Positions 1 to 64,000 of a stretch of DNA of 64,000 bases are shown here, piece after piece. The DNA lies in assembly GCA_019828565.1 (NCBI GenBank), contig JAHDYR010000030.1, positions 62,001 to 126,000 of the forward strand. The letters run 5' to 3'. The notes beneath the pieces were generated by a model. The model searched no databases. It saw only the letters and a list, made by a program, of their open reading frames with translations, and was not told the DNA's origin. Position 1 is the first letter of the stretch. Every line of letters starts with the position of its first letter. This DNA is from Carpediemonas membranifera BICM. Its lineage: Eukaryota > Protista > Fornicata. The translations under genes and the position numbers were made by a program.

Positions 1-1380
1 TCAGTCCGTAACTTTCGCTACGAACCTTTCCATTCGGAAAGTGGGTCTCTCAGAATTCCTTTCGGAACCCTAAGCATGAGAGAGCTTTTCGCTGTTTTTC
101 ACTTTCGCTACTTCAGTTTACTAACTACCTCTCTCATAGGTACCAACGCGGAATTTTTGAAAACTCCAGTTTGATCGAGTACGCATGCTCACGGGGGAGC
201 TGGGAGGTGCCCCATTGCCGATTCGGGAGCAATGTTGGGGTGAAAAAGAGGACTGTGATATTGCCGAGGCACAATTTTTAATTTAAGTGCCTTTTCCGGG
301 CATAGTCAACGCTGGTCAAAAAAGTGACTCGGACCTCCCCCCCGTAGTTTTAGCTAGAAATGATCCTCAGGAACTCTCAGCTACCACTTCCGACTAGAAC
401 TAGTCGAGTCGTTGCCCCCTCGGAGCGACCTAAAACTGCCATCGAGCTCAGCGGCCGGGGAAGTGCAGCCAGTGATTCGGGATTGAAACAAGCCCCGTCT
501 AGTACATAACTACGCTTTATGGCAGTGGTAGTTGGTGGGCTGAGGTCCTTGTTGACCAAGGAAGACTGAAAAAATGTCTTTTCTTTGAATAACTCAGGCA
601 GACCTGGAGCTGGCAACCGCTGTCTCACCCATCCTAGAGTGCTTATATAGCTCTAGTAATGGGTGCAGAGACAGCTCTATCACTTGCTTATTGGGTGAGC
701 TGAGGTCGCTCAAAGTTGGGATCCGCGAGGTCGACCCCCCAATGAGGCTTCTTAGAACCATGCCAATTGCCGATCACACAACTACTATAGGTATAAGGAT
801 GCATGGTAGAGTGGCTAGCCTCAGGTTTATTCCTGGCGGCCAGACTGGATGGTGCTTGCCTGTCACTTGACGCGATCAAAGATAATTAAAGAAAGCATCT
901 GTATTGGGTGGCATGTGTACCATACGTCTTTCTATGTCCTATAGTGTTGTGTTTTGCCATTGGTTTGGCTCCAGCTCGCATCTGCCCGTCGTTGGAGATC
1001 GCTCTTGGCGGGACCAAAATCGACCTTGATCGCGACCGTGTGAACGCTGTAGACATTCTAGATGGCTTAAAGTGCCACCATCGCTCTAACTAAGCTTACT
1101 AACGGGGGTGGTGGTACTAGTTGTGTCAGCGGACACTTTGATTCAGTCAAACTGAAGTCAGCCTGGCGCTTCCAGAAATCGGTCAGTAGAGATGCCAGAC
1201 ACGAGCAAGTGCACAGATAATCCTAATACTGGCTCTAGAGCATGGATTCACTGCGTGTCCCGCGCTCCCACACCTCAAAGGTCTTGACTGGAACACGGAT
1301 TTCGACCATCTCAAAAGTGACCCGCCCAAGTGTCAGTATTCACTCAGTCCACTAACATCCCAGTGTTAGCCCAATCCAAG

Positions 1381-1882
1381 TCTATTGCCCCACTTTCAGC
1401 CCTCTACGACGTCCCAACTGAATTCCGAAAGTGGCTGTCCGAAGGCTCCGGGCCGCTGAACCGGGTGAAACTGACCATCGAGTTCAGGCCTGGCTCCTGG
1501 GCAAATGTACTCTATATGGCCCTAGATGGCGGCGTTATGGTCTGATCCGAGGTCTGAGGTCTGATGGAGTCAAGTCGAGTCGGTCGAAATTCACTTTTCG
1601 CCTAGAGCCGCTGGAGTGTCAGTGTGCACCCAGCCCACGTCCATCCTAGTTTTAGACGTATCTAAGGCTATTGCCCCACTTACAGTCTCTGGCTGGGTGT
1701 CATCCGAATTCAGTAGTGCCGAACTCGGTGCTCAGCGTCGCCACCGCGATCACGGCTGACACTGAGTTCAAAGCTGTTAGTGGGGCAACCGCACTCTATC
1801 CAGGCCTAGTAGCTGTAGTTACGCCAGTGGGTGCAGGCTGAGGGTGTATTGAGTCAAACTGAGTCGTCATTTTCGACGACTC
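1381..1882. repeat. Diverged ~286-bp tandem units with internal fold-back symmetry
   Basis: ctattgccccactt occurs at 1382 and 1668, followed by similar gagttca...gggcaa...actctat...cctag. Inverted arms ttgccccact-t-acag (1671-1685) / ctgt-t-agtggggcaa (1774-1788). Perfect hairpin gagtcgtc-attttc-gacgactc at 1861-1882. Confidence 0.65.
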
Positions 1883-2323
1883 CAGAAATTAAGGTTTGGA
1901 GTTTAAAAAATAAATATGGGTCAGCCATCCTGTATGAGCTTCTATTCTGATGCGATGGTGTGAGTTTCAGCCCTCTCCGACCTCTACTCGTCATGTTCGA
2001 TGTCGGTCGAAATCGATGCTTGGGCCGACTCCAAACGCATACTTCCAGTGTGCGCCCGCTGGTAATGGCCCGGATCCAGATGTTAGAGGGCTATACAAGC
2101 ATTATGGCAGAGCGACAGCGATTCGATGGTAGTAGTCGAGGTGACGGCATCGCTCAGCTTCGGACCCGCAGTCTCGGGAGGATTTCGAAAGTCAGGTGAA
2201 CATGTCACCAACCAAATCGATGGTCGATATAGCTTCGGAATGGGCTCTAAAGCATGCATGCACGCACCATTTTGAGTGATGGAGTCTGGGATGACATGGG
2301 GTCTGACCGACCCAGACCGATTT
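1740..2323 (+). repeat. Dispersed non-coding repeat, copy 1 (~580 bp)
   Basis: Near-identical to 14920-15482; the spurious ORFs at 1950/15126 and 1960/15136 have identical translations. Confidence 0.9.
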
Positions 2324-4425
2324 TGCTGTGTGCCAAAGGGCCGGCCTCCCGGCCTGCCCTTGCACACGCTTGGTCCTTCCTCTCCCCCGCGTCGACTGCC
2401 CCGGGCTCCGCCCTCGTAGCTGCGCTACTCGGGAATTTGGTCGGCTCAACCTTGGAATCGACGTATCTCACGAAGGAGGGGTAGTTGAGCTCCCGCGCTG
2501 CGCCAGGGCGTTTTACACGGTTAGATAAGCATGCTCCCGCAGTTTTAGGACCCAATTCGGCCTGTAGCTCGAGTTCTGCCCAACTTGGTATTCGATTTAC
2601 ATATTACAGGGGGCGGGGCCCGGTATACATGCCGGGATGGTGGGCTAGTCTTTCTTTCTTTCCCCCTTCTCTTCTCCTCTCCTCTCCTTCCTCTCTCTCC
2701 CGGCGTTCGGACGGGCTGGGGGCGGGTTGGGCTGACTGACGGCTGGCTGACTGAACGAATGAAAAAATGGCAGAGAGAACGGCTACAGGTATGCAATGAA
2801 GGGCGCTGAACACGATGGCGCATAGTGTGGGCGATGAACGGGCGCAAAAGGCAAAAGTCTACGACATCCCGTATTCCCGAGTGGTCTCCCACCTCAGTAC
2901 TGACGATTGGGACTGAGACAAGCCCGTAGACGGCGTAAAAGGACCCAGCGCCGTCTGCCAAAAAGGTTTGCGCTGGCAAAAAGATTACAGTTGCTCTCAG
3001 CTTTCTCCGACAGCCATTACGCCAGACAAGTAGTGATTAAAATCCGCGTCGGGGAGACAGCACGAAAATTGCCCCAGACCTTGATGTTGCTTAGTACAGC
3101 TGGGATCGGCAGTTGGTGCCGGGGCTGGGGCCGTGCATGGGCATGGTGCGGGCCGGCACCGGAGGACGGGGGGTACCGCGGGAGGTAAAGCACCTATAAA
3201 GGTAGCAATGTGTTAGATGATCCTCATACTGTCATATGGCGTGCCGAGAGGTGCTCCAGGGCGGCATGGCTGGGGTGTGCTCCGGATGGAACTCCTGGGC
3301 CAAATTTCTACCCTTGGGGAGAGCTACATAGATGAAGAAGCTAACAGAGAGTGTATAGTGATACTAGAAGACATATCACGAGGGCTGTGCTTTCAGTACT
3401 TCTGAGTATAGCGGGTTCTCGATGTCATCGCCGAAAGTGGCACAGTGAGATGTCTTCAAGCGTTTGAACCACAAAGCAGCGTTATTAAAGCCATATTAGC
3501 CTCACTGCTTCGCTTTCACGTGATTCTGATGACCTCACCAACACCTTCAAACCATCGCTCGAGCTCTGCGACCCAATCCGCTGAAAATCGACTCGGTCGG
3601 CCATGGTCACCAGGGCGCCAACAGCCTGTCCTAACGAGTTTATACGGGCTAGAAGGGACATAAGAGGTCTCATTTCGGCCTGGATGGTTGGAGAGCTTGG
3701 AGGCCAGACCAGCATGGATGCCCGCGGATGGAGCAGCAGCAGAGCGCCAAACCGGCACCGTGGGTCAAATGAGGTATTAACTGGCCGAAATGTACATGAA
3801 TATGACGGCAGAACTCACCAGAATGGCCCTATCCTGTGGCTGGTCGACCTGCTACGAGGCCGACTGACTTGGAGTCAGACAGACGCCCACAGCAAGACTT
3901 AGCGTTACTGACGCCGGCTCTGCGGTGACTACTGGAGTGAGACAGCCACAGCCCGACTCCCCCACGAGGGTGGCGACAGGGAGTGGCGATACAGCGCTTT
4001 CAGCCGAGAAAACTGCAGCAGCGCTTGCTCTTGCTGCAGTTGCAGCGCATAAGCGCCACGGCAGACCGGCGATTGACCATTTATGTGACGGCATGTATCA
4101 GCATTATTGGGCAGAGCACAGCGCATGAGACCCGAAAATGCAACACCGGCTGCATGAGCAGTAGAATGACATGATACCAGCGATATAGCAGTACAAAGAT
4201 AAGCTAGCAGCGTTTTAGTACAGGATGAATTGCTTGCGGCGTCATAATCTCGTTGCTGCCCGAATTGCGATGGAACTACGAGATAACCAGTCCATAGTCA
4301 TGTCAGGACAACAACTGAACAATATGCTGGCGTTTGTGAACCCATTATGTCTCAAGGTACTGTTACGTGGATCCCCTCGACGATAACCCCACACGCCCAT
4401 CGACGACGCCAGCTCGTTCGACCGG

Positions 4426-5595
4426 ATGCCGTCAGGTGACGAGGAGTACCCCCCTTTCCGCGAGATATGCATGGTTTTCGCCCTGGGAGACCACTCGTTG
4501 TCTTGCATCAACCACAATAAGAGTTTCGGCGATAACGTCACTGAAAACGACCTGAAGTTTATCATGCTGCATATAGCGAAGAGCATTGAAGTTACCCACA
4601 GCTTTGGCGTCGCCCATAGGGACCTGAAGCTCGCCAACATCCTCGTCCAGGAGAACCGGTGCCAGCTCACAGACTTCGACCTGACCCGCCGCCTGAGGTC
4701 CCGGAACGACAGCCCTCCGCTCACAGGCAAGGTCTGCACGCTTTGGTACCGCCCGCCCGAGTGCTTCCTCCAGACGCCATCGCCGACGATGAGGAATAAG
4801 GTGCATATCCGATACGACCGCAAGATTGATATATGGTCTCTGGGGTGCATGATGTTCGAACTTCTGACAGGCAAGGTTCTCTTCCCTGCGAAGCCGAAGG
4901 CCAACGAAGACGGCGAAGAGATTGCCATGCGCCTCATCTACTCGATGATCGGCACCCCCGCCTCCACCGGCTGGGCAACCGGGCTGGACCTGCTCCGGCA
5001 CAGGTACGCTAGGCCCGAGCTTGCCCCGCCCGCCCGGGACACAGGCTTCGTGCCGCCCGTGCCCTATCATGGTGTTGCCGCATATCGCCGCAAGCAGCGT
5101 GATGATCTGACACTCGTGGCCATGCCGACGGAGGTCAGGGCCCACCCGGTCGTCCAGGAAATGCTCGACCCGAAGGCCCGGCGCCCCATCAAGAGCGACG
5201 ATAGTCTCTACCTCGCAGTAGACCTCATGATGTGGATGCTGGATCTCGATCCAGACCGCCGGCCCACCATACAGCAAGTCCTGGGCCACCCCTGGCTGAA
5301 GTCGACGCAGGTTAAGGACGCCCCCAGTCCTGAGCGGTATGAGGTGGACTTCCCCCGACTTATCGGGCGAGAGGCGGGACCCTGTCTTGATATACGGCGC
5401 GCACGGGAGGAGGCGTTGAGGAGGAACCAGCAGTCCAGCATATCAGTGCAGCCACGACCCTTGCCGGCCACTGCGGGGGTCGTGGGCCAGGGGCGGCAGG
5501 CCTACCTCGCCCCGACCCGGAGGGGCAGGGGTGCAGGCGTGGGCAAGAGGAAGCTGCCGGATAGAGGGAGGGGGAAGCGGGGGAGGTACAATTGA
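4426..5595 (+). CDS. CDK-like Ser/Thr kinase, C-lobe only; probable pseudogene or pseudokinase
   Basis: HRDLKLANIL, VCTLWYRPPE and DIWSLGCMMFELL are present; DFG is changed to DFD. No intact Gly-loop or VAIK in frame, with a possible decayed remnant IIGQST upstream near 4100. Confidence 0.7.
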   Translation: MPSGDEEYPPFREICMVFALGDHSLSCINHNKSFGDNVTENDLKFIMLHIAKSIEVTHSFGVAHRDLKLANILVQENRCQLTDFDLTRRLRSRNDSPPLTGKVCTLWYRPPECFLQTPSPTMRNKVHIRYDRKIDIWSLGCMMFELLTGKVLFPAKPKANEDGEEIAMRLIYSMIGTPASTGWATGLDLLRHRYARPELAPPARDTGFVPPVPYHGVAAYRRKQRDDLTLVAMPTEVRAHPVVQEMLDPKARRPIKSDDSLYLAVDLMMWMLDLDPDRRPTIQQVLGHPWLKSTQVKDAPSPERYEVDFPRLIGREAGPCLDIRRAREEALRRNQQSSISVQPRPLPATAGVVGQGRQAYLAPTRRGRGAGVGKRKLPDRGRGKRGRYN

Positions 5596-5708
5596 ACGGA
5601 CGCCGCTCATTGGTCGTGAATCCCCAGCCAGTGGTCTTGGTGAGAGTTCGATGTTTTGTTGCCTTTGTTGATAAAACTATCATCCTCGAAAAATCTTTAC
5701 TATATCAC

Positions 5709-7815
5709 TCACAGCTCCCGCTTCCGGCTCATGATGCGGCGCTTGGCCACCATTTGCAGGGTATTCCGTGTTACAGTCTTCCTGGCCTCATCAAAGGGGT
5801 TCCCCTCCACGGGGACACAGGGGCCGTCGTCCTCGAGCTCTTCCCCGGCGTTGGGGAAGGATGACGCGTACCACTCCTCGAACGATGCCAGCAGCTGGGC
5901 CTTGGCCCTGTTGCCGAGCGTCTGGATTGCCTTGACCTCCGCGGTGACCTCCCGCAACCGGTCGTACGCCGCCCTGTACGCGTTCTTCGCGGCCTTGAGC
6001 TCGTCTGTCATCTGAGAGGCCTCCGCGTCAACGATGCCCTTAGCCTCGTCCTCCTCGGCGGGGTGGGTCCTCGAGCGCTCAGCCAGATGCTCCGTGAGAG
6101 TGTCGATGCGGCTCTTGGCCTCGTTCACCTCATTGGCCAGCGAACGGCGGTCCGCCTTCTTGCGGGCGAGCTCGGCCTTGTTCTCTGAGACGGAAGCTGA
6201 CATCACCGCGCCCTCGCCGGCACAGAAGCGTTCAAACCCTTCCTCCTTCGACGGGGCGGGTTCAGCGTCCTTATCCTGCTCCTGGACAACGCGGGGGACG
6301 ATCTTCGGCTTCGTCTTCACGGGCGAGGCCGACGATGCGATGGCAGAGAGCCCCACGCTGAATCCGGACGTGGCGGTGACGTTGCCGACACCGGAGGTCG
6401 AGGGGCGGCTGGCGGCTGCGGTTGGCTTGCCTGCACCGCTCGTCATTTCCTGGGCGTGGTCCTGGTCGTCGATCGTGCCGGAAGGATCAGTGACAGTTCC
6501 GGCAAGGGACTTGAATTGCCGGAAAACTTCCTTGATCTGACCGACAGATACGATTTCAATATCGTCAGATTCGCCGGCCATGTACTTGCGGACCTGCTGC
6601 CGGATGTCGAAGATCTGATCGTCGGACAGCGTGCCGTAGTTGACGCCGGCACGGTTGGCAATGGCGTCATGCATCGCAAGCTCCTGCTTAAGCTCGCGGA
6701 CCTCCCTCTCGAGCTTCTTAACCATCATCACGGGGTCCATCGACTCGTTGACGACGGCGTGGTTGTTGACGCACATAACGCGCTCAGCGAAACGCAGTGT
6801 GGACACCGTTTCATCCAGATGCGCTGTCTCCCCATGGATGTTGGCGATCATGGACGTCTTGCTGTTACCCCCCAGGGAGTCCCGCAGCACGTTCGTCAGC
6901 TTGCTCTGGCGGTACGGGATGTGGTCCCGGTTCTTGGTCGAGAGCGCCACGACCACCTGCTCGAGGAAAGTGAGTGATTTGTTGATGTAGTTGGCTTCCT
7001 GGAGGATCTTGCCGTCAGATTTGGTCTTGGTCACGCGCTCAGAGCCGGCGAGATCAACCAGATGAAGCTTGCTCGTCACCACCTTCTCAGCGACAGACGT
7101 GTTGTGGCGCTGCTCTACGTGGATGGTGAATATGCAGTGAGACCGGGAGCTGGCGTTGTTCATCTGGTGCTCGGCAATCACCCGGGTCGTGTCGCCCTGG
7201 AAGAGATAGTGCATGCACTCCTCCTCGGTGGCGCATACAGGCATCGTGAGACCGCGAACAACGGTGTTGCCGCTTGAATCGTCCTGGATCTGAAGATGGC
7301 CAGTCATTTCGTTTGGAGACAGAAGATCGTAAAGCTGCTCGTTATAAATCTCAAGATACGAAACGCGCACGGTAGCGATTGTGCCTGGGCGTTCGTTGAG
7401 GAGTCGGAATAGGTCAATGATGGCCCGGGGGACGACGCCTCGCTGCAGATAAGACATGGAAGTGTCGCCCGTCATCGTGTAGGTCTTTCCTGGGTAAGAT
7501 GCGTCTGGGAACGGTGGTGTACATACCTGCGCCAGTCTGGCCGTAGCAGAAGACAGTGCCGTTGAATCCAGAGACGACGCTCTCAACAGTAGGACGGGCA
7601 CAGCTCTCGTACACGTCCTGCTGCGGTGCGTCCTTCATCACTCTGTCAAAGTTGAATGTGTATACCTTCTGCTGGTTGTCGAGGAACGAGCTGCTGTCGC
7701 TCTTCGAATGCCCCAAGTTCACGGTAACTCCGGCGTCGGTAACGGAGAGAGCTTCAGAAAAGGCTGCTGTGGGGCGCAGACGAACAGCTACTTGAATATT
7801 GCCGCGCTTTGGCAT
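5709..7815 (-). CDS. Kinesin-9 family motor (KIF6/KIF9-like), 2 exons, ~689 aa
   Basis: Removing a 37-nt GTATGT..CAG intron (7490-7526) restores the P-loop GQTGAGKTYT. SSRSH, LVDLAGSER, HIPYRQSKLT and LKQELAMHD are present. Confidence 0.92.
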
Positions 7816-8014
7816 AGTTTCCTTGATAAGAACTGGAGAAGAAGGTTGTTGGCCTAAAACTGCGAATATTTTACGGACGACGGCTTAGAAGCCAGTACAT
7901 GCACCCTAGAGGCGGAACAGATGCATCCCTGCAATCAATAAGGAAGCACAAGAAACCTTTCAGAGAGACCCCGAGTGGACCCTTCCAAGTCCAACCACGG
8001 CCAGCCCTCATGCG

Positions 8015-8791
8015 TCACTCAGGCGCCCTCTTATCGCCCTTCTCGAACGCCACAGGCCCCTTCCGCTTGACGGCCCCACTCACCCCCTCGGCCCCCTCGA
8101 ACGCCTTGCTGGCCTCGTGTCTCGCCCCCTCGGCCCAGCTCCGGTCGCTAACACTGTACAGCTTGTCCACGGCATGGCTCTTGAACATTGGGCGGCTGTA
8201 CATCCCGGGACCGTGGCCCGAGTCCTTGTCCTTTGTGAAGAGACGAGGGTCAAACTTGGATGTCGAGGCGGCTGGACGCTGGCCCAGTGCCACCTTCTCG
8301 CTGATGTCGCGGTGCCGGTCACGGTTGGCATCGCGCATGCGGGCTGCGCTGCTTTCACCGAGGTTCAAAGCAAGCTTGGCGGCGGCGGCGCGGAGGCGAT
8401 CTTCCTTCTCCCGCTGGGCAGCAGATTCGGCTGCTTCCTTGAGATCTGCACGTTGCTTCATCTCTGCAGCAACATTAGACTCTGCAGCACGGATGGCGTC
8501 GGCGTTGTCCACGTGTTTCTCTGACCAGGCGGCGTCCTCTCGCTGGAGAGCATCGGTTGCCACTCTTTGAGCTAGTGGCATGATGTAGCCTCGTTGGTTC
8601 TTCCATGCGGAGACGAGGCTGGGCAGTTTCCATTCTGCTGCCTCTTCTTTGCTCAGTTTCTTTGGTTCACGGTGAAGGACGACGATAGGGTCCTCGTCAA
8701 TCACCATCTCCTTGTGTCTACGCGCCTTTGATGGCTGAAGGGGGTCCTTTTTGGCCTGGCGTACTTGGATCAACTGTCCCTTCGGTGGCAT
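8015..8791 (-). CDS. SNW1: SKIP/SNW-domain splicing factor (Prp45-like)
   Basis: WKLPSLVSAWKNQRGYIMPL matches WKIPPCISNWKNxKGYTIPL; ISEKVALG and FDPRLF also match. Confidence 0.85.
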   Translation of the reverse strand: MPPKGQLIQVRQAKKDPLQPSKARRHKEMVIDEDPIVVLHREPKKLSKEEAAEWKLPSLVSAWKNQRGYIMPLAQRVATDALQREDAAWSEKHVDNADAIRAAESNVAAEMKQRADLKEAAESAAQREKEDRLRAAAAKLALNLGESSAARMRDANRDRHRDISEKVALGQRPAASTSKFDPRLFTKDKDSGHGPGMYSRPMFKSHAVDKLYSVSDRSWAEGARHEASKAFEGAEGVSGAVKRKGPVAFEKGDKRAPE

Positions 8792-8998
8792 TGTTCACTG
8801 ATCCGATACATTGCCAATGTAACACCGTAAATGGTCTGTACCCAGCTCCAGCTCCAGATCCAGTGATAACACTCACAATCACCCCTCCCTTCCCTTACAG
8901 ACAATGAGTGTGCCTCATCTCCTCGTCGGGAACATGCAGGCCGTTCTTCAATCCCATCACCGACGACTTTTTATAATACAAGACCCACTTCACCTCTC

Positions 8999-9625
8999 CT
9001 ACGCATCCACCTCTGGTCCGGAAGGCGGCAGTTTCATTGCAGGCATGGCTGAGGCGGTAAGATAGGCGGGCGTGGTGAACGGCGCCGTCTGGTTGAGCCG
9101 AGCCCTTGGCGTCGCGACATCGCTCGCAGCACTCCACATGGGACTGGTCATGTATGGGGAGCCCTGTGGGTGGAGGCGGGGCGACGGGGCGGTCTCCAGC
9201 TCTTCCCGTTTGTCGATGGGAAGGAAGTCGGGCTTGAAGTCGTAGTAGATGACCCCCTCTCGCAAATCACCGCCTGTGCTGGATCCCGCATAGCCGTGGT
9301 CCCTGAGTGTGCTGTTGTCGTCCGGGTATATGATGTTCTCTGAGTGCACCTGCTTCTTGTAGAGAACGACGCCGTTAATGGACCCACCGTGGCGGTCTTG
9401 GATCATTCGCCTGATCAGGAAGAGGGATGTGTCTACGGGAACCCGGATAGTGAAGTCTAAATAGCTCCAGGAGACGAGGCGGATGTGTAGGAGGATAATA
9501 TCGGAGGACGGCACGTTAACAGGCTCATAGTTGAAAGGAGGACGCGCAGGGCCTGATTCCTTCTTGCCCTTCTTCCCCTTCTTGCCCTTCTTCTTTCCTT
9601 TCTTCTTGCCGCCCTTTTTCGGCAT
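8999..9625 (-). CDS. Hypothetical protein, Lys/Gly-rich N-terminus plus possible ubiquitin-like domain
   Basis: Starts MPKKGGKKKGKKK at ATG 9625; the central ~90 aa has a beta-grasp-like pattern ending IYYDF. Confidence 0.65.
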   Translation of the reverse strand: MPKKGGKKKGKKKGKKGKKGKKESGPARPPFNYEPVNVPSSDIILLHIRLVSWSYLDFTIRVPVDTSLFLIRRMIQDRHGGSINGVVLYKKQVHSENIIYPDDNSTLRDHGYAGSSTGGDLREGVIYYDFKPDFLPIDKREELETAPSPRLHPQGSPYMTSPMWSAASDVATPRARLNQTAPFTTPAYLTASAMPAMKLPPSGPEVDA

Positions 9626-10165
9626 TGTGATGGTCGTGTTGGCAACTGTGGTGGAGTTGTGCAGTTTATGTAACACCTTACCTTATCGGGCTCAGCTGGG
9701 GCTGGGTCAGGACCATTTATGAAACTCAATTATTCTTACCGCCTAGCTATTGGGGTCGAAGAACGTGGGAGGCATGCTGCTCGCCACCTCGGTGGGCTGG
9801 TATGTCGGGCATGAACATCCCTTCCTCGGGCATGCCCGCGTCTATGGTCTCAAACGACGAGACGGCCGCGGTGTACCGGCAGACACCAGCTAGGCCGCGT
9901 CTACGACCCGCTGGCCGACGGCCTCCATCGGCGCTGCCACCGCCGGGGGGCGGGGGAGGGGCGTCCGTCTCGCCGGAGAGAGGAACACCGTTTGCGTCGA
10001 CCCAGGTCTCGCTGTTGAAGGTGAACTGCATGTCTCGCCGAGGTCTGCCTCAACGGGGCGCATGCGGCTGAACAGACGCGAGAGGGTGCTCTCCTTGGCT
10101 TTTCCTTCTCTTCCTTGGGCCATCCAAGCCCAAGCATCGCATGGCCATGTAGGAAAAATCCCTGT

Positions 10166-11311
10166 TTAAAATACATATGCATTCATCAGAAGCATCAGCG
10201 CCACGGCCACCAACAACACAGCACCGCTCCCCCCGGCAACAACCAGGCCGGTCTGCCCCCGAGCCTTAGCCTTCGCCGGGGACTCGGCCGGGACATGCTC
10301 GGGCTGGGGCTGGGAGGACCGCTCGGCTTCTAGGCGGAGGCCGTGTGCAGAGAGCACAGCCTGCCTAATTTTCCCCGTCGTGACCATGGTCTTGCGTGTA
10401 TCAGTCGCCAGCCTGACAAGCTCAGCCTCGAGCTCATCTCTCTCTGCGCTGACGGGCGGGGGTCTCCTCCTCGTCTCGGCCAGACTCCGGACAAAGGACT
10501 CCCGGTCGTCCTCGAGCTGGGCAATCGTCTCCTTGTGCTCGCTGATGGTCTGCCCCATGGCATGCAGCGACTCTCGGGTGGCGTCTCTCTCCTTGGTGTG
10601 ATGCTCGAGCATGTTCGCCCACTTGGCCCGAACACTCTGCTGCTTCGACTCAAGCGAGTCAACAAGATCGTCCGCGCTGATCTTCTCATTGGCGAGTCGG
10701 TGGTCGATCGTCTCGACCATCTCTGTGGCATCTGTCACCACCATGAGCTGGTCGTGGTTGGCCTCCAGCTCACTCCGCATCCGCTTGGCCTGGGAGAGGA
10801 GAGTAGTCAAAATGTCGATTACTACCGCGTTCTCCTTCTGAACGCTGACCTGCTGCAGGGCTTGGACAGTCGGGTCTGGGTTGGTGGTCGGGGTGGGGGT
10901 CTTGCGGCGGAACGACTTCAGACGCTCGAAACTGCTGGCGAGAACAGTGTCGACATCGAATTCACAGCGCTCGACGGGGGGTTTTGAGCTTTGGGGCAGG
11001 GGTTGTGCGTCCTTGAGGCACTCCCAGCTGTACGTCGAGGCAAAGGCGTCCACATCAATGTCCGACCATAGTTGCGCCAGCACAGTACCCACTGGGGTAC
11101 GGGTGATCTGGTCGCGGGAGAACAGCTTCGAGATCGCCCGAGGGGAGCCCGCAGAAAAGAGAATGGGGGATGTGGATGAAGTGATGTTTGGGGTCATCCC
11201 GCTGCGACGTGGGTTGTAGTCTTTCTTATTCCTGGTTGCCACGCGCCCATCAGAATGGATCATGAGGCCGCCCGCTTCTGGCTCCAGCACTGCGGCGTGG
11301 TTTGCAAGATT
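10166..11311 (-). CDS. Coiled-coil protein with C-terminal TM (tail) anchor; 5' end interrupted by element A
   Basis: Long ORF with heptad region and terminal AVLLVAVALMLLMNAYVF. The first 33 codons of the track ORF (11312-11410) are element-derived. Confidence 0.7.
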   Translation of the reverse strand, partial: NLANHAAVLEPEAGGLMIHSDGRVATRNKKDYNPRRSGMTPNITSSTSPILFSAGSPRAISKLFSRDQITRTPVGTVLAQLWSDIDVDAFASTYSWECLKDAQPLPQSSKPPVERCEFDVDTVLASSFERLKSFRRKTPTPTTNPDPTVQALQQVSVQKENAVVIDILTTLLSQAKRMRSELEANHDQLMVVTDATEMVETIDHRLANEKISADDLVDSLESKQQSVRAKWANMLEHHTKERDATRESLHAMGQTISEHKETIAQLEDDRESFVRSLAETRRRPPPVSAERDELEAELVRLATDTRKTMVTTGKIRQAVLSAHGLRLEAERSSQPQPEHVPAESPAKAKARGQTGLVVAGGSGAVLLVAVALMLLMNAYVF

Positions 11312-11980
11312 GCTAGAAGGCGGGACGATGTATGAACGAGAGGAGCGTACTAAAAATGGATGCTGCTTCTTCCTTTCTGGCAGGCGAGGCGTATGCGGAT
11401 ATCCAGGCATGTTGCGTTGAGTTTTTCAGAAACGAGCAGGTTAAGGCTTTTCGTCTGTGGTATTTACAGGTTTATGGGTTTATGTGGAGGATTCATGTAA
11501 AGGTGACTTAAGCTGTCGACCCCCCTGGGATGAACTCCAGAGGACTGAACAGGTTCAGTCTGACGGCCCACCTGTCGTACACCAGAAGAATTTACACTCA
11601 AGTATTCTTATCCTGCGCGGCACACTACCTCCACTCACCCACTTCAGCCCTCGTCTGTGCCATCGGTCTGTCGTGCTTTCAGTCGTCGGTCTGCACGAAA
11701 AGATGCGTCGTCCATCGTCTGTGTCGAACGCTGCTGTCTTCTTTCGCGTCTGTGCTCGTCTGTTACGCGCTCATCTGTCGTCCATTGCCGGCGTCTGAAG
11801 CTCATGTCGTCGTCGTCTTCGTCATCTTCGTCTGTTGTGAGAGACACTAGTGGTGGAAAGCGGTTGTCGAAGGTCGTGCGGAGTCGCATGGAGTGAGTCC
11901 CAGTCTCCGGAAGTGGTTCACCCGATACGCCAACTCTGTGAAGCTGTGGCTCGCCCGCGCCGGATCCTGATGCCCACCTC

Positions 11981-12799
11981 ATGGGGTTCGACCCGGGCGC
12001 GAGGTCCATCGGAGGGTATTACATCAGGCACCCCGATGGCACCACCAGCTCCGGCGTCCTCCCAAAGTGCGGATACACTAAGACGCCAAGTTTCGGCTTT
12101 GATATGACGGCCGCGTCGTTCAAGAGCACAAGACTAGTGAGTATCAACAACTCTATTAGGTCTGTGCTGGACAACGCGAACGACATTTTCGAGGCTGGAA
12201 TGCGTAAGTCTTTCCGCCGAGTGCGCTTTGCGAACCACATCCTTCGCCAGAAGCACTTCGCCCGCTGCGGCCAACAGTTGGCTCGGGAGTTCGGTTGGCT
12301 TCGCCACCATCCCATCGCCACCCCCATTCGCCTGAAAGCCTTCTACGGGAGCTCGGGATTCACCACGCCTACTGGTATGTTCATTCCTTGCGCGCCATAT
12401 CGAAAGTTCGCGAGAGAGATAGCACCCCTTCTCAAGAGGCATAACATTGTCGTCGATCTTAACATGGTTAACGAGGACCGCACCACCGTCGTCTGCCCTC
12501 ACTGCCACGCCCCCTACAGGCGAGTTCGTCCGCGTGATGACCAGCACGTTCACCCACATCGTGTGATGCTCTGCGAAAAACCACAGTGCCATGGTGCTCA
12601 GTGGCGCGCAACAGTTCCTGATGCTCTGAATGTTGATCATCGGGACAAGAGTGCTGCAAAGAACATCCTGTGGCGTTCTCTTGCCACGGAAGATGAGCTC
12701 AGTGGCTCTCCGTTCAGTCGCACATCGATCCCACGTCTTCAAACATCATTCCAGTATCATCAATTGGCTAACCGCCAACATTCGTCTACGGACGGATGA
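11981..12799 (+). CDS. Fanzor1/TnpB-family RuvC nuclease, N-terminally deleted (272 aa)
   Basis: RuvC-I GFDPG, bridge-helix-like FRRVRFANHILRQK, RuvC-II VNEDRTTVVCPHC, second Cys pair CEKPQC, RuvC-III HRDKSAAKNI. Confidence 0.85.
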   Translation: MGFDPGARSIGGYYIRHPDGTTSSGVLPKCGYTKTPSFGFDMTAASFKSTRLVSINNSIRSVLDNANDIFEAGMRKSFRRVRFANHILRQKHFARCGQQLAREFGWLRHHPIATPIRLKAFYGSSGFTTPTGMFIPCAPYRKFAREIAPLLKRHNIVVDLNMVNEDRTTVVCPHCHAPYRRVRPRDDQHVHPHRVMLCEKPQCHGAQWRATVPDALNVDHRDKSAAKNILWRSLATEDELSGSPFSRTSIPRLQTSFQYHQLANRQHSSTDG

Positions 12800-12900
12800 T
12801 GTTGTGCAGTTTGGCACTTTGATCGTTCTTTTCGGGCCCTGTCTGGGAGGTTCGAACAATGTGTTTATACTGCGCAACACGTCCGTGAATGGGTAACTAT
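12764..12900 (+). ncRNA. Putative omegaRNA scaffold of element A
   Basis: Hairpin ttggc/gccaa, then a ~113-nt stem (cattc/gaatg, acggacg/cgtccgt, tgttgtgcagt/actgcgcaaca), then terminal atgg-gtaa-ctat. Element B has the same architecture. Confidence 0.6.
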
Positions 12901-13216
12901 CTGAACCGCAGTGGCCATCGTTCCCTTTGCTGGACAGTCCGCCCTCCTGGCGTGTTCGTTTGTGAGTCAGCATGAGTATCTAAGCGAATGCCTGGTTATG
13001 GTAAATGTGCCAGCCACAACCTGGACAAACCCCACTCGTGAGGTGGTTCTCCTTTAAAGGCTGACCTTTGTAAACACCGACAGCATAGCCAGTCATGGAA
13101 CGGTGGCGGGTCTCCATGGATGGCATTGTCGATGCGTGGCTGCATAAATGAAGGCTTCACCCCAGCGAGAACGAGAAATGAGTTGAGAATTTAATGGCGT
13201 CCGTCATTTATTACGT

Positions 13217-13651
13217 CTACTTGAGAGGTACAAACTTAGACGACTTCGTGGCACCAACACCGGCACGACCATGGTTGACGGGCTTGTAGGTGAGGGAGAA
13301 CTCGCCAAGGTACTGGCCGACCATCTGGGGGCGGACCTCAACAAGCATGAAGGACTGGCCGTTGTAAACACCGATAGCAGAGCCGATCATCTCGGGAAGG
13401 ATGATCATGGAACGGAGGTGGGTCTTCACGGGAACGGGCTTCTCGCCAGCGGGGGCAGCAAGCTTGGCGTCACGGAGCTTACGGAGAAGAGTAACGTGCT
13501 GGCGCTTGAGGCCACGGCCGAACTTGCGGCGGCATCTGGAGGAAAGGAGGGGAAGTACCTCGTCCACGGGCATGCGAGCAAGATCCTCCGCATCAATTCC
13601 ACGGTACAAAACGCGCCTGAAAGCCTTCTTACGCTCCTCGCGGGTGGACAT
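13217..13651 (-). CDS. RPS15: 40S ribosomal protein S15 (uS19)
   Basis: [52 protein letters not shown]. Confidence 0.97.
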
Positions 13652-13839
13652 TCTCGATCACTTCGAAAAGGAACAGGGGTTCAAAAATCACCTCCTTCGT
13701 CAAAAATGGTAGAAATTATTTCTCGGGCTTTAAGCGCCAAATGCGGTTGTGGGGTAAACCCACATGGCACCGCTGATCTTGTTGTAACGAAACGTGCTTC
13801 ATTTATCGACAGAACATAAACTGCTTGGCGTTAGCGGAG

Positions 13840-14430
13840 TCAGACTGCACCATAAACAGCGATCACCAGCGCCAAAGCTGACGCAGACGATGGCCGGGAC
13901 TCGCCGGATAAGTACATACGCCAATACCGTTTAATTTCAAACGTCCGCTGGTCGTTTCTGACGAGGTCAAGCCCGTCCCGCACTGCCTTGGGGCAGCTCG
14001 TCCTGAGCTTGGCGACCTTCTTGGTCGCCTTTCTCGCGTTGGTCGCCCTGAAGAAGGCCTGGGTGAACTCAGCCCAGGGCCTTTCGCTCTTCACGACCAG
14101 CATGACTTCCCCCGCCTCTGCCGCTGCGAGAATCTTGGTCCTGGAGTCTGTTTCAGGCAGCATCTGGCGGTTTCACAGGCCTTAGATGCGCTCGGCCTCG
14201 AGTTTGTGGGTCGTGGTCAGCTGGGCCAGCCAATGGTCTGCCGCACGACATCGTACATGCGCTTGGTCACCGACACCCTGAACCGCACCGTGTTCAGTTC
14301 GTGGTGCAGGGTCATGTCATCCAGCTTGAGCTTGAACGTCCGCTCGGATGCAGAAGGACATGACCTCGATCAGTTCAGGGCCTCTGCAAAGTGTTCGATG
14401 ATCAGTCTGTTGCACCAGTACTCGGTGTAG
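13840..14430 (-). pseudogene. Fragmented coding-like sequence of unknown family
   Basis: Host-like GC3-rich codon runs on the minus strand, broken by stops and frame changes. Confidence 0.3.
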
Positions 14431-14919
14431 TCCTCAAATGGGGCTCCACGCCGCAGGCTGCCCTCCCGCAAACACTCGCAGACCGCCGGCAGCCGAGGTC
14501 GCCCAAGCGTTCCCTCTCAATGTCCTAGGCCCATCTGATGTCGCGCGACAGTCTCACACCGCCCGCGGGCTCGTTGCTAGGAACCAGGTTCCGCGCCGTG
14601 CAATGTGGTTCGGCTGTCCCGGTGTGCTGCAAGGGCCGGTGGCCAATGCAATACCACGGGTCCGAAGACGCCGTGGCACATAGCTAGTATTTTGACATCA
14701 TTAGATGGTGGCGGACTTATCTTGTGCCGCTCCAGGGTCCCGTCGGCGCACCTGATTGATGTTGTTTAGTTCGGCACGAAGAAGTGACCGAAACTGAGAG
14801 AGCGAAAGTAAAGAGTCGCGATCTATGCATAAAAAATGAGCAGCTTGCTCAGATTAAGCAGGGGAGGTTCCTGAAGAGCTAATTGTCGTGACGAAATTTG
14901 TGATGACGTATTCTGCGCG

Positions 14920-15482
14920 GCCACCGCGATTCCGGCACTGAGTTCAAAGCTGTTAGTGGGGCAATCGCACTCTATCCAGGCCTAGTAGCTGTAGTTACGC
15001 CAGTGGGTGCAGGCTGAGGGTGTATTGAGTCAAACTGAGTCGTCATTTTCGACGACTCCAGAAATTAAGGTTGGGAGTTTAAAAAATAAATATGGGTCAG
15101 CCATCCTGTATGAGCTTCTATTCTGATGCGATGGTGTGAGTTTCAGCCCTCTCCGACCTCTACTCGTCATGTTCGATGTCGGTCGAAATCGATGCTTGGG
15201 CCGACTCCAAACGCATACTTCCAGTGTGCGCCCGCTGGTAATGGCCCGGATCCAGATGTTAGAGGGCTATACAAGCATTATGGCAGAGCGACAGCGATTC
15301 GATGGTAGTAGTCGAGGTGACGGCATCGCTCAGCTTCGGACCCGCAGTCTCGGGAGGATTTCGAAAGTCAGGTGAACATGTCACCAACCAAATTGATGGT
15401 CGATATAGCTTCGGAATGGGCTCTAAAGCATGCATGCACGCACCATTTTGAGTGATGGAGTCTGGGATGACCAGACCGATTT
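14920..15482 (+). repeat. Dispersed non-coding repeat, copy 2
   Basis: Direct copy of 1740-2323 with a few SNPs and a ~17-bp deletion near the 3' end. Confidence 0.9.
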
Positions 15483-15572
15483 CCAAACCGATGTCTGCCA
15501 AAGCTTCCTGACGCCGGCCAGACCCGTCACATGATACACTGCATGGACCAGCTGCTATTTACTGACCGCCAC

Positions 15573-17150
15573 TCACTGGGAGTCGTCCGAATGGCTCAAC
15601 ATCCGCTCGACGGCCTCCATCGACAGAGTCTCTTTGTCATTGGCGACAGTGAGCTGCTGGCAGTTGCCCGAGCTCTTGTCCTCGGCGGTGACGTGGAGGA
15701 TGCCGTTGGCGTCGATGTCGAACGACACCTCGATCAGCGGGACGCCGCGGGGGGCGGGGGGGATGCCGCTGAGGTCGAATGTCGCAAGGATCCTGTTGTT
15801 TCGTGCAATAGCGCTCTCCCCCTCAAATATAGTCAGCTGGACAGCTGCCTGGTCGTCCTCAAAGGTCGAGAACGTCTCCTTGGCGTGCGCGGGGATCGTC
15901 GTGTTGCGCTTGATGAGCGTCGTCATCACGCCGCCGGCGGTCTCGATGCCGAGCGAGAGGGGCGTGACGTCGAGCAGGAGGAGGTCGGATATCTTGTCGG
16001 TCTTGTCGCCCGCGAGGATGGCGGCCTGGACGGCGGCACCGCATGCGACGGCCTCGTCGGGGTTGATGGTCTTGCTGGGCTCCTTGCCGTTGAAGAAGTC
16101 CTTGAGCAGCTGCTGCACCTTGGGGATGCGGGTCGACCCGCCGACGAGCACGATCTCCTTGACACTAGTCTTGTCAAGCTTGGCATCGGTGAGCACGCGC
16201 TGGACAGGGTCGATGCAGGCACGGAAGAGGTCGCCACAGAGGTCCTCGAAGCGGGCACGGGTGATGTTTGTGAAGAAGTCGACGCCCTCGTAGAGAGAGT
16301 CGATCTCGATGGCGGCCTGGGTGGAGGAGGACAGGGTGCGCTTGGCGCGCTCGCAGGCGGTGCGGAGACGGTGCATGGAGCGGGCGTTGCCAGTGATGTC
16401 GACCTTGTGCTTGCGCCTGAACTCCGCGATGAAATGCTTGACGAGCCGGGCGTCGAAGTCCTCGCCGCCGAGGTGAGTGTCACCAGCTGTGGCCTTGACC
16501 TCGAAGATGCCCTCGTCGATGGTGAGCAGAGATACATCGTATGTGCTAGCCCCCATGTCCATCACGAGCACGCGCTGCATCTCAGTCGGATTCTTGTTAT
16601 CGAGCCCGTAGGCGATTGCCGCGGCGGTCGGCTCGTTGATAATGCGGAGCACATCAAACCCGGCGAGCTGGCCGGCATCTTTGGTGCACATGCGCTGGGT
16701 GTCGTTGAAATGGGCGGGGACAGTGATGACGGCCTGCTTGACTTCATAGCCGAGGTAGGACTCCGCCGTCTCCTTCATCTTGCCAAGAACCATGGCGCTG
16801 ATCTCCTCGGCCTGGAAGGTGCGTTCCTCGCCCTTGAACATGACCTGCACTACAGGCTTGCCACTCTTGTCTGCTGCAACCTTAAAGGGGAGCGACGGCA
16901 GCACGCTCTGCACACTATCGTCATCAAAGGAGCGACCGATAAGCCGCTTGACGCCATAGACGGTATTTGCTGCGTTCATAGCTGCCTGGTTCATCGCGTC
17001 TTCGCCCGTGAGCTGTTCATCGTCGTTGAATGCGACAAACGACGGTGTTGTCCGGTTGCCCTTGTCGTTAGCGATAACCTCCACGCGCTCGTTCAAATAA
17101 GCAGCAACACAAGAGCACTTGCTGCCAAGGTCGATGCCAACAGCAACCAT
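15573..17150 (-). CDS. HSP70: Divergent, C-terminally truncated cytosolic Hsp70
   Basis: [25 protein letters not shown] and [11 protein letters not shown] are present. Altered GIDLGSKCS and [10 protein letters not shown]; ends before the lid and EEVD. Confidence 0.88.
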
Positions 17151-17912
17151 CACCACGATTGCTTATCCTGCTGAAAGTACCCAGATGTCTCACGTCTCAG
17201 CGCGGATCTCCGAGCTTCCTTGTTCATGAGCCTTGAAGCCATAGTAGCTGCCAACAATGTGGCATTCTCACCAGATTCTTGACAGTTTTGCAATGTGTTC
17301 ACCGATGTTTGGCTGGGTACTATAATGCCAAATTGGGAGAATTGACACGGAATAGAGATGCTCTTACGTAGGTCTGCGGCTCCGCGGTGATGGGCACCGC
17401 ACGCCAGGAACGGCCTGGCCTACGATGGGAACGGGCGGAGGGCACTGTAGTCCCGCCCAATCAATTGATGAATTGATTTGGCACATGCTGGAGAGAAATG
17501 GCCGACAAGACGGCGGCCACCGCTTCGCTCCTGAGGCGAGCACCAGGCGTCGGGCGAGTCTCCCGACAGCCGAATTCACGCGCGAGACCTGGAGGTCGAC
17601 CCGTAAATTCACTCCCCCCCCCGTTAGGTTTGGCTAGACAGCCGAGGCGTCTGCCAAGTCAGACGAGCATTATTGCTGTGTACATAATCTGTGTTGTTCG
17701 TTCCGTACTCAGGTGGGTCGCGTAGGGGCGACGAGCCGACCGTCAAGGTCGGTCAAATGATGGGATCAATTCGGCTGGCCACAATTTCGTTTCGCCGCCA
17801 AGATGACGTAAATCTTCTTCCCCCCGTTGTTTTATGGAACAGTAGCGCAGCGGCGTAGCCCGCACTTGTGTTGTCGGGTTCCGCAGGGGACAAGCAAATT
17901 CGAATTTTTACA

Positions 17913-17985
17913 GGTCCGCTAGATCAGTCGGTAGATCGTTGGTCTGATAAGCCAAAGGTCGTGGGTTCGAGCCCCACGTGGACCA
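17913..17985 (+). tRNA. tRNA-Ile, anticodon GAT
   Basis: Acceptor GGTCCGC/GTGGACC+A, D-stem GATC/GATC, anticodon arm TTGGT-CTGATAA-GCCAA, T-arm GTGGG-TTCGAGC-CCCAC. Confidence 0.93.
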
Positions 17986-18578
17986 ATTATGTATCTGCCA
18001 TCCTTAAACTGCACATTACATCATCTTTGCCAGACAAGCCTTTTATCATACAACGTACCCATTGGGAAACAGAGCGTTTACGGACGAACTCATGAGCGTA
18101 CACCCCTATTGTAACTATCTGTGCCTGTAATGTTCCGATGAAAGCACTCGAGTTCGACTGGGACGTGTGCCCGCCAGGCTTGCTGGCTAGATAACACAAT
18201 CATTCCAAACGGGGGGAAGAACATTTATTGTAACCATAGCAATGTTCGCTCGGGATCTCTGCCCGGTCTGCGTCTTGCAGTGCGTCGACATCGCGCTCGC
18301 GTGTCGAAATCCAAATTTAAGCGCCACGACTGACATAAACTGCCCGAGGCATCGACACCCCAGGCGTCCACGGTTCTGTGTAGAACCCGCCTCATCGACA
18401 GTCACAGCCCTTCCCCACTGCTTGAGCCCCTCTCACCCGGGACATGCTGTATTTGTACACTTTCCAACCCTTGAAAGACCATTTCTTCCACATACGAAGT
18501 TGCGCCTTTGAATTCAACGCACTGAGTCAGAGTCAGCCAAATAAAAACACTCGAATGTCATCTTTATTCATCAAAGAT

Positions 18579-21500
18579 CTACGACAGTACTCTCCGCAAG
18601 GACGCCGCAGTCTCGCGGGGGTCCCTGCCCACAGGACTCATATATGTCTCACTACCACGGGGGTTGACGGCGACAGGAGTTGTCGGGGCGGCACGAGACA
18701 TCGTCGACTGGAACTGCCGACGGGCTGGCGAGATCGACCGTGTGCGCTCGAGCACGCCCTCCTGCTCGGTCACCCTTAGGTCGGCCTCATGCAGCCTCGT
18801 GCGGGCCCCGACCTCCCTCTCGAGCTGGGAACGGGCAAGGGCAGACTCGGTCTCGGCAAGCCTGTCGCGCATCATAGTGGCGTCGCGCTCACTCTCGACG
18901 AGGCGTGAGGTCATGCGGTCGGTGCCGGTCGTTAGGGACTGGATCACAGCCCTCGTGGTGTTCAACTCGGCGCAGCGACGGTCCAGGTCCTTAGAGAGGT
19001 CGTACACGCGTCTCTCTAGCTGGTCGCGAGCTCTCTTGGCCTCGTACGCATCTGACTCAAGCCGAGTCACCATCTCCCGCTCCTGCTCGAGGCTGGCAGA
19101 CTTCACCTGCAGCGCGCCGTCGAGCTGACGCACCTCTGTCTCCTTCGCACTGACAGTCTGCGAGAGTTTGTCAAGCTCGGACTCCTTGTTCCCAAGGTCG
19201 GCCTGTAGCCGAGCCGTGTGCGAGAGGGCCTCCTCCAGGCGCTTCTGAGTGGCGTCCTCGCGGGCCTTGAATATCTCCAAATCACCGTGCAGATTCTCAA
19301 GATCCTTGCGTGTTTGGGCTATCTCCGCCTGGGCCTGGATCAGATCCTGCCGGACGGTCTCAGTCTCCTGCTTAGCCTCGAGTCTCGAGTCCACCGCCCG
19401 GTCAATCTCCGCACGGGTAGCCTCCAGCTCAGCGTTGAGCTTGTCCTTCTCACTGCGAGGCACGGTCGTCTCTAGGACGGCCTTGAGACTAGCGACCTGC
19501 TCGACCTGGGCCCGGTGAAGCTCGCGGGTCTGCTCGAGCTCGGCCTCAGTGTCCATGAGCTTGTTGCGGATCTCGGTCATATCCGACCGGAGTGCGTCGG
19601 TCTTGCGGTTGCCCTCTGCTGCCTGGGCCTCGGCTGATTTGAGCCTTCCCGTCAGCTCGACCATGACTGCGCGAACGGTCATGATGCTGCTCTTGCAGGC
19701 GGGCTGGGACAGCGGGAATCCCACTCGACGTGGGACGACGGGCGCGGGGCCGGGGCAGAGCTGACTGATGATGGACCTGGCGGTGTAGGCGGCGGTCTCG
19801 GGGTTGAGCACCTCAGGCACGGTCGAGGCGACCTTGCTGGGTGTCGGGGTGCTGAGTCGCGTCATCGTCAGCATCTGCTGGCCCATCGAGACAGTGTGCC
19901 CGGTGCGGGCTCGGGCCATCCGCCGCATGGTCACGCCGGCCAGGACAACGAGGGCCGCGGTCCGGAACTTCTGGATGGGGGTGCGGCGCCGGGTGCTGGT
20001 CTCGTAGGCTCCCCGGGCAGCGTGCTCGAGATTGCGGAGGTCGGTGCTCACAGCGGTGTAGTTGTCCGCGAGCCGGCCCAGCACATGTTTCTGCTCGACA
20101 AGCGACACGCGCGCCTTCTCCAGCGGCCTGGCGTAAGCTGCTAGAGCCACGACTGCGTTTGTCAGCTTGGCGGCCGTCTGGCGGTGTGTCTCCCGCTCTG
20201 TCTCGGATGCATCCAGCTGAGCACCGAGCCTGGTGCACTCCGCCTCCTTGGCGGCCTCACCTCCGGCCCGGTCCTCGAGCTCAGTCTTGAGCTGAGTGAT
20301 GCGGGCATCGTAGTCCTTGATAAGAACGGCGCGGCTTTCGGCCGCCCGGTCGACCTCAGTGCGGACAGCGGTAACGGCCTCCTGCTCCATCGTGTGCTTG
20401 GTTCGCTCGAGCGTGGCGAACGCCTCCTCCAGCCGCTTGCTCGTGGCGGCCTCTCTCTCGAGAGCCCCAGCGAGCTGATCTTCGTATCTAACGACATCGG
20501 ACCCGAGTCGACCCATGTACTCTGACTGGGCGTCGAGATTACCCCTAAGGACGTCCAGTATCTGAGTCCAGTGTGCGTCATGATCTGTGATGCCAGAGGC
20601 GGGTGTGTCGACGGACTGAAGCTCGAGGGAGTCCGAACTTGCGCTGAACAGTTTGTCACCAGTGCCGTTGATGAGCCCGGCGATATCCCTGGCGCGCTGG
20701 GCGAGGGCCTCCTTCTGCCGGGTGATTTCCCGAGCTTGCTGGTCGGTCTGCCCGTTGACGGAGGTCAGAGTCGACTGGAGATCACCCACACGCTCGTTCA
20801 AGTCGCGGATGGTCGACTTAGCGGCATTGAGAGCCTCGTTAGCCTCAGCGGCGCGGTTGCGGCTCTCGTTAACGGCGTGTTTCAGACGCTCAATCTCCAT
20901 CGCCTGCTGGCTAGCCACACTGCGAGCCTCGCCAATCCGCCCGTTCGCCTGGGCCAGCTGGTCTGCAAGCCCATGAGCCCTAGCGTCACGATCGCCAAGC
21001 TGCTTCATGGCCTCGGCCAGCTCATGCTTGGTGGAGGCTAGCTGGCCCTCGAGGGTGGCAAGGCGGTCCTCCTGGTCTCTGATAGTGCTGTTAGACCTGT
21101 TGTTAGCCCTGGCGAGGTCCTCTTTCTCGCTCATCATCCGGGACACCTGATCCTGAAGCCTTTGGTTCAATAACACATGCTCGGCAATCTTGTCCCGGGC
21201 ATCCTGGTCAGTGACCTGTGCCTGCGTCTCCAGCTTCATGATGGTGGCGTTCAGAGACTCAACCTCTGTTGACAGTTGTCGCACACGGCGGTCAAGCACC
21301 GCACATTGCTCGGCTGAACGGTCGCGGTCGCCCTGCACAGCTCTAATCTGCGCCTGGTGGTCCGCTTCAATGCCCGTCCGTTCATGACGGGACATACCGA
21401 TATCTCGCTCCAGTCTGGCGGCATGATCCTGAAGCTCTCTAATCGTCCGCTCACGGTCGTCCAGCGCCTCCTTCACCTGCTCCAGCTCGTACCGCTGGGA

Positions 21501-21692
21501 TCTGATGAGTTCTAGGGACCGGTTGTTTCTCTCGCGCTCGATGTTCTCAAGGTGGGAGACGACTTCATCGCCGGGGGACTGAGACATCGCTGCAGGACGC
21601 GTCCCAGTGAGATTGTGGCGGGAGAAACGATCATAGACGTTCTTCTGCCTCTGAACGTTCTTTCGTATGTCCAGCGTCAGATCTTGATCCAT
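18579..21692 (-). CDS. Long coiled-coil protein with a PACT/CCDC171-like motif
   Basis: 1037-aa heptad-rich ORF containing KFRTAALVVLAGVTMRR. Confidence 0.8.
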   Translation of the reverse strand: MDQDLTLDIRKNVQRQKNVYDRFSRHNLTGTRPAAMSQSPGDEVVSHLENIERERNNRSLELIRSQRYELEQVKEALDDRERTIRELQDHAARLERDIGMSRHERTGIEADHQAQIRAVQGDRDRSAEQCAVLDRRVRQLSTEVESLNATIMKLETQAQVTDQDARDKIAEHVLLNQRLQDQVSRMMSEKEDLARANNRSNSTIRDQEDRLATLEGQLASTKHELAEAMKQLGDRDARAHGLADQLAQANGRIGEARSVASQQAMEIERLKHAVNESRNRAAEANEALNAAKSTIRDLNERVGDLQSTLTSVNGQTDQQAREITRQKEALAQRARDIAGLINGTGDKLFSASSDSLELQSVDTPASGITDHDAHWTQILDVLRGNLDAQSEYMGRLGSDVVRYEDQLAGALEREAATSKRLEEAFATLERTKHTMEQEAVTAVRTEVDRAAESRAVLIKDYDARITQLKTELEDRAGGEAAKEAECTRLGAQLDASETERETHRQTAAKLTNAVVALAAYARPLEKARVSLVEQKHVLGRLADNYTAVSTDLRNLEHAARGAYETSTRRRTPIQKFRTAALVVLAGVTMRRMARARTGHTVSMGQQMLTMTRLSTPTPSKVASTVPEVLNPETAAYTARSIISQLCPGPAPVVPRRVGFPLSQPACKSSIMTVRAVMVELTGRLKSAEAQAAEGNRKTDALRSDMTEIRNKLMDTEAELEQTRELHRAQVEQVASLKAVLETTVPRSEKDKLNAELEATRAEIDRAVDSRLEAKQETETVRQDLIQAQAEIAQTRKDLENLHGDLEIFKAREDATQKRLEEALSHTARLQADLGNKESELDKLSQTVSAKETEVRQLDGALQVKSASLEQEREMVTRLESDAYEAKRARDQLERRVYDLSKDLDRRCAELNTTRAVIQSLTTGTDRMTSRLVESERDATMMRDRLAETESALARSQLEREVGARTRLHEADLRVTEQEGVLERTRSISPARRQFQSTMSRAAPTTPVAVNPRGSETYMSPVGRDPRETAASLRRVLS

Positions 21693-21917
21693 CCGTCACT
21701 TCTTTGTGTTGTGAGAAGGAAAATTTGGCGGCGCAAAATTCTGCACACTGTGTCTTTCCTGACCCAAGCTAGGCCACTGATGCTACTATACTGATGCCAC
21801 CTTCTCATGCTGGTGGAATTGAGAGTCGGAATTCGGATAATCGGAACAGGTGCTGTTTCGACCCATCTTGTGTTCAAATGCCGCCAAACTGGCTTAAGCG
21901 TGCCTATGTAGAGGCGT

Positions 21918-23261
21918 TTGAGCCGGAAGGTGCATTCAAAATTTGGTAAAAATTTTGTTCACCTTGAACGGAGATGCAAAGTCCGTGGCAACCAGGCCAA
22001 CACACAACTCAGTTCAACCCAAAGCAGTATCCGTTTAATCCAAAGTTCCGAGATCGTGGAAAGCGCGTCTCCGCGTCTAGGGTTTGTTTTCCCCGCCCCT
22101 CTTACTCAGCTGAAGGCCCTATCGGGTGTTGTTCCAGACCAAACGATCATTCGAGACTTTGAGCCAGTTTTAGACGTTCACATGCGGCAAACAGCGGCGT
22201 TCCTGGCCGATGGACCGGACTTTCCCTCAGGCCCGCCGTCCCCACCAGATAGCGACAAGTTCAGCTGGAAAGGGGCCACTAACGAGCGGAACGTGCAGGT
22301 GATCCGGCCCACACGCCGCATATCGTCACCGGAGCCGTCTGAGGCGAGCGATGTGTCGTACCAAGGGGTCGCACCGACGACCAGCTTGGAAAACGACAAG
22401 AATATCATGGAGAGAAACGCTTTATTGGACCTAGAAACACACCTCAGGTTCCTCAAACAGAAGCTGGCTTCGATACAAGTGCCCGCCGAGCTCCAGGCCC
22501 GGCCCCTATACCGGTACCAGCGGCCCCCGTCACCCCCGGACCCGTATGAGAAAAAGCACCCTGTAGGCAGGACCGCAGGCAAGTGGATCAGACCGCCTAG
22601 TGCGGGCAACACGCTTCATAGGACCTGTGCGCCGCCGGTGAAGTTTGCGAAGGAGGAGCGTCGTCTCGAGGGCCTTGATCTTTCGATGAAGCCATACATC
22701 GACGAACGACTGAGCGAAGACGAGTACTACGACCCCGAGCCCGAGGAGGTTGACGAGGAGATGGAGCGCGCCGCAGTCCTTGGACGCCGAGCCACGTTCC
22801 TCTCGCACCAGATCACGGACATGGGGCCGCCCGAGATGTTCACCCACTTCCCAGGGTACGAGCTTCCCGACATACCAGACGAGGCGAGGGACCGTATCGA
22901 GGAGCGGTTTGGTCCTGGAGCCGAGAACTGGGCGATTGACCCTGCCCAGCTCGCAGTCAAGATGGACGGCGGACACCGGCGTGTGTTTGAGACGTACGAG
23001 GCTGTGCTTGCCCAGCTGAGGGAGGAGGAGGAGCATCTCATGACACGGGGTCGGCATGGGGACCTGCAAGAGACCCGGCCTCCGAGGTGGCACTGGTGGG
23101 AGCTGAAGGACACCAGGTTCACTGAAGAGTACGCCAGGAACGGGGCGACGCTGCGGCCGGATTGGGAACATGTACAAGAGTACAGGAACACGTTGGTCCG
23201 GGAGAACGCGGACGCCAGGAAGAAGGTGCTGTCAGTCGTCATGGAGGACCGGGGGGTGTGA
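21918..23261 (+). CDS. Hypothetical protein (first ATG near 22182)
   Basis: Long ORF with host codon bias. Confidence 0.7.
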   Translation: MSRKVHSKFGKNFVHLERRCKVRGNQANTQLSSTQSSIRLIQSSEIVESASPRLGFVFPAPLTQLKALSGVVPDQTIIRDFEPVLDVHMRQTAAFLADGPDFPSGPPSPPDSDKFSWKGATNERNVQVIRPTRRISSPEPSEASDVSYQGVAPTTSLENDKNIMERNALLDLETHLRFLKQKLASIQVPAELQARPLYRYQRPPSPPDPYEKKHPVGRTAGKWIRPPSAGNTLHRTCAPPVKFAKEERRLEGLDLSMKPYIDERLSEDEYYDPEPEEVDEEMERAAVLGRRATFLSHQITDMGPPEMFTHFPGYELPDIPDEARDRIEERFGPGAENWAIDPAQLAVKMDGGHRRVFETYEAVLAQLREEEEHLMTRGRHGDLQETRPPRWHWWELKDTRFTEEYARNGATLRPDWEHVQEYRNTLVRENADARKKVLSVVMEDRGV

Positions 23262-23323
23262 CATCGGATGGATCCGGAGATAATCACGGCATAAACACGG
23301 CAAGCTGGTTTTGAATTTACATG

Positions 23324-24565
23324 TTACTTATCCTCGGTGATGGCAAACTGCACGTGCTTCTCCCTCGTGTAGGCGCACAGCACAGTGAAGGCACACGTCT
23401 GAAGGTCCGCAGGTGCCACACCGTCCCGCGAGTCGGCGGCGGCCAGTATGGCCATCGCCTCCTGCCGGGAGAGTCGCATGGCGTCGCCCCGCACTCCTTC
23501 GTAGACGTCCACGGGGGCATAGTTGCCGTTGGGGAGCACCCTGTCGCTGACGTCGCGGAGGGCGTCGGCCACCTGCTCCTCGACACCGGCCTGGTCGGCC
23601 CCGAGGACGGTGTCCGGCATGGGATGAGCGACGAGGGCGTTGTGCCGCTCAACAACACCGAGGTGCATGATGTGAGCTGCGGCGAACTCCTTGATGAGCG
23701 GCATGTACTCTATGGTCATGTCCGCCTCGACGAGCACGGCGTCGGCAAGGACGCAGTACACCTGAAGACGCGTGAGCCCCAGGCCAGCGGAGAACAGCGC
23801 GTCGCGGACAGTCCACAACGGCAGACGGCCAGTGCGGCCGTCGTCGAGCTCCTGCATGATGGCGATGAGGGTCTCAGTGAGGGTCGAGAGCACGGGCTTC
23901 GGGCGGGGAACGATCCCGGCCTCCGCAGCAGACCCAAGGAGTGTGGTGTATTTCATGGCGTCCTCCCCAAACCTGAGCTCCGCGTCCGTCGTCCCCATGA
24001 TGAGTCGCCGCTCGGGTGCTGTCAGACCAAGGTCGGGGGACCGCAGCAGCAGCGCCGCCTCGGCCCGGGGCACGCTGTCCATGTTGCCAGGGTATGTGCT
24101 GGCGACAGCCTGGAGGATCTCGACGAACTCCTCAGGAGTTGAGCCGTGGATGATGACATGAGGGGCGGGCATATCCGGGTCTGTTGTGCCGGCAAAGATC
24201 GCCGTCGTCACAGCAGAGATGGTCTCCTCGCAGTCAAACAGACCGCGCTCATCCTCCTCCATGACGATTGCGGCCCGGGCAACCTGGAAGCTGGACAGGC
24301 CGAGCTTCTCTTCCCACAGGACCTTCTTGAACACACCCTGGTCCACCTTGTTGTCTGAAACATGCGACGCAAGAGCAGAGATGAGGTGCTCCTTGAATTC
24401 TTCCATTGACATACGCTCCAAGACGTCAATGCGGCGGGATTTCACGAGAGTAGCAAAGTACTTGGCGCCGAAGCTATAAATATTGGTAGGTTGCTCCCTA
24501 AGCACTTCACGACAGAATTCTTTCGTTATTTTAGTCAATTCCGGAGGAATTGCGCTATCTTGCAT
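23324..24565 (-). CDS. RIIa-domain protein with degenerate EF-hand-like repeats (radial spoke RSP7-like)
   Basis: IPPELTKITKEFCREVLREQPTNIYSFGAKYF; repeated LGLS/LGLT helices; ELDDGRTGRL. Confidence 0.75.
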   Translation of the reverse strand: MQDSAIPPELTKITKEFCREVLREQPTNIYSFGAKYFATLVKSRRIDVLERMSMEEFKEHLISALASHVSDNKVDQGVFKKVLWEEKLGLSSFQVARAAIVMEEDERGLFDCEETISAVTTAIFAGTTDPDMPAPHVIIHGSTPEEFVEILQAVASTYPGNMDSVPRAEAALLLRSPDLGLTAPERRLIMGTTDAELRFGEDAMKYTTLLGSAAEAGIVPRPKPVLSTLTETLIAIMQELDDGRTGRLPLWTVRDALFSAGLGLTRLQVYCVLADAVLVEADMTIEYMPLIKEFAAAHIMHLGVVERHNALVAHPMPDTVLGADQAGVEEQVADALRDVSDRVLPNGNYAPVDVYEGVRGDAMRLSRQEAMAILAAADSRDGVAPADLQTCAFTVLCAYTREKHVQFAITEDK

Positions 24566-24821
24566 CTGTGAACTTTTCGTTGTGAGCAGACCTGGCAAAA
24601 CTCACACCTCCCCTGGAAGGCGAGAAGGGCTATAGAGCAGGCGGGTATCGAGTATAGATGCATTTGGCACATATTCACGTTCTGGAATACTTAAATCGCA
24701 ATCGGCATTGATGTTGCCAGCATCCCAACCACGGCAAGGTGAGATGAGAAACTACCCAGAACACAGCCAGCCACGCTTGAAGGTCACCTTGCGTGGACTA
24801 CCGTGATTTATAGGTCAGCGC

Positions 24822-25222
24822 TTACTTGCGGTTCTTCTTAGCGGCCTTAAGCTCAGCCATGGCAGCCTTGCGGGCATCGGCGCTAAGGGAGGTGGTGCGG
24901 CGCTTAGCGGCGAGGTCCTTGGAGTCGAGGCCAGAGTAGCCACGGACGACGACGTTGGACTTAACAGAGCGCTGGTGGCGGCGGCGAGTGGTGATCTCGA
25001 CGTCCTTCTTGAGAGCGCGGCGGTAAGCAGCAGTCCAGCAAATCTTACGGGGAGCCCACTTGTTCTGGAAGTGAACAGCAGCCTTCCTGTTCAGGAAGGT
25101 GAAAGAACGACCGTCGAGACGGACGTACTTCTGACCACGGCCGGGATGGATCTTGATACCGGAGTAGCTGCAGATCTCGTGACGGACCTATATAAGTTCT
25201 AACAAGGGCTAGTACGTGCCAT
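24822..25222 (-). CDS. RPL24: 60S ribosomal protein L24 (eL24), 2 exons; missed by the ORF track
   Basis: Exon 24822-25187 reads VRHEICSYSGIKIHPGRG...PRKICWTAAYRR. ATG at 25220-25222 joins through a 32-nt GC-AG intron. Confidence 0.92.
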
Positions 25223-25505
25223 CTCACAAAAACAAGTTCCTCACCAGTTTTTTACCATGAAAAAATGCATGTATGAAAAAAAACTGGTCCGCAGTCTGCG
25301 AGAATGGAGGCGTAAAAACCCCATACTAAGGGTCACAATGAACCAGTATGGCTCCCAGTATGTCTCCACTGTGGTGTGGTTGGCGGTATCACTCTGCCTG
25401 GCATGACAAGCAAGGCAAGCAATTCAAAGGATGAGACAAGCCCATGCTTCCAACCCTAACCACACCATCCCAGCCATACCAGTGCGCTGTGTACATCCAC
25501 TTTAC

Positions 25506-26182
25506 CTAGAACATGTCCTCGAGAGTGCTGAGCTCGTCCATCTTGGTCGGCAGTTGGGGCGCGGTAGGCTCAGCCACGGCCTCCTCAGAGACAGGCGCGG
25601 CGACACCAGTGAACTCGGCCATCGACTCTGTCGCCAGCTCGGCCTCGAGGGCGGCGAGCTCGTCCCCGACGTCGAGGTCCATGCCCATGCCCATGCCCAT
25701 GTCCTCGGACAGCAGCTCCGTGGTGGCGTTGATCTCGTCCATCTTGTCCGCCATGTCGTCCATCATATCCTGGACCTTGTCTGCGTCGATCGTCTTGGCG
25801 GCGGTGTCGAGCTCCTTCTTGGCGACCTTCAGGGTGTCCACGAACATGGCGCTCTGCTGTGCCGACTGGATGCCCATCTGGATGGTCTCCAGGTTGCCCA
25901 TCATGGCCGTCGTGCGGTTGACCATCTGCTCAAACTGCCGCGCTCTGCGAAGAGCAAGCTGGGCATTTGTCCTATCGCCCTTGCGCATCAATCTGTGTTA
26001 GATCCAGGAGAAGCAGCTGAAATACCAGCTGGATGAACTTACTCTCTCGCACGAGCCTTTTCAGCATCCACCTTCTTCTGATACATCATATTAGAGGTAT
26101 TCATGTTCTTGAGACCACCCATAAGGGCGTCGGCATTCGGGATCGCGTTCTTCTTAGCCTTTCCTCTTCCGACAAGGGGCAT
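25506..26182 (-). CDS. ESCRT-III Snf7-family protein, 2 exons, ~208 aa
   Basis: 50-nt GTAAGT..CTAACACAG intron at 25993-26042; AQLALRRARQFE, IDADKVQDMMD, DELAALEAE. Confidence 0.85.
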
Positions 26183-26417
26183 CTGTGTTAACGGGCGTTT
26201 TTATTCCTTAAACTGCCCATAGCTATTTACGTGGGTAATGTGGCACCCCTGTCACGTACAAGCTGTACAAGCAGTTCAATGCGCTCAAAGATGCATTCTT
26301 ATCGTTTAATTTTGCTGCGTCTGCTGAACTATATTCGGCCTGGGTCAAGGATGCTGGGTTGAGATCGCAAATTTCATGACCTGCAAGAAAGGCGTCGAAT
26401 GACAGGATCTCGGTCCG

Positions 26418-27281
26418 ATGAGACTCTACTATTGTGTCCTATATTTTTTGAACACCAGACCCGTGGCCAGCCATGAAATGGCCATGCCACAGCCCAATGA
26501 CCTCTTCCAGGCCTTCACTAACCCGCTAGGCGGACCAATGACGACTAATGCTTTGACTGAATCAGCCTTCCAGCGTTCATCGAAAAATCTATCGTATCAC
26601 CAGATGGGCGCCGGTGCGTCTACGGCGCTAAATTCCACACTTGATGGGCTGCAGACACGCCAGGTGAAGCTCCCAGAGAGCGTTACTGTCGTAACATCCC
26701 GCATTCCCGATTCTATGATCCCTTTCTCCACTGTCCTCTCCCCAATGCTCAATCCAGCGAAATACAGGGCCCAGGACGAGCAAGAGGACGATGATACCTT
26801 TGTCCAATCGTTCCTCGACACGACAGTGAGAAACGTAGACATCGACGACGCGTATGGCTCCCCGTCTGACTCGGCATCGGCCATCGGCCTCTTTGACGAC
26901 CTCGACGACGATCGTGTCTTTGCCTTGCATGACGACGACGCCATTGCGGACATGGAGGCTGCCGTCCCACTCCAGGCGATCGCCCGGGCTCAGGTCATTC
27001 GTCACACCACCAAGCTGGGGGGCGAATGTGCCATCGTCAGCATCGGGAAGCAAATGACAGCGGAGAAGAAGAGGACGATGCATAGGTCTGGGTCATCTCG
27101 GGTGCACATTCCTAAGGTGTCCGCCCGCGACAGAGCCCAGTCGATCATCAGCGAGATGTCGGCCGAGTCGGAGGCGGCAGTGGGGGCCAGCGCCATGAAG
27201 GGACTGGCGGCCATAGTGTCGAGCCAGCAAGAGGCGTATCTGCGATCCCACGGCATGGCTGGCGGGGCGGGTGGCATGTAG
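26418..27281 (+). CDS. Hypothetical protein
   Basis: 287-aa ORF; start uncertain. Confidence 0.65.
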   Translation: MRLYYCVLYFLNTRPVASHEMAMPQPNDLFQAFTNPLGGPMTTNALTESAFQRSSKNLSYHQMGAGASTALNSTLDGLQTRQVKLPESVTVVTSRIPDSMIPFSTVLSPMLNPAKYRAQDEQEDDDTFVQSFLDTTVRNVDIDDAYGSPSDSASAIGLFDDLDDDRVFALHDDDAIADMEAAVPLQAIARAQVIRHTTKLGGECAIVSIGKQMTAEKKRTMHRSGSSRVHIPKVSARDRAQSIISEMSAESEAAVGASAMKGLAAIVSSQQEAYLRSHGMAGGAGGM

Positions 27282-27332
27282 CCAATGTATTTAAGGAGAC
27301 AGCGCGCATAAATTCAGACTTTACACAAACGC

Positions 27333-30300
27333 TTACTCAGCCATCTGTGACAGCACCAGAAGCAGGCAGTTGGACGTCACGGGAGTGGCGAGGCTGGCGA
27401 CGACCTTCTCGACGACACCTTCGTGGGGGGCAGTAATCTCGACGTCCATCTTCAGCGAGGACACCTTGAGCAGAGGCTCGCCGCGGTAGACGTGGGCACC
27501 AGGCTCAGCCGCGATCTCGGTGACCTTGCCGGGCATGGGGGCGGTGATGTGGGTGGGGTCATTCTTGTCCGCGGGGGGGAGGACGGCCTTCCCCTTGTTG
27601 CCGTCGTTGTGCTCGGGCTCGGCAATGACAACGTTCATGGAGATGCCGCCGACGAGGAAGGAGAGGGTGCGGGTCTTGTGGGCCGACACGGGCGAGAAGC
27701 GGGTCAGGGTGATGTCGCCGACAGTCTCGCCGCAGACCATACCGCCGAAGAATACGTGGCTGGGAAGGCCGACAGTGGCGGCGGAGTACTTCTGGATGTG
27801 GGCCATCCAAGCCTCGAAGACGGCGGGGAACATGACGTACGAGACGGCATCCTCCATGGCCGCCTCGATGTTGTAGCGGGATGACAGGTCGGCCTTGATC
27901 TTCTCGAGGTCGGCGGGGGGCATAACCTTGCCGGGGCGCTCGGACAGGGGCTTCTTGTCCTTAAGCACGGCCTTGGAGAAGGCATCAGGCAGCCCGTCCT
28001 CGGGGAAGCCGAGCTTGCCCTCGAACAGGTCCTGGATGGATTGGGGCCAGGGGAAGTCGGGGTTGACAGTGGCGGGGTTGACGGCGTCGGGGGTGAGGTC
28101 ATTCATGATGAGGTACATCGAGAGATCGCCCACACACTTGGAAGAGGGGGTGACCTTGACAATATCGCCGAGGGCGCGGTTGACGTCACGATACATGTCG
28201 AGAATCTCGGACCAGCGGTGCTCGAGGCCCATGTCGCGTGCCTGTGCGTACAGGTTGGAGAACTGACCGCCGGGGATCTGGTGCTCGTAGACGCGGGCAG
28301 TACCGGTCTTGATGCCGGACTCGTTCGAGGCGTACACCTTACGGACGGCCTCCCAGTACTGGGCGATCGGCTCGAGCTTGAGGTAGTCGATGCCTGTGTC
28401 CATCGCTGTGCCCTGGACAGAGGTGATGAAGGCGTTGAGGGAGGGCTGGGACGTAGTGTCAGCCAGGGAGCTGATGGCGAAGTCCATGATGTCACAGCCG
28501 GCAGAGGCCATGCCGAGGCAGGCGGCGAGGGCGGCGGACGAGGTGTTGTGCGTGTGGAAGTGGATCGGGATGTCCGGGGCGACCTCGCGCATGGCGGCCA
28601 TGAGGGGTCCGGCCATTTGAGGACGGAAGAGCCCCGCCATGTCCTTGATGGCAAGGATGTGGGCACCGGCGGACACAGCCTTCTGGGCGAGGGCGCGGTA
28701 GTAATCAAGCGTGTACTTGGTCTCGTTCTCATCGAGGAAGTTGCCGGTGAAGCAGATGGCGACCTCGGCGATCTTCCCGACCTTGCGAACCTGGTCGATG
28801 GAGACTTCCATCTGGGTGAAGTTGTTGAAGCAGTCAAAGATACGGAAGACGTCGATACCGTTGTTGGCGGCCTGGGTGATGAACTCACGGACGACGTTGT
28901 CGGGGTAAGAGGCATAGCCGACGGCGTTGGAGCCGCGGAGGAGCATCTGGAGGCAGGCGTTTGGGATACGGGCACGGAGCTCTCTCAGACGGGCCCATGG
29001 AGACTCCTTGAGGAAGCGGAAGGCAACGTCAAACGTCGCACCGCCCCAGCACTCAAAGGAGAACATCGTGGGGGTGGCGAGGGCCTGCTGGGTGGCGTCA
29101 ACGACGTCGAGGAAGTCCTTGGTACGGACCCGAGTGGCCAGCAGGGACTGGTGGGCGTCACGGAAGGTCGTGTCGGTGAGGAGGACGCCGCTCTGCTCAC
29201 GGACCCACTTGGCAGCGGCCTCGGGGCCACGCTCGTCGAGGACGCGCTTGGCGGTCATGACGGTGTTGTCGTGGAGGGGCTTGGTCGTGTCGACGGGGAC
29301 GGGGACGGGGCAGACGGGCAGCGGCTGGTCAGCGCGGGCCTTCTTCACGCGGGAGTTGTCCGCGACGGTGCGCTCGGCGATGTAGACGAGGTTCGGGGGG
29401 ACCTCGGGGCCGGGGGTCGCGTCCTTGGTCAGATCCACGGTCACGGCGCCCTTGCGGCTGGGGCGGGCGGCGGGGGGCTCGAGGGCGGCGAGCTTGTCCG
29501 AGAGCTGGGTGGGAGTGAGCTCGAGGAAGCGGCCCATGGCGCGGAACTTGGCCTGGCGGTCCTTGACGATGTCATCGGGGGTCATGACGTCCCACTGAGC
29601 AAACGAGGCCATGATGTCGATGGACAGGGCCTTGAGGAGGAAGGGGCAGTAGTGGTAGTCCTCGGCGGGGTACTCCGTGATGATGGAGTCGATGACGCCG
29701 AGCTCCTTGAGCTGGTGTGCATAGACGTGCTGCTTCGTGGCGATCTTCATGCAGTCCTTGGGGAAGTTGGTCTTCTTGTCGTCCTCGTCCTTGTAGCGGC
29801 CCAGAATGGACGCCGCGCCCTCGGGGGAGATGACAGAGTAGTAGGCGTTCGACAGCATCGACACGCGGTTGCCCATGGCGAGGCCGAGGGCACCGCCGGA
29901 CCCACCCTCGCCGGTGACGACGGTGTAGATGGGGGTGCGGAGGGAGGCCATGAAGAGGAGGATCTCAGCAATGGCCTGACCTTGGCCGGCAACCTCGGCG
30001 TCAAACGAGGGGAGGGCGCCGCACGTGTCGACGAGGGAGACGACGGGGAGGCCGAACTGGTCGGCGAGGCCCATAAGGCGCTGGGCGGTGCGGTAGCCGT
30101 CGGGGTGGGACATGCCGAACTCGCGGGAGGACAGGGCCTCGGCGGAGTGGCCCTTGTGGGTGGCGATCACGACGCAAGGACGGACCTCAGTGTTGTCCCC
30201 GACGCGGGGGAGGAGGCCGATGCCGCCCTGGATGGCGTCATCGCGGCCCTGGCGGCCGTCACCAGCGAGGTGGATGAAGGTGGCGCCGAACAGCTTGTGG

Positions 30301-31271
30301 ACGAGATCCGTGGGCTGGTAGCGGTCGATGTTACGGGCGTGGGTGTAGTCTGCCTCGTAGGGACGGGTGGGGGTCCCGGGGGGGATGTCGGCAATGTCGG
30401 GGGCGTCGAGCATCTCGGTGTGGTCCTCAACCTTGAAGGGCGAGTCGCGGCGGCGGGCGAGAATCTGGATGAGCGTGGCGACGCGCTTATGGGCGTCCTC
30501 CTTGTCGAGAGCGACCATGTCAATCTGACCGTAGTTGTGGAGGAACTGGGCAGACTGGAAGCCCTCGGGGCAGTTGGTGTCGTACTTATCCTGCTCCATG
30601 TCGAAGCAAGTGTTCAGGATGACGCTGGGGCCGGCAAAACCGATACGGGCATCCTTGATGCCGATCTTGAAGTCAGCCTGCATGGCGTAGGAAGCGGCGA
30701 CACCACCGTACGTGGGGTCGAGCAGGAGGGTGATGAAGGGGAGGTGGCAGGCGCGGAAAGCGGCGACTGCGCAAGAAACCTTGGCCATCTGCATCAGGGC
30801 GAGAGTGCCCTCCTGCATACGGGCGCCACCGGAGGCGCACTCCATGACGAGAGGCATCATGTGCTCGCGCGCGTAGTCGAAGGCGCGGCAGATACGCTCG
30901 CCCTCAGCGCAACCGAGAGTACCGCCGAAGTACTTGAAGTTGTGAGTAACGTAGATTACCTTGACACCGCCGAAAGACTTCTCAGAGACAGTGATACCGC
31001 AGAAATCCTTGCCCTTGCTGGCATTGGCGTCAATCTGTTCGCCATAGCTAACATTATTGAACTCGAAACCGAGGAAATCGCTTGATACAACCTCAGTAAA
31101 CATAGACATCGGTCGCACGGAGAGGGTTGGTGAGTGTTGACTTCGTTTGAAGTCGAGCATTTTTAGCGAATCAGGAGTGAGTCTCACGAACCTGTGCTGG
31201 TTCGACCCCATACAGTGAATTGGTGCCCTCCGTAGTCGTTGCCCCGGCTTTCTTCGAAAGTCACCGTACAA
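27333..31271 (-). CDS. AccD-AccA-pyruvate carboxyltransferase-biotinyl fusion (transcarboxylase-like)
   Basis: SGGARMQEG (AccD), GEGGSGGAL (AccA), TDTTFRDAHQSLLATR and IKDMAG (PC carboxyltransferase), APMPG..LKM (biotin carrier). No biotin carboxylase domain; start uncertain. Confidence 0.92.
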   Translation of the reverse strand: MYGDFRRKPGQRLRRAPIHCMGSNQHRFVRLTPDSLKMLDFKRSQHSPTLSVRPMSMFTEVVSSDFLGFEFNNVSYGEQIDANASKGKDFCGITVSEKSFGGVKVIYVTHNFKYFGGTLGCAEGERICRAFDYAREHMMPLVMECASGGARMQEGTLALMQMAKVSCAVAAFRACHLPFITLLLDPTYGGVAASYAMQADFKIGIKDARIGFAGPSVILNTCFDMEQDKYDTNCPEGFQSAQFLHNYGQIDMVALDKEDAHKRVATLIQILARRRDSPFKVEDHTEMLDAPDIADIPPGTPTRPYEADYTHARNIDRYQPTDLVHKLFGATFIHLAGDGRQGRDDAIQGGIGLLPRVGDNTEVRPCVVIATHKGHSAEALSSREFGMSHPDGYRTAQRLMGLADQFGLPVVSLVDTCGALPSFDAEVAGQGQAIAEILLFMASLRTPIYTVVTGEGGSGGALGLAMGNRVSMLSNAYYSVISPEGAASILGRYKDEDDKKTNFPKDCMKIATKQHVYAHQLKELGVIDSIITEYPAEDYHYCPFLLKALSIDIMASFAQWDVMTPDDIVKDRQAKFRAMGRFLELTPTQLSDKLAALEPPAARPSRKGAVTVDLTKDATPGPEVPPNLVYIAERTVADNSRVKKARADQPLPVCPVPVPVDTTKPLHDNTVMTAKRVLDERGPEAAAKWVREQSGVLLTDTTFRDAHQSLLATRVRTKDFLDVVDATQQALATPTMFSFECWGGATFDVAFRFLKESPWARLRELRARIPNACLQMLLRGSNAVGYASYPDNVVREFITQAANNGIDVFRIFDCFNNFTQMEVSIDQVRKVGKIAEVAICFTGNFLDENETKYTLDYYRALAQKAVSAGAHILAIKDMAGLFRPQMAGPLMAAMREVAPDIPIHFHTHNTSSAALAACLGMASAGCDIMDFAISSLADTTSQPSLNAFITSVQGTAMDTGIDYLKLEPIAQYWEAVRKVYASNESGIKTGTARVYEHQIPGGQFSNLYAQARDMGLEHRWSEILDMYRDVNRALGDIVKVTPSSKCVGDLSMYLIMNDLTPDAVNPATVNPDFPWPQSIQDLFEGKLGFPEDGLPDAFSKAVLKDKKPLSERPGKVMPPADLEKIKADLSSRYNIEAAMEDAVSYVMFPAVFEAWMAHIQKYSAATVGLPSHVFFGGMVCGETVGDITLTRFSPVSAHKTRTLSFLVGGISMNVVIAEPEHNDGNKGKAVLPPADKNDPTHITAPMPGKVTEIAAEPGAHVYRGEPLLKVSSLKMDVEITAPHEGVVEKVVASLATPVTSNCLLLVLSQMAE

Positions 31272-31450
31272 GATCGTGCAATCAGCAGAATCCGATTATA
31301 TCGATAATTTTGGAGAGCGGTTACACCCAGTGCTATTCACCATTCCCGTGCCGAATTGCCGCGCACCGGACGCTGCCGAGCCACGTGGGGGACGATTGAA
31401 GGATTCGGCACGACTTGCCGACTCTGCGATGATAAGCCATCCCCCCAATC

Positions 31451-33151
31451 ATGAATACTGAGCAGCAGGCACAGCAGTTCTATGAAGAATCTGTGAAGTG
31501 CACATCATTAGTCTGTGGTGACGTACCGTCGCTGCTTGGCGCTGCATACGAACAAGAATTTGGCCGTTTTCCCATTCAAAGAGAAGCTTCTGAGCCAGTT
31601 CTGGACGATATACCGCGTATGCAGAAGCTTGGTACCGATATAAGTGCTCTGCAGCTTCGAGATCCCCGAGCCCGATCATTTCTCACGCAGGCAGCCCGGA
31701 TCCTAGCAACAAACGGCGCTGAAGTCCTTAGTATGAACATCCCGCTCGATCCAGGGCAGGAGCTACCCAACATGCTCCACACCCTCATCCATGGCACTCT
31801 CTGGGCCGTCCTCATGCAGGCTTGCACCGACCCCGACGTCGAGGGTCACGACCCCAAGTCCCAGGGCCGGGAGAGCCCCCCGGTCATGCCTGACATGGCC
31901 ATCTGGTTCCTGTGCAAGAAGACTATGTTCGCTGCCCGCGTTGCCCGGAAGGACGGCCGGTTGACCCGCACTGTGGACGTCGGCGGGGCGCTGGCCTTCT
32001 GCCTCTGCTATTCGGGCCGACTCTTTTGCAACGGCATCCCTTGCTGCACGACTGACCCCGACGCCGCGGACCATATTTATAAGCGGGTGCACGTGCCGCC
32101 CGTCCTCTACCATTGGACCACGGGCCGTGAGGCCATCGCCCTGACAGCCCAGGGTCTATACGGCTGGGGGGAGAACAGGATGGGCAGCCTAGGCGTGGGG
32201 GAGCACACAAACGTTCCCCCGACCCGCCTCACATTCCCGTCTCACCCCGCGATCGCTCAGTTGCTCCGGAGCCCAGCTGCCTGTGCCCTGGGACTCTTCA
32301 TGGGCGACGGCGCCACCATCATCGCCACCCCGGTCGGCGTGATGGCGGCGGGGTCCAACATCGGCGGCCGGCTGGGGGTAGGGACTGACGCCCGCTCGGT
32401 CCCCTGGTTCCAGCACGTCCCCCTGCCCGCTGGCTTCACCCCAACGTCTGCAGTGATCTCACCCACCCGGACAATCCTCAAGGGCGGGACTGACAGCCTT
32501 GTGGCGGGCGACAACAGGGGCAACCAGCTCATGCTCGGGGAGAGTGTCGTCAGCGCCACCACCTTTGCCCAGCCGTCGTTCCCAGTGGACCAGATCTGGG
32601 CGATGAGTGGCTACACAGTCATCCTCAGTGGCCATACCCTATTCTGCACTGGAACCAAGACCCGCCACATGAGCGTGGGGCGGGTGGTGTCGGGCGGCCC
32701 AGGTCTCCCCGCCCAGCTCAACCTGCCCCACCCTGTCAAGGCCGCGGTATTCATCAGCAAGTTCAACGTCGACATATGGGTGCTCGTGCGGGCAGACGGG
32801 CACGGTTCGTACGGGCTGTTCAAGTCCAAGGGCGGGGAAAAAGGGCGCTGGTCTGTCCCATTGTGGATCGGCGAGTGGTCAGTAGAGGGCGAGGTCAGCG
32901 CCGTCCGGGTGAAGTTCGGGGTCTACTGGATCCGGACGGAGGCAGGGTGGCATGAGATCGGCAGCCATTGTCTCGATGGATCGTTCCCGAGATGGTCTAA
33001 CGTCAAGCCGCAGGTATTCACTGACGTCACAGTGCAGGTCATGGGGCTTCGGCCCAAGGAACGCAGCGAGCAGGAGATGCAGGCTATCTTTAAGAGGAGC
33101 GCGCAGTTCGGATTAACTCCGGTGGAGTCCGCCGCTCAGCAGTCGCAATAG
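31451..33151 (+). CDS. RCC1/BLIP-II-like repeat protein
   Basis: LYGWGENRMGSLG, VMAAGSNIGGRLG, VAGDNRGNQL. Confidence 0.75.
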   Translation: MNTEQQAQQFYEESVKCTSLVCGDVPSLLGAAYEQEFGRFPIQREASEPVLDDIPRMQKLGTDISALQLRDPRARSFLTQAARILATNGAEVLSMNIPLDPGQELPNMLHTLIHGTLWAVLMQACTDPDVEGHDPKSQGRESPPVMPDMAIWFLCKKTMFAARVARKDGRLTRTVDVGGALAFCLCYSGRLFCNGIPCCTTDPDAADHIYKRVHVPPVLYHWTTGREAIALTAQGLYGWGENRMGSLGVGEHTNVPPTRLTFPSHPAIAQLLRSPAACALGLFMGDGATIIATPVGVMAAGSNIGGRLGVGTDARSVPWFQHVPLPAGFTPTSAVISPTRTILKGGTDSLVAGDNRGNQLMLGESVVSATTFAQPSFPVDQIWAMSGYTVILSGHTLFCTGTKTRHMSVGRVVSGGPGLPAQLNLPHPVKAAVFISKFNVDIWVLVRADGHGSYGLFKSKGGEKGRWSVPLWIGEWSVEGEVSAVRVKFGVYWIRTEAGWHEIGSHCLDGSFPRWSNVKPQVFTDVTVQVMGLRPKERSEQEMQAIFKRSAQFGLTPVESAAQQSQ

Positions 33152-33294
33152 TTATTCGTTTATCATTTAATATATAGATGGAAGTAAATGCAGCAGTACA
33201 GGTTGCTGTGGGGGTCGACTCCATGTACCAATCAGCCTGATCAATTGACGATTTCATTTTTCCACTCGAAAATCCACTCGAGCGTTGTGGCGGA

Positions 33295-34860
33295 ATGCGC
33301 GAAGACATCGTTTATTCCAGAGATGAATTAGTAGCTTTATTCCAGGAAGTCTCTGTTCCTGACGTATTAGCGGCAAAGAACGAGCTCCAGCTGATGATTA
33401 CGCAACAGTCGCAGGTTCCCGGCGCTGTTGTGCCGCTTGACGGCGGGTTAGAGAAGAAAATGACCCAAAAGCAGCGCAAACTGACCAAGAAGGCGCCTAA
33501 GCCGCGTCTGGAGCGGAAACTGCTTTCCCGCGCACCGGTCCGTCGCACATCGATCACCGAGCAGGAGCAGCCGGCCAAGCCCCGAGCTAATGTCCACCAG
33601 CTGCAGCCCGACGATACTGAGGCTGTTTTCGAGGAGGATCTCTGGGATCTCCCCACTGGCAACAAGATTGTCGAGCTCGACCAACTGCTCCTCGACGTCA
33701 ATTTCGGCACCCACGCCAAGCCCGAGCCCAAGCCCGAGTCCAAGCCCGAGCCGAAGATGGAGGACGAGAGTGCGGCGATGTGGGAGTACAAGGACCCCAG
33801 CAACGTTGTGCACGGGCCTTACCCCACGGGCCAGATCAAGAAGTGGCTGCCACACTTCCCTGCGACGACCCCCATCAGGTGTGTCGGTGACAACGCGTGG
33901 GGCAAGCTGTCGGACAAGTTCGGCAAGAAGGAGGAGTCCAAGCCCGAGCCTACACCTGAGCCCAAGGCCGACCCGGTTCCCCAGCCTAAGCCCGCCCAGC
34001 GCAAGCCTGCCCCTGCCACCGCACCCGCGCAGCCTGCTGCTCCCGTCAAGACCCCTAAGCCCAAGCTAGCACCCCAAGCTCCTCCCCAGGCTCCCCAAAC
34101 TCTTGCTCCCCAGCCCCAGCCCCAGCAGCCGATGCCGCAGTCGCCCCTCCGCCCGGACCCCCGCATGGCACCGGCAGACTGGCAGGCCCCCGGTCGCCTT
34201 GGCCCCATGGGCCCGGAGATGTTCCCCCAGGGCCAGATGATGCCCCGCATGCCCTACCCAGGTATGCAGCCTGTCGGGCCGGACGGCCGGCCTATGGTGT
34301 TCCCCCCATACCCCGGGATGATGCCGATGCCCGTACCCAACCCCACCGGCTCTGCTCCAGTCACCCCCGGCCAGCAGCCTGCCCAGCCCATGCCCATGCC
34401 CTCGCCCGGCAGAGACGGCCAGCCCCAGTGGCCGCAGTATATGCCTAGGGAGCCCGGACCCCGGCCAGCCCAGCCCCAGGCCGGTGGCGCCCCAGCACCG
34501 TGGCTCATGCCCAACAGGCCGGCCCCGCGTGGACTAGGTGAGATCATGCAGCAGGACGTCGCCCAGAAGCAGGCCGCTCCAGCTCCGCAGCAGCATGTGC
34601 CGTCCGGTTGGGGCAAGCCTGCCGCTGCCCCCAAACCCAAGACACTCCGCCAGATCTTCGAGGAGCAAGCGACCCAGAACCGGAAGACCTCTGCCCGCCC
34701 CACTGCGAGTGCCCCGTTGACCCCCATCCGGGGTGGCTGGGCGTCTGTTCCCACTGCCCAGTCGCTGGGAGCAATCATGTCTGAGCAATCTGACGGAGGT
34801 TTCGGGTCGCCCCTTCAGTATCGCGGTGTGACCAAGGCCAAGGCCCAGCGGAAAATGTAA
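33295..34860 (+). CDS. GYF-domain protein (GIGYF/Smy2-like)
   Basis: WEYKDPSNVVHGPY...IKKW..HF, plus an N-terminal YSRDELV fitting the eIF4E-family binding motif YxxxxL-phi. Confidence 0.8.
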   Translation: MREDIVYSRDELVALFQEVSVPDVLAAKNELQLMITQQSQVPGAVVPLDGGLEKKMTQKQRKLTKKAPKPRLERKLLSRAPVRRTSITEQEQPAKPRANVHQLQPDDTEAVFEEDLWDLPTGNKIVELDQLLLDVNFGTHAKPEPKPESKPEPKMEDESAAMWEYKDPSNVVHGPYPTGQIKKWLPHFPATTPIRCVGDNAWGKLSDKFGKKEESKPEPTPEPKADPVPQPKPAQRKPAPATAPAQPAAPVKTPKPKLAPQAPPQAPQTLAPQPQPQQPMPQSPLRPDPRMAPADWQAPGRLGPMGPEMFPQGQMMPRMPYPGMQPVGPDGRPMVFPPYPGMMPMPVPNPTGSAPVTPGQQPAQPMPMPSPGRDGQPQWPQYMPREPGPRPAQPQAGGAPAPWLMPNRPAPRGLGEIMQQDVAQKQAAPAPQQHVPSGWGKPAAAPKPKTLRQIFEEQATQNRKTSARPTASAPLTPIRGGWASVPTAQSLGAIMSEQSDGGFGSPLQYRGVTKAKAQRKM

Positions 34861-34975
34861 GCTTTATAAACGAGGTTGATACGATCGTAGATTCGCTGAT
34901 TCGGGAGATTCGAAATCTCTCGAACCGGAGATGACAAAACACGCAGAAGCCAGGAACTAGAAACTGAAAATACGA

Positions 34976-35479
34976 ATGACAGCATCCAACCGAGCACTAT
35001 ACGGCAACATTCCCTTTCAGGACATCGCAGGAGGTCCTCCCACGTTCTCATCGACGCCGCTGATGAGCGACGGTCCCTCCAAGACCGGTAGCGGCGGCAA
35101 CGCTGCTATGTCGTCTTCCCAGAAGCTACTAGGTACCATCTGGATGGTTGTTCTACACCGCGTGACGATTCTGACGTTCGTCCTCACAGTGCTCATCAGC
35201 TGTGTTGGAGCACCTGTCGTCGGATTCATCCTCGTCGCCCTGTTCAGCAGCGTCCTCATCGCCACCCCCTTGGTCGGCTGCGGCCTTCTCTTCATCATCT
35301 GCGGGTCGACCGAGATTGTCCTTGAACTCCTCCTCGGCCTTGTCCTCAAGCTTGACACATACCGCAGGCGGCGCCCAATCTACGTCATCCTCGGCGGGCT
35401 CCAGGTGATGTTTGGCATCGTTTACACGGTGGTCACCACCATCGTGGGGGCCGCTTTGTTCGTGATATTCAACGTTTAA
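34976..35479 (+). CDS. Small multi-TM protein, tandem family member 1
   Basis: Hydrophobic ORF with GxxE and LQxxxG motifs shared with its neighbours. Confidence 0.75.
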   Translation: MTASNRALYGNIPFQDIAGGPPTFSSTPLMSDGPSKTGSGGNAAMSSSQKLLGTIWMVVLHRVTILTFVLTVLISCVGAPVVGFILVALFSSVLIATPLVGCGLLFIICGSTEIVLELLLGLVLKLDTYRRRRPIYVILGGLQVMFGIVYTVVTTIVGAALFVIFNV

Positions 35480-35606
35480 ACCGATGAATGGCAGAGTGCC
35501 AGATTGATTGCCCAGGCCTGAGCTCGATTACTAAAGTGTGGAAAGATACATAAATTCACTAAATTTCGCTAAATCTCGCTTCAAACTATCACTGACGTTT
35601 CCATCC

Positions 35607-36128
35607 ATGGACGGCAACTACGGATACAACGTACCTTACAACGGTCAATACGGCGAAAACATGGGAAACCAGCTCTATTCCGCCGATGAAGACCAACCAC
35701 CTTCGTTTTCCAAGCCCCTGATGGACACTGAATCTCATCCGCAAAATTCATCTGAACTGACCGCAGAACAGTTGAAGCCCCTCGCCTACCTGATCAACCT
35801 GCACCGCCTCACTATTAGCACGTTCATCTTCATGGCCGGGATGAGTGCGATCATCTCTCCCCTCATTGGTGTCGTCTTCGCCGTACTCACTGGAAGCTAC
35901 CTTCTCGCCTCCCCAATTTTCCTATTCGGCCCGTTGTTTGCCCTGGTCGGTGCTGCTGAGGTCGTGTTGGAGTTCTTCCTTGCTGCCAAGTGGACGCAGG
36001 AGTCCGCCCTCACCCGCCGCCCCTTCTACATCGCACTGGCTGCCCTGCAAATACTGGGAGGCATCGCATACATGGTGGTCATGCCGGTTGTGGTCGCCGT
36101 AGAGTTTATATTGCTCGGCCGCTGGTGA
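35607..36128 (+). CDS. Small multi-TM protein, tandem family member 2
   Basis: GAAEVVLE, LQILGGIAY. Confidence 0.75.
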   Translation: MDGNYGYNVPYNGQYGENMGNQLYSADEDQPPSFSKPLMDTESHPQNSSELTAEQLKPLAYLINLHRLTISTFIFMAGMSAIISPLIGVVFAVLTGSYLLASPIFLFGPLFALVGAAEVVLEFFLAAKWTQESALTRRPFYIALAALQILGGIAYMVVMPVVVAVEFILLGRW

Positions 36129-36316
36129 TGGTCGGGTCGGGGTAAAGTGCTTGAGAACAATTCTTGGCGATCTCTGTCATGTATGAGAAGGAGAGGCTGA
36201 GGTGGTGGTACGCGTCGACTCTGGTCATCATGATATCGTTATGATATTGATACAAATCTTGGGACCGATGGAGATCAAAATCTCGATCCAAACTTCTCTC
36301 ACAACAAAGGCATCAG

Positions 36317-36922
36317 ATGGCATCTCGTCAGGAAAACGCTTATGGCTTTCTTTCTGAGCGCCCCGTGTTAGATGTCAACGCCCCTCTGCTCCATGGTGCC
36401 CCAGCGAGCCAGGCGGCGCCCAATCAGCAATATTCTGGTCAGTACGTCCCTACGGGGCCACCACAGTTCCAATCCGATCCAAATATGCAGGCTATGAAAG
36501 CATATACAGCTATTCATGGCCACATAGACCTTCCGTCCCGCAAGCCCATCGGCTCGGCCCTTACCCGCGTCGTGCAGGTCTGGACAGTCCTGAACGCCGC
36601 CCTCCTCATCCTAGTCATGTTCGCCGGGCTGGTAGTGATCCCGTTTGTGACGTTCTTCTGGTCGATCGACCTGTTCCTCGCCTTCCTCGTCCTCTTCCTC
36701 ATCGGCGCCCCCCTCACCCTTGCCGGTCTGGTCGAGCTGCCACTGGTAATGATCTTGTCATTCTTCGATGGTGCCCGGAAGAGTCATTTCCTGGCCACTG
36801 GCTTCGTGGCGCTCAGCTTTTTCCAGATATCCGGCGGGTTTCTGTGGACCAGCATGGCAATGTTCTCAGCAGGCGTGTTGTACGTTATCAAGATCGTGTT
36901 CCTGATGCTCCTCGTCATGTAG
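36317..36922 (+). CDS. Small multi-TM protein, tandem family member 3
   Basis: GLVELPL, FQISGGFLW. Confidence 0.75.
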   Translation: MASRQENAYGFLSERPVLDVNAPLLHGAPASQAAPNQQYSGQYVPTGPPQFQSDPNMQAMKAYTAIHGHIDLPSRKPIGSALTRVVQVWTVLNAALLILVMFAGLVVIPFVTFFWSIDLFLAFLVLFLIGAPLTLAGLVELPLVMILSFFDGARKSHFLATGFVALSFFQISGGFLWTSMAMFSAGVLYVIKIVFLMLLVM

Positions 36923-37134
36923 GCCTGTGGCGGGGTGGGGAACCTCACGAGGTTGGGTTTGACGTCAAACGAGTAACATAGCGTAACGTAAACAACGGCG
37001 CCTGACTCAGGTCGCACGCTCACTCTGTATCTGGCACACTACCATTGATAGATTCTGTGAGATTTTGGATCCGGGCGAATTCGGAGATTTCGGGTACAAT
37101 CTCCCCGAGAAAGCCTCACATTCATTCAATTCAG

Positions 37135-37725
37135 ATGAGCGCAGACTATAGTTACGGCACGAATAGTAATGCTGGAAAGCTTGATTATAGCTCCGGGATT
37201 CAAGACACAAATCACCTTCAGTACAGCCAGCAACAGCAACCTCCTTCCTACCCCACCAGAGAGCCGCTCATTCAACCCCCGCAGTATGCTACACAGCCTA
37301 TGGGTACATATTCAGCGGTGGGCATGCCTGTAGTCGCTTCCACAAGCGGGTTCCTCTGGGCCACGTTCGCCAACCGCGCCAACCGTGTGATCGCGATGAT
37401 CACCTCGGCCCTATTCATCCTCAGCTGCATTGCTGGCCTGCTGTGGTCCTTCATATTCCTGTTTGCATATGTCCAGGTCATGTTCGTCGGCTTGTTCTTC
37501 GCCGTTCCATTCTTCTTCACAGGGCTGATTGAGCTTATCACCGAGCTCGCGACTGTGTTTATTGCAAGGAAAGACAAGACCTCCAGGGTTCTGGCCCCAG
37601 CGAGCTTGGGGTTGGGACTCTTCCAGCTCACGGGGTCTTTCGTCTACACTGTCGCCATGGCCTGGCTGCTGATCTTCCTGTACTTCGTGTGGTTCTTCGC
37701 CTACATCGCTACGCACACATACTAA
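37135..37725 (+). CDS. Small multi-TM protein, tandem family member 4
   Basis: GLIELITE, FQLTGSFVY. Confidence 0.75.
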   Translation: MSADYSYGTNSNAGKLDYSSGIQDTNHLQYSQQQQPPSYPTREPLIQPPQYATQPMGTYSAVGMPVVASTSGFLWATFANRANRVIAMITSALFILSCIAGLLWSFIFLFAYVQVMFVGLFFAVPFFFTGLIELITELATVFIARKDKTSRVLAPASLGLGLFQLTGSFVYTVAMAWLLIFLYFVWFFAYIATHTY

Positions 37726-37988
37726 GATGGTGCTGAGATAAAGTTTAGATTACTGTCCTGTTTCACCAGTCTTTGAACAACGGCGCGGGTTGGACTGAAC
37801 GAATGAACTTATATGCATGGCTATAGTCGGTAGCGCTACAGTGAGAGCGTCAGTCCTGGTGGTTGGGACGACCTATCAAATTGGCAGTTTGATCGATTCG
37901 GTTGCACGTTGCTGTTCTCGTAAACGAAGAGCTTTTGTGCGCCGCAGACTCCATCATTACTGAATAGTCTAGGTATACGTTGCAAATC

Positions 37989-38990
37989 ATGAAAGTAAGC
38001 GGAAATATGCTCCGGGTCTGTCTCACAATCGGCATAGGGCAGCTGTTATCCCTGAACCTGGCCGGCACGGGCGTCGGCAGCCAAAGTCTATCAGGTATGG
38101 GTCTTCTATTCCCCACTCTCGTTAACTCATCGCTCTATCTCTGTCTGCTGCTCTTCCTCATCCCACGCTTCCTCTTTCAGCGGCGCAAACGACTCTACGG
38201 GAAGTGGTGGCACTATCTAGTGTGCGCTATCCTCGACGTGGAAGCCAATGTGCTTGTTGTGAACGCCTACCGCTACACGACGATCGCCTCTGTGATGTTT
38301 CTCGACTGTTTCTCCACTCCTGCGTCCATGCTTCTGAGTATGATCGTACTCGGCCATCGATACTCTCTCAGCCACATCATAGCAGTGGGGATCGCTGTCC
38401 TTGGCATGGTGGTCCTCATCATGTTCGACGCGGGCAACGCATCCTCCAGCTCCGTGACAGTGTTCGAGCGGGTCGTTGGTGACCTCTGCTGCATCACCGG
38501 CGCCACTCTGTACGCTGTTGCCAACGTCTTCCAGGAGGCGCTGATCAAGGCTCACTCAACCACTGAGTATCTGGGTATGATGGCCCTGTTCGCCGCCCCA
38601 CTTGCACTGGTACAGGCCACATTCGTCGGGGAGGCATGGGCGGCCGTACACGCGACTTGGACCATCCCTGGGGCCCTCGCCTGGCTGCTGTTCCTGCTGT
38701 GCATGGTCATCCAATACTCGGGGGTCCCGCTCCTCCTTCTTCTGTCCAGCGCCGCCTTTATGAACATGAGCTTCCTCTCCAGCGACATATGGGGCCTAGT
38801 GCTCAGTGTAGTCATCTTTCACAACTCGTTTAGTCTCTGGTACCTGTTGTCGGCCGCCCTTGTTTTCGTATCTCTTGGAGTGTTCTCGTGGCGATCGCCC
38901 AAGACCAGGGCTCGGCCGGCCAAGACCAGTGGGGCGGCGTCGCCAGTGAACGATGACGAGGCTAGTTTATTAGGATCGGAGGTTGCTTAG
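37989..38990 (+). CDS. SLC35F1/F2-like (DUF914) transporter
   Basis: DVEANVLVVNAYRYTTIASV, GATLYAVANVFQE, NMSFLSSDIW. Confidence 0.88.
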   Translation: MKVSGNMLRVCLTIGIGQLLSLNLAGTGVGSQSLSGMGLLFPTLVNSSLYLCLLLFLIPRFLFQRRKRLYGKWWHYLVCAILDVEANVLVVNAYRYTTIASVMFLDCFSTPASMLLSMIVLGHRYSLSHIIAVGIAVLGMVVLIMFDAGNASSSSVTVFERVVGDLCCITGATLYAVANVFQEALIKAHSTTEYLGMMALFAAPLALVQATFVGEAWAAVHATWTIPGALAWLLFLLCMVIQYSGVPLLLLLSSAAFMNMSFLSSDIWGLVLSVVIFHNSFSLWYLLSAALVFVSLGVFSWRSPKTRARPAKTSGAASPVNDDEASLLGSEVA

Positions 38991-39042
38991 TTTAGCGAGA
39001 TTTTTACATTTTTAAAACACGGATTGCCTGTCCCGGGATAAT

Positions 39043-39549
39043 TTAATACAACTTGAGTCTACCTGTGATCTGATCCACCTCATCTACCGGCCAGGGCCCA
39101 ATGGCCAACACGGTCTGGCTACCAGCAGGGATCTGGGTCCGGCCGGCGTCAGTGATTATGGTTGCTGGAGCACCGGCTTCGACAGCAAGGTCGAACAGGT
39201 TGTTGAGCTCATCTGCACCGGGCACCTGGAGGGTCACCTTTGTCTGGCCAAACGTCAGCCAGCCAGCAAGGGCGTCTCCCACGTCCGTGTCGCCGTTCAA
39301 AGCACACTTCACAGCCTTACGGTAGACGCCGAGGCATGCATGGCAGCATTGAGCAGCAACCTTGCCCTTATCCATCTTCAGATCCCGGCGGATGACGAGT
39401 ACCATCTTGCAATCATCCCTGGGAGTGAACTGGGACTTGTCGAAGTCCACTTGGTACTTCCGTGGGCGGCCAAAAAGCTTGTATGCCAGAGCAGAGAGGC
39501 AAACACCGACAGTACCTCCAATCGCAAGAGCTTTGACACTGTCGTTCAT
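39043..39549 (-). CDS. PTH2: Peptidyl-tRNA hydrolase 2
   Basis: KMVLVIRRDLKMDKGKVAAQCCHA, DAGRTQI, GP..VDQITGRLKLY; hydrophobic N-terminal anchor. Confidence 0.95.
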   Translation of the reverse strand: MNDSVKALAIGGTVGVCLSALAYKLFGRPRKYQVDFDKSQFTPRDDCKMVLVIRRDLKMDKGKVAAQCCHACLGVYRKAVKCALNGDTDVGDALAGWLTFGQTKVTLQVPGADELNNLFDLAVEAGAPATIITDAGRTQIPAGSQTVLAIGPWPVDEVDQITGRLKLY

Positions 39550-39834
39550 GCTTAGGACTTTGTGAAAACAACGTACTCCTACTCCATCCAGAAGTCCAGG
39601 CGGGGCCTGTGCATGCCGTCTACATGACTTATATCACTCACCAGGACACCACATCGCCAAATTCTGATCTCGCCGGTCCCATCGTTATCAGATCAGAGCG
39701 AAAAAACTAGATGATGCCAGCCAACCTTATTGTCGATGGTATCAAGGTATCCCATTCGGTCGCCCCTTGCCTCTGGAGAGCTCTCCCTGATTTGTCAGAA
39801 TAGACCAGCGACCAGAGGTAGCGACGAACGGGCG

Positions 39835-41974
39835 ATGGATGAATACGAGGAGTTCATCGATCAGTTCAACATAGAGGAGGATCCATACAACATAGAGAAC
39901 TGGGGAGCTATCTTCGCCATGGCCGTCGACGAGGGCACTGGAGTGTGCAAGAAGGCCGTAGACACCGTCCGCAAGCTATACCGCCGCTTTTTCGAGCTCT
40001 ACCCCACATGCGGCCGCAGGTACGAGGCCTACGTCATCTTCGAGGACACCAACGGCAAAGGAATCCGTGCAGTATGTCGATGCCAAGGGCGTCCCCGCCG
40101 AGGATCAGGCGGCCGCTCAGAAAGTGACCGACGGCAGCATCTCGGAGCTCCATGTGAACTCCAACCACGGCTACATCAAGCAGACGCTGGAGAACGCCCT
40201 GCGGCAGTTCTGCAACATCGCTGTGTTTGCCACCTACATAGAATACGTCAAGAACAGGCTCGGGGTCGGCTCCAAGCACAAGGGAAGCAGTGGATATGCC
40301 CGGCTCGGCACGTACGCCCGCGAGGTGCTGGTCGACACGTTCAAGTTCGCGCTGAGTCGCGTGGGCCTGCACCTCGACGCCCAGCCGCTGTGGGCTGACT
40401 ATCTCACGCTCCTCACCAGCGCGGGCATCCCGGAGAAGGACCCCGACACGTTCATCGACGGCGTGCGGCGGGAGTTCTACCGTGCGATCGACACGCCGAT
40501 GAAGGACGTCACTGCGATAATCACGATGCACGCCCGGTGGGAGCGGCGGGATGTCCTCCAGAGGCTCGGCAGCAAGTTCGACCAGATCATCGGCAAGATC
40601 CTGGACGACCGCCTGGAGAGGGGCGAGCAGGCGCGGTACACCGCTCTCGAGCGGCAAAAGCTGTACGTCAAGGCGGCCGGCACGGAGTACCCGCCCAAGC
40701 CCGGCACGGACTGCTCGACCCGCCTGGCCCGGTGGCTGAGCCTCATCGCGTACGAGCAGCGGCGTTACGACCGGGCCGACGCCTACGCCCACCACGCCCG
40801 CACGCTGTTCGCCTTCGAGCAGGCCATCCTAGATCTGTACCGGTCGCCCGAGATCTGGCTCCAGTACATCGCCTACCTGACCGAGGCGACTGTGGTGGAG
40901 TCGAGGGACGGCCTGAGGAGCCGGGCCATCACCCGGGCCTTCGACAGGGCCCTCGTGGCGCTGCCCGACAGCGAGCTGATTGTGACACTGTCCGCGGCGG
41001 ACCAGTTCGAGCAGACCCAGGACTACGCCAAGGCCGACGGCCTCTTTGAATCAATCATCGCGTCGGGGTCGGCCCTCGGCTGGGTCGAGTACCTCAAGTA
41101 CGTCAACAGACGCAAGGGCATCACCGCGGCCAGGGCCCTGTTCGAGACCGCCACCGCCGAGGAGCCCACGGAGGGGGACCCGCCCAGGGCCCCCGTGTCC
41201 GCCTGGCCCGGCCTGTTCCAGACGATGGCCGGGCTGGAGCGGGCGGTGGGTGGGGCAACGGTGGCCAAGGAGCTTGCCGTGTGGAGCAGGGGCCTGGCGA
41301 CGCCCGCTGTGTCGACGGACCTGTTCAAGCAGACTGCGGCGGACGCCATGCTCGAGACGAAGGCGGCCGCGGACTTCCCCGATTTGAGTGATTCAAACCC
41401 CAGGGTGCGAGCGATATTTGCCCTGCGGCAGCGGCTCGAGAGGAACCGCCCCATGGACGAGATCAGGGCTGTCGAGGCGACGCTCGACGACAGCCTGGTC
41501 GCCCTCATAAAGCGGCACTCGGCCGACCCGCTGCTCCCGTGCCCGCCGACACTGGTCGAGGATGTCGCCGACCACAGCATGAGCGACCCCGCCTGGCATT
41601 TCGGGCTACCCGTGACCAACTACAGGCGCTACTACATGGCGCTGCAGACGCCCCCGCTGAAGAAGGGCAACCTGGTTAGGGTTGACGCCGGCGGGCACTC
41701 TGCCGGGGACAACTCGTGGCGGCTGACCTCGGGGAGGGACGCCGCCGCGCTGCTGGACACCGAGCAGGGCTCCGTCGTGCTTCGACTCATTGCCACGCTG
41801 CCGAACATCAAGTCGGCCCCGCAGGAGATTTTTGCGAGGGCGCACGACGTCCTTGACGGGTTCTCCGGCGATGTCTCGACCCACGTGAGCAGGGGCAGCG
41901 GGGGCCGCAGGAGGAAGGCGATGGCGACCCACGCCGGGTCGTATTTCGTGTCGAAGCTGTTCCGGAATAAGTAG
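39835..41974 (+). CDS. HAT-repeat protein, CstF-77/Rna14-like; two frames joined near 40070
   Basis: DPYNIENW..YRRFFELYPT, FEQAILDLYRSPEIW, WVEYLKYVNRRKGITAARALF. The +1 shift is resolved by a GTATGT intron (40072-40108 or 40072-40120) or a 1-nt error. Confidence 0.75.
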
Positions 41975-42115
41975 ACCAGGCCGGGTCGGGTTTATAAATC
42001 TCTCGCGCCATGACATCGTTCTCTCAGCCTAAAGTCCACTGGGTTGAGCTCGGGCCAGCTCGCAGGCCCAGGAGTTGAACCCGCAGGCTTGGCAAGAGCA
42101 GGATCATTCTTTTCC

Positions 42116-43948
42116 ATGGATGAGCAGTTCCTGAACTTTGTAATCGAGAAAAGAGGGCTCGATGTGCTGTATTCGATAGATCGTGAGACTGTGATGCTCA
42201 GTAGCTTCGTGCGTGGCCGTATTCACGACATCGTCAATGACGAAGGAAGCACGTCCTTCAAAGCCCTCAGTGAGAAACTCAACGTCCTTTCTAGCGACAT
42301 TAAGGCTGTTTGCTATGATATTGCGTCCTCCGACCCCGAGGTGGAGCTTGTTGACGGCACCATATGCTTGACTTCGTTCCCCAACCGTGTCGCATCGACT
42401 GTCGCCGGCCGTATCGAGCAGAACCCTGTGATGCCCATCAACATCGACCAGATCCGCGCGGAGTTCAAGCTGACCTCGACTCAGGCCAGAACTGTGACGG
42501 AGAAGCTGCTCGAAGACGGCCACCACGTGGGACACGACCGCTGGGTGTACCCGGCGCAGTACTACAAGGACGGCATCGCGGCCCTCATAGTAGCCATTGA
42601 GGAGGCCGAGGCTGACCTGTCGATGCAGCCGGCCCCCGTGTCCTTCGCCCTCTCGGCACTGCGGATGTGGCGCGACCCAAAGATCACCGCCCTCGGGGAG
42701 GTCAGAGGCACGCGGTTCCTGCCGTTCAAGTACACTGACCGGCTCAAGAGCGTAGTCCGCGGCACCGTCGACAAGGTCGGGTTCGCGGCCAGGGTGGCAA
42801 TGGGGACGGACGATCTCAAGGCCGCCTGGGACGCCGTAGCTCAGGAGGACGGCGTGATCCGAATGGACGACACGCTTCTCAGCCCCGAGTGCCGGGCTGG
42901 GCTGGTCGAGTCCGTCCACACGGCCCTGAACACTGCCGCCTTCGTGCGGGCAGCCGACGCCGTCCCCCCTGAAATGAACCTGTCATTTGACTCGATCATT
43001 TCCCTGCCGACCGTCCGTGTCGTCGCGGCAGACCCCTGCATGTGCGAGGAGACTGTCTTCGACCACTGGCTGTCCCGTCCCGACATCCGAGAGGCCGTCG
43101 TCGAGGCCCTCAGGAACTTACCGGACGAGTCCCGCCGCAAGGTCAGACTGGCGACGATCACGGCCCGGCTGACGGGCTCCAAGGTCCTGGGGGAGGTCTC
43201 GTCCGTGCTCCACATCCCTAAAGTGCTCGTCGAGGCCCGAGCCAGCGCCATGGCCCTGCAGGTCGACAAGGACCTGACCGCGCTGACCATGGAGGGCGTG
43301 CCTGAGGCCGACGGGGCCGTATTCGACGCCAGCCGAGTCCGGGTAGCCCGGCAGAAGCTGAGGGCCCCTCTGCTGGACACCCTCGCCGACATCTCCATCA
43401 TCGACACTGGCCTCCCCACCGCCGAGGAGGCAGATATGGTCCAGGTCTACCGCATTTACACCAACTCTTGGGGCAGAGTCATCGCCCAGCTCGCCACAGC
43501 AGACGCCCTGCTCACCGAGGCAGCCAGGAAGGAGTCGGAGGCCATGTTTGAGGTCGCACAGACCTTGCTGCCCGGTAACCCCGTCAAGAGCTTCGACGAG
43601 ATCATGGAGATTACTGTGCAGTTTAAGCTGCCTAATCAATTGATTGACGACCTTAAGCGGGCCCGGGGTCCACTTCTCCCTGTGCTCACCGCGGCGGCCC
43701 CAGCCCTGGTGACCAAGGACGTCCCGATGTCGAACAAGGCCCGCAAGGCCCGGGTGGGCGCCCGTCTCAAGTCCAGCCGGCCCACAGAGGGCAAGGTCGC
43801 CAAGGTCCACCCGCACCTTTCAGCGCTGTCCGGTAAGAATGGGATGGCGCTGACAGCCGCCCCCGTGTCCCCGGTGGAGCTGCCGGCCTGGGTGGAGGAC
43901 GACCTGGACATATTGGATGATGTGGCCAAGCGGTACTCGTATAAGTAA
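42116..43948 (+). CDS. UFL1-like E3 UFM1 ligase (divergent)
   Basis: N-terminus LDVLYSIDRE..LSEKLNV..VELVDG resembles the UFL1 winged-helix region. Confidence 0.55.
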   Translation: MDEQFLNFVIEKRGLDVLYSIDRETVMLSSFVRGRIHDIVNDEGSTSFKALSEKLNVLSSDIKAVCYDIASSDPEVELVDGTICLTSFPNRVASTVAGRIEQNPVMPINIDQIRAEFKLTSTQARTVTEKLLEDGHHVGHDRWVYPAQYYKDGIAALIVAIEEAEADLSMQPAPVSFALSALRMWRDPKITALGEVRGTRFLPFKYTDRLKSVVRGTVDKVGFAARVAMGTDDLKAAWDAVAQEDGVIRMDDTLLSPECRAGLVESVHTALNTAAFVRAADAVPPEMNLSFDSIISLPTVRVVAADPCMCEETVFDHWLSRPDIREAVVEALRNLPDESRRKVRLATITARLTGSKVLGEVSSVLHIPKVLVEARASAMALQVDKDLTALTMEGVPEADGAVFDASRVRVARQKLRAPLLDTLADISIIDTGLPTAEEADMVQVYRIYTNSWGRVIAQLATADALLTEAARKESEAMFEVAQTLLPGNPVKSFDEIMEITVQFKLPNQLIDDLKRARGPLLPVLTAAAPALVTKDVPMSNKARKARVGARLKSSRPTEGKVAKVHPHLSALSGKNGMALTAAPVSPVELPAWVEDDLDILDDVAKRYSYK

Positions 43949-44067
43949 ATCCTCTCATGCGCTGATATTGCATTTATTGCTGCTCAGGCCGACCCAATTA
44001 GGCACAATCGGTGATTCTCATTGCACTTTTTTTTTCATGCGCGCAGGATAAGCGAGAGAACACGAGA

Positions 44068-44312
44068 ATGGCTTCTCAGCGCGCTGCTTTCCGTAACACC
44101 GTTGTTCGTGAGATCGTCGGTTTCGCTCCCTACGAGCGCCGTGCCCTTGAGGCTCTTAAGATTGGCAAGGACAAGCGTGCCCTCAAGTTCCTTAAGAAGC
44201 GTGTATGTACTGCCCCATATGACCTTTAATTACATAGCTTGGCACCCACTCCCGCGCCAAGGCAAAGCGTGAAGAGCTCTCCAAGGTTCTCATGCACCAG
44301 CGCGCTCATTAA
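44068..44312 (+). CDS. RPL36: 60S ribosomal protein L36 (eL36), 2 exons
   Basis: [25 protein letters not shown], then a 35-nt GTATGT..TAG intron (44203-44237), then [14 protein letters not shown]. Confidence 0.93.
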
Positions 44313-44609
44313 GATGTCTAAATGATCGTTTCGCTGAGTTGTACTCAGTTTGCCATTTCTATCGTGTATATCTTGCTTTGCTCTGGCATGCTTGCTCAGT
44401 AGTCTATCAACATCTGAAATCCTGCTTTTCGGCGGTAGTTTTTACCCGACCAGCAGTATTCGATTGACCTGGCAAAGCAGACCTTACCGAGCATTGGAAG
44501 AAACTGCCATCATCTCCCGCGGGTTCTGCCTTGCTGTCCTGCATGCCTGTGTTCCCACATTCGTCAAGCTGACTATCGGTGGTCATTTCTGGCATTTCAA
44601 AAGACGACG

Positions 44610-47600
44610 ATGACCGAGAGGCCCAAACAAGAGCCAACGACGGCTCCATCGGCAAGAGTTACAGCTCTTGCTGCAGACATTCGATTCGAGCGCACAATTC
44701 AGATGATGCGAGAGAATCGAACCCAGCGGATGCGCGAACAGGCCGCAAAGGAACAAAACAGCGACGTACAGGAATTCGAGAACACTCTGCGGCGTCTTGC
44801 AGGCCGTAAGATGCAGGAACCTGTAGACGAGGACAATCTTGAGGAAACGGCCCGTCAGACGAACGCCTTCCTTCGCCGCATTGGCTCCAAGCGCCGTGAG
44901 AACGCCAAGGCGAAGAAGGAGCGAGAGATTCGCCGCCGTGAGGTGCAGCAGAGGCAGCAGTCAGTCATAGCCGACCTGGAGAAGCGCCGCATGGACAACA
45001 AGGCCCTGCAGGCGATGCTCATGCAGTCCCAACTCGAACGGACCCGCACCGCTACATTGCTCGAGGCTGAGAGGGCCAAGGGCGTCGCCATCTCTGAGCG
45101 GGAGGAGGCCCACGCCAAGTTCCTTGTCGAACGGGAACAGGAGTTTGCTGCCGAGCTCGCACGTCTGTCCGAGGAGTGCCGCATGGAGTCCCTCGACCCG
45201 CGCCCCATCGTAACCGACGACGCCGAGCCCGCCCCACTGGAGGATGTCGTGGGGGAGGAGGAGAGTCTTGCCGACGGTGAGAGGCCCCTCGACCCCGGCC
45301 TCGCCCTGCTCCACTTTGGGGGTGTGTCCGTGAGCATGGTGGCCTCGCTGCAGGCAGAGCTCGACGGGCTGAGGACCCCGACCCATCCAATCGCCCAGAC
45401 GGACCCGACTGTCTTTATCAAGGCAGCGCTGGTCGGCGGGCCATGCTCTGGCAAGCACACCGTTGGCCACATGGTCGGGGAGATGCTCGGTCTGGTCGTG
45501 GTTGATTCCGACTTCATCGCAAGAGCAGCCAAGGGCGACTCCGCCCTGCTTGAGCAGTACCCCGCCATCAAGGCCATCCCAATGTCCGCCGATAAGGACG
45601 CCGCACAGGCCCTGGCCGCCGCCAAGGCTGCATTGAAAACCGGAATAGACAAGGACACGCAGTTTAAGGTTGCCGCGGGGATATTACGAGCCCTGGCGAC
45701 GGACTTCGACGAGGCCGTGAATAACTATGATTCGATGGACGCGAGGCCCAATGGTGTGCTGCTCGTCGGGCTCCCGGCCACTGCTACTGACGCCAACGTC
45801 GAACAACTGGGTCTTGGCCCCAAGAGCAAGATCGCTCCGCCCAAGGAGACGTCCCAGCCACCGTCCAGGACATCAGGCCGCTCACGCCCCTCCTCCCGTG
45901 GATCCCGGGCGTCTATGCACCGCAAGAACTCGTCTAAGAACCTGACGCAGGTGGAGGTGCCTCCCACAGTGCTCCCCCTCGTCGACGTCATCGTCTCACT
46001 GACTCTGCCCCTCGCTGAGACCGTGGCCCGCGGCGCCGACAAGCTGGTATCCCCTGACGGTCGGCACTGGCACGCGACACTGCTTCCACCCCCGGCTGGG
46101 GTTGAATGCGAAGCCCTGCCCGACGCCGCTGACGTCGGTGAGGCCCACGGTGCATGGACCGCGGTGCACGCCAAGCTGGTGGATGAGGCGCACTCCCAGG
46201 GCCTCGGGGCGGACATTGTCGTCCCAGTACCCGCCTCAGATGCACCGGCCGTCCTTGCGGCCATCACCGCCGACCTGGCCGTCCGCCACAGCGCTCACAG
46301 GTCCGCAGTGGTCAACGGCAGAGCAGCCGCCGAGTCGGCCGCGGACACCCTTGAGGTCAGGTCGACCCGCTCGGCCCAGTTCCCGGCCATCATCGGGTCG
46401 CTGGGCGACGGTGGCATCGGTACAGCCCTAAAGTGCACCGAGGTCACTCCTGTGATGAAGGACTGGATGCAGGCTGATGGTGAATATCTGAGTCAGTTCA
46501 AGAGGGTGATGGTGGCCAGCAGAGACACTGTATCTAAGATTGAGTCGTATCTCGAGACAATCTATGATTCATTCGTCCAGACGCTTGTCAGACCCGACCC
46601 GTCGTCAGACATCGTGTCCTCGTCGTGGCAGACTATGATCTCCTTTATTAACTCCGGTCGGCAGGAAGAGGAGATCGTCTCAGCCGTCCGAGCAGCCCTG
46701 GTTGATGTCCGCGACACACTCTGGGCAGTTGCCGACACCCGACGCCGTGAGTCCGAGCTGCTATGGGCCAAGCTGGTCGACCAGGCCCGGATCACGGACC
46801 CGACCAAGAGCTCGCTCGTCGACACGGCCCGGGCGATTATTGAGGAGGGTCTGCCCGCCTACCCCGTCCCCGACCAGACCGTCATCAGCGGGGCCCTGGA
46901 CGCCATGGCCGAGAGCTGGGGTGAGTCCCCTGTGGCCTGGCTCCACCGTCACTGTCTGGCTGTTGCCGACGCCCAGTTCGCCATCGCCCAGGTCCATGCG
47001 GCCCGCATGGCTCGTATGGTCGACCTACTCGCCGCCGCAGTCGGGCTGGGCGGCGTCCATGGCCTGACCCCCTGCACTGTCCCTGACGCCCGCCCGCCGT
47101 CAGAGCAGGACGCCGCCTCCCCCGCCGAGGCGCTGGAGGCAGCCATGACCCAGATCGCCCAGATCGCCGACTCCGTGATTGTGGAGGGTGAGGAGGCCGT
47201 CCACGAGGAGCTGAGGTCTGTTGCGGGGGCGCTGACCCACGGGTTCGCGGCCATGGTCGAGTCGGCCAAGCAGGAGGGCCTCGAGGCCATCCAGGCGGCG
47301 TTCGACTCTGCCTCTGACTTGTTCAGTCTGATCGATGGGGAGATTGTGCGGCTCTACCGCCAGTCGGTAGACTACGGCCGCGACCTCTTCACACGGGCTG
47401 AGGGCGAGTTCGTCTCTACGGCCATGCTCACAGCCGTCCCCCCACCCCCTGAGGCCGAGGTGACCGCCGCATGTCCGGCTGTGACAATACCCCGCCCCGC
47501 CGTGCCCCAGCCCGACCCCCTGCCCCACCTGCTCACAGTCGACCAGGCCACCGCACTCGCCCAGGCCTGCCGCACCGCCGCCAATGGATCACCCATCATT

Positions 47601-48296
47601 GCGGCGGACAAGTTCCACGCCGTGATGGAGGCGCAGTGGGAGTCCGGCACGCTGCCCCGGCCGTGGGCCCTACACGGCTGGGACGAAGCTGTGGGGTCGC
47701 CCATGGTCCACTGGGGTCGGTTCATCGTCGGACAAATGCTCCCGCTCATGTTGGAAGAGGACGAACTCGAGGCATTCGTGGCCACTGTGCAGGGCCTTGC
47801 TGGCCGTGACGTCACCCTGTCTGAATGGGACGGCATGCCCGGCCCCTTCCTGTCAGACACCCGACCCGAGTTGGTCATGGCCGAGTGCGAGCCGGAGACG
47901 TGGACGGCTGGGGACATCAAGAGCAGGATAGTGCTGGCATGGCGGCTGCAGTCATTCAATGTACCATTCAAAAGAGTACTGTTCGACCTGTTCGCCAGCG
48001 AGGAGGGAACATCCCAGGCGTTGCTGTACTCCCTCTGCGCACACACAGACCCTGTCGTCGCCAAAGAACGCGGGCATAAGTTGGCGGAGGCTGAGATCGC
48101 TCACAGGCTCAGTGAGCAGGCCGAGGAGGGCGCTGAGGCGGAGGAGGTGACGGTGGAGATGCTTGACGCCGAGTTGTCTGCCCCCGCTGAGGCTGGGGGC
48201 GTCGAGAGCCTCGTCATCCATCCTGTCGGGCTTCGGGATGAGGTTCTCGCCAGGTTCCCCCGGCCACCCAGCAGGCAGTCGGCCTCCACTCTCTGA
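44610..48296 (+). CDS. SPEF2/CPC1-like flagellar protein (coiled coil plus adenylate-kinase-like P-loop)
   Basis: ALVGGPCSGKHT, GVLLVGLP, lid-like SPDGRHWHATLLPPP. Confidence 0.6.
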   Translation: MTERPKQEPTTAPSARVTALAADIRFERTIQMMRENRTQRMREQAAKEQNSDVQEFENTLRRLAGRKMQEPVDEDNLEETARQTNAFLRRIGSKRRENAKAKKEREIRRREVQQRQQSVIADLEKRRMDNKALQAMLMQSQLERTRTATLLEAERAKGVAISEREEAHAKFLVEREQEFAAELARLSEECRMESLDPRPIVTDDAEPAPLEDVVGEEESLADGERPLDPGLALLHFGGVSVSMVASLQAELDGLRTPTHPIAQTDPTVFIKAALVGGPCSGKHTVGHMVGEMLGLVVVDSDFIARAAKGDSALLEQYPAIKAIPMSADKDAAQALAAAKAALKTGIDKDTQFKVAAGILRALATDFDEAVNNYDSMDARPNGVLLVGLPATATDANVEQLGLGPKSKIAPPKETSQPPSRTSGRSRPSSRGSRASMHRKNSSKNLTQVEVPPTVLPLVDVIVSLTLPLAETVARGADKLVSPDGRHWHATLLPPPAGVECEALPDAADVGEAHGAWTAVHAKLVDEAHSQGLGADIVVPVPASDAPAVLAAITADLAVRHSAHRSAVVNGRAAAESAADTLEVRSTRSAQFPAIIGSLGDGGIGTALKCTEVTPVMKDWMQADGEYLSQFKRVMVASRDTVSKIESYLETIYDSFVQTLVRPDPSSDIVSSSWQTMISFINSGRQEEEIVSAVRAALVDVRDTLWAVADTRRRESELLWAKLVDQARITDPTKSSLVDTARAIIEEGLPAYPVPDQTVISGALDAMAESWGESPVAWLHRHCLAVADAQFAIAQVHAARMARMVDLLAAAVGLGGVHGLTPCTVPDARPPSEQDAASPAEALEAAMTQIAQIADSVIVEGEEAVHEELRSVAGALTHGFAAMVESAKQEGLEAIQAAFDSASDLFSLIDGEIVRLYRQSVDYGRDLFTRAEGEFVSTAMLTAVPPPPEAEVTAACPAVTIPRPAVPQPDPLPHLLTVDQATALAQACRTAANGSPIIAADKFHAVMEAQWESGTLPRPWALHGWDEAVGSPMVHWGRFIVGQMLPLMLEEDELEAFVATVQGLAGRDVTLSEWDGMPGPFLSDTRPELVMAECEPETWTAGDIKSRIVLAWRLQSFNVPFKRVLFDLFASEEGTSQALLYSLCAHTDPVVAKERGHKLAEAEIAHRLSEQAEEGAEAEEVTVEMLDAELSAPAEAGGVESLVIHPVGLRDEVLARFPRPPSRQSASTL

Positions 48297-48310
48297 TGTA
48301 AATAGTACTT

Positions 48311-48480
48311 ATGGTATCCATGGGAAGCTGTATCACTGTGCTGCGCAGGATTAGAATTGTTGAGTCCAAAACACACAGTGATCCAAGCAGCATCAGGATC
48401 GCAGTGTGGTTCATCATACTCTATCAATCGTGCGCAGCATATCTCGCGCGCTGCAGCGCGTGCTTGCTCAACTTAGCAAG
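48311..48480 (-). ncRNA. Putative omegaRNA scaffold of element B
   Basis: Hairpin cttgct/agcaag, long stem tgctgcgca/tgcgcagca enclosing cacac..gatcc/ggatc..gtgtg, terminal atgg-ata-ccat. Confidence 0.6.
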
Positions 48481-50164
48481 TTAATGATAGCGAGGAAGAG
48501 CACCTCTCCGGGAGTCGTAGTGGAAAGGAGATTGCTCTATCTGATCTGAAGTTGCATCGAAGGTGCACCAAAGGATGTTCTCGCTGGCGCTCTTATCTCG
48601 GTGAGAGAGATTGAGAAGTATGTCTCTCTGCTCGGGATGCCGACGAAGCCGTTCAACGCGCCATGGAGCTCCCTCGCACGCGGGATTCTGGCAGAGCATG
48701 GTGCGGTGTGTGTGCACCACGCGTCTGAAGTGTGCTTTGCAGTATGGGCACACGATGGAAGTGCGGAATTCGGAGACCATCATGACACTCACGACGACGT
48801 TGTGCCGGAGCATGATGCCAGGGAGAGCTCGAGCAAAGTGGCGGTACGGTGCACAGGAGGGAGTGCCGGCGGAACCGAACAGTGCAGCCCCATACACGAC
48901 TGCTGCGCTCATATTCACGCGGAAAGAGGGGGTGGCAGTGTAGCCACACTTAGCGAGTACGCCAGATACACTCTGCCTGTCTGGGCGGCGGATCGTGTAG
49001 CCGCCCAGCGACCGAGCACCAGGGTCGAAGCCCATGAGAGCTTGAATGTCCGGGGCAGGAGTAGCCTCGGCGTCATCCTGACCGAGCCGAGCCCGCTTGT
49101 TGCTGCTACCCTTTTTGTACGTGGGCCGGTCAGCCACCCGACCGCCACGGTATTTCTCGCGACCCACCCAAACCGTCACAGCAACAGAGACCCCGTCAGT
49201 CTTCACAGAGAGCACTCTGCGGAGCTTGGTGATGTCGCCGTGATCACGCTCGTATCTATCAACCTGCTCAGTGGTCTAGTTCTTAGTTGCTGACCAATTC
49301 ACGTGCACACGGAGGCGCCTCTTCATCGCTGGGGTGAGCGCTGTTACTCCGCGCTCGATGGTTATGAACCCAGGCCTGACCGGTGCCATCGGCACGAACG
49401 GAACGAGCTTCGGCTCTGGCAGGGCCTGACTGAGCTCGAGGTTCACGGCACGAGTGAGTGTGACCAGCTTGGTCACTGCAGCACTCATGCGCGTGACGCA
49501 CGACAGCACGCCGACGAGGGCCTCGGCCACGGTACCAGTGCGACCCACCCGCTGCTCCTCGGGCAATGCATGCATTTGTCGATGATGCATGTCATGATCG
49601 GCGGATATTGCGGCAACCTCAGTGTCGAGCTCGCCTAGGGTGTCGAGAAAATCCTGTCGAACACCCTCATCATGGAGGAGCGGACGCACCCGGTCTAATC
49701 CAGCACGAAGACGGGTCAGGTACCCGGGTGACGCGCGCGAGAGCCAGACCCGGGTGGCTGTGGAGTACTCGCCCAACCAGCTCTGAAATGGCGCTGCAAT
49801 TCCAACGTAGGCTTCCTTGAAGTCCCGGACGAGTGGGGTTATGTCAGGGTCCCTCCACATCGCCAGGTCGCCAATCCACCTGCACCGATCCGCTGCCTTT
49901 GCCTTGGACTTTTCCCTTGGCAATGCTGACGATCTGCGCGAGGACCTCCTGGTCGAACAGGTTGGCCGTCCTCGGTGGGGTCAACGCGTGCGCAGATGCA
50001 GAGACGCACGCAAGCAGGCAAGTGAATGTGTACTTAGCCTGCGTGAAAGAACGCATGCCGGGTTCAAGATTTCCTCGCCGCGGCGCGTTGTTATCGCCTC
50101 CGCCGTTAATCTCGCCAATGGCCTTGTTAACGGAAACCTTCACCGTGTATATCTTGGAAGGCAT
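48481..50164 (-). pseudogene. Fanzor1-like gene with a +1 frameshift (~49915), in-frame TAG (49276-49278) and ~74-aa deletion
   Basis: MPSKIYTVKVSVNK, SVKTDGVSV, GFDPG, VSEFRTSIVCPYC, CQNPAC, HRDKSASENI. Confidence 0.85.
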
Positions 50165-50897
50165 CGGAGTCTATTGAGCTGCCTGCATCGATCATTTCTT
50201 TTCAGGGTTCATCAGCCTGCAGCATCCCTCAAAACACAAGAAACCAGCATCATACAACACAAAGCGTCTTTACTACCAGCTACAACCGCTTTCCATCACT
50301 AGTGTCTCTCACAACAGACGAAGATGACGAAGACGACGACGACATGAGCTTCAGACGCCGGCAATGGACGACAGATGAGCGCGTAACAGACGAGCACAGA
50401 CGCGAAAGAAGACAGCAGCGTTCGACACAGACGATGGACGACGCATCTTTTCGTGCAGACCGACGACTGAAAGCACGACAGACCGATGGCACAGACGAGG
50501 GCTGAAGTGGGTGAGTGGAGGTAGTGTGCCGCGCAGGATAAGAATACTTGAGTGTAAATTCTTCTGGTGTACGACAGGTGGGCCGTCAGACTGAACCTGT
50601 TCAGTCCTCTGGAGTTCATCCCAGGGGGGTCGACAGCTTAAGTCACCTTTACATGAATCCTCCACATAAACCCATAAACCTGTAAATACCACAGACGAAA
50701 AGCCTTAACCTGCTCGTTTCTGAAAAACTCAACGCAACATGCCTGGATATCCGCATACGCCTCGCCTGCCAGAAAGGAAGAAGCAGCATCCATTTTTAGT
50801 ACGCTCCTCTCGTTCATACATCGTCCCGCCTTCTAGCAATCCTTACCACAATCACTTAACCTTAACCTGCGAAAATTGGGGACATTTTGGTCACGCG

Positions 50898-51479
50898 ATG
50901 AACAATACGACGGCTGCGCGCTTCCAGTCGATGTCTGTGTTCATGACAAAGTTTAAACGGGTGCAACAGAACCTGTTTGCTCTCCAGCAGGAGAATCAGC
51001 GGCTCCGTGCAAAGATGAAAGCCACTGTCGCGGAAACTGGGCAATGCCGCAAAGAAGTCCAGGAGAAACAGCGTCTTGAGGCTGAAATGGAGATACACTA
51101 TGCCCAGGCTCAGAGTACGCAGGACCGGCAGCAGATCCGCGCCCAGGACCTCGAAACCCGTCTGAAGCAGCTGAGAGAGCACCGCAAGGACCTAATCAAG
51201 TGCTCACGGCAGCAAAAAGAGCAGTGCGACTCTGCCAAGATGGTCTTGGCCAAGTTCCAACAGCTGTTCACGGAGACGGAAGCTGAGGCAATCAGCACGA
51301 CCGAGCGGCTCGAGAGCCTGGCAAAGGACAAGATCAGGCTCGAGCGGGCACTCCAGCAGCGCCACACGGATATCACCATGCTGGAGCGCCGTAACGCCTC
51401 AGCGAGTGACTCACTGAAACAAATGACGGCACTGCTTGTCGATGGTGCGAGCCGGCCCGAGACCCGGACCAGTGGATGA
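50898..51479 (+). CDS. Coiled-coil protein; element ATG at 50739 is in frame upstream
   Basis: Heptad-rich ORF. Confidence 0.65.
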   Translation: MNNTTAARFQSMSVFMTKFKRVQQNLFALQQENQRLRAKMKATVAETGQCRKEVQEKQRLEAEMEIHYAQAQSTQDRQQIRAQDLETRLKQLREHRKDLIKCSRQQKEQCDSAKMVLAKFQQLFTETEAEAISTTERLESLAKDKIRLERALQQRHTDITMLERRNASASDSLKQMTALLVDGASRPETRTSG

Positions 51480-52387
51480 CGGTACGCCGGGCACTAGCGG
51501 AGTTTTTAAACACGCCGGCATGCACGGCAGACCAAGATCATATCTCAATATTGAGGATTGGAAATGATGGCGTCGACTCGGCGAGTCGTCTTCTCACCAA
51601 GCTCGACGCCACTTCGGCGGCACACGCATTCTACAAGCAAGCACACAAGCGAATGGAATTAGTACCTCATGGTATGCCTCAGCTTATTTCTCCTTTCTCT
51701 CCAACTACTTCCAGCCAGGAGGACGGGGACCAATCGTTCATAACACCTGGCAGGGCACGTTCATCCTCCATCAGCGCCACCATTGATATTATCCCACAGC
51801 TGCAATTACATGACGAAGCTGCTTCTCCCGCTACCTCGAATGACCCGGCCAACTCCATCCCGTGCCCGTGCTACGCCACGACACTCGCCCCCACGGTCAT
51901 GTCTAGCACCCCGAAGCAGGCCTTCGTCATGCCTACACTGCCCCCGCCCGAAATCCAGCACACCCAGGCGCTGGACGCCGAGCGGCAACTGGCCCAGAAG
52001 AAGCTGACGTCGTCGCACAAGCTCATGACGAAGGCGGAGTTCCAGCGGACGCAAGAGGCACAGTACAAGCCAAGCGCCAGGAACAGAGGGAAACCTGGTC
52101 GCCGTCGTCTAATCTGGACACCCGAGCTCCATGAGAGGTTTGTCGACAGTCTGGGGCAGCTGGGGATCAGGAGCGCAGTGCCCAAGAGCATACTGCAGCT
52201 GCTGAACGTCGAGGGCATCACCCGCGAGAGCATTGCCAGTCGGCTCCAGAAGACACGTCAGTACGTGCGATCCGCCAACAATCTGCCGGACGGCGTGGCT
52301 CTCGAGAACTACCATCTGACTCCGACGCTTCTAGAGCAGGTTCGCAAGGCTGATTTTGGCGCCAAGGCCAGGGCCGGTGTCTTTTAA
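51476..52387 (+). CDS. GARP/G2-like MYB (SHAQKYF-class) transcription factor
   Basis: RRLIWTPELHERFVDSLGQLG...PKSILQLLNVEGITRESIASRLQK; start uncertain. Confidence 0.88.
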   Translation: MTVRRALAEFLNTPACTADQDHISILRIGNDGVDSASRLLTKLDATSAAHAFYKQAHKRMELVPHGMPQLISPFSPTTSSQEDGDQSFITPGRARSSSISATIDIIPQLQLHDEAASPATSNDPANSIPCPCYATTLAPTVMSSTPKQAFVMPTLPPPEIQHTQALDAERQLAQKKLTSSHKLMTKAEFQRTQEAQYKPSARNRGKPGRRRLIWTPELHERFVDSLGQLGIRSAVPKSILQLLNVEGITRESIASRLQKTRQYVRSANNLPDGVALENYHLTPTLLEQVRKADFGAKARAGVF

Positions 52388-52538
52388 TCCGCCATGCCAA
52401 TCTCCGTTTCAACTTATCGTAAATTATCTACACGATGCTGGGTTGATAATGCCACTGATCTTGCACTCAACCTGCAGTGCGAGCTCAGCAAACGCTGTGT
52501 CAAAGGTGCGCGTCCAGAAGTGTGTTTCAAGAAGAAGG

Positions 52539-53771
52539 ATGGACATTGCCCATGGATCCGCAAACGAGGATGTAGGTCCTTCCAATCTCGTTGAATGGGC
52601 CATATGGGAAGAGCAGAGGCTTATGCGCGACGTATTCAACATGAAAGGGTCCGATATCAGCGATGTTCCGCCTTCTTCGTCGGGAGAGGAGAACTCAGCA
52701 TTGGAAGAAGCAGCAAATGAAGGTAGCGACTCTTCTCCCTCTTGCAGCGGTGAGAATTCGCCGCCTGAAATGACTGAGGCATCCATTCCAACGATGGAGG
52801 CCAAGGAGCCCGTTGCCCCGGCCCCAGAAGAAGACAACGACGCATCGTACTGCCATTCGGGCTGCCCATCTCCTGTGGAGATCACAATTGGGATGAACGC
52901 CGTCTTTACTTCCATCGACGAGCCAACCACGCCTGTCAAACCTTCCGAGCCAACGGACGAACCCGCAGACAGCCCTCGGCCTGATGCAATAGGGACTGTG
53001 GAGGCAGAGGTCCAGGCAGACGAGACGACGTCCCCTCTGAAGCTCGGGTCCGGTGCCCCCGCAATTGACCCATCGGACATCCAGAAGCGGCTCGAGCAGG
53101 CCCGGCTTAGCGGCTGCTGCCCGCCGTCACAGTCGCAGATAGACCGTGTGAGTGCGTCTATCGCCATGCTAAAGTCGACTCTTGCAGCCGTCACTGGCGA
53201 CGACACGGACGAACTCATCGACTCCATGAAGGCAGACTCGATGAAGATGGTGGAGGACCTTAGTGCAACCCACCGCCGCATGCAGGACACCCTCCACGAG
53301 TACGACTTGAACACAGTGCCCTCGCCCGCCGCTCATAACCCCCGTGGGTCTCCTGAGTCGGAGAAGGCCGTGTTCTCGCCCAACCGGATGCGGGAGGACC
53401 TGCTGCCAGACACCCCGACACCCCACTGCCCTGAGGCTGAGCAGTACTCACCTGACATGCCGGAGTCGACCTTCGATAACCCAGGCAATGACGCGCCTGT
53501 CACACCTACCTTGGTCGGGGACGAGGACCCACTCTCGCTGTCCGACGCCGAGGACGAGCACACCAACCGGGAGCTCGGCGGCGGTCCTGCTCGCCCTAAC
53601 CGCATCACCTCTGAGTATCTCCACCGCAGCAGGGCGATGCTGGCATCCGCGGGACAGGGTAGCGTCGACCCCTTGCCTGTACTGAGAGCGGGGGATGAGA
53701 TGCGGCGGGAATATGCCCGGCTGACACGGTCTCCCGTTCCCGGATCCGGGAGGTCCCGCCCCCAAATGTAA
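52539..53771 (+). CDS. Acidic low-complexity hypothetical protein
   Basis: Long ORF; start uncertain. Confidence 0.6.
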   Translation: MDIAHGSANEDVGPSNLVEWAIWEEQRLMRDVFNMKGSDISDVPPSSSGEENSALEEAANEGSDSSPSCSGENSPPEMTEASIPTMEAKEPVAPAPEEDNDASYCHSGCPSPVEITIGMNAVFTSIDEPTTPVKPSEPTDEPADSPRPDAIGTVEAEVQADETTSPLKLGSGAPAIDPSDIQKRLEQARLSGCCPPSQSQIDRVSASIAMLKSTLAAVTGDDTDELIDSMKADSMKMVEDLSATHRRMQDTLHEYDLNTVPSPAAHNPRGSPESEKAVFSPNRMREDLLPDTPTPHCPEAEQYSPDMPESTFDNPGNDAPVTPTLVGDEDPLSLSDAEDEHTNRELGGGPARPNRITSEYLHRSRAMLASAGQGSVDPLPVLRAGDEMRREYARLTRSPVPGSGRSRPQM

Positions 53772-53916
53772 GATAAATGTATGACTGTTGCCGTCATTCA
53801 TGTGCTGTGACCTCCATGGCCATGCTGATCGCCAGTGGAGGGTGCTAATCATGCCAGCTTTTTTCTTGCATGCAAGAAAAAAGGTAGCGCAGAAGGTATA
53901 GCAAGCATCTCACTCG

Positions 53917-54103
53917 ATGGGCTCCAACAAGACGCTCCAGCTGAAGCTTCGCCACGCTTCCCTCCGTAAGATGAACCGCCCCGTTCCTCACTGGTTTGTT
54001 CGCCGTTATCACGCAATTATTCAGGTACCGCATCAAGACCCACAACGCCATCCGTTGGAACAACAAGCGCCGCCACTGGAAGCGCTCCAAGATCGGCCTG
54101 TAA
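53917..54103 (+). CDS. RPL39: 60S ribosomal protein L39 (eL39), 2 exons, 51 aa
   Basis: A 31-nt intron (53994-54024) gives [32 protein letters not shown]. Confidence 0.95.
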
Positions 54104-54434
54104 GCTTTGTGCATGAATAAACCTTTTCGGCCCCTTCTGCGGGCGAGAAATCCATCGCCATCAGTCTTCTTTTCAACTCCACCACCGAAAGTGTTTAAGG
54201 AGACATGTTCAGGGCTAAGGCACATCAGCAACGCTGCGTATGCAGCTGGTTGACATGCAGAACCTCATTCTCTGCAGACCGCCCCAGACCATCCAACTCA
54301 GGATAGGCTCCAAATAACGGACAACCAGTGGGTGTGACAGCCAGCTGTGGTGGTCTGTAGATCTGCTGAGCCTCACTAGTGGCCCCCGACTCTCTGGCTG
54401 AAGTCGGATTGACAGTCTACATCGCCTCCGAGAA

Positions 54435-56069
54435 ATGACAGTAGTGAGCGTCATAGCGTATGATGGCACTGTCGAGAAGATCACCGTGGACTCAAATGAC
54501 AGCGTAGGAGCTGTGAAGGAACAGTTCGCGATGATCCGAGGCATATCCAGTCCGGGCATCCTCTTCCTCCTGGATGAGCGGACAAACGAGCTTATGGAGG
54601 ACATCAGGCCGCTCAGCGACTTCATGCAGGCGACCGAGGATGCCACGGTCTTTGCCTATGACCGCACCGTGCTCTACCCGGACGCCCCCGTCCCCGTACT
54701 CACCATCCCCGTCTACACCGCAGAGACAGCGCCCTCCATGCCCCCAGAAACTGAGGTGCCCGCCTCCATGGACGACGAGCTCACCCGCGCGCTGTCTGTG
54801 ATTGTCAGCTTCGACCAGTCCTTGCGGCAGACGCTCGTGGTCGTACGGGCCTTCAGGGCCGGGCTGGACGCCGCGTATAGGACAGTGTCCGGTGCACTAG
54901 ACCGGCTGAACAACCAGAGCGCGGCAATCGAGTGTGCCCGGGCCAACATGGAGCTCTACCAGCGGGCCCTGACGAGGGCTGCCGAGAACTTCACAGCATC
55001 CTTCACCGCGCAGAGGCAGCGGCACGAGGCGATCCTAGCTAACCACGGTGCAGCCATTGAACGGCTCCGGGCCACCCCACTCGACCCGGCCCACCAGGCG
55101 GGGGAGAGAGAGACCCTGGCTGACCTGGTCGACTTAACCCGAGTCGAGACATGGGAGAAGGAGTGCAGAGTGAAGCAGCAGAGGCTCACTGAGCGCGTGG
55201 AGGCGTTCAGCGCGTCCTTTACTAGCCGCAAGACCCGAGCCCTCGAGCGTCTCGCCCCCTGGCGGCCGGTGTCGACGGCCTCCCTCACCGACCAGGCACG
55301 TATTCTCGAGGGAAGCGTCCGAGCCCTTGACGACGTCTCAACAGGCATCGAGGCTGAGATCGAGCAGCTCCAGCATCTGGTGCAGGAGCAAACCAGCCCT
55401 GAGGCCTTGTTCGAGGCCACACCAGCACTGTCCAGCGCAGTTCGGAAGTGGAAGGACGCGTTACAAAGGCAGTGGTCGATCTGGGGCCAGGACCAGACGG
55501 CCTCGGCCTCTGTGACGTCTAGCGATGTCGCACACGTTGAGATTGGGCGAGAGACTGTGGAAGAGAGCAGGGCAGCTGTGGGGACTCAGATGAAGCAGGC
55601 GATGGCTGCGTTGAAAGACATATCCGTGCGGCAAACTGAGGTGTCTTCCCTGCAACGCACAGTCACTGCGTTTGCCAACATCACACGGAAGTACGGAGAT
55701 GCGTTCGAACCTCTGGCCGCCCTGGAGACCCTGCCCGAGGCATATCCCCGCCTGCTGACCGAGAACAGACGCCGGGACAGCTGGAACCGGAGCTACATGG
55801 CCCTGCTTGACACAGCCGGTCGACTGGTCGCCGCGGTTCACAGTGCCGAGCAGCACCGCCGCGACGCCTTCCAGGAAGAGTTGACCGGCCCCGTCCAGGC
55901 CCTGCTCGGCAAGCTGGCCCCCTCTCTGACCGAGTCCCTCCCGCTGCCACAGGTGGGGATTGCTCCCCTGCCGTCCAACGGTACAGTGGGGGCTCCGACC
56001 GGACCCGACCCTGTTGTTGCTGACCTCGTGGCGGCACTGGAGTCGCTCATCGGCAGGATCAGTCGGTAA
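54435..56069 (+). CDS. ATG11/FIP200-like protein (Ubl plus ATG17-like region)
   Basis: N-terminal Ubl ending VFAYDR; QSAAIECARANM; LPEAYPRLLTENRRR. Confidence 0.65.
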   Translation: MTVVSVIAYDGTVEKITVDSNDSVGAVKEQFAMIRGISSPGILFLLDERTNELMEDIRPLSDFMQATEDATVFAYDRTVLYPDAPVPVLTIPVYTAETAPSMPPETEVPASMDDELTRALSVIVSFDQSLRQTLVVVRAFRAGLDAAYRTVSGALDRLNNQSAAIECARANMELYQRALTRAAENFTASFTAQRQRHEAILANHGAAIERLRATPLDPAHQAGERETLADLVDLTRVETWEKECRVKQQRLTERVEAFSASFTSRKTRALERLAPWRPVSTASLTDQARILEGSVRALDDVSTGIEAEIEQLQHLVQEQTSPEALFEATPALSSAVRKWKDALQRQWSIWGQDQTASASVTSSDVAHVEIGRETVEESRAAVGTQMKQAMAALKDISVRQTEVSSLQRTVTAFANITRKYGDAFEPLAALETLPEAYPRLLTENRRRDSWNRSYMALLDTAGRLVAAVHSAEQHRRDAFQEELTGPVQALLGKLAPSLTESLPLPQVGIAPLPSNGTVGAPTGPDPVVADLVAALESLIGRISR

Positions 56070-56701
56070 GGCCCGAGGGACACCCTGGGCAGTGTCCTGG
56101 CGTGTGTACATAAAGCATCATTACTGTAATCAGATTGGTGGTTTGATCGGTAGAGATGATCAAGAAGGCTGTTCTCAGCATTGAAGGGAGCGAGGATATT
56201 CAAATCGTGTCGACCATAGTTGGTACTTCAATTCTACTGAACATATCACAGACTGGTCGTTTTGGCAGCATCGTTTGTCCGTTTCACCAAATTTACTCAG
56301 TACTCTGTCAAAACACCACCAATGGGCGGTCCTGCCACCATTAGGCGTCTATTAGGCATAGAAAGCATCCCTCTCGAAGTTGCTGTCGATCGTATCCGCC
56401 GTGTCGTGGGGCCAAGCCCTCTCTTGCTGACACTCGCCGTCCCATCGCTTGAGACGCCGGGACCAGCTGCTGTTGCACTACTGGAGAGCATTCAAGCTGA
56501 GCTTAGGACCCTCCTCAATGCTTGAGGGCGAGTGAATGTCGTCGTTTTCATCGAAGTTTTAAATCCTGCGTCAGGACGACAGTAAAAGGACATATTTCGG
56601 GTCTAGCCCTCCATAAGATGTACTACCGCGACCCGCGCCCATTGCACGCGTCCTAGATGCTGTCAGACCGCGGTGCATTTTAGCCCAAAAATCTCACAGC
56701 G

Positions 56702-58411
56702 ATGATTAACAGTGCGTCCTTCGTGGAGCGGCAGCAGCTGTGGTACGATCTTGTAACGAAAAAGAAAGAACTTGCCCGGGAAAAGTTGGCGAAAGAGCAG
56801 GAGGAAGAGGAGATGCGATCGCTGCGTCCAAAACCTGAGATCTCCAAGATGGCTCAGCAAATGGAGAGGGCGACAACCAATGTCGTGGAGTTTCAGCGTG
56901 AATGGGCCGAGCAGCAGAAACGGAAGCTTGAGGCTAAGCGTACACAGATCGAGGCCGAGGAGATGGAGAATGTTACCTTTTCCCCAGCCATCAACCCACG
57001 GTCAGAGCGCCTCGCCCGCAGACGCAGCCGCCCAACCCACACGAACATTGAAACCACCCTGTTCGAGGAAGCGTTAGCGGAGCAGCGTACTCCCAAAGTT
57101 GAGTCGACCCCAACAGCAAGAACAAGTCAACCAAGCCCCCCAGCCGCTCGGGGAGAGGCGGTACACGAGCGGCTGTACCGTATGCACGAGACTATCCAGC
57201 AGTCGCACGAGCATGCCCGTCAGCAGCGGGAGGTTGAGTCCGCTGGCGGTGGAACTCCCAGCACAAACACTGGGTTCCTCCGGATACGAACTATGCCGAT
57301 AGAGGACGACCTGCTGCTGCGGGACATGGAGGCTAGGAGTATCAGGGATCAGCGGGCTAGGGCTGCAGAGGAAATGGCGAGGAGGGCACACCAACCGGCG
57401 ATTAATCAGAACAGCGAACGCATGGCAATGGAGAAACGGGCACTTGACCTGGAGCTGCTGAAGATGTACGGGCCGAACGCCGAGTTCGAGAGCATAAGAG
57501 AGCGGTACGTCCCCGAGCAGCCCTCGTTCACTCCCAAGATCAATAGGAGCAGCAGGGACATGGAGAAGGCCCGCTTCACGTCCACCGAGGAGCACATTGA
57601 GTGGCTACACATGTCTCGGGAGCTGGCAGGGCCCCAAGAGCACGTGCCCACGGCATCCGAGCTCGAGGACTTGGCGGAGTCGACGTTTAAGCCGAAGATC
57701 ACCACCCCGCCCGTGGAGCTCCCTGAGGGAGACGTGGTCGACCGGCTGTACGGCTGGAAACAGATACGGGATGCCAGGATAGCCGCGATAGCCGCGGCTA
57801 AGGCTGAGGCCGAGGCTGACCCTGGGTATTCCTTCACCCCCACCGTGAACAGAGACCCCCCGCCCCGGCCCCTGTCTGAGGGCGTCGCCGTGGGTGGCCT
57901 CGACCGGTTCCTCCAGCGCCAGGCTAAGGCAAGGGAGCTGCGTGCCGAGAGAGAGCAGGCTCTCGCCCCACGGACCCCTGTAGGGAGGGGGAAGGTTACT
58001 AAGCCAAGGGAGTTCTCGTTCAGCAACAAGCCGGGCAAGATCGCGGCGCTCGACCAACCTGTCTCCCGCCGTTGGACCAGGGGCAGGCGTGGGAAAGCGG
58101 GGCGGGGCAGTGCTGGACCTAGCGCGACGAATACACCGTCTGTCACAGCAACGAGCTCGGCAGTCAGCTCGGAGGCCCCGACGGAACAAGGGTCGCCCCA
58201 GCCGACTGTGCCCCGGCTGGATGTGGCCTCGCCCTCCTCTGAGGGCCCCCTGTCACCTGAGGTGATCACCGACTACAGTCTTATTCTGTCAATGGTGGCT
58301 CCCAGTACAACATCGGCGACACCTGACTATCAGACGAGACGGGTCGACCGGGATGCCGTGGTATCCGGGCTGAGGCGGCGGAAAGAGGGGGACAAGCCCT
58401 GGAGAGAGTAG
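56702..58411 (+). CDS. Hypothetical protein with (T/S)FxPxI(N) repeats
   Basis: TFSPAIN, HQPAIN, SFTPKIN, TFKPKI, SFTPTVN. Confidence 0.75.
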   Translation: MINSASFVERQQLWYDLVTKKKELAREKLAKEQEEEEMRSLRPKPEISKMAQQMERATTNVVEFQREWAEQQKRKLEAKRTQIEAEEMENVTFSPAINPRSERLARRRSRPTHTNIETTLFEEALAEQRTPKVESTPTARTSQPSPPAARGEAVHERLYRMHETIQQSHEHARQQREVESAGGGTPSTNTGFLRIRTMPIEDDLLLRDMEARSIRDQRARAAEEMARRAHQPAINQNSERMAMEKRALDLELLKMYGPNAEFESIRERYVPEQPSFTPKINRSSRDMEKARFTSTEEHIEWLHMSRELAGPQEHVPTASELEDLAESTFKPKITTPPVELPEGDVVDRLYGWKQIRDARIAAIAAAKAEAEADPGYSFTPTVNRDPPPRPLSEGVAVGGLDRFLQRQAKARELRAEREQALAPRTPVGRGKVTKPREFSFSNKPGKIAALDQPVSRRWTRGRRGKAGRGSAGPSATNTPSVTATSSAVSSEAPTEQGSPQPTVPRLDVASPSSEGPLSPEVITDYSLILSMVAPSTTSATPDYQTRRVDRDAVVSGLRRRKEGDKPWRE

Positions 58412-58514
58412 GCGCGGTAGTGTACCATAGTAGTAAAGGCCTCGCGGCGATGGGCTAAAGTGCGTGACATGATGCGGTGACACGTGGAACAGGATATCTG
58501 CTTGGATTGGGGAA

Positions 58515-59098
58515 TGATGAGGAATACTATGTCTGTACCGCAATCCGAGAAGAATTTTCCCCGTTTGAGCACGAAACAAAAGGTTCGGGGCTCAAAGGAG
58601 CGTCGTGTAATTGCAAAGCTACGGTGGGCCGCTGTTCTTGCAATAATTGCCATCTCTGTGCTTATTGCGTACACACATACCGGTTCCTCGTCCCCATCCA
58701 CCCCCAGCTTCCCCACCGTGCACCTCGGGGACAAGCAGCTTTCCATCGAACTCGCGCTGACCCTCTCTGAGCAAGCTCGGGGTCTCACTGGCCGGGGCGG
58801 GATTCCAGACGGCCACGGCCTCGTGTTCGTCCATAGAAGTCCGCGACGGCTGTCCTACTGGATGAATGGTGTCGACTTCCCCCTCGACATTGGGTTCTTT
58901 ACGGCAGATGGCGTTCTGAGGGAGCTTTATCCCCTCGATGCCCAGGACAGAAACATCACTGTGTCAACCCGCGATGACCTGTTGATAGCGGTGGAGGTAA
59001 GGCGTGGGTGGTTCGAGGATAATAACGTAGGAGTCGGAACTAAGCTGGAGATGGCGGTGCTCAAGGAGGCTATAGAGGGGAGGATGGGTTTGCAGTGA
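58515..59098 (+). CDS. DUF192-family protein with one TM helix
   Basis: QARGL..GLVF..YWMNGVDFPLDIGF..AVEVRRGWF..VG. Confidence 0.85.
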
Positions 59099-59472
59099 AC
59101 TGAGGGGTGTTTATGTATGCTTGGCTGAGGTCGACATAAATAAGTCAAGGCGGGCAGTGTCCATCTGGTAGCAAGGTCAGATGGTTTTATGAGGCGAGTT
59201 AGTCAGCTGGGCACTAACATTCATCCGCTTGATTCATGTGATAACCACCCCACTGATATGTGCAGGTCCCACGGGGTCGCCTCAGTGCTTCACTGGTATC
59301 GAGCACGGTCTGCACTTGATCTGTCTGCTTCTACATTCGTCGACCCGTGTGCCAACAGTCATACCAACAACACCATCGTGCTCATCATCATCAGGAAAAC
59401 ATCGCCTAAGTCAACCCGGGCCACCTCAGACCGATGACATGATAACAACGTTGGTTTACTCTCCGATCAGTC

Positions 59473-61836
59473 TTAATGAGCGCCACAGGTACAGACGTGA
59501 CCCTCAGAGCCGCACGTACAGATCTCGCCGCGCCCGCAGGTGCAAGGCTTCGGCGCGACTACAGCAGACTTGCCACAAGTGCAGACGTGACCCTCAGAGC
59601 CGCACGTACAGATCTCGCCGCGCCCGCAGGTGCAAGGCTTCGGCGCGACTACAGCAGACTTGCCACAAGTGCAGACGTGACCCTCAGAGCCGCACGTACA
59701 GATCTCGCCGCGCCCGCAGGTGCAAGGCTTCGGCGCGACTACAGCAGACTTGCCACAAGTGCAGACGTGACCCTCAGAGCCGCACGTACAGATCTCGCCG
59801 CGCCCGCAGGTGCAAGGCTTCGGCGCGACTACAGCAGACTTGCCACAAGTGCAGACGTGACCCTCAGAGCCGCACGTACAGATCTCGCCGCGCCCGCAGG
59901 TGCAAGGCTTCGGCGCGACTACAGCAGACTTGCCACAAGTGCAGACGTGACCCTCAGAGCCGCACGTACAGATCTCGCCGCGCCCGCAGGTGCAAGGCTT
60001 CGGCGCGACTACAGCAGACTTGCCACAAGTGCAGACGTGACCCTCAGAGCCGCACGTACAGATCTCGCCGCGCCCGCAGGTGCAAGGCTTCGGCGCGACT
60101 ACAGCAGACTTGCCACAAGTGCAGACGTGACCCTCAGAGCCGCACGTACAGATCTCGCCGCGCCCGCAGGTGCAAGGCTTCGGCGCGACTACAGCAGACT
60201 TGCCACAAGTGCAGACGTGACCCTCAGAGCCGCACGTACAGATCTCGCCGCGCCCGCAGGTGCAAGGCTTCGGCGCGACTACAGCAGACTTGCCACAAGT
60301 GCAGACGTGACCCTCAGAGCCGCACGTACAGATCTCGCCGCGCCCGCAGGTGCAAGGCTTCGGCGCGACTACAGCAGACTTGCCACAAGTGCAGACGTGA
60401 CCCTCAGAGCCGCACGTACAGATCTCGCCGCGCCCGCAGGTGCAAGGCTTCGGCGCGACTACAGCAGACTTGCCACAAGTGCAGACGTGACCCTCAGAGC
60501 CGCACGTACAGATCTCGCCGCGCCCGCAGGTGCAAGGCTTCGGCGCGACTACAGCAGACTTGCCACAAGTGCAGACGTGACCCTCAGAGCCGCACGTACA
60601 GATCTCGCCGCGCCCGCAGGTGCAAGGCTTCGGCGCGACTACAGCAGACTTGCCACAAGTGCAGACGTGACCCTCAGAGCCGCACGTACAGATCTCGCCG
60701 CGCCCGCAGGTGCAAGGCTTCGGCGCGACTACAGCAGACTTGCCACAAGTGCAGACGTGACCCTCAGAGCCGCACGTACAGATCTCGCCGCGCCCGCAGG
60801 TGCAAGGCTTCGGCGCGACTACAGCAGACTTGCCACAAGTGCAGACGTGACCCTCAGAGCCGCACGTACAGATCTCGCCGCGCCCGCAGGTGCAAGGCTT
60901 CGGCGCGACTACAGCAGACTTGCCACAAGTGCAGACGTGACCCTCAGAGCCGCACGTACAGATCTCGCCGCGCCCGCAGGTGCAAGGCTTCGGCGCGACT
61001 ACAGCAGACTTGCCACAAGTGCAGACGTGACCCTCAGAGCCGCACGTACAGATCTCGCCGCGCCCGCAGGTGCAAGGCTTCGGCGCGACTACAGCAGACT
61101 TGCCACAAGTGCAGACGTGACCCTCAGAGCCGCACGTACAGATCTCGCCGCGCCCGCAGGTGCAAGGCTTCGGCGCGACTACAGCAGACTTGCCACAAGT
61201 GCAGACGTGACCCTCAGAGCCGCACGTACAGATCTCGCCGCGCCCGCAGGTGCAAGGCTTCGGCGCGACTACAGCAGACTTGCCACAAGTGCAGACGTGA
61301 CCCTCAGAGCCGCACGTACAGATCTCGCCGCGCCCGCAGGTGCAAGGCTTCGGCGCGACTACAGCAGACTTGCCACAAGTGCAGACGTGACCCTCAGAGC
61401 CGCACGTACAGATCTCGCCGCGCCCGCAGGTGCAAGGCTTCGGCGCGACTACAGCAGACTTGCCACAAGTGCAGACGTGACCCTCAGAGCCGCACGTACA
61501 GATCTCGCCGCGCCCGCAGGTGCAAGGCTTCGGCGCGACTACAGCAGACTTGCCACAAGTGCAGACGTGACCCTCAGAGCCGCACGTACAGATCTCGCCG
61601 CGCCCGCAGGTGCAAGGCTTCGGCGCGACTACAGCAGACTTGCCACAAGTGCAGACGTGACCCTCAGAGCCGCACGTACAGATCTCGCCGCGCCCGCAGG
61701 TGCAAGGCTTCGGCGCTTCATCCGCAGCACTCTTCTTACAGGAACAGAAACCGCCACAGCTGCCGCCGCATGTTTTCTTGGTTACTGGCTCAAATTCAAA
61801 GACATTATCGATCGTCACAGTGTTCTTTCCACTCAT
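59473..61836 (-). CDS. Giant metallothionein-like Cys-rich repeat protein (787 aa)
   Basis: ATG, a unique 44-aa leader, 25 copies of CTCGRGEICTCGSEGHVCTCG(KSAVVAPKP), then a stop. Confidence 0.8.
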   Translation of the reverse strand: MSGKNTVTIDNVFEFEPVTKKTCGGSCGGFCSCKKSAADEAPKPCTCGRGEICTCGSEGHVCTCGKSAVVAPKPCTCGRGEICTCGSEGHVCTCGKSAVVAPKPCTCGRGEICTCGSEGHVCTCGKSAVVAPKPCTCGRGEICTCGSEGHVCTCGKSAVVAPKPCTCGRGEICTCGSEGHVCTCGKSAVVAPKPCTCGRGEICTCGSEGHVCTCGKSAVVAPKPCTCGRGEICTCGSEGHVCTCGKSAVVAPKPCTCGRGEICTCGSEGHVCTCGKSAVVAPKPCTCGRGEICTCGSEGHVCTCGKSAVVAPKPCTCGRGEICTCGSEGHVCTCGKSAVVAPKPCTCGRGEICTCGSEGHVCTCGKSAVVAPKPCTCGRGEICTCGSEGHVCTCGKSAVVAPKPCTCGRGEICTCGSEGHVCTCGKSAVVAPKPCTCGRGEICTCGSEGHVCTCGKSAVVAPKPCTCGRGEICTCGSEGHVCTCGKSAVVAPKPCTCGRGEICTCGSEGHVCTCGKSAVVAPKPCTCGRGEICTCGSEGHVCTCGKSAVVAPKPCTCGRGEICTCGSEGHVCTCGKSAVVAPKPCTCGRGEICTCGSEGHVCTCGKSAVVAPKPCTCGRGEICTCGSEGHVCTCGKSAVVAPKPCTCGRGEICTCGSEGHVCTCGKSAVVAPKPCTCGRGEICTCGSEGHVCTCGKSAVVAPKPCTCGRGEICTCGSEGHVCTCGKSAVVAPKPCTCGRGEICTCGSEGHVCTCGKSAVVAPKPCTCGRGEICTCGSEGHVCTCGAH
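59492..61717. repeat. Perfect 90-bp tandem array, ~25 units
   Basis: cagacgtgaccctcag recurs every 90 nt from 59492 to 61652, with no internal variation seen. Confidence 0.98.
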
Positions 61837-62527
61837 TTGGTGCTATTGCTTGTCTGGTGCCCGTGCTTTACAGCTCAGGGTCCACAAGGCATTGTCATGG
61901 TGCCGGTACAAAACCCGCCCAGTTCAGGACCGGTTGGTGCCCCAGTAATGGGTGGATGGGGCAGTATTTGTGCTGCGGATGACGGTACAGTGGCGCTGAA
62001 GGGTATGATTCATTCGAGAACTGATGATCGTCATCTCCGACATCACAAGCCCGGGTTCGGGGATGTTTACGAGCCGAGTCGAGAGGCTGGACGCCATAAC
62101 TCAGATGGATCAGACACAATTAGGATGATTGGTATGCCTGACAGTGCAATCAGTCAGTTGTTGACCTTAGCTTCAGCTTGGAATTACGCCAGGCTGGACC
62201 TCACTCAGGCACCCTCAGAATGAGCTCTCCGACACTACCTGGGAGTTATTTAGAACAGGCACACAGGAGTACCCCAGCACTGCCCTGCACCCGTGTGTGA
62301 GGTGTGCTGCTCCCACGACTTTTCAATGTAGCGCCGATGGGGGATTCAAGAGACTCAGTCCCACTGGATCGAGCCATATAAATCTTGATTGCTCGGATGC
62401 TCGACTCGGAATGCGAGTTCCTGGGTTTGGCAATCAATTTACACGTATACATACCAAATGTACCGATTTGGCTAATCTGCAGGATCTTTCATCCAAGATC
62501 CATCCGCAGCGGCTCAAGGAGTTAGCA

Positions 62528-63895
62528 ATGTTTGACGTCTTTAGCGTGTTGGAGGACCACACGCCCGAGTTCATTCTTGTCTTCCTTGTTCTTATTATCT
62601 TCGCCGCCGTCTTCGAGGCCGGCAACGAGTTCATGCACCGTGTACTCGAGCGATCCAAGCATAGATTCTTCGCCTTAATGCTGGAAAAGCTGCAGGGGGA
62701 GCTTATGACTGTCGGCGTCTTCAGTTTCGGTGTTTTCCTGCTCAACCTCGTGCTCGAGCACCAAAGTGAGTATCTCGACGCCCACGGCATCCCGCCTGAG
62801 CAGGTCCACGCCCTGCAGGAGATCTTCGAGAGTGTGCACATCTTCATCTTCGCCTTCACCGTCATCTATCTCTTCACCCTTCTCATACTATATCTCGTCC
62901 TGCTCGGGCGACTGTGGCTCCTGTTCGCATGCTGGAGGCCGTACATGAACGAGCTATCCCCAGTGAGTTTGGACATCGGCAAGATCGCCGCCACCCCTCA
63001 CTGGAAGCGGAGGGTTCTCTTTCTCGACTGTGCTGTCAAGACCGGGCTGGTCCGACTCCATCTGACTCGGGTCAGGCCAGATCTGGCCTTTAGATCCATG
63101 TCTGAGATGCTCACCTCCTCTACCCAGATCCTTATAATGCACAGTGCTGATCTCAGTATGTCCTTCTGGACGAGCGCCCTCACCGCGATCATCACCATCG
63201 GGTCTCTGTTGAATAACAGCTCGTCCTTCCTGGTGATCTCTGGCGTTCTCACGTTGACCACTGTACTTCCCAAGCTCTTCCTTTTTATCCCAGAATTCCG
63301 GCAATCCTTCACGGCCGACTCCTTCTTCATGACTGAGCGTGTCAGGCGGAAGAAGAAGGCCGTATTTGAGCCTGCCGCTATCCCACTCAACTCTGACTTC
63401 AACCCCATTTTCAACGCCATTCATCTTGGGAGTGATGGTGCAGAGGGCATTCCGATCAAAGTCACCGATACAGCTCCTGAAGACAAGTGGCCCATAGAGC
63501 AGGAAAGCATCCCATATGCCCTTGAGGACGAGGCCAGGGCTGTGTGTCTTGTCAGGGCCGGCCGGGTTGAGGGGGGCCGCCTGGTGGTGACCAGGCCTGG
63601 CGGACCACGGGTGCTGAAGGGTGTGGTCCACTGGTGGTCATCCCGGAAGGTCCGTGCGGTGCTGACCTCTCACACGGCCGTCTGCACCCTCGCCGTTTCC
63701 ATCCTGACGACAGTGGTCGACCCCAAGGCCATGGCATTCCTGGTCATTGTCAGTGGTGCGTCACTGGTCTTGACAATGACCATGGTGGTCACTATACCCT
63801 CGACCGCGGTGGTGTACGCGGTCGGGTCAAGCAGCACATTTAGGGAGCTGGTCGTGGCCTTAAAGAAGGAGCAGCGGGAAGCAGAGCACGCTTAG
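62528..63895 (+). CDS. MLO-like multi-pass membrane protein
   Basis: LEKLQGELMTVGVFSF and VHIFIF match Mlo-family motifs (KxELMLLGFIS, HIFIF). Confidence 0.65.
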   Translation: MFDVFSVLEDHTPEFILVFLVLIIFAAVFEAGNEFMHRVLERSKHRFFALMLEKLQGELMTVGVFSFGVFLLNLVLEHQSEYLDAHGIPPEQVHALQEIFESVHIFIFAFTVIYLFTLLILYLVLLGRLWLLFACWRPYMNELSPVSLDIGKIAATPHWKRRVLFLDCAVKTGLVRLHLTRVRPDLAFRSMSEMLTSSTQILIMHSADLSMSFWTSALTAIITIGSLLNNSSSFLVISGVLTLTTVLPKLFLFIPEFRQSFTADSFFMTERVRRKKKAVFEPAAIPLNSDFNPIFNAIHLGSDGAEGIPIKVTDTAPEDKWPIEQESIPYALEDEARAVCLVRAGRVEGGRLVVTRPGGPRVLKGVVHWWSSRKVRAVLTSHTAVCTLAVSILTTVVDPKAMAFLVIVSGASLVLTMTMVVTIPSTAVVYAVGSSSTFRELVVALKKEQREAEHA

Positions 63896-64000
63896 GGAAT
63901 AGGGCTATAAACTAGCATGTTAGTCGACTGGTGGCCCGGCTGAGGTGCTCGATCGGACGACTCGGCAAAATTCCCGACGATGTCTGTTGGGCGCGCGGCG

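Follow-up and report, generated by a model that had tools for sequence, protein, structure and literature searches.

A chimeric element copy in Carpediemonas membranifera, from a repeat family that very probably encodes a divergent TnpB/Fanzor-superfamily nuclease

The nuclease-encoding repeat described here (copy A) lies in a stretch of 64,000 nucleotides of Carpediemonas membranifera DNA, hereafter the window. It appears to be a dead recombinant copy from a family of Carpediemonas-specific, TnpB/Fanzor-type elements that would be moved in trans, most likely by a DDE enzyme of the integrase type that belongs to a ~4.6-kb Ty3/Gypsy family; we consider this account as a whole to be likely. Copy A would have acquired its 5′ 560 nt by a very recent exchange with a second element of the family at 48337–50850, and would have lost the N-terminal half of the gene and the family left end, keeping the catalytic C-terminal 272 aa and the right-end hairpin. 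Elements of the family would carry a TnpB/Fanzor-type nuclease as their sole gene, with a DUF8286-like N-terminus followed by RuvC and a Zn ribbon. They insert one way round, 10 nt downstream of a 13-nt motif that is itself over-represented in the genome and often closely precedes host start codons.

Structure of the window copy and its reading frame

Copy A is composed of pieces from two subfamilies, all read on the forward strand. Its 5′ block (11308–11867, B-type subfamily) is a near-exact inverted duplicate of 50841–50282 (560 nt, 99.8% identity), so that the repeated left end reported in the first-pass annotation is real, and weak similarity to the B-type terminus reaches out to ~11296. 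This block contains an internal B-type terminal repeat unit (TGT...ACA; 11573–11624, counterpart 50525–50576), a direct repeat of the right-end unit of the B element (48337–48370 vs. 50525–50558, 82%); homology to copy C8:731988 begins at 11591. A short A-type segment (11867–11958; positions 767–858 of the reference copy L006) follows, and is joined over a 10-nt microhomology to the A-type 3′ part (11949–12879; reference 1468–2398). The deletion of reference positions 859–1467 is also present in copy C1:1032344 (L032). Family homology stops at 12879, not at ~12900 as had been proposed, and the flank after this true right end (12880–12899, forward strand) has no TSD partner on the left side of copy A, from which the family left end is absent. 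No second ORF with a transposase signature was found in 11296–12879, in agreement with the earlier reading. Since copy A retains only the C-terminal half of the gene, is a chimera of two subfamilies, and has no TSD, this truncated remnant is probably dead.

The source of the block common to copy A, the B-type element on the reverse strand (48337–50850), is flanked by the 5-bp TSD GTGAT (50851–50855 and 48332–48336) and has the motif GCAGGTTAAGG at 50860–50870. The coding frame of this element is disrupted and contains a deletion.

The ORF of copy A (11981–12799, forward strand, 272 aa) begins at an internal Met of the longer family protein and includes only the RuvC-I, helical insert, RuvC-II, Zn ribbon, and RuvC-III part. 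Its translation confirmed the three acidic residues and four cysteines noted previously: the RuvC-I Asp is D4 in GFDPG (11990–11992), the RuvC-II Glu is E165, followed by RTTVVCPHC (12473–12475), the Zn ribbon (12494–12589) is formed by C172/C175 (CPHC) and C198/C203 (CEKPQC), and the RuvC-III Asp is D222 in HRDKSAAKNI (12644–12646), both Asp residues occupying invariant alignment columns. The succession of GFDPG, E-x-R-T-T-x-x-C-P-x-C, and H-R-D-K-S-A-A-x-N-I is a TnpB signature. The window ORF has at least 145 matches across the 24.2-Mb genome, far above chance, and longer copies carry ~360–400 N-terminal residues that it lacks, the open frame of L006 being 674 aa. The full-length family protein has ~630–670 aa; the window copy, with its C-terminal 272 aa only, corresponds to the C-terminal part and is not a full-length nuclease.

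Relationship of the family protein to TnpB and Fanzor

Judging from sub-threshold profile matches, language-model neighbours, and motifs, the family protein is very probably a very divergent nuclease of the TnpB/Fanzor superfamily. The order D...E...CxxC...CxxxxC...D, in TnpB-type context, is invariant across three subfamilies (50–57% identity), and the triad follows the superfamily order of RuvC-I Asp, RuvC-II Glu, and RuvC-III Asp with the Zn ribbon between II and III. Among the members of these subfamilies the Asp residues and cysteines are invariant, and the RuvC-II Glu is lost in one decayed copy only. Cas12f1-like_TNB (PF07282) was the top Pfam match, or the sole nuclease-related one, for members of all three subfamilies (E = 0.0013–0.95), spanning residues 140–229 of the window ORF; the best score was 19.3 bits (E = 0.0013) against a cut-off of 26.3 bits, and PF07282 was not matched by a small number of members (P0029 and the whole of P0030). 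NCBIfam guided_TnpB (NF040570) was matched at E = 0.075, and the best PDB matches of the family profile were the Cas12f chains 9nzo and 9nzr (E = 0.059), over RuvC-II and the Zn ribbon; the E165 region is aligned with D-x-x-H-T-S-Q-T-C-S-F-C of a Cas12f chain. Language-model neighbours in the Atlas carried PF07282 and/or DUF8286 in 22 of 30 cases (at 0.97), and DUF8286 clusters accounted for 18 of the 30 neighbours of the N-terminal 330 aa alone (0.91–0.92). A length of ~630–670 aa and neighbours with DUF8286 and PF07282 are compatible with Fanzor1. We infer both homology to TnpB/Fanzor and RNA guidance.

Other searches returned the family itself, noise, or nothing. The exhaustive phmmer search of 1.84 billion representatives gave 28 matches, every one from the family, and the 46 matches of a profile search of 5.8 billion proteins were all from Carpediemonas; phmmer with the 674-aa copy found nothing among PDB sequences, and the full-length family profile retrieved only coiled-coil noise from the PDB. 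Two AlphaFold2 models, of the full-length protein (pLDDT 36.9) and of its C-terminal domain (pLDDT 34.8), were too poor for fold comparison. The original reading, a TnpB/Fanzor-type RuvC and Zn-ribbon protein in a multi-copy mobile element of an anaerobic protist, is supported. No match of the family protein, the weak PF07282, NF040570, and Cas12f ones included, reached a curated profile threshold. That all database matches are sub-threshold and the AlphaFold2 models lie at pLDDT ~35–37 would also suit a protein unrelated to TnpB/Fanzor, namely a Zn-ribbon protein of a lineage-specific repeat. We regard this as quite improbable, given that independent weak signals converge on one family and that the triad and Zn ribbon match TnpB exactly in their order and local surroundings and are invariant across subfamilies.

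Element ends, insertion sites, and the right-end hairpin

The ends of the family lie at reference positions 171/172 and 2398/2399 in ~30 independent loci. Intact copies have TGT...ACA ends, a variable 5-bp TSD, and a ~40-bp terminal direct repeat; no terminal inverted repeats were found beyond TGT/ACA. Perfect 5-bp TSDs are present at 18 of 30 loci, and at 20 or more after two left ends were extended. Intact A-type copies combine terminal direct repeats and TG...CA with a TSD inside the 4–6 bp range of LTR retroelements; copy A has no TSD. In every copy the opening 9–13 nt are not the same in the left and the right repeat unit: left units always open with one 17-mer, whereas 31 of 35 right units begin with another sequence, a 10-mer. 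The left-end 17-mer occurs 169 times in the genome and the right-end 17-mer 265 times, and one deletion class (reference 172–422 joined to 1090) is found at five loci with differing flanks. Sharp-ended copies exist at ~30 loci, and no candidate transposase was found in ~33 copies. We think it probable that the family is recent and mobile and has been moved in trans, and that deleted versions whose ORF is incomplete have multiplied.

The 13-nt motif KCGCAGKWTAAGG stands 10 nt upstream of the left end of intact copies, at −23 to −11 in the position matrix, and insertions have a single orientation relative to it. It occurs 8 times in the window (0.08 expected) and 937 times in the genome (64 expected). 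In 11 of 33 insertions, the right end has, no more than 40 nt away, an ATG that starts an ORF of 100 aa or longer, compared with 14% of random positions; this enrichment is confined to the insertion-site test, a motif-centred test being no better than random positions. The motif may be promoter-like, a label that is weakly based because the exact motif was not found within 150 nt upstream of the window's 29 long ORFs. On the same two results, the ORF search and the motif-centred test, we rejected the motif as a general core promoter.

The right end of copy A forms a hairpin of 80 nt (12800–12879, forward strand) that ends exactly at the element boundary. Folding of 12780–12879 gave −47.4 kcal/mol (z = −6.9), equalled by none of 200 shuffles, so the structured 3′ tail of the first-pass annotation is real. 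The right terminal repeat unit (TGT...ACA, 12841–12879, forward strand), the last 30–33 nt of which are directly repeated inside the left end of intact copies, lies within it; the left arm of the hairpin repeats this terminal unit in inverted and diverged form. Over 28 copies, G:U pairs are concentrated on the sense strand (5.7 vs. 1 in each copy), and the hairpin folds more stably in sense RNA than in the strand that would be genomic in a retroelement. The family left end shows no fold (z = +1.3), the hairpin being restricted to the right end. Rfam returned no match, and a scan for bacterial promoters and terminators nothing relevant. The hairpin may be either an omegaRNA-like scaffold or a mobilisation signal.

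On the model of the annotation, copy A would be a working OMEGA unit, with an omegaRNA at ~12760–12900 and a candidate guide at 12901–12920, cutting empty alleles beside a candidate GAT(T) TAM. Intact catalytic residues, the strong 3′ hairpin with its sense-biased G:U pairs, and the known biology of TnpB and Fanzor agree with such a unit, but we judge it extremely unlikely. The right end is at 12879, so that any flank-derived guide would begin at 12880 and the proposed guide is misplaced. The GAT(T) at 11308–11311 is the mere edge of the 99.8% identical tract and lies inside the repeat; in intact copies the left end is adjoined by the variable TSD, the five bases before the TSD are unconserved, and no fixed TAM stands directly 5′ of a guide-matched sequence. 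Copy A cannot offer the predictable target claimed for it, nor is it a working unit, because it is a chimera without a TSD or the family left end and retains 272 aa only, ~360–400 N-terminal residues being missing from the ORF. Contigs from runs of uncertain, possibly RNA type span the equivalent of 12879 in other copies and continue into their flanks.

Mode of movement and comparison with known systems

The first 31 nt of the family left end are also the start of the LTRs of a ~4.6-kb Ty3/Gypsy family, which we located by the coordinates of 17-mer pairs together with an RT_RNaseH_2 match. The left-end 17-mer recurs in direct orientation at a spacing of 4551–4555 bp in at least 12 pairs, and 11 of these enclose a match to RT_RNaseH_2, always at one offset and on the opposite strand. 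Candidate helper copies lie, for example, at C1:1513863–1518500, C11:577555–582200, and C27:103554–108200; this Gypsy family was not among the best 150 candidates in RT (PF00078) and integrase (PF00665) searches. Only one terminus is common to the two, the right-end 10-mer CTGCGCAACA being absent from the Gypsy LTRs checked. The shared 31-nt left end suggests mobilisation in trans by an integrase.

We infer the mover of the family, and any use of an RNA intermediate, from these structures, and two rival explanations have to be weighed. The elements might be non-autonomous LTR retroelements (TRIM/LARD-like) with the Fanzor gene antisense, copied through RNA by the Gypsy RT and inserted by its integrase. 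The TG...CA ends, 5-bp TSDs, and terminal direct repeats would fit, as would the terminus common to Gypsy LTRs, the Gypsy pol on the strand opposite the Fanzor ORF, and, in the reference sequence, a polypurine-like tract (19 of 24 purines on the strand opposite the Fanzor ORF) adjoining one unit with the hairpin beside the other, like a self-priming site; chimeras and microhomology deletions are what template switching would give. LTR replication regenerates U3-R-U5 in each cycle and makes both LTRs alike. The outer 9–13 nt of the two terminal units differ in all copies, which argues against plain LTR replication; moreover, the second unit of the B-type is set back 292 nt from the left end, the Gypsy helper has only one of the two termini in common with the family, and the hairpin is stabler on the sense than on the presumed genomic strand. 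A 2026 review sees no evidence of a Fanzor-encoding retrotransposon and argues that none would benefit (PMC13565253). We regard RNA copying of this kind as possible but somewhat unlikely.

The fixed yet different ends, the constant TSD length, and the many MITE-like internal-deletion derivatives down to ~80–140 bp would instead suit a DNA transposon that moves with no RNA intermediate by a DDE transposase or integrase encoded elsewhere, the 31 nt representing capture or convergence of an enzyme-binding end; every described Fanzor carrier is a DNA transposon (PMC3627910). The sole terminus-sharing element found is, however, a retrotransposon, terminal inverted repeats stop at TGT/ACA, and the ~33 copies yielded no candidate transposase, so this explanation, too, we regard as possible but somewhat unlikely. 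An IS200/IS605-like, hairpin-ended model was rejected on the unfolded left end, the TSDs, and the lack of a second ORF.

Trans mobilisation with the Gypsy integrase as the likeliest mover, our preferred reading, can be compared with several known systems. Fanzor1 proteins are TnpB homologues of eukaryotes and giant viruses, such as SpuFz1 (Bao and Jurka 2013, PMC3627910; Saito et al. 2023, PMC10432273). The Carpediemonas family resembles them in having one large ORF in a multi-copy eukaryotic mobile element with many non-autonomous copies, a C-terminal RuvC with an inserted Zn ribbon, a long N-terminus that is DUF8286-like by language-model features, a basic NLS-like patch (KRKxRERLG) ahead of RuvC-I, and a structured non-coding 3′ end reaching the element boundary. 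It differs from Fanzor1 in that no Fanzor or TnpB matches it significantly in sequence and in having neither TIRs nor an adjacent TAM. In their place are terminal direct repeats, 5-bp TSDs, and, at a distance of 10 nt from the left end, an oriented 13-nt motif; one terminus is also common to a Gypsy LTR. The Fanzor literature that could be searched makes no mention of Metamonada as hosts.

IS200/IS605 elements have a Y1 TnpA, hairpins at both ends, and no TSD. The family shares with their TnpB, and with Cas12f, the order of catalytic motifs and the contexts E-x-x-T-S-x-x-C-x-x-C and D-x-x-A-A-x-N-I, and with IS200/IS605 the oriented insertion beside a fixed left-side sequence; its best PDB profile matches, as noted, are Cas12f chains. 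It differs from IS200/IS605 in having TSDs, no TnpA, and a hairpin at the right end only, and its protein is ~250 aa longer than TnpB and Cas12f. Like TRIM and LARD elements, it has TG...CA ends, a 5-bp TSD, short terminal direct repeats, and a terminus common to an autonomous Gypsy family, but its repeats are never identical and measure only ~40 nt, its cargo is a nuclease gene, its insertion orientation is fixed, and its second terminus is not common to the candidate helper. Integrase targeting in Ty3/Gypsy elements directs Ty3 to Pol III start sites and Tf1 to promoters, and the family is similar in that a constant, short spacing separates its insertions from a motif that is promoter-like.

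To our knowledge, Fanzors are the only eukaryotic RNA-guided DNA nucleases. They are thought to be carried by cut-and-paste DNA transposons, cutting of the emptied site aiding transposon restoration. Copy A is by itself an unremarkable, probably dead fragment. The family to which it belongs, for which we found no published description, would, if confirmed, widen both the host range of Fanzor, to include a metamonad, and the kinds of carrier. Tentatively, and with some doubt, we suggest that a Fanzor-type RNA-guided nuclease is the sole cargo of a non-autonomous element that borrows its integrase, and maybe all of its replication machinery, from a Ty3/Gypsy family and lands in one orientation ~10 nt past a promoter-like motif. 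Such a position would be at or close to the transcription start sites of the host, so that a host promoter would read into the nuclease gene. If true, no earlier Fanzor would have been linked to a carrier of the retrotransposon type, and the usual rationale for TnpB/Fanzor, the restoration of an excised transposon, would be inapplicable. The family protein is far from every known TnpB in sequence and would be a useful outlier for structure and engineering; confirmation would raise the question of what use the nuclease is to an element that may never excise.

The family protein and its relatives

The ORF of the window copy (11981-12799, plus strand) encodes 272 aa starting MGFDPGARS, and its three RuvC acidic residues and four cysteines all stand where the first-pass annotation had placed them: Asp4 (11990) in the RuvC-I context G-F-D-P-G, Glu165 (12473) in the RuvC-II context, Asp222 (12644) in the RuvC-III context H-R-D-K-S-A-A-K-N-I, and the cysteines C172/C175 and C198/C203, with RuvC-II and the first cysteine pair reading E-D-R-T-T-V-V-C-P-H-C. 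As read from the ORF, these contexts match TnpB-type RuvC domains. We searched the genome assembly (24.2 Mb, 69 contigs) with the window ORF and obtained at least 145 matches, in groups at about 95% and about 55% identity; a third C-terminal type, represented by the protein P0036, has ~25 copies at >90% identity. The window itself carries a second, more distant family element (B-type; 48337-50850, minus strand). Every match of the family profile search was labelled Carpediemonas membranifera, with J8273 locus tags, which bears out the earlier assignment to an anaerobic-type protist.

The TNB profile PF07282 (Cas12f1-like) was the best Pfam match, or the sole nuclease-related one, for members of all three subfamilies (E = 0.0013 to 0.95, all under the 26.3-bit cut-off); P0030 (searched whole) and P0029 are among the few members with no PF07282 match. 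NCBIfam guided_TnpB matched weakly (E = 0.075). When a profile of the C-terminal domain was compared with 177,635 PDB sequences, the Cas12f chains 9nzo and 9nzr came out on top (E = 0.059), the alignment spanning exactly RuvC-II and the Zn ribbon. With language-model features, 22 of the 30 Atlas clusters nearest to the member protein P0009 carried PF07282 and/or DUF8286 (score 0.97); these neighbors are 600-700 aa long and come for the most part from giant viruses. The N-terminal 330 aa of an A-type protein (A-type being the subfamily of the window ORF), which lack RuvC, independently recovered DUF8286 clusters (18/30, 0.91-0.92). Searches with phmmer returned nothing outside the family itself among 1.84 billion representatives and zero matches in the PDB, and two AlphaFold2 models were too poor for use (pLDDT 36.9 and 34.8). 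Every single test is nonsignificant, and all agree in direction; homology of the family protein to TnpB/Fanzor is therefore very probable, with Fanzor1 in particular a plausible candidate placement.

Intact copies and the window copy

The proposed transposon family does have other copies with sharp ends: ~30 independent A-type loci share common ends at reference positions 171/172 and 2398/2399 (numbered on the full-length copy L006), a span of ~2.23 kb. The left end begins TGTGCTATTGAAGGG and the right end terminates in CTGCGCAACA. The final 30-33 nt of the right end are a direct repeat of sequence beginning 13 nt inside the left end, so that each end carries a ~40-nt TGT...ACA unit. A constant difference in the outer 9-13 nt separates the two units, each end keeping its own version (30/30 left, 31/35 right). 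Perfect 5-base target-site duplications (TSDs) were counted by script in 18 of 30 copies, rising to at least 20 of 30 when two copies with a left extension are read correctly: L004 and L042 extend 12-26 nt beyond the usual left end (TGTGCAGTACAG or a form of 26 nt), and their TSDs, GGATT and GCTAC, flank this extension. Three or four further copies have TSDs mismatched at one base, and for the window's B-type element the TSD is GTGAT. Two copies 22 kb apart on contig 65 (C65:305509-309315 and C65:327781-331584) are inverted relative to each other, and the left TSD of one, CTCAC, matches the right flank of the other, a pattern as after inversion via recombination between copies.

The longest open frames among the longer family copies reach 719 aa. 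L006 has a 674-aa frame with GFDPG ~400 residues in, and the true family start, MEIYTIKAS, is displayed by P0041. In the window copy, in-frame stops lie upstream of 11981, and the start of the 272-aa ORF is an accidental internal methionine. Two A-type segments on the plus strand, 11867-11958 (L006 767-858) and 11949-12879 (L006 1468-2398), are joined across a 10-nt overlap, and another copy (L032) has the same 859-1467 deletion. The 560 nt at 11308-11867 (plus strand) are non-A-type: they match the 5′ region of the window's B-type element (50841-50282) at 99.8% identity. The A-type left end is absent from the window copy, and its flanks show no TSD (TGCGG vs. CGTCC). On this sequence evidence the copy is best read as a recombinant remnant, and it is probably an ordinary dead fragment. 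Two host-side ORFs, 10166-11410 (minus strand) and 50739-51479 (plus strand), point outward from the B-type left region; they differ, yet their first 34 residues (MPGYPHTPRLPERKK...), encoded within the repeat, are identical, reflecting either chance frame extension or an element-supplied start. The neighboring gene at 13217-13651 (minus strand) is an ordinary host gene for an S19/uS19-family ribosomal protein (PF00203, E = 9e-30).

Proposed guide, target motif and 3′ hairpin

The first-pass annotation had proposed a guide at 12901-12920 and a TAM, GAT(T), at 11308-11311, and neither survives comparison with the family. The right end is at 12879, so a flank-derived guide would begin at 12880, and the supposed TAM is the mere edge of the near-identical tract; in the family, the left end adjoins the variable TSD. 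Since the five bases outside the TSD are likewise unconserved, no fixed TAM adjoins the would-be guide-matched sequence. RNA guidance is still compatible with this, and simple IS200/IS605-style homing does not follow from the anatomy.

What precedes the left end in ~30 of 32 copies is KCGCAGKWTAAGG at -23 to -11, in a single orientation and followed by 10 variable bases (G/C/A/G at -21 to -18 in 26, 26, 26, and 22 of 32 copies; T at -15 in 28). Its core, GCAGKWTAAGG, occurs eight times in the window (0.08 expected); genome-wide, the counts are 937 for the core and 64 for its reversed control. In 11 of 33 insertions, an ORF of ≥100 aa begins with an ATG no more than 40 nt 3′ of the right end, compared with 14% of random positions. 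Several unoccupied motif sites in the window directly precede start codons; an Hsp70-like gene (about 17145, minus strand; MVAVGIDLG) starts 11 nt past the site at 17171. No exact match to the motif turned up within 150 nt upstream of any of the 29 long ORFs in the window. With modest confidence, we regard it as a compact promoter-like element. GCAGKWTAAG also occurs at 5307, 6269, 30585, 43618, and 45659, within long host ORFs, always on the coding strand and in one codon phase (x-Gln-x-Lys), and at three of the five sites an in-frame ATG follows the 10-mer at a distance of exactly 66 nt. Elsewhere (C1:899760-911600, on contig 1 of the assembly), each unit of a tandem Gypsy array with a 3943-bp period contains one GCAGTTTAAGG motif, located between its integrase and the RT of the following unit.

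The structured 3′ tail that had been noticed holds up: 12780-12879 folds at -47.4 kcal/mol (z = -6.9; equalled by 0 of 200 shuffles), the main stem pairing 12800-12810 with 12869-12879, and the left end shows no folding (z = +1.3). The 80-nt hairpin arises from an inverted, diverged copy of the right unit lying just inside that unit. In sense RNA it forms 5.7 G:U pairs per copy at -31 kcal/mol (28 copies), vs. 1 G:U pair and -20 kcal/mol in antisense RNA, an asymmetry absent from the B-type hairpin. Between the A and B types, outer stem pairing is kept through a double change (TGTTG/CAACA to TGCTG/CAGCA). The hairpin resembles a sense-strand RNA feature.

Mobilization, expression and carrier

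No copy examined contains a gene other than the nuclease, and deletion derivatives have multiplied: a deletion class joining 422 to 1090 is present at five loci with different flanks, and minimal derivatives of ~80-140 bp occur in the genome. The element is therefore moved in trans, with no need for the nuclease in cis. Two of the minimal derivatives, C7:146037-146115 (~79 bp) and C1:817946-818084 (~139 bp), are scarcely more than two terminal units. The left-end 17-mer forms at least 12 direct pairs spaced 4551-4555 bp apart, and 11 of these enclose an RT_RNaseH_2 match on the opposite strand, at a constant offset of 1888-1903 nt and within open frames as long as 1165 aa. The pairs are therefore copies of one young Ty3/Gypsy family, the putative helper, whose LTRs on the pol strand terminate in the complement of the element's first 31 nt. 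Retroviral-type integrases yield TG...CA ends and 5-bp TSDs, so the integrase of the helper or of a related Gypsy family is the best candidate for the mover. At three loci (C11:577549/577555, C13:393623/393631, and C15:129046/129053) the element's left end faces a Gypsy LTR end bearing the shared 31-nt terminus across 5-7 bp, which could reflect either reuse of a single target site or one joint event. On a first look, the Ty3/Gypsy load is very heavy given the genome size of 24 Mb, with 1519 candidates for RT, 782 for RNase H, and 716 for integrase.

Whether the family is itself an LTR retroelement copied via RNA or a DNA transposon we weigh about equally. A purine tract (19/24, pol-sense strand) adjoining one unit and a hairpin adjoining the other, as in self-priming Gypsy elements, lean weakly toward the retroelement. 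LTR replication, however, regenerates identical LTRs, and here the terminal units show a fixed difference in every copy; moreover, the B-type element has its second unit 292 nt inward from the left end, and helper LTRs on contigs 1, 3, and 11 lack the right-end 10-mer, all of which argue against a plain LTR retroelement.

Family RNA exists, since the cluster member P0044 is the ORF of a Trinity transcript in EukProt. In other copies, contigs from two small runs whose type is uncertain span the ORF's 3′ half, and some of these contigs extend beyond the position equivalent to 12879 into other flanks, compatible with read-through RNA.

The Fanzor carriers described to date are DNA transposons (Mariner, Helitron, IS4, Sola2, MuDR, and IS607-like elements, besides several that are unclassified; PMC3627910), and Saito et al. 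(PMC10432273) name Gypsy/Ty3 solely as insertions near Fanzor loci. According to a 2026 review (PMC13565253), evidence of a Fanzor-encoding retrotransposon is lacking. No paper in the literature searched treats Fanzor or TnpB together with Carpediemonas or Metamonada, and the accessible part of the supplements of Saito et al. (PMC10432273) does not contain the name Carpediemonas. The family constitutes a genuine Fanzor-like lineage, undescribed and very divergent, whose carrier and choice of target are both unusual; the window copy is an ordinary fragment, and it is the family that merits follow-up.
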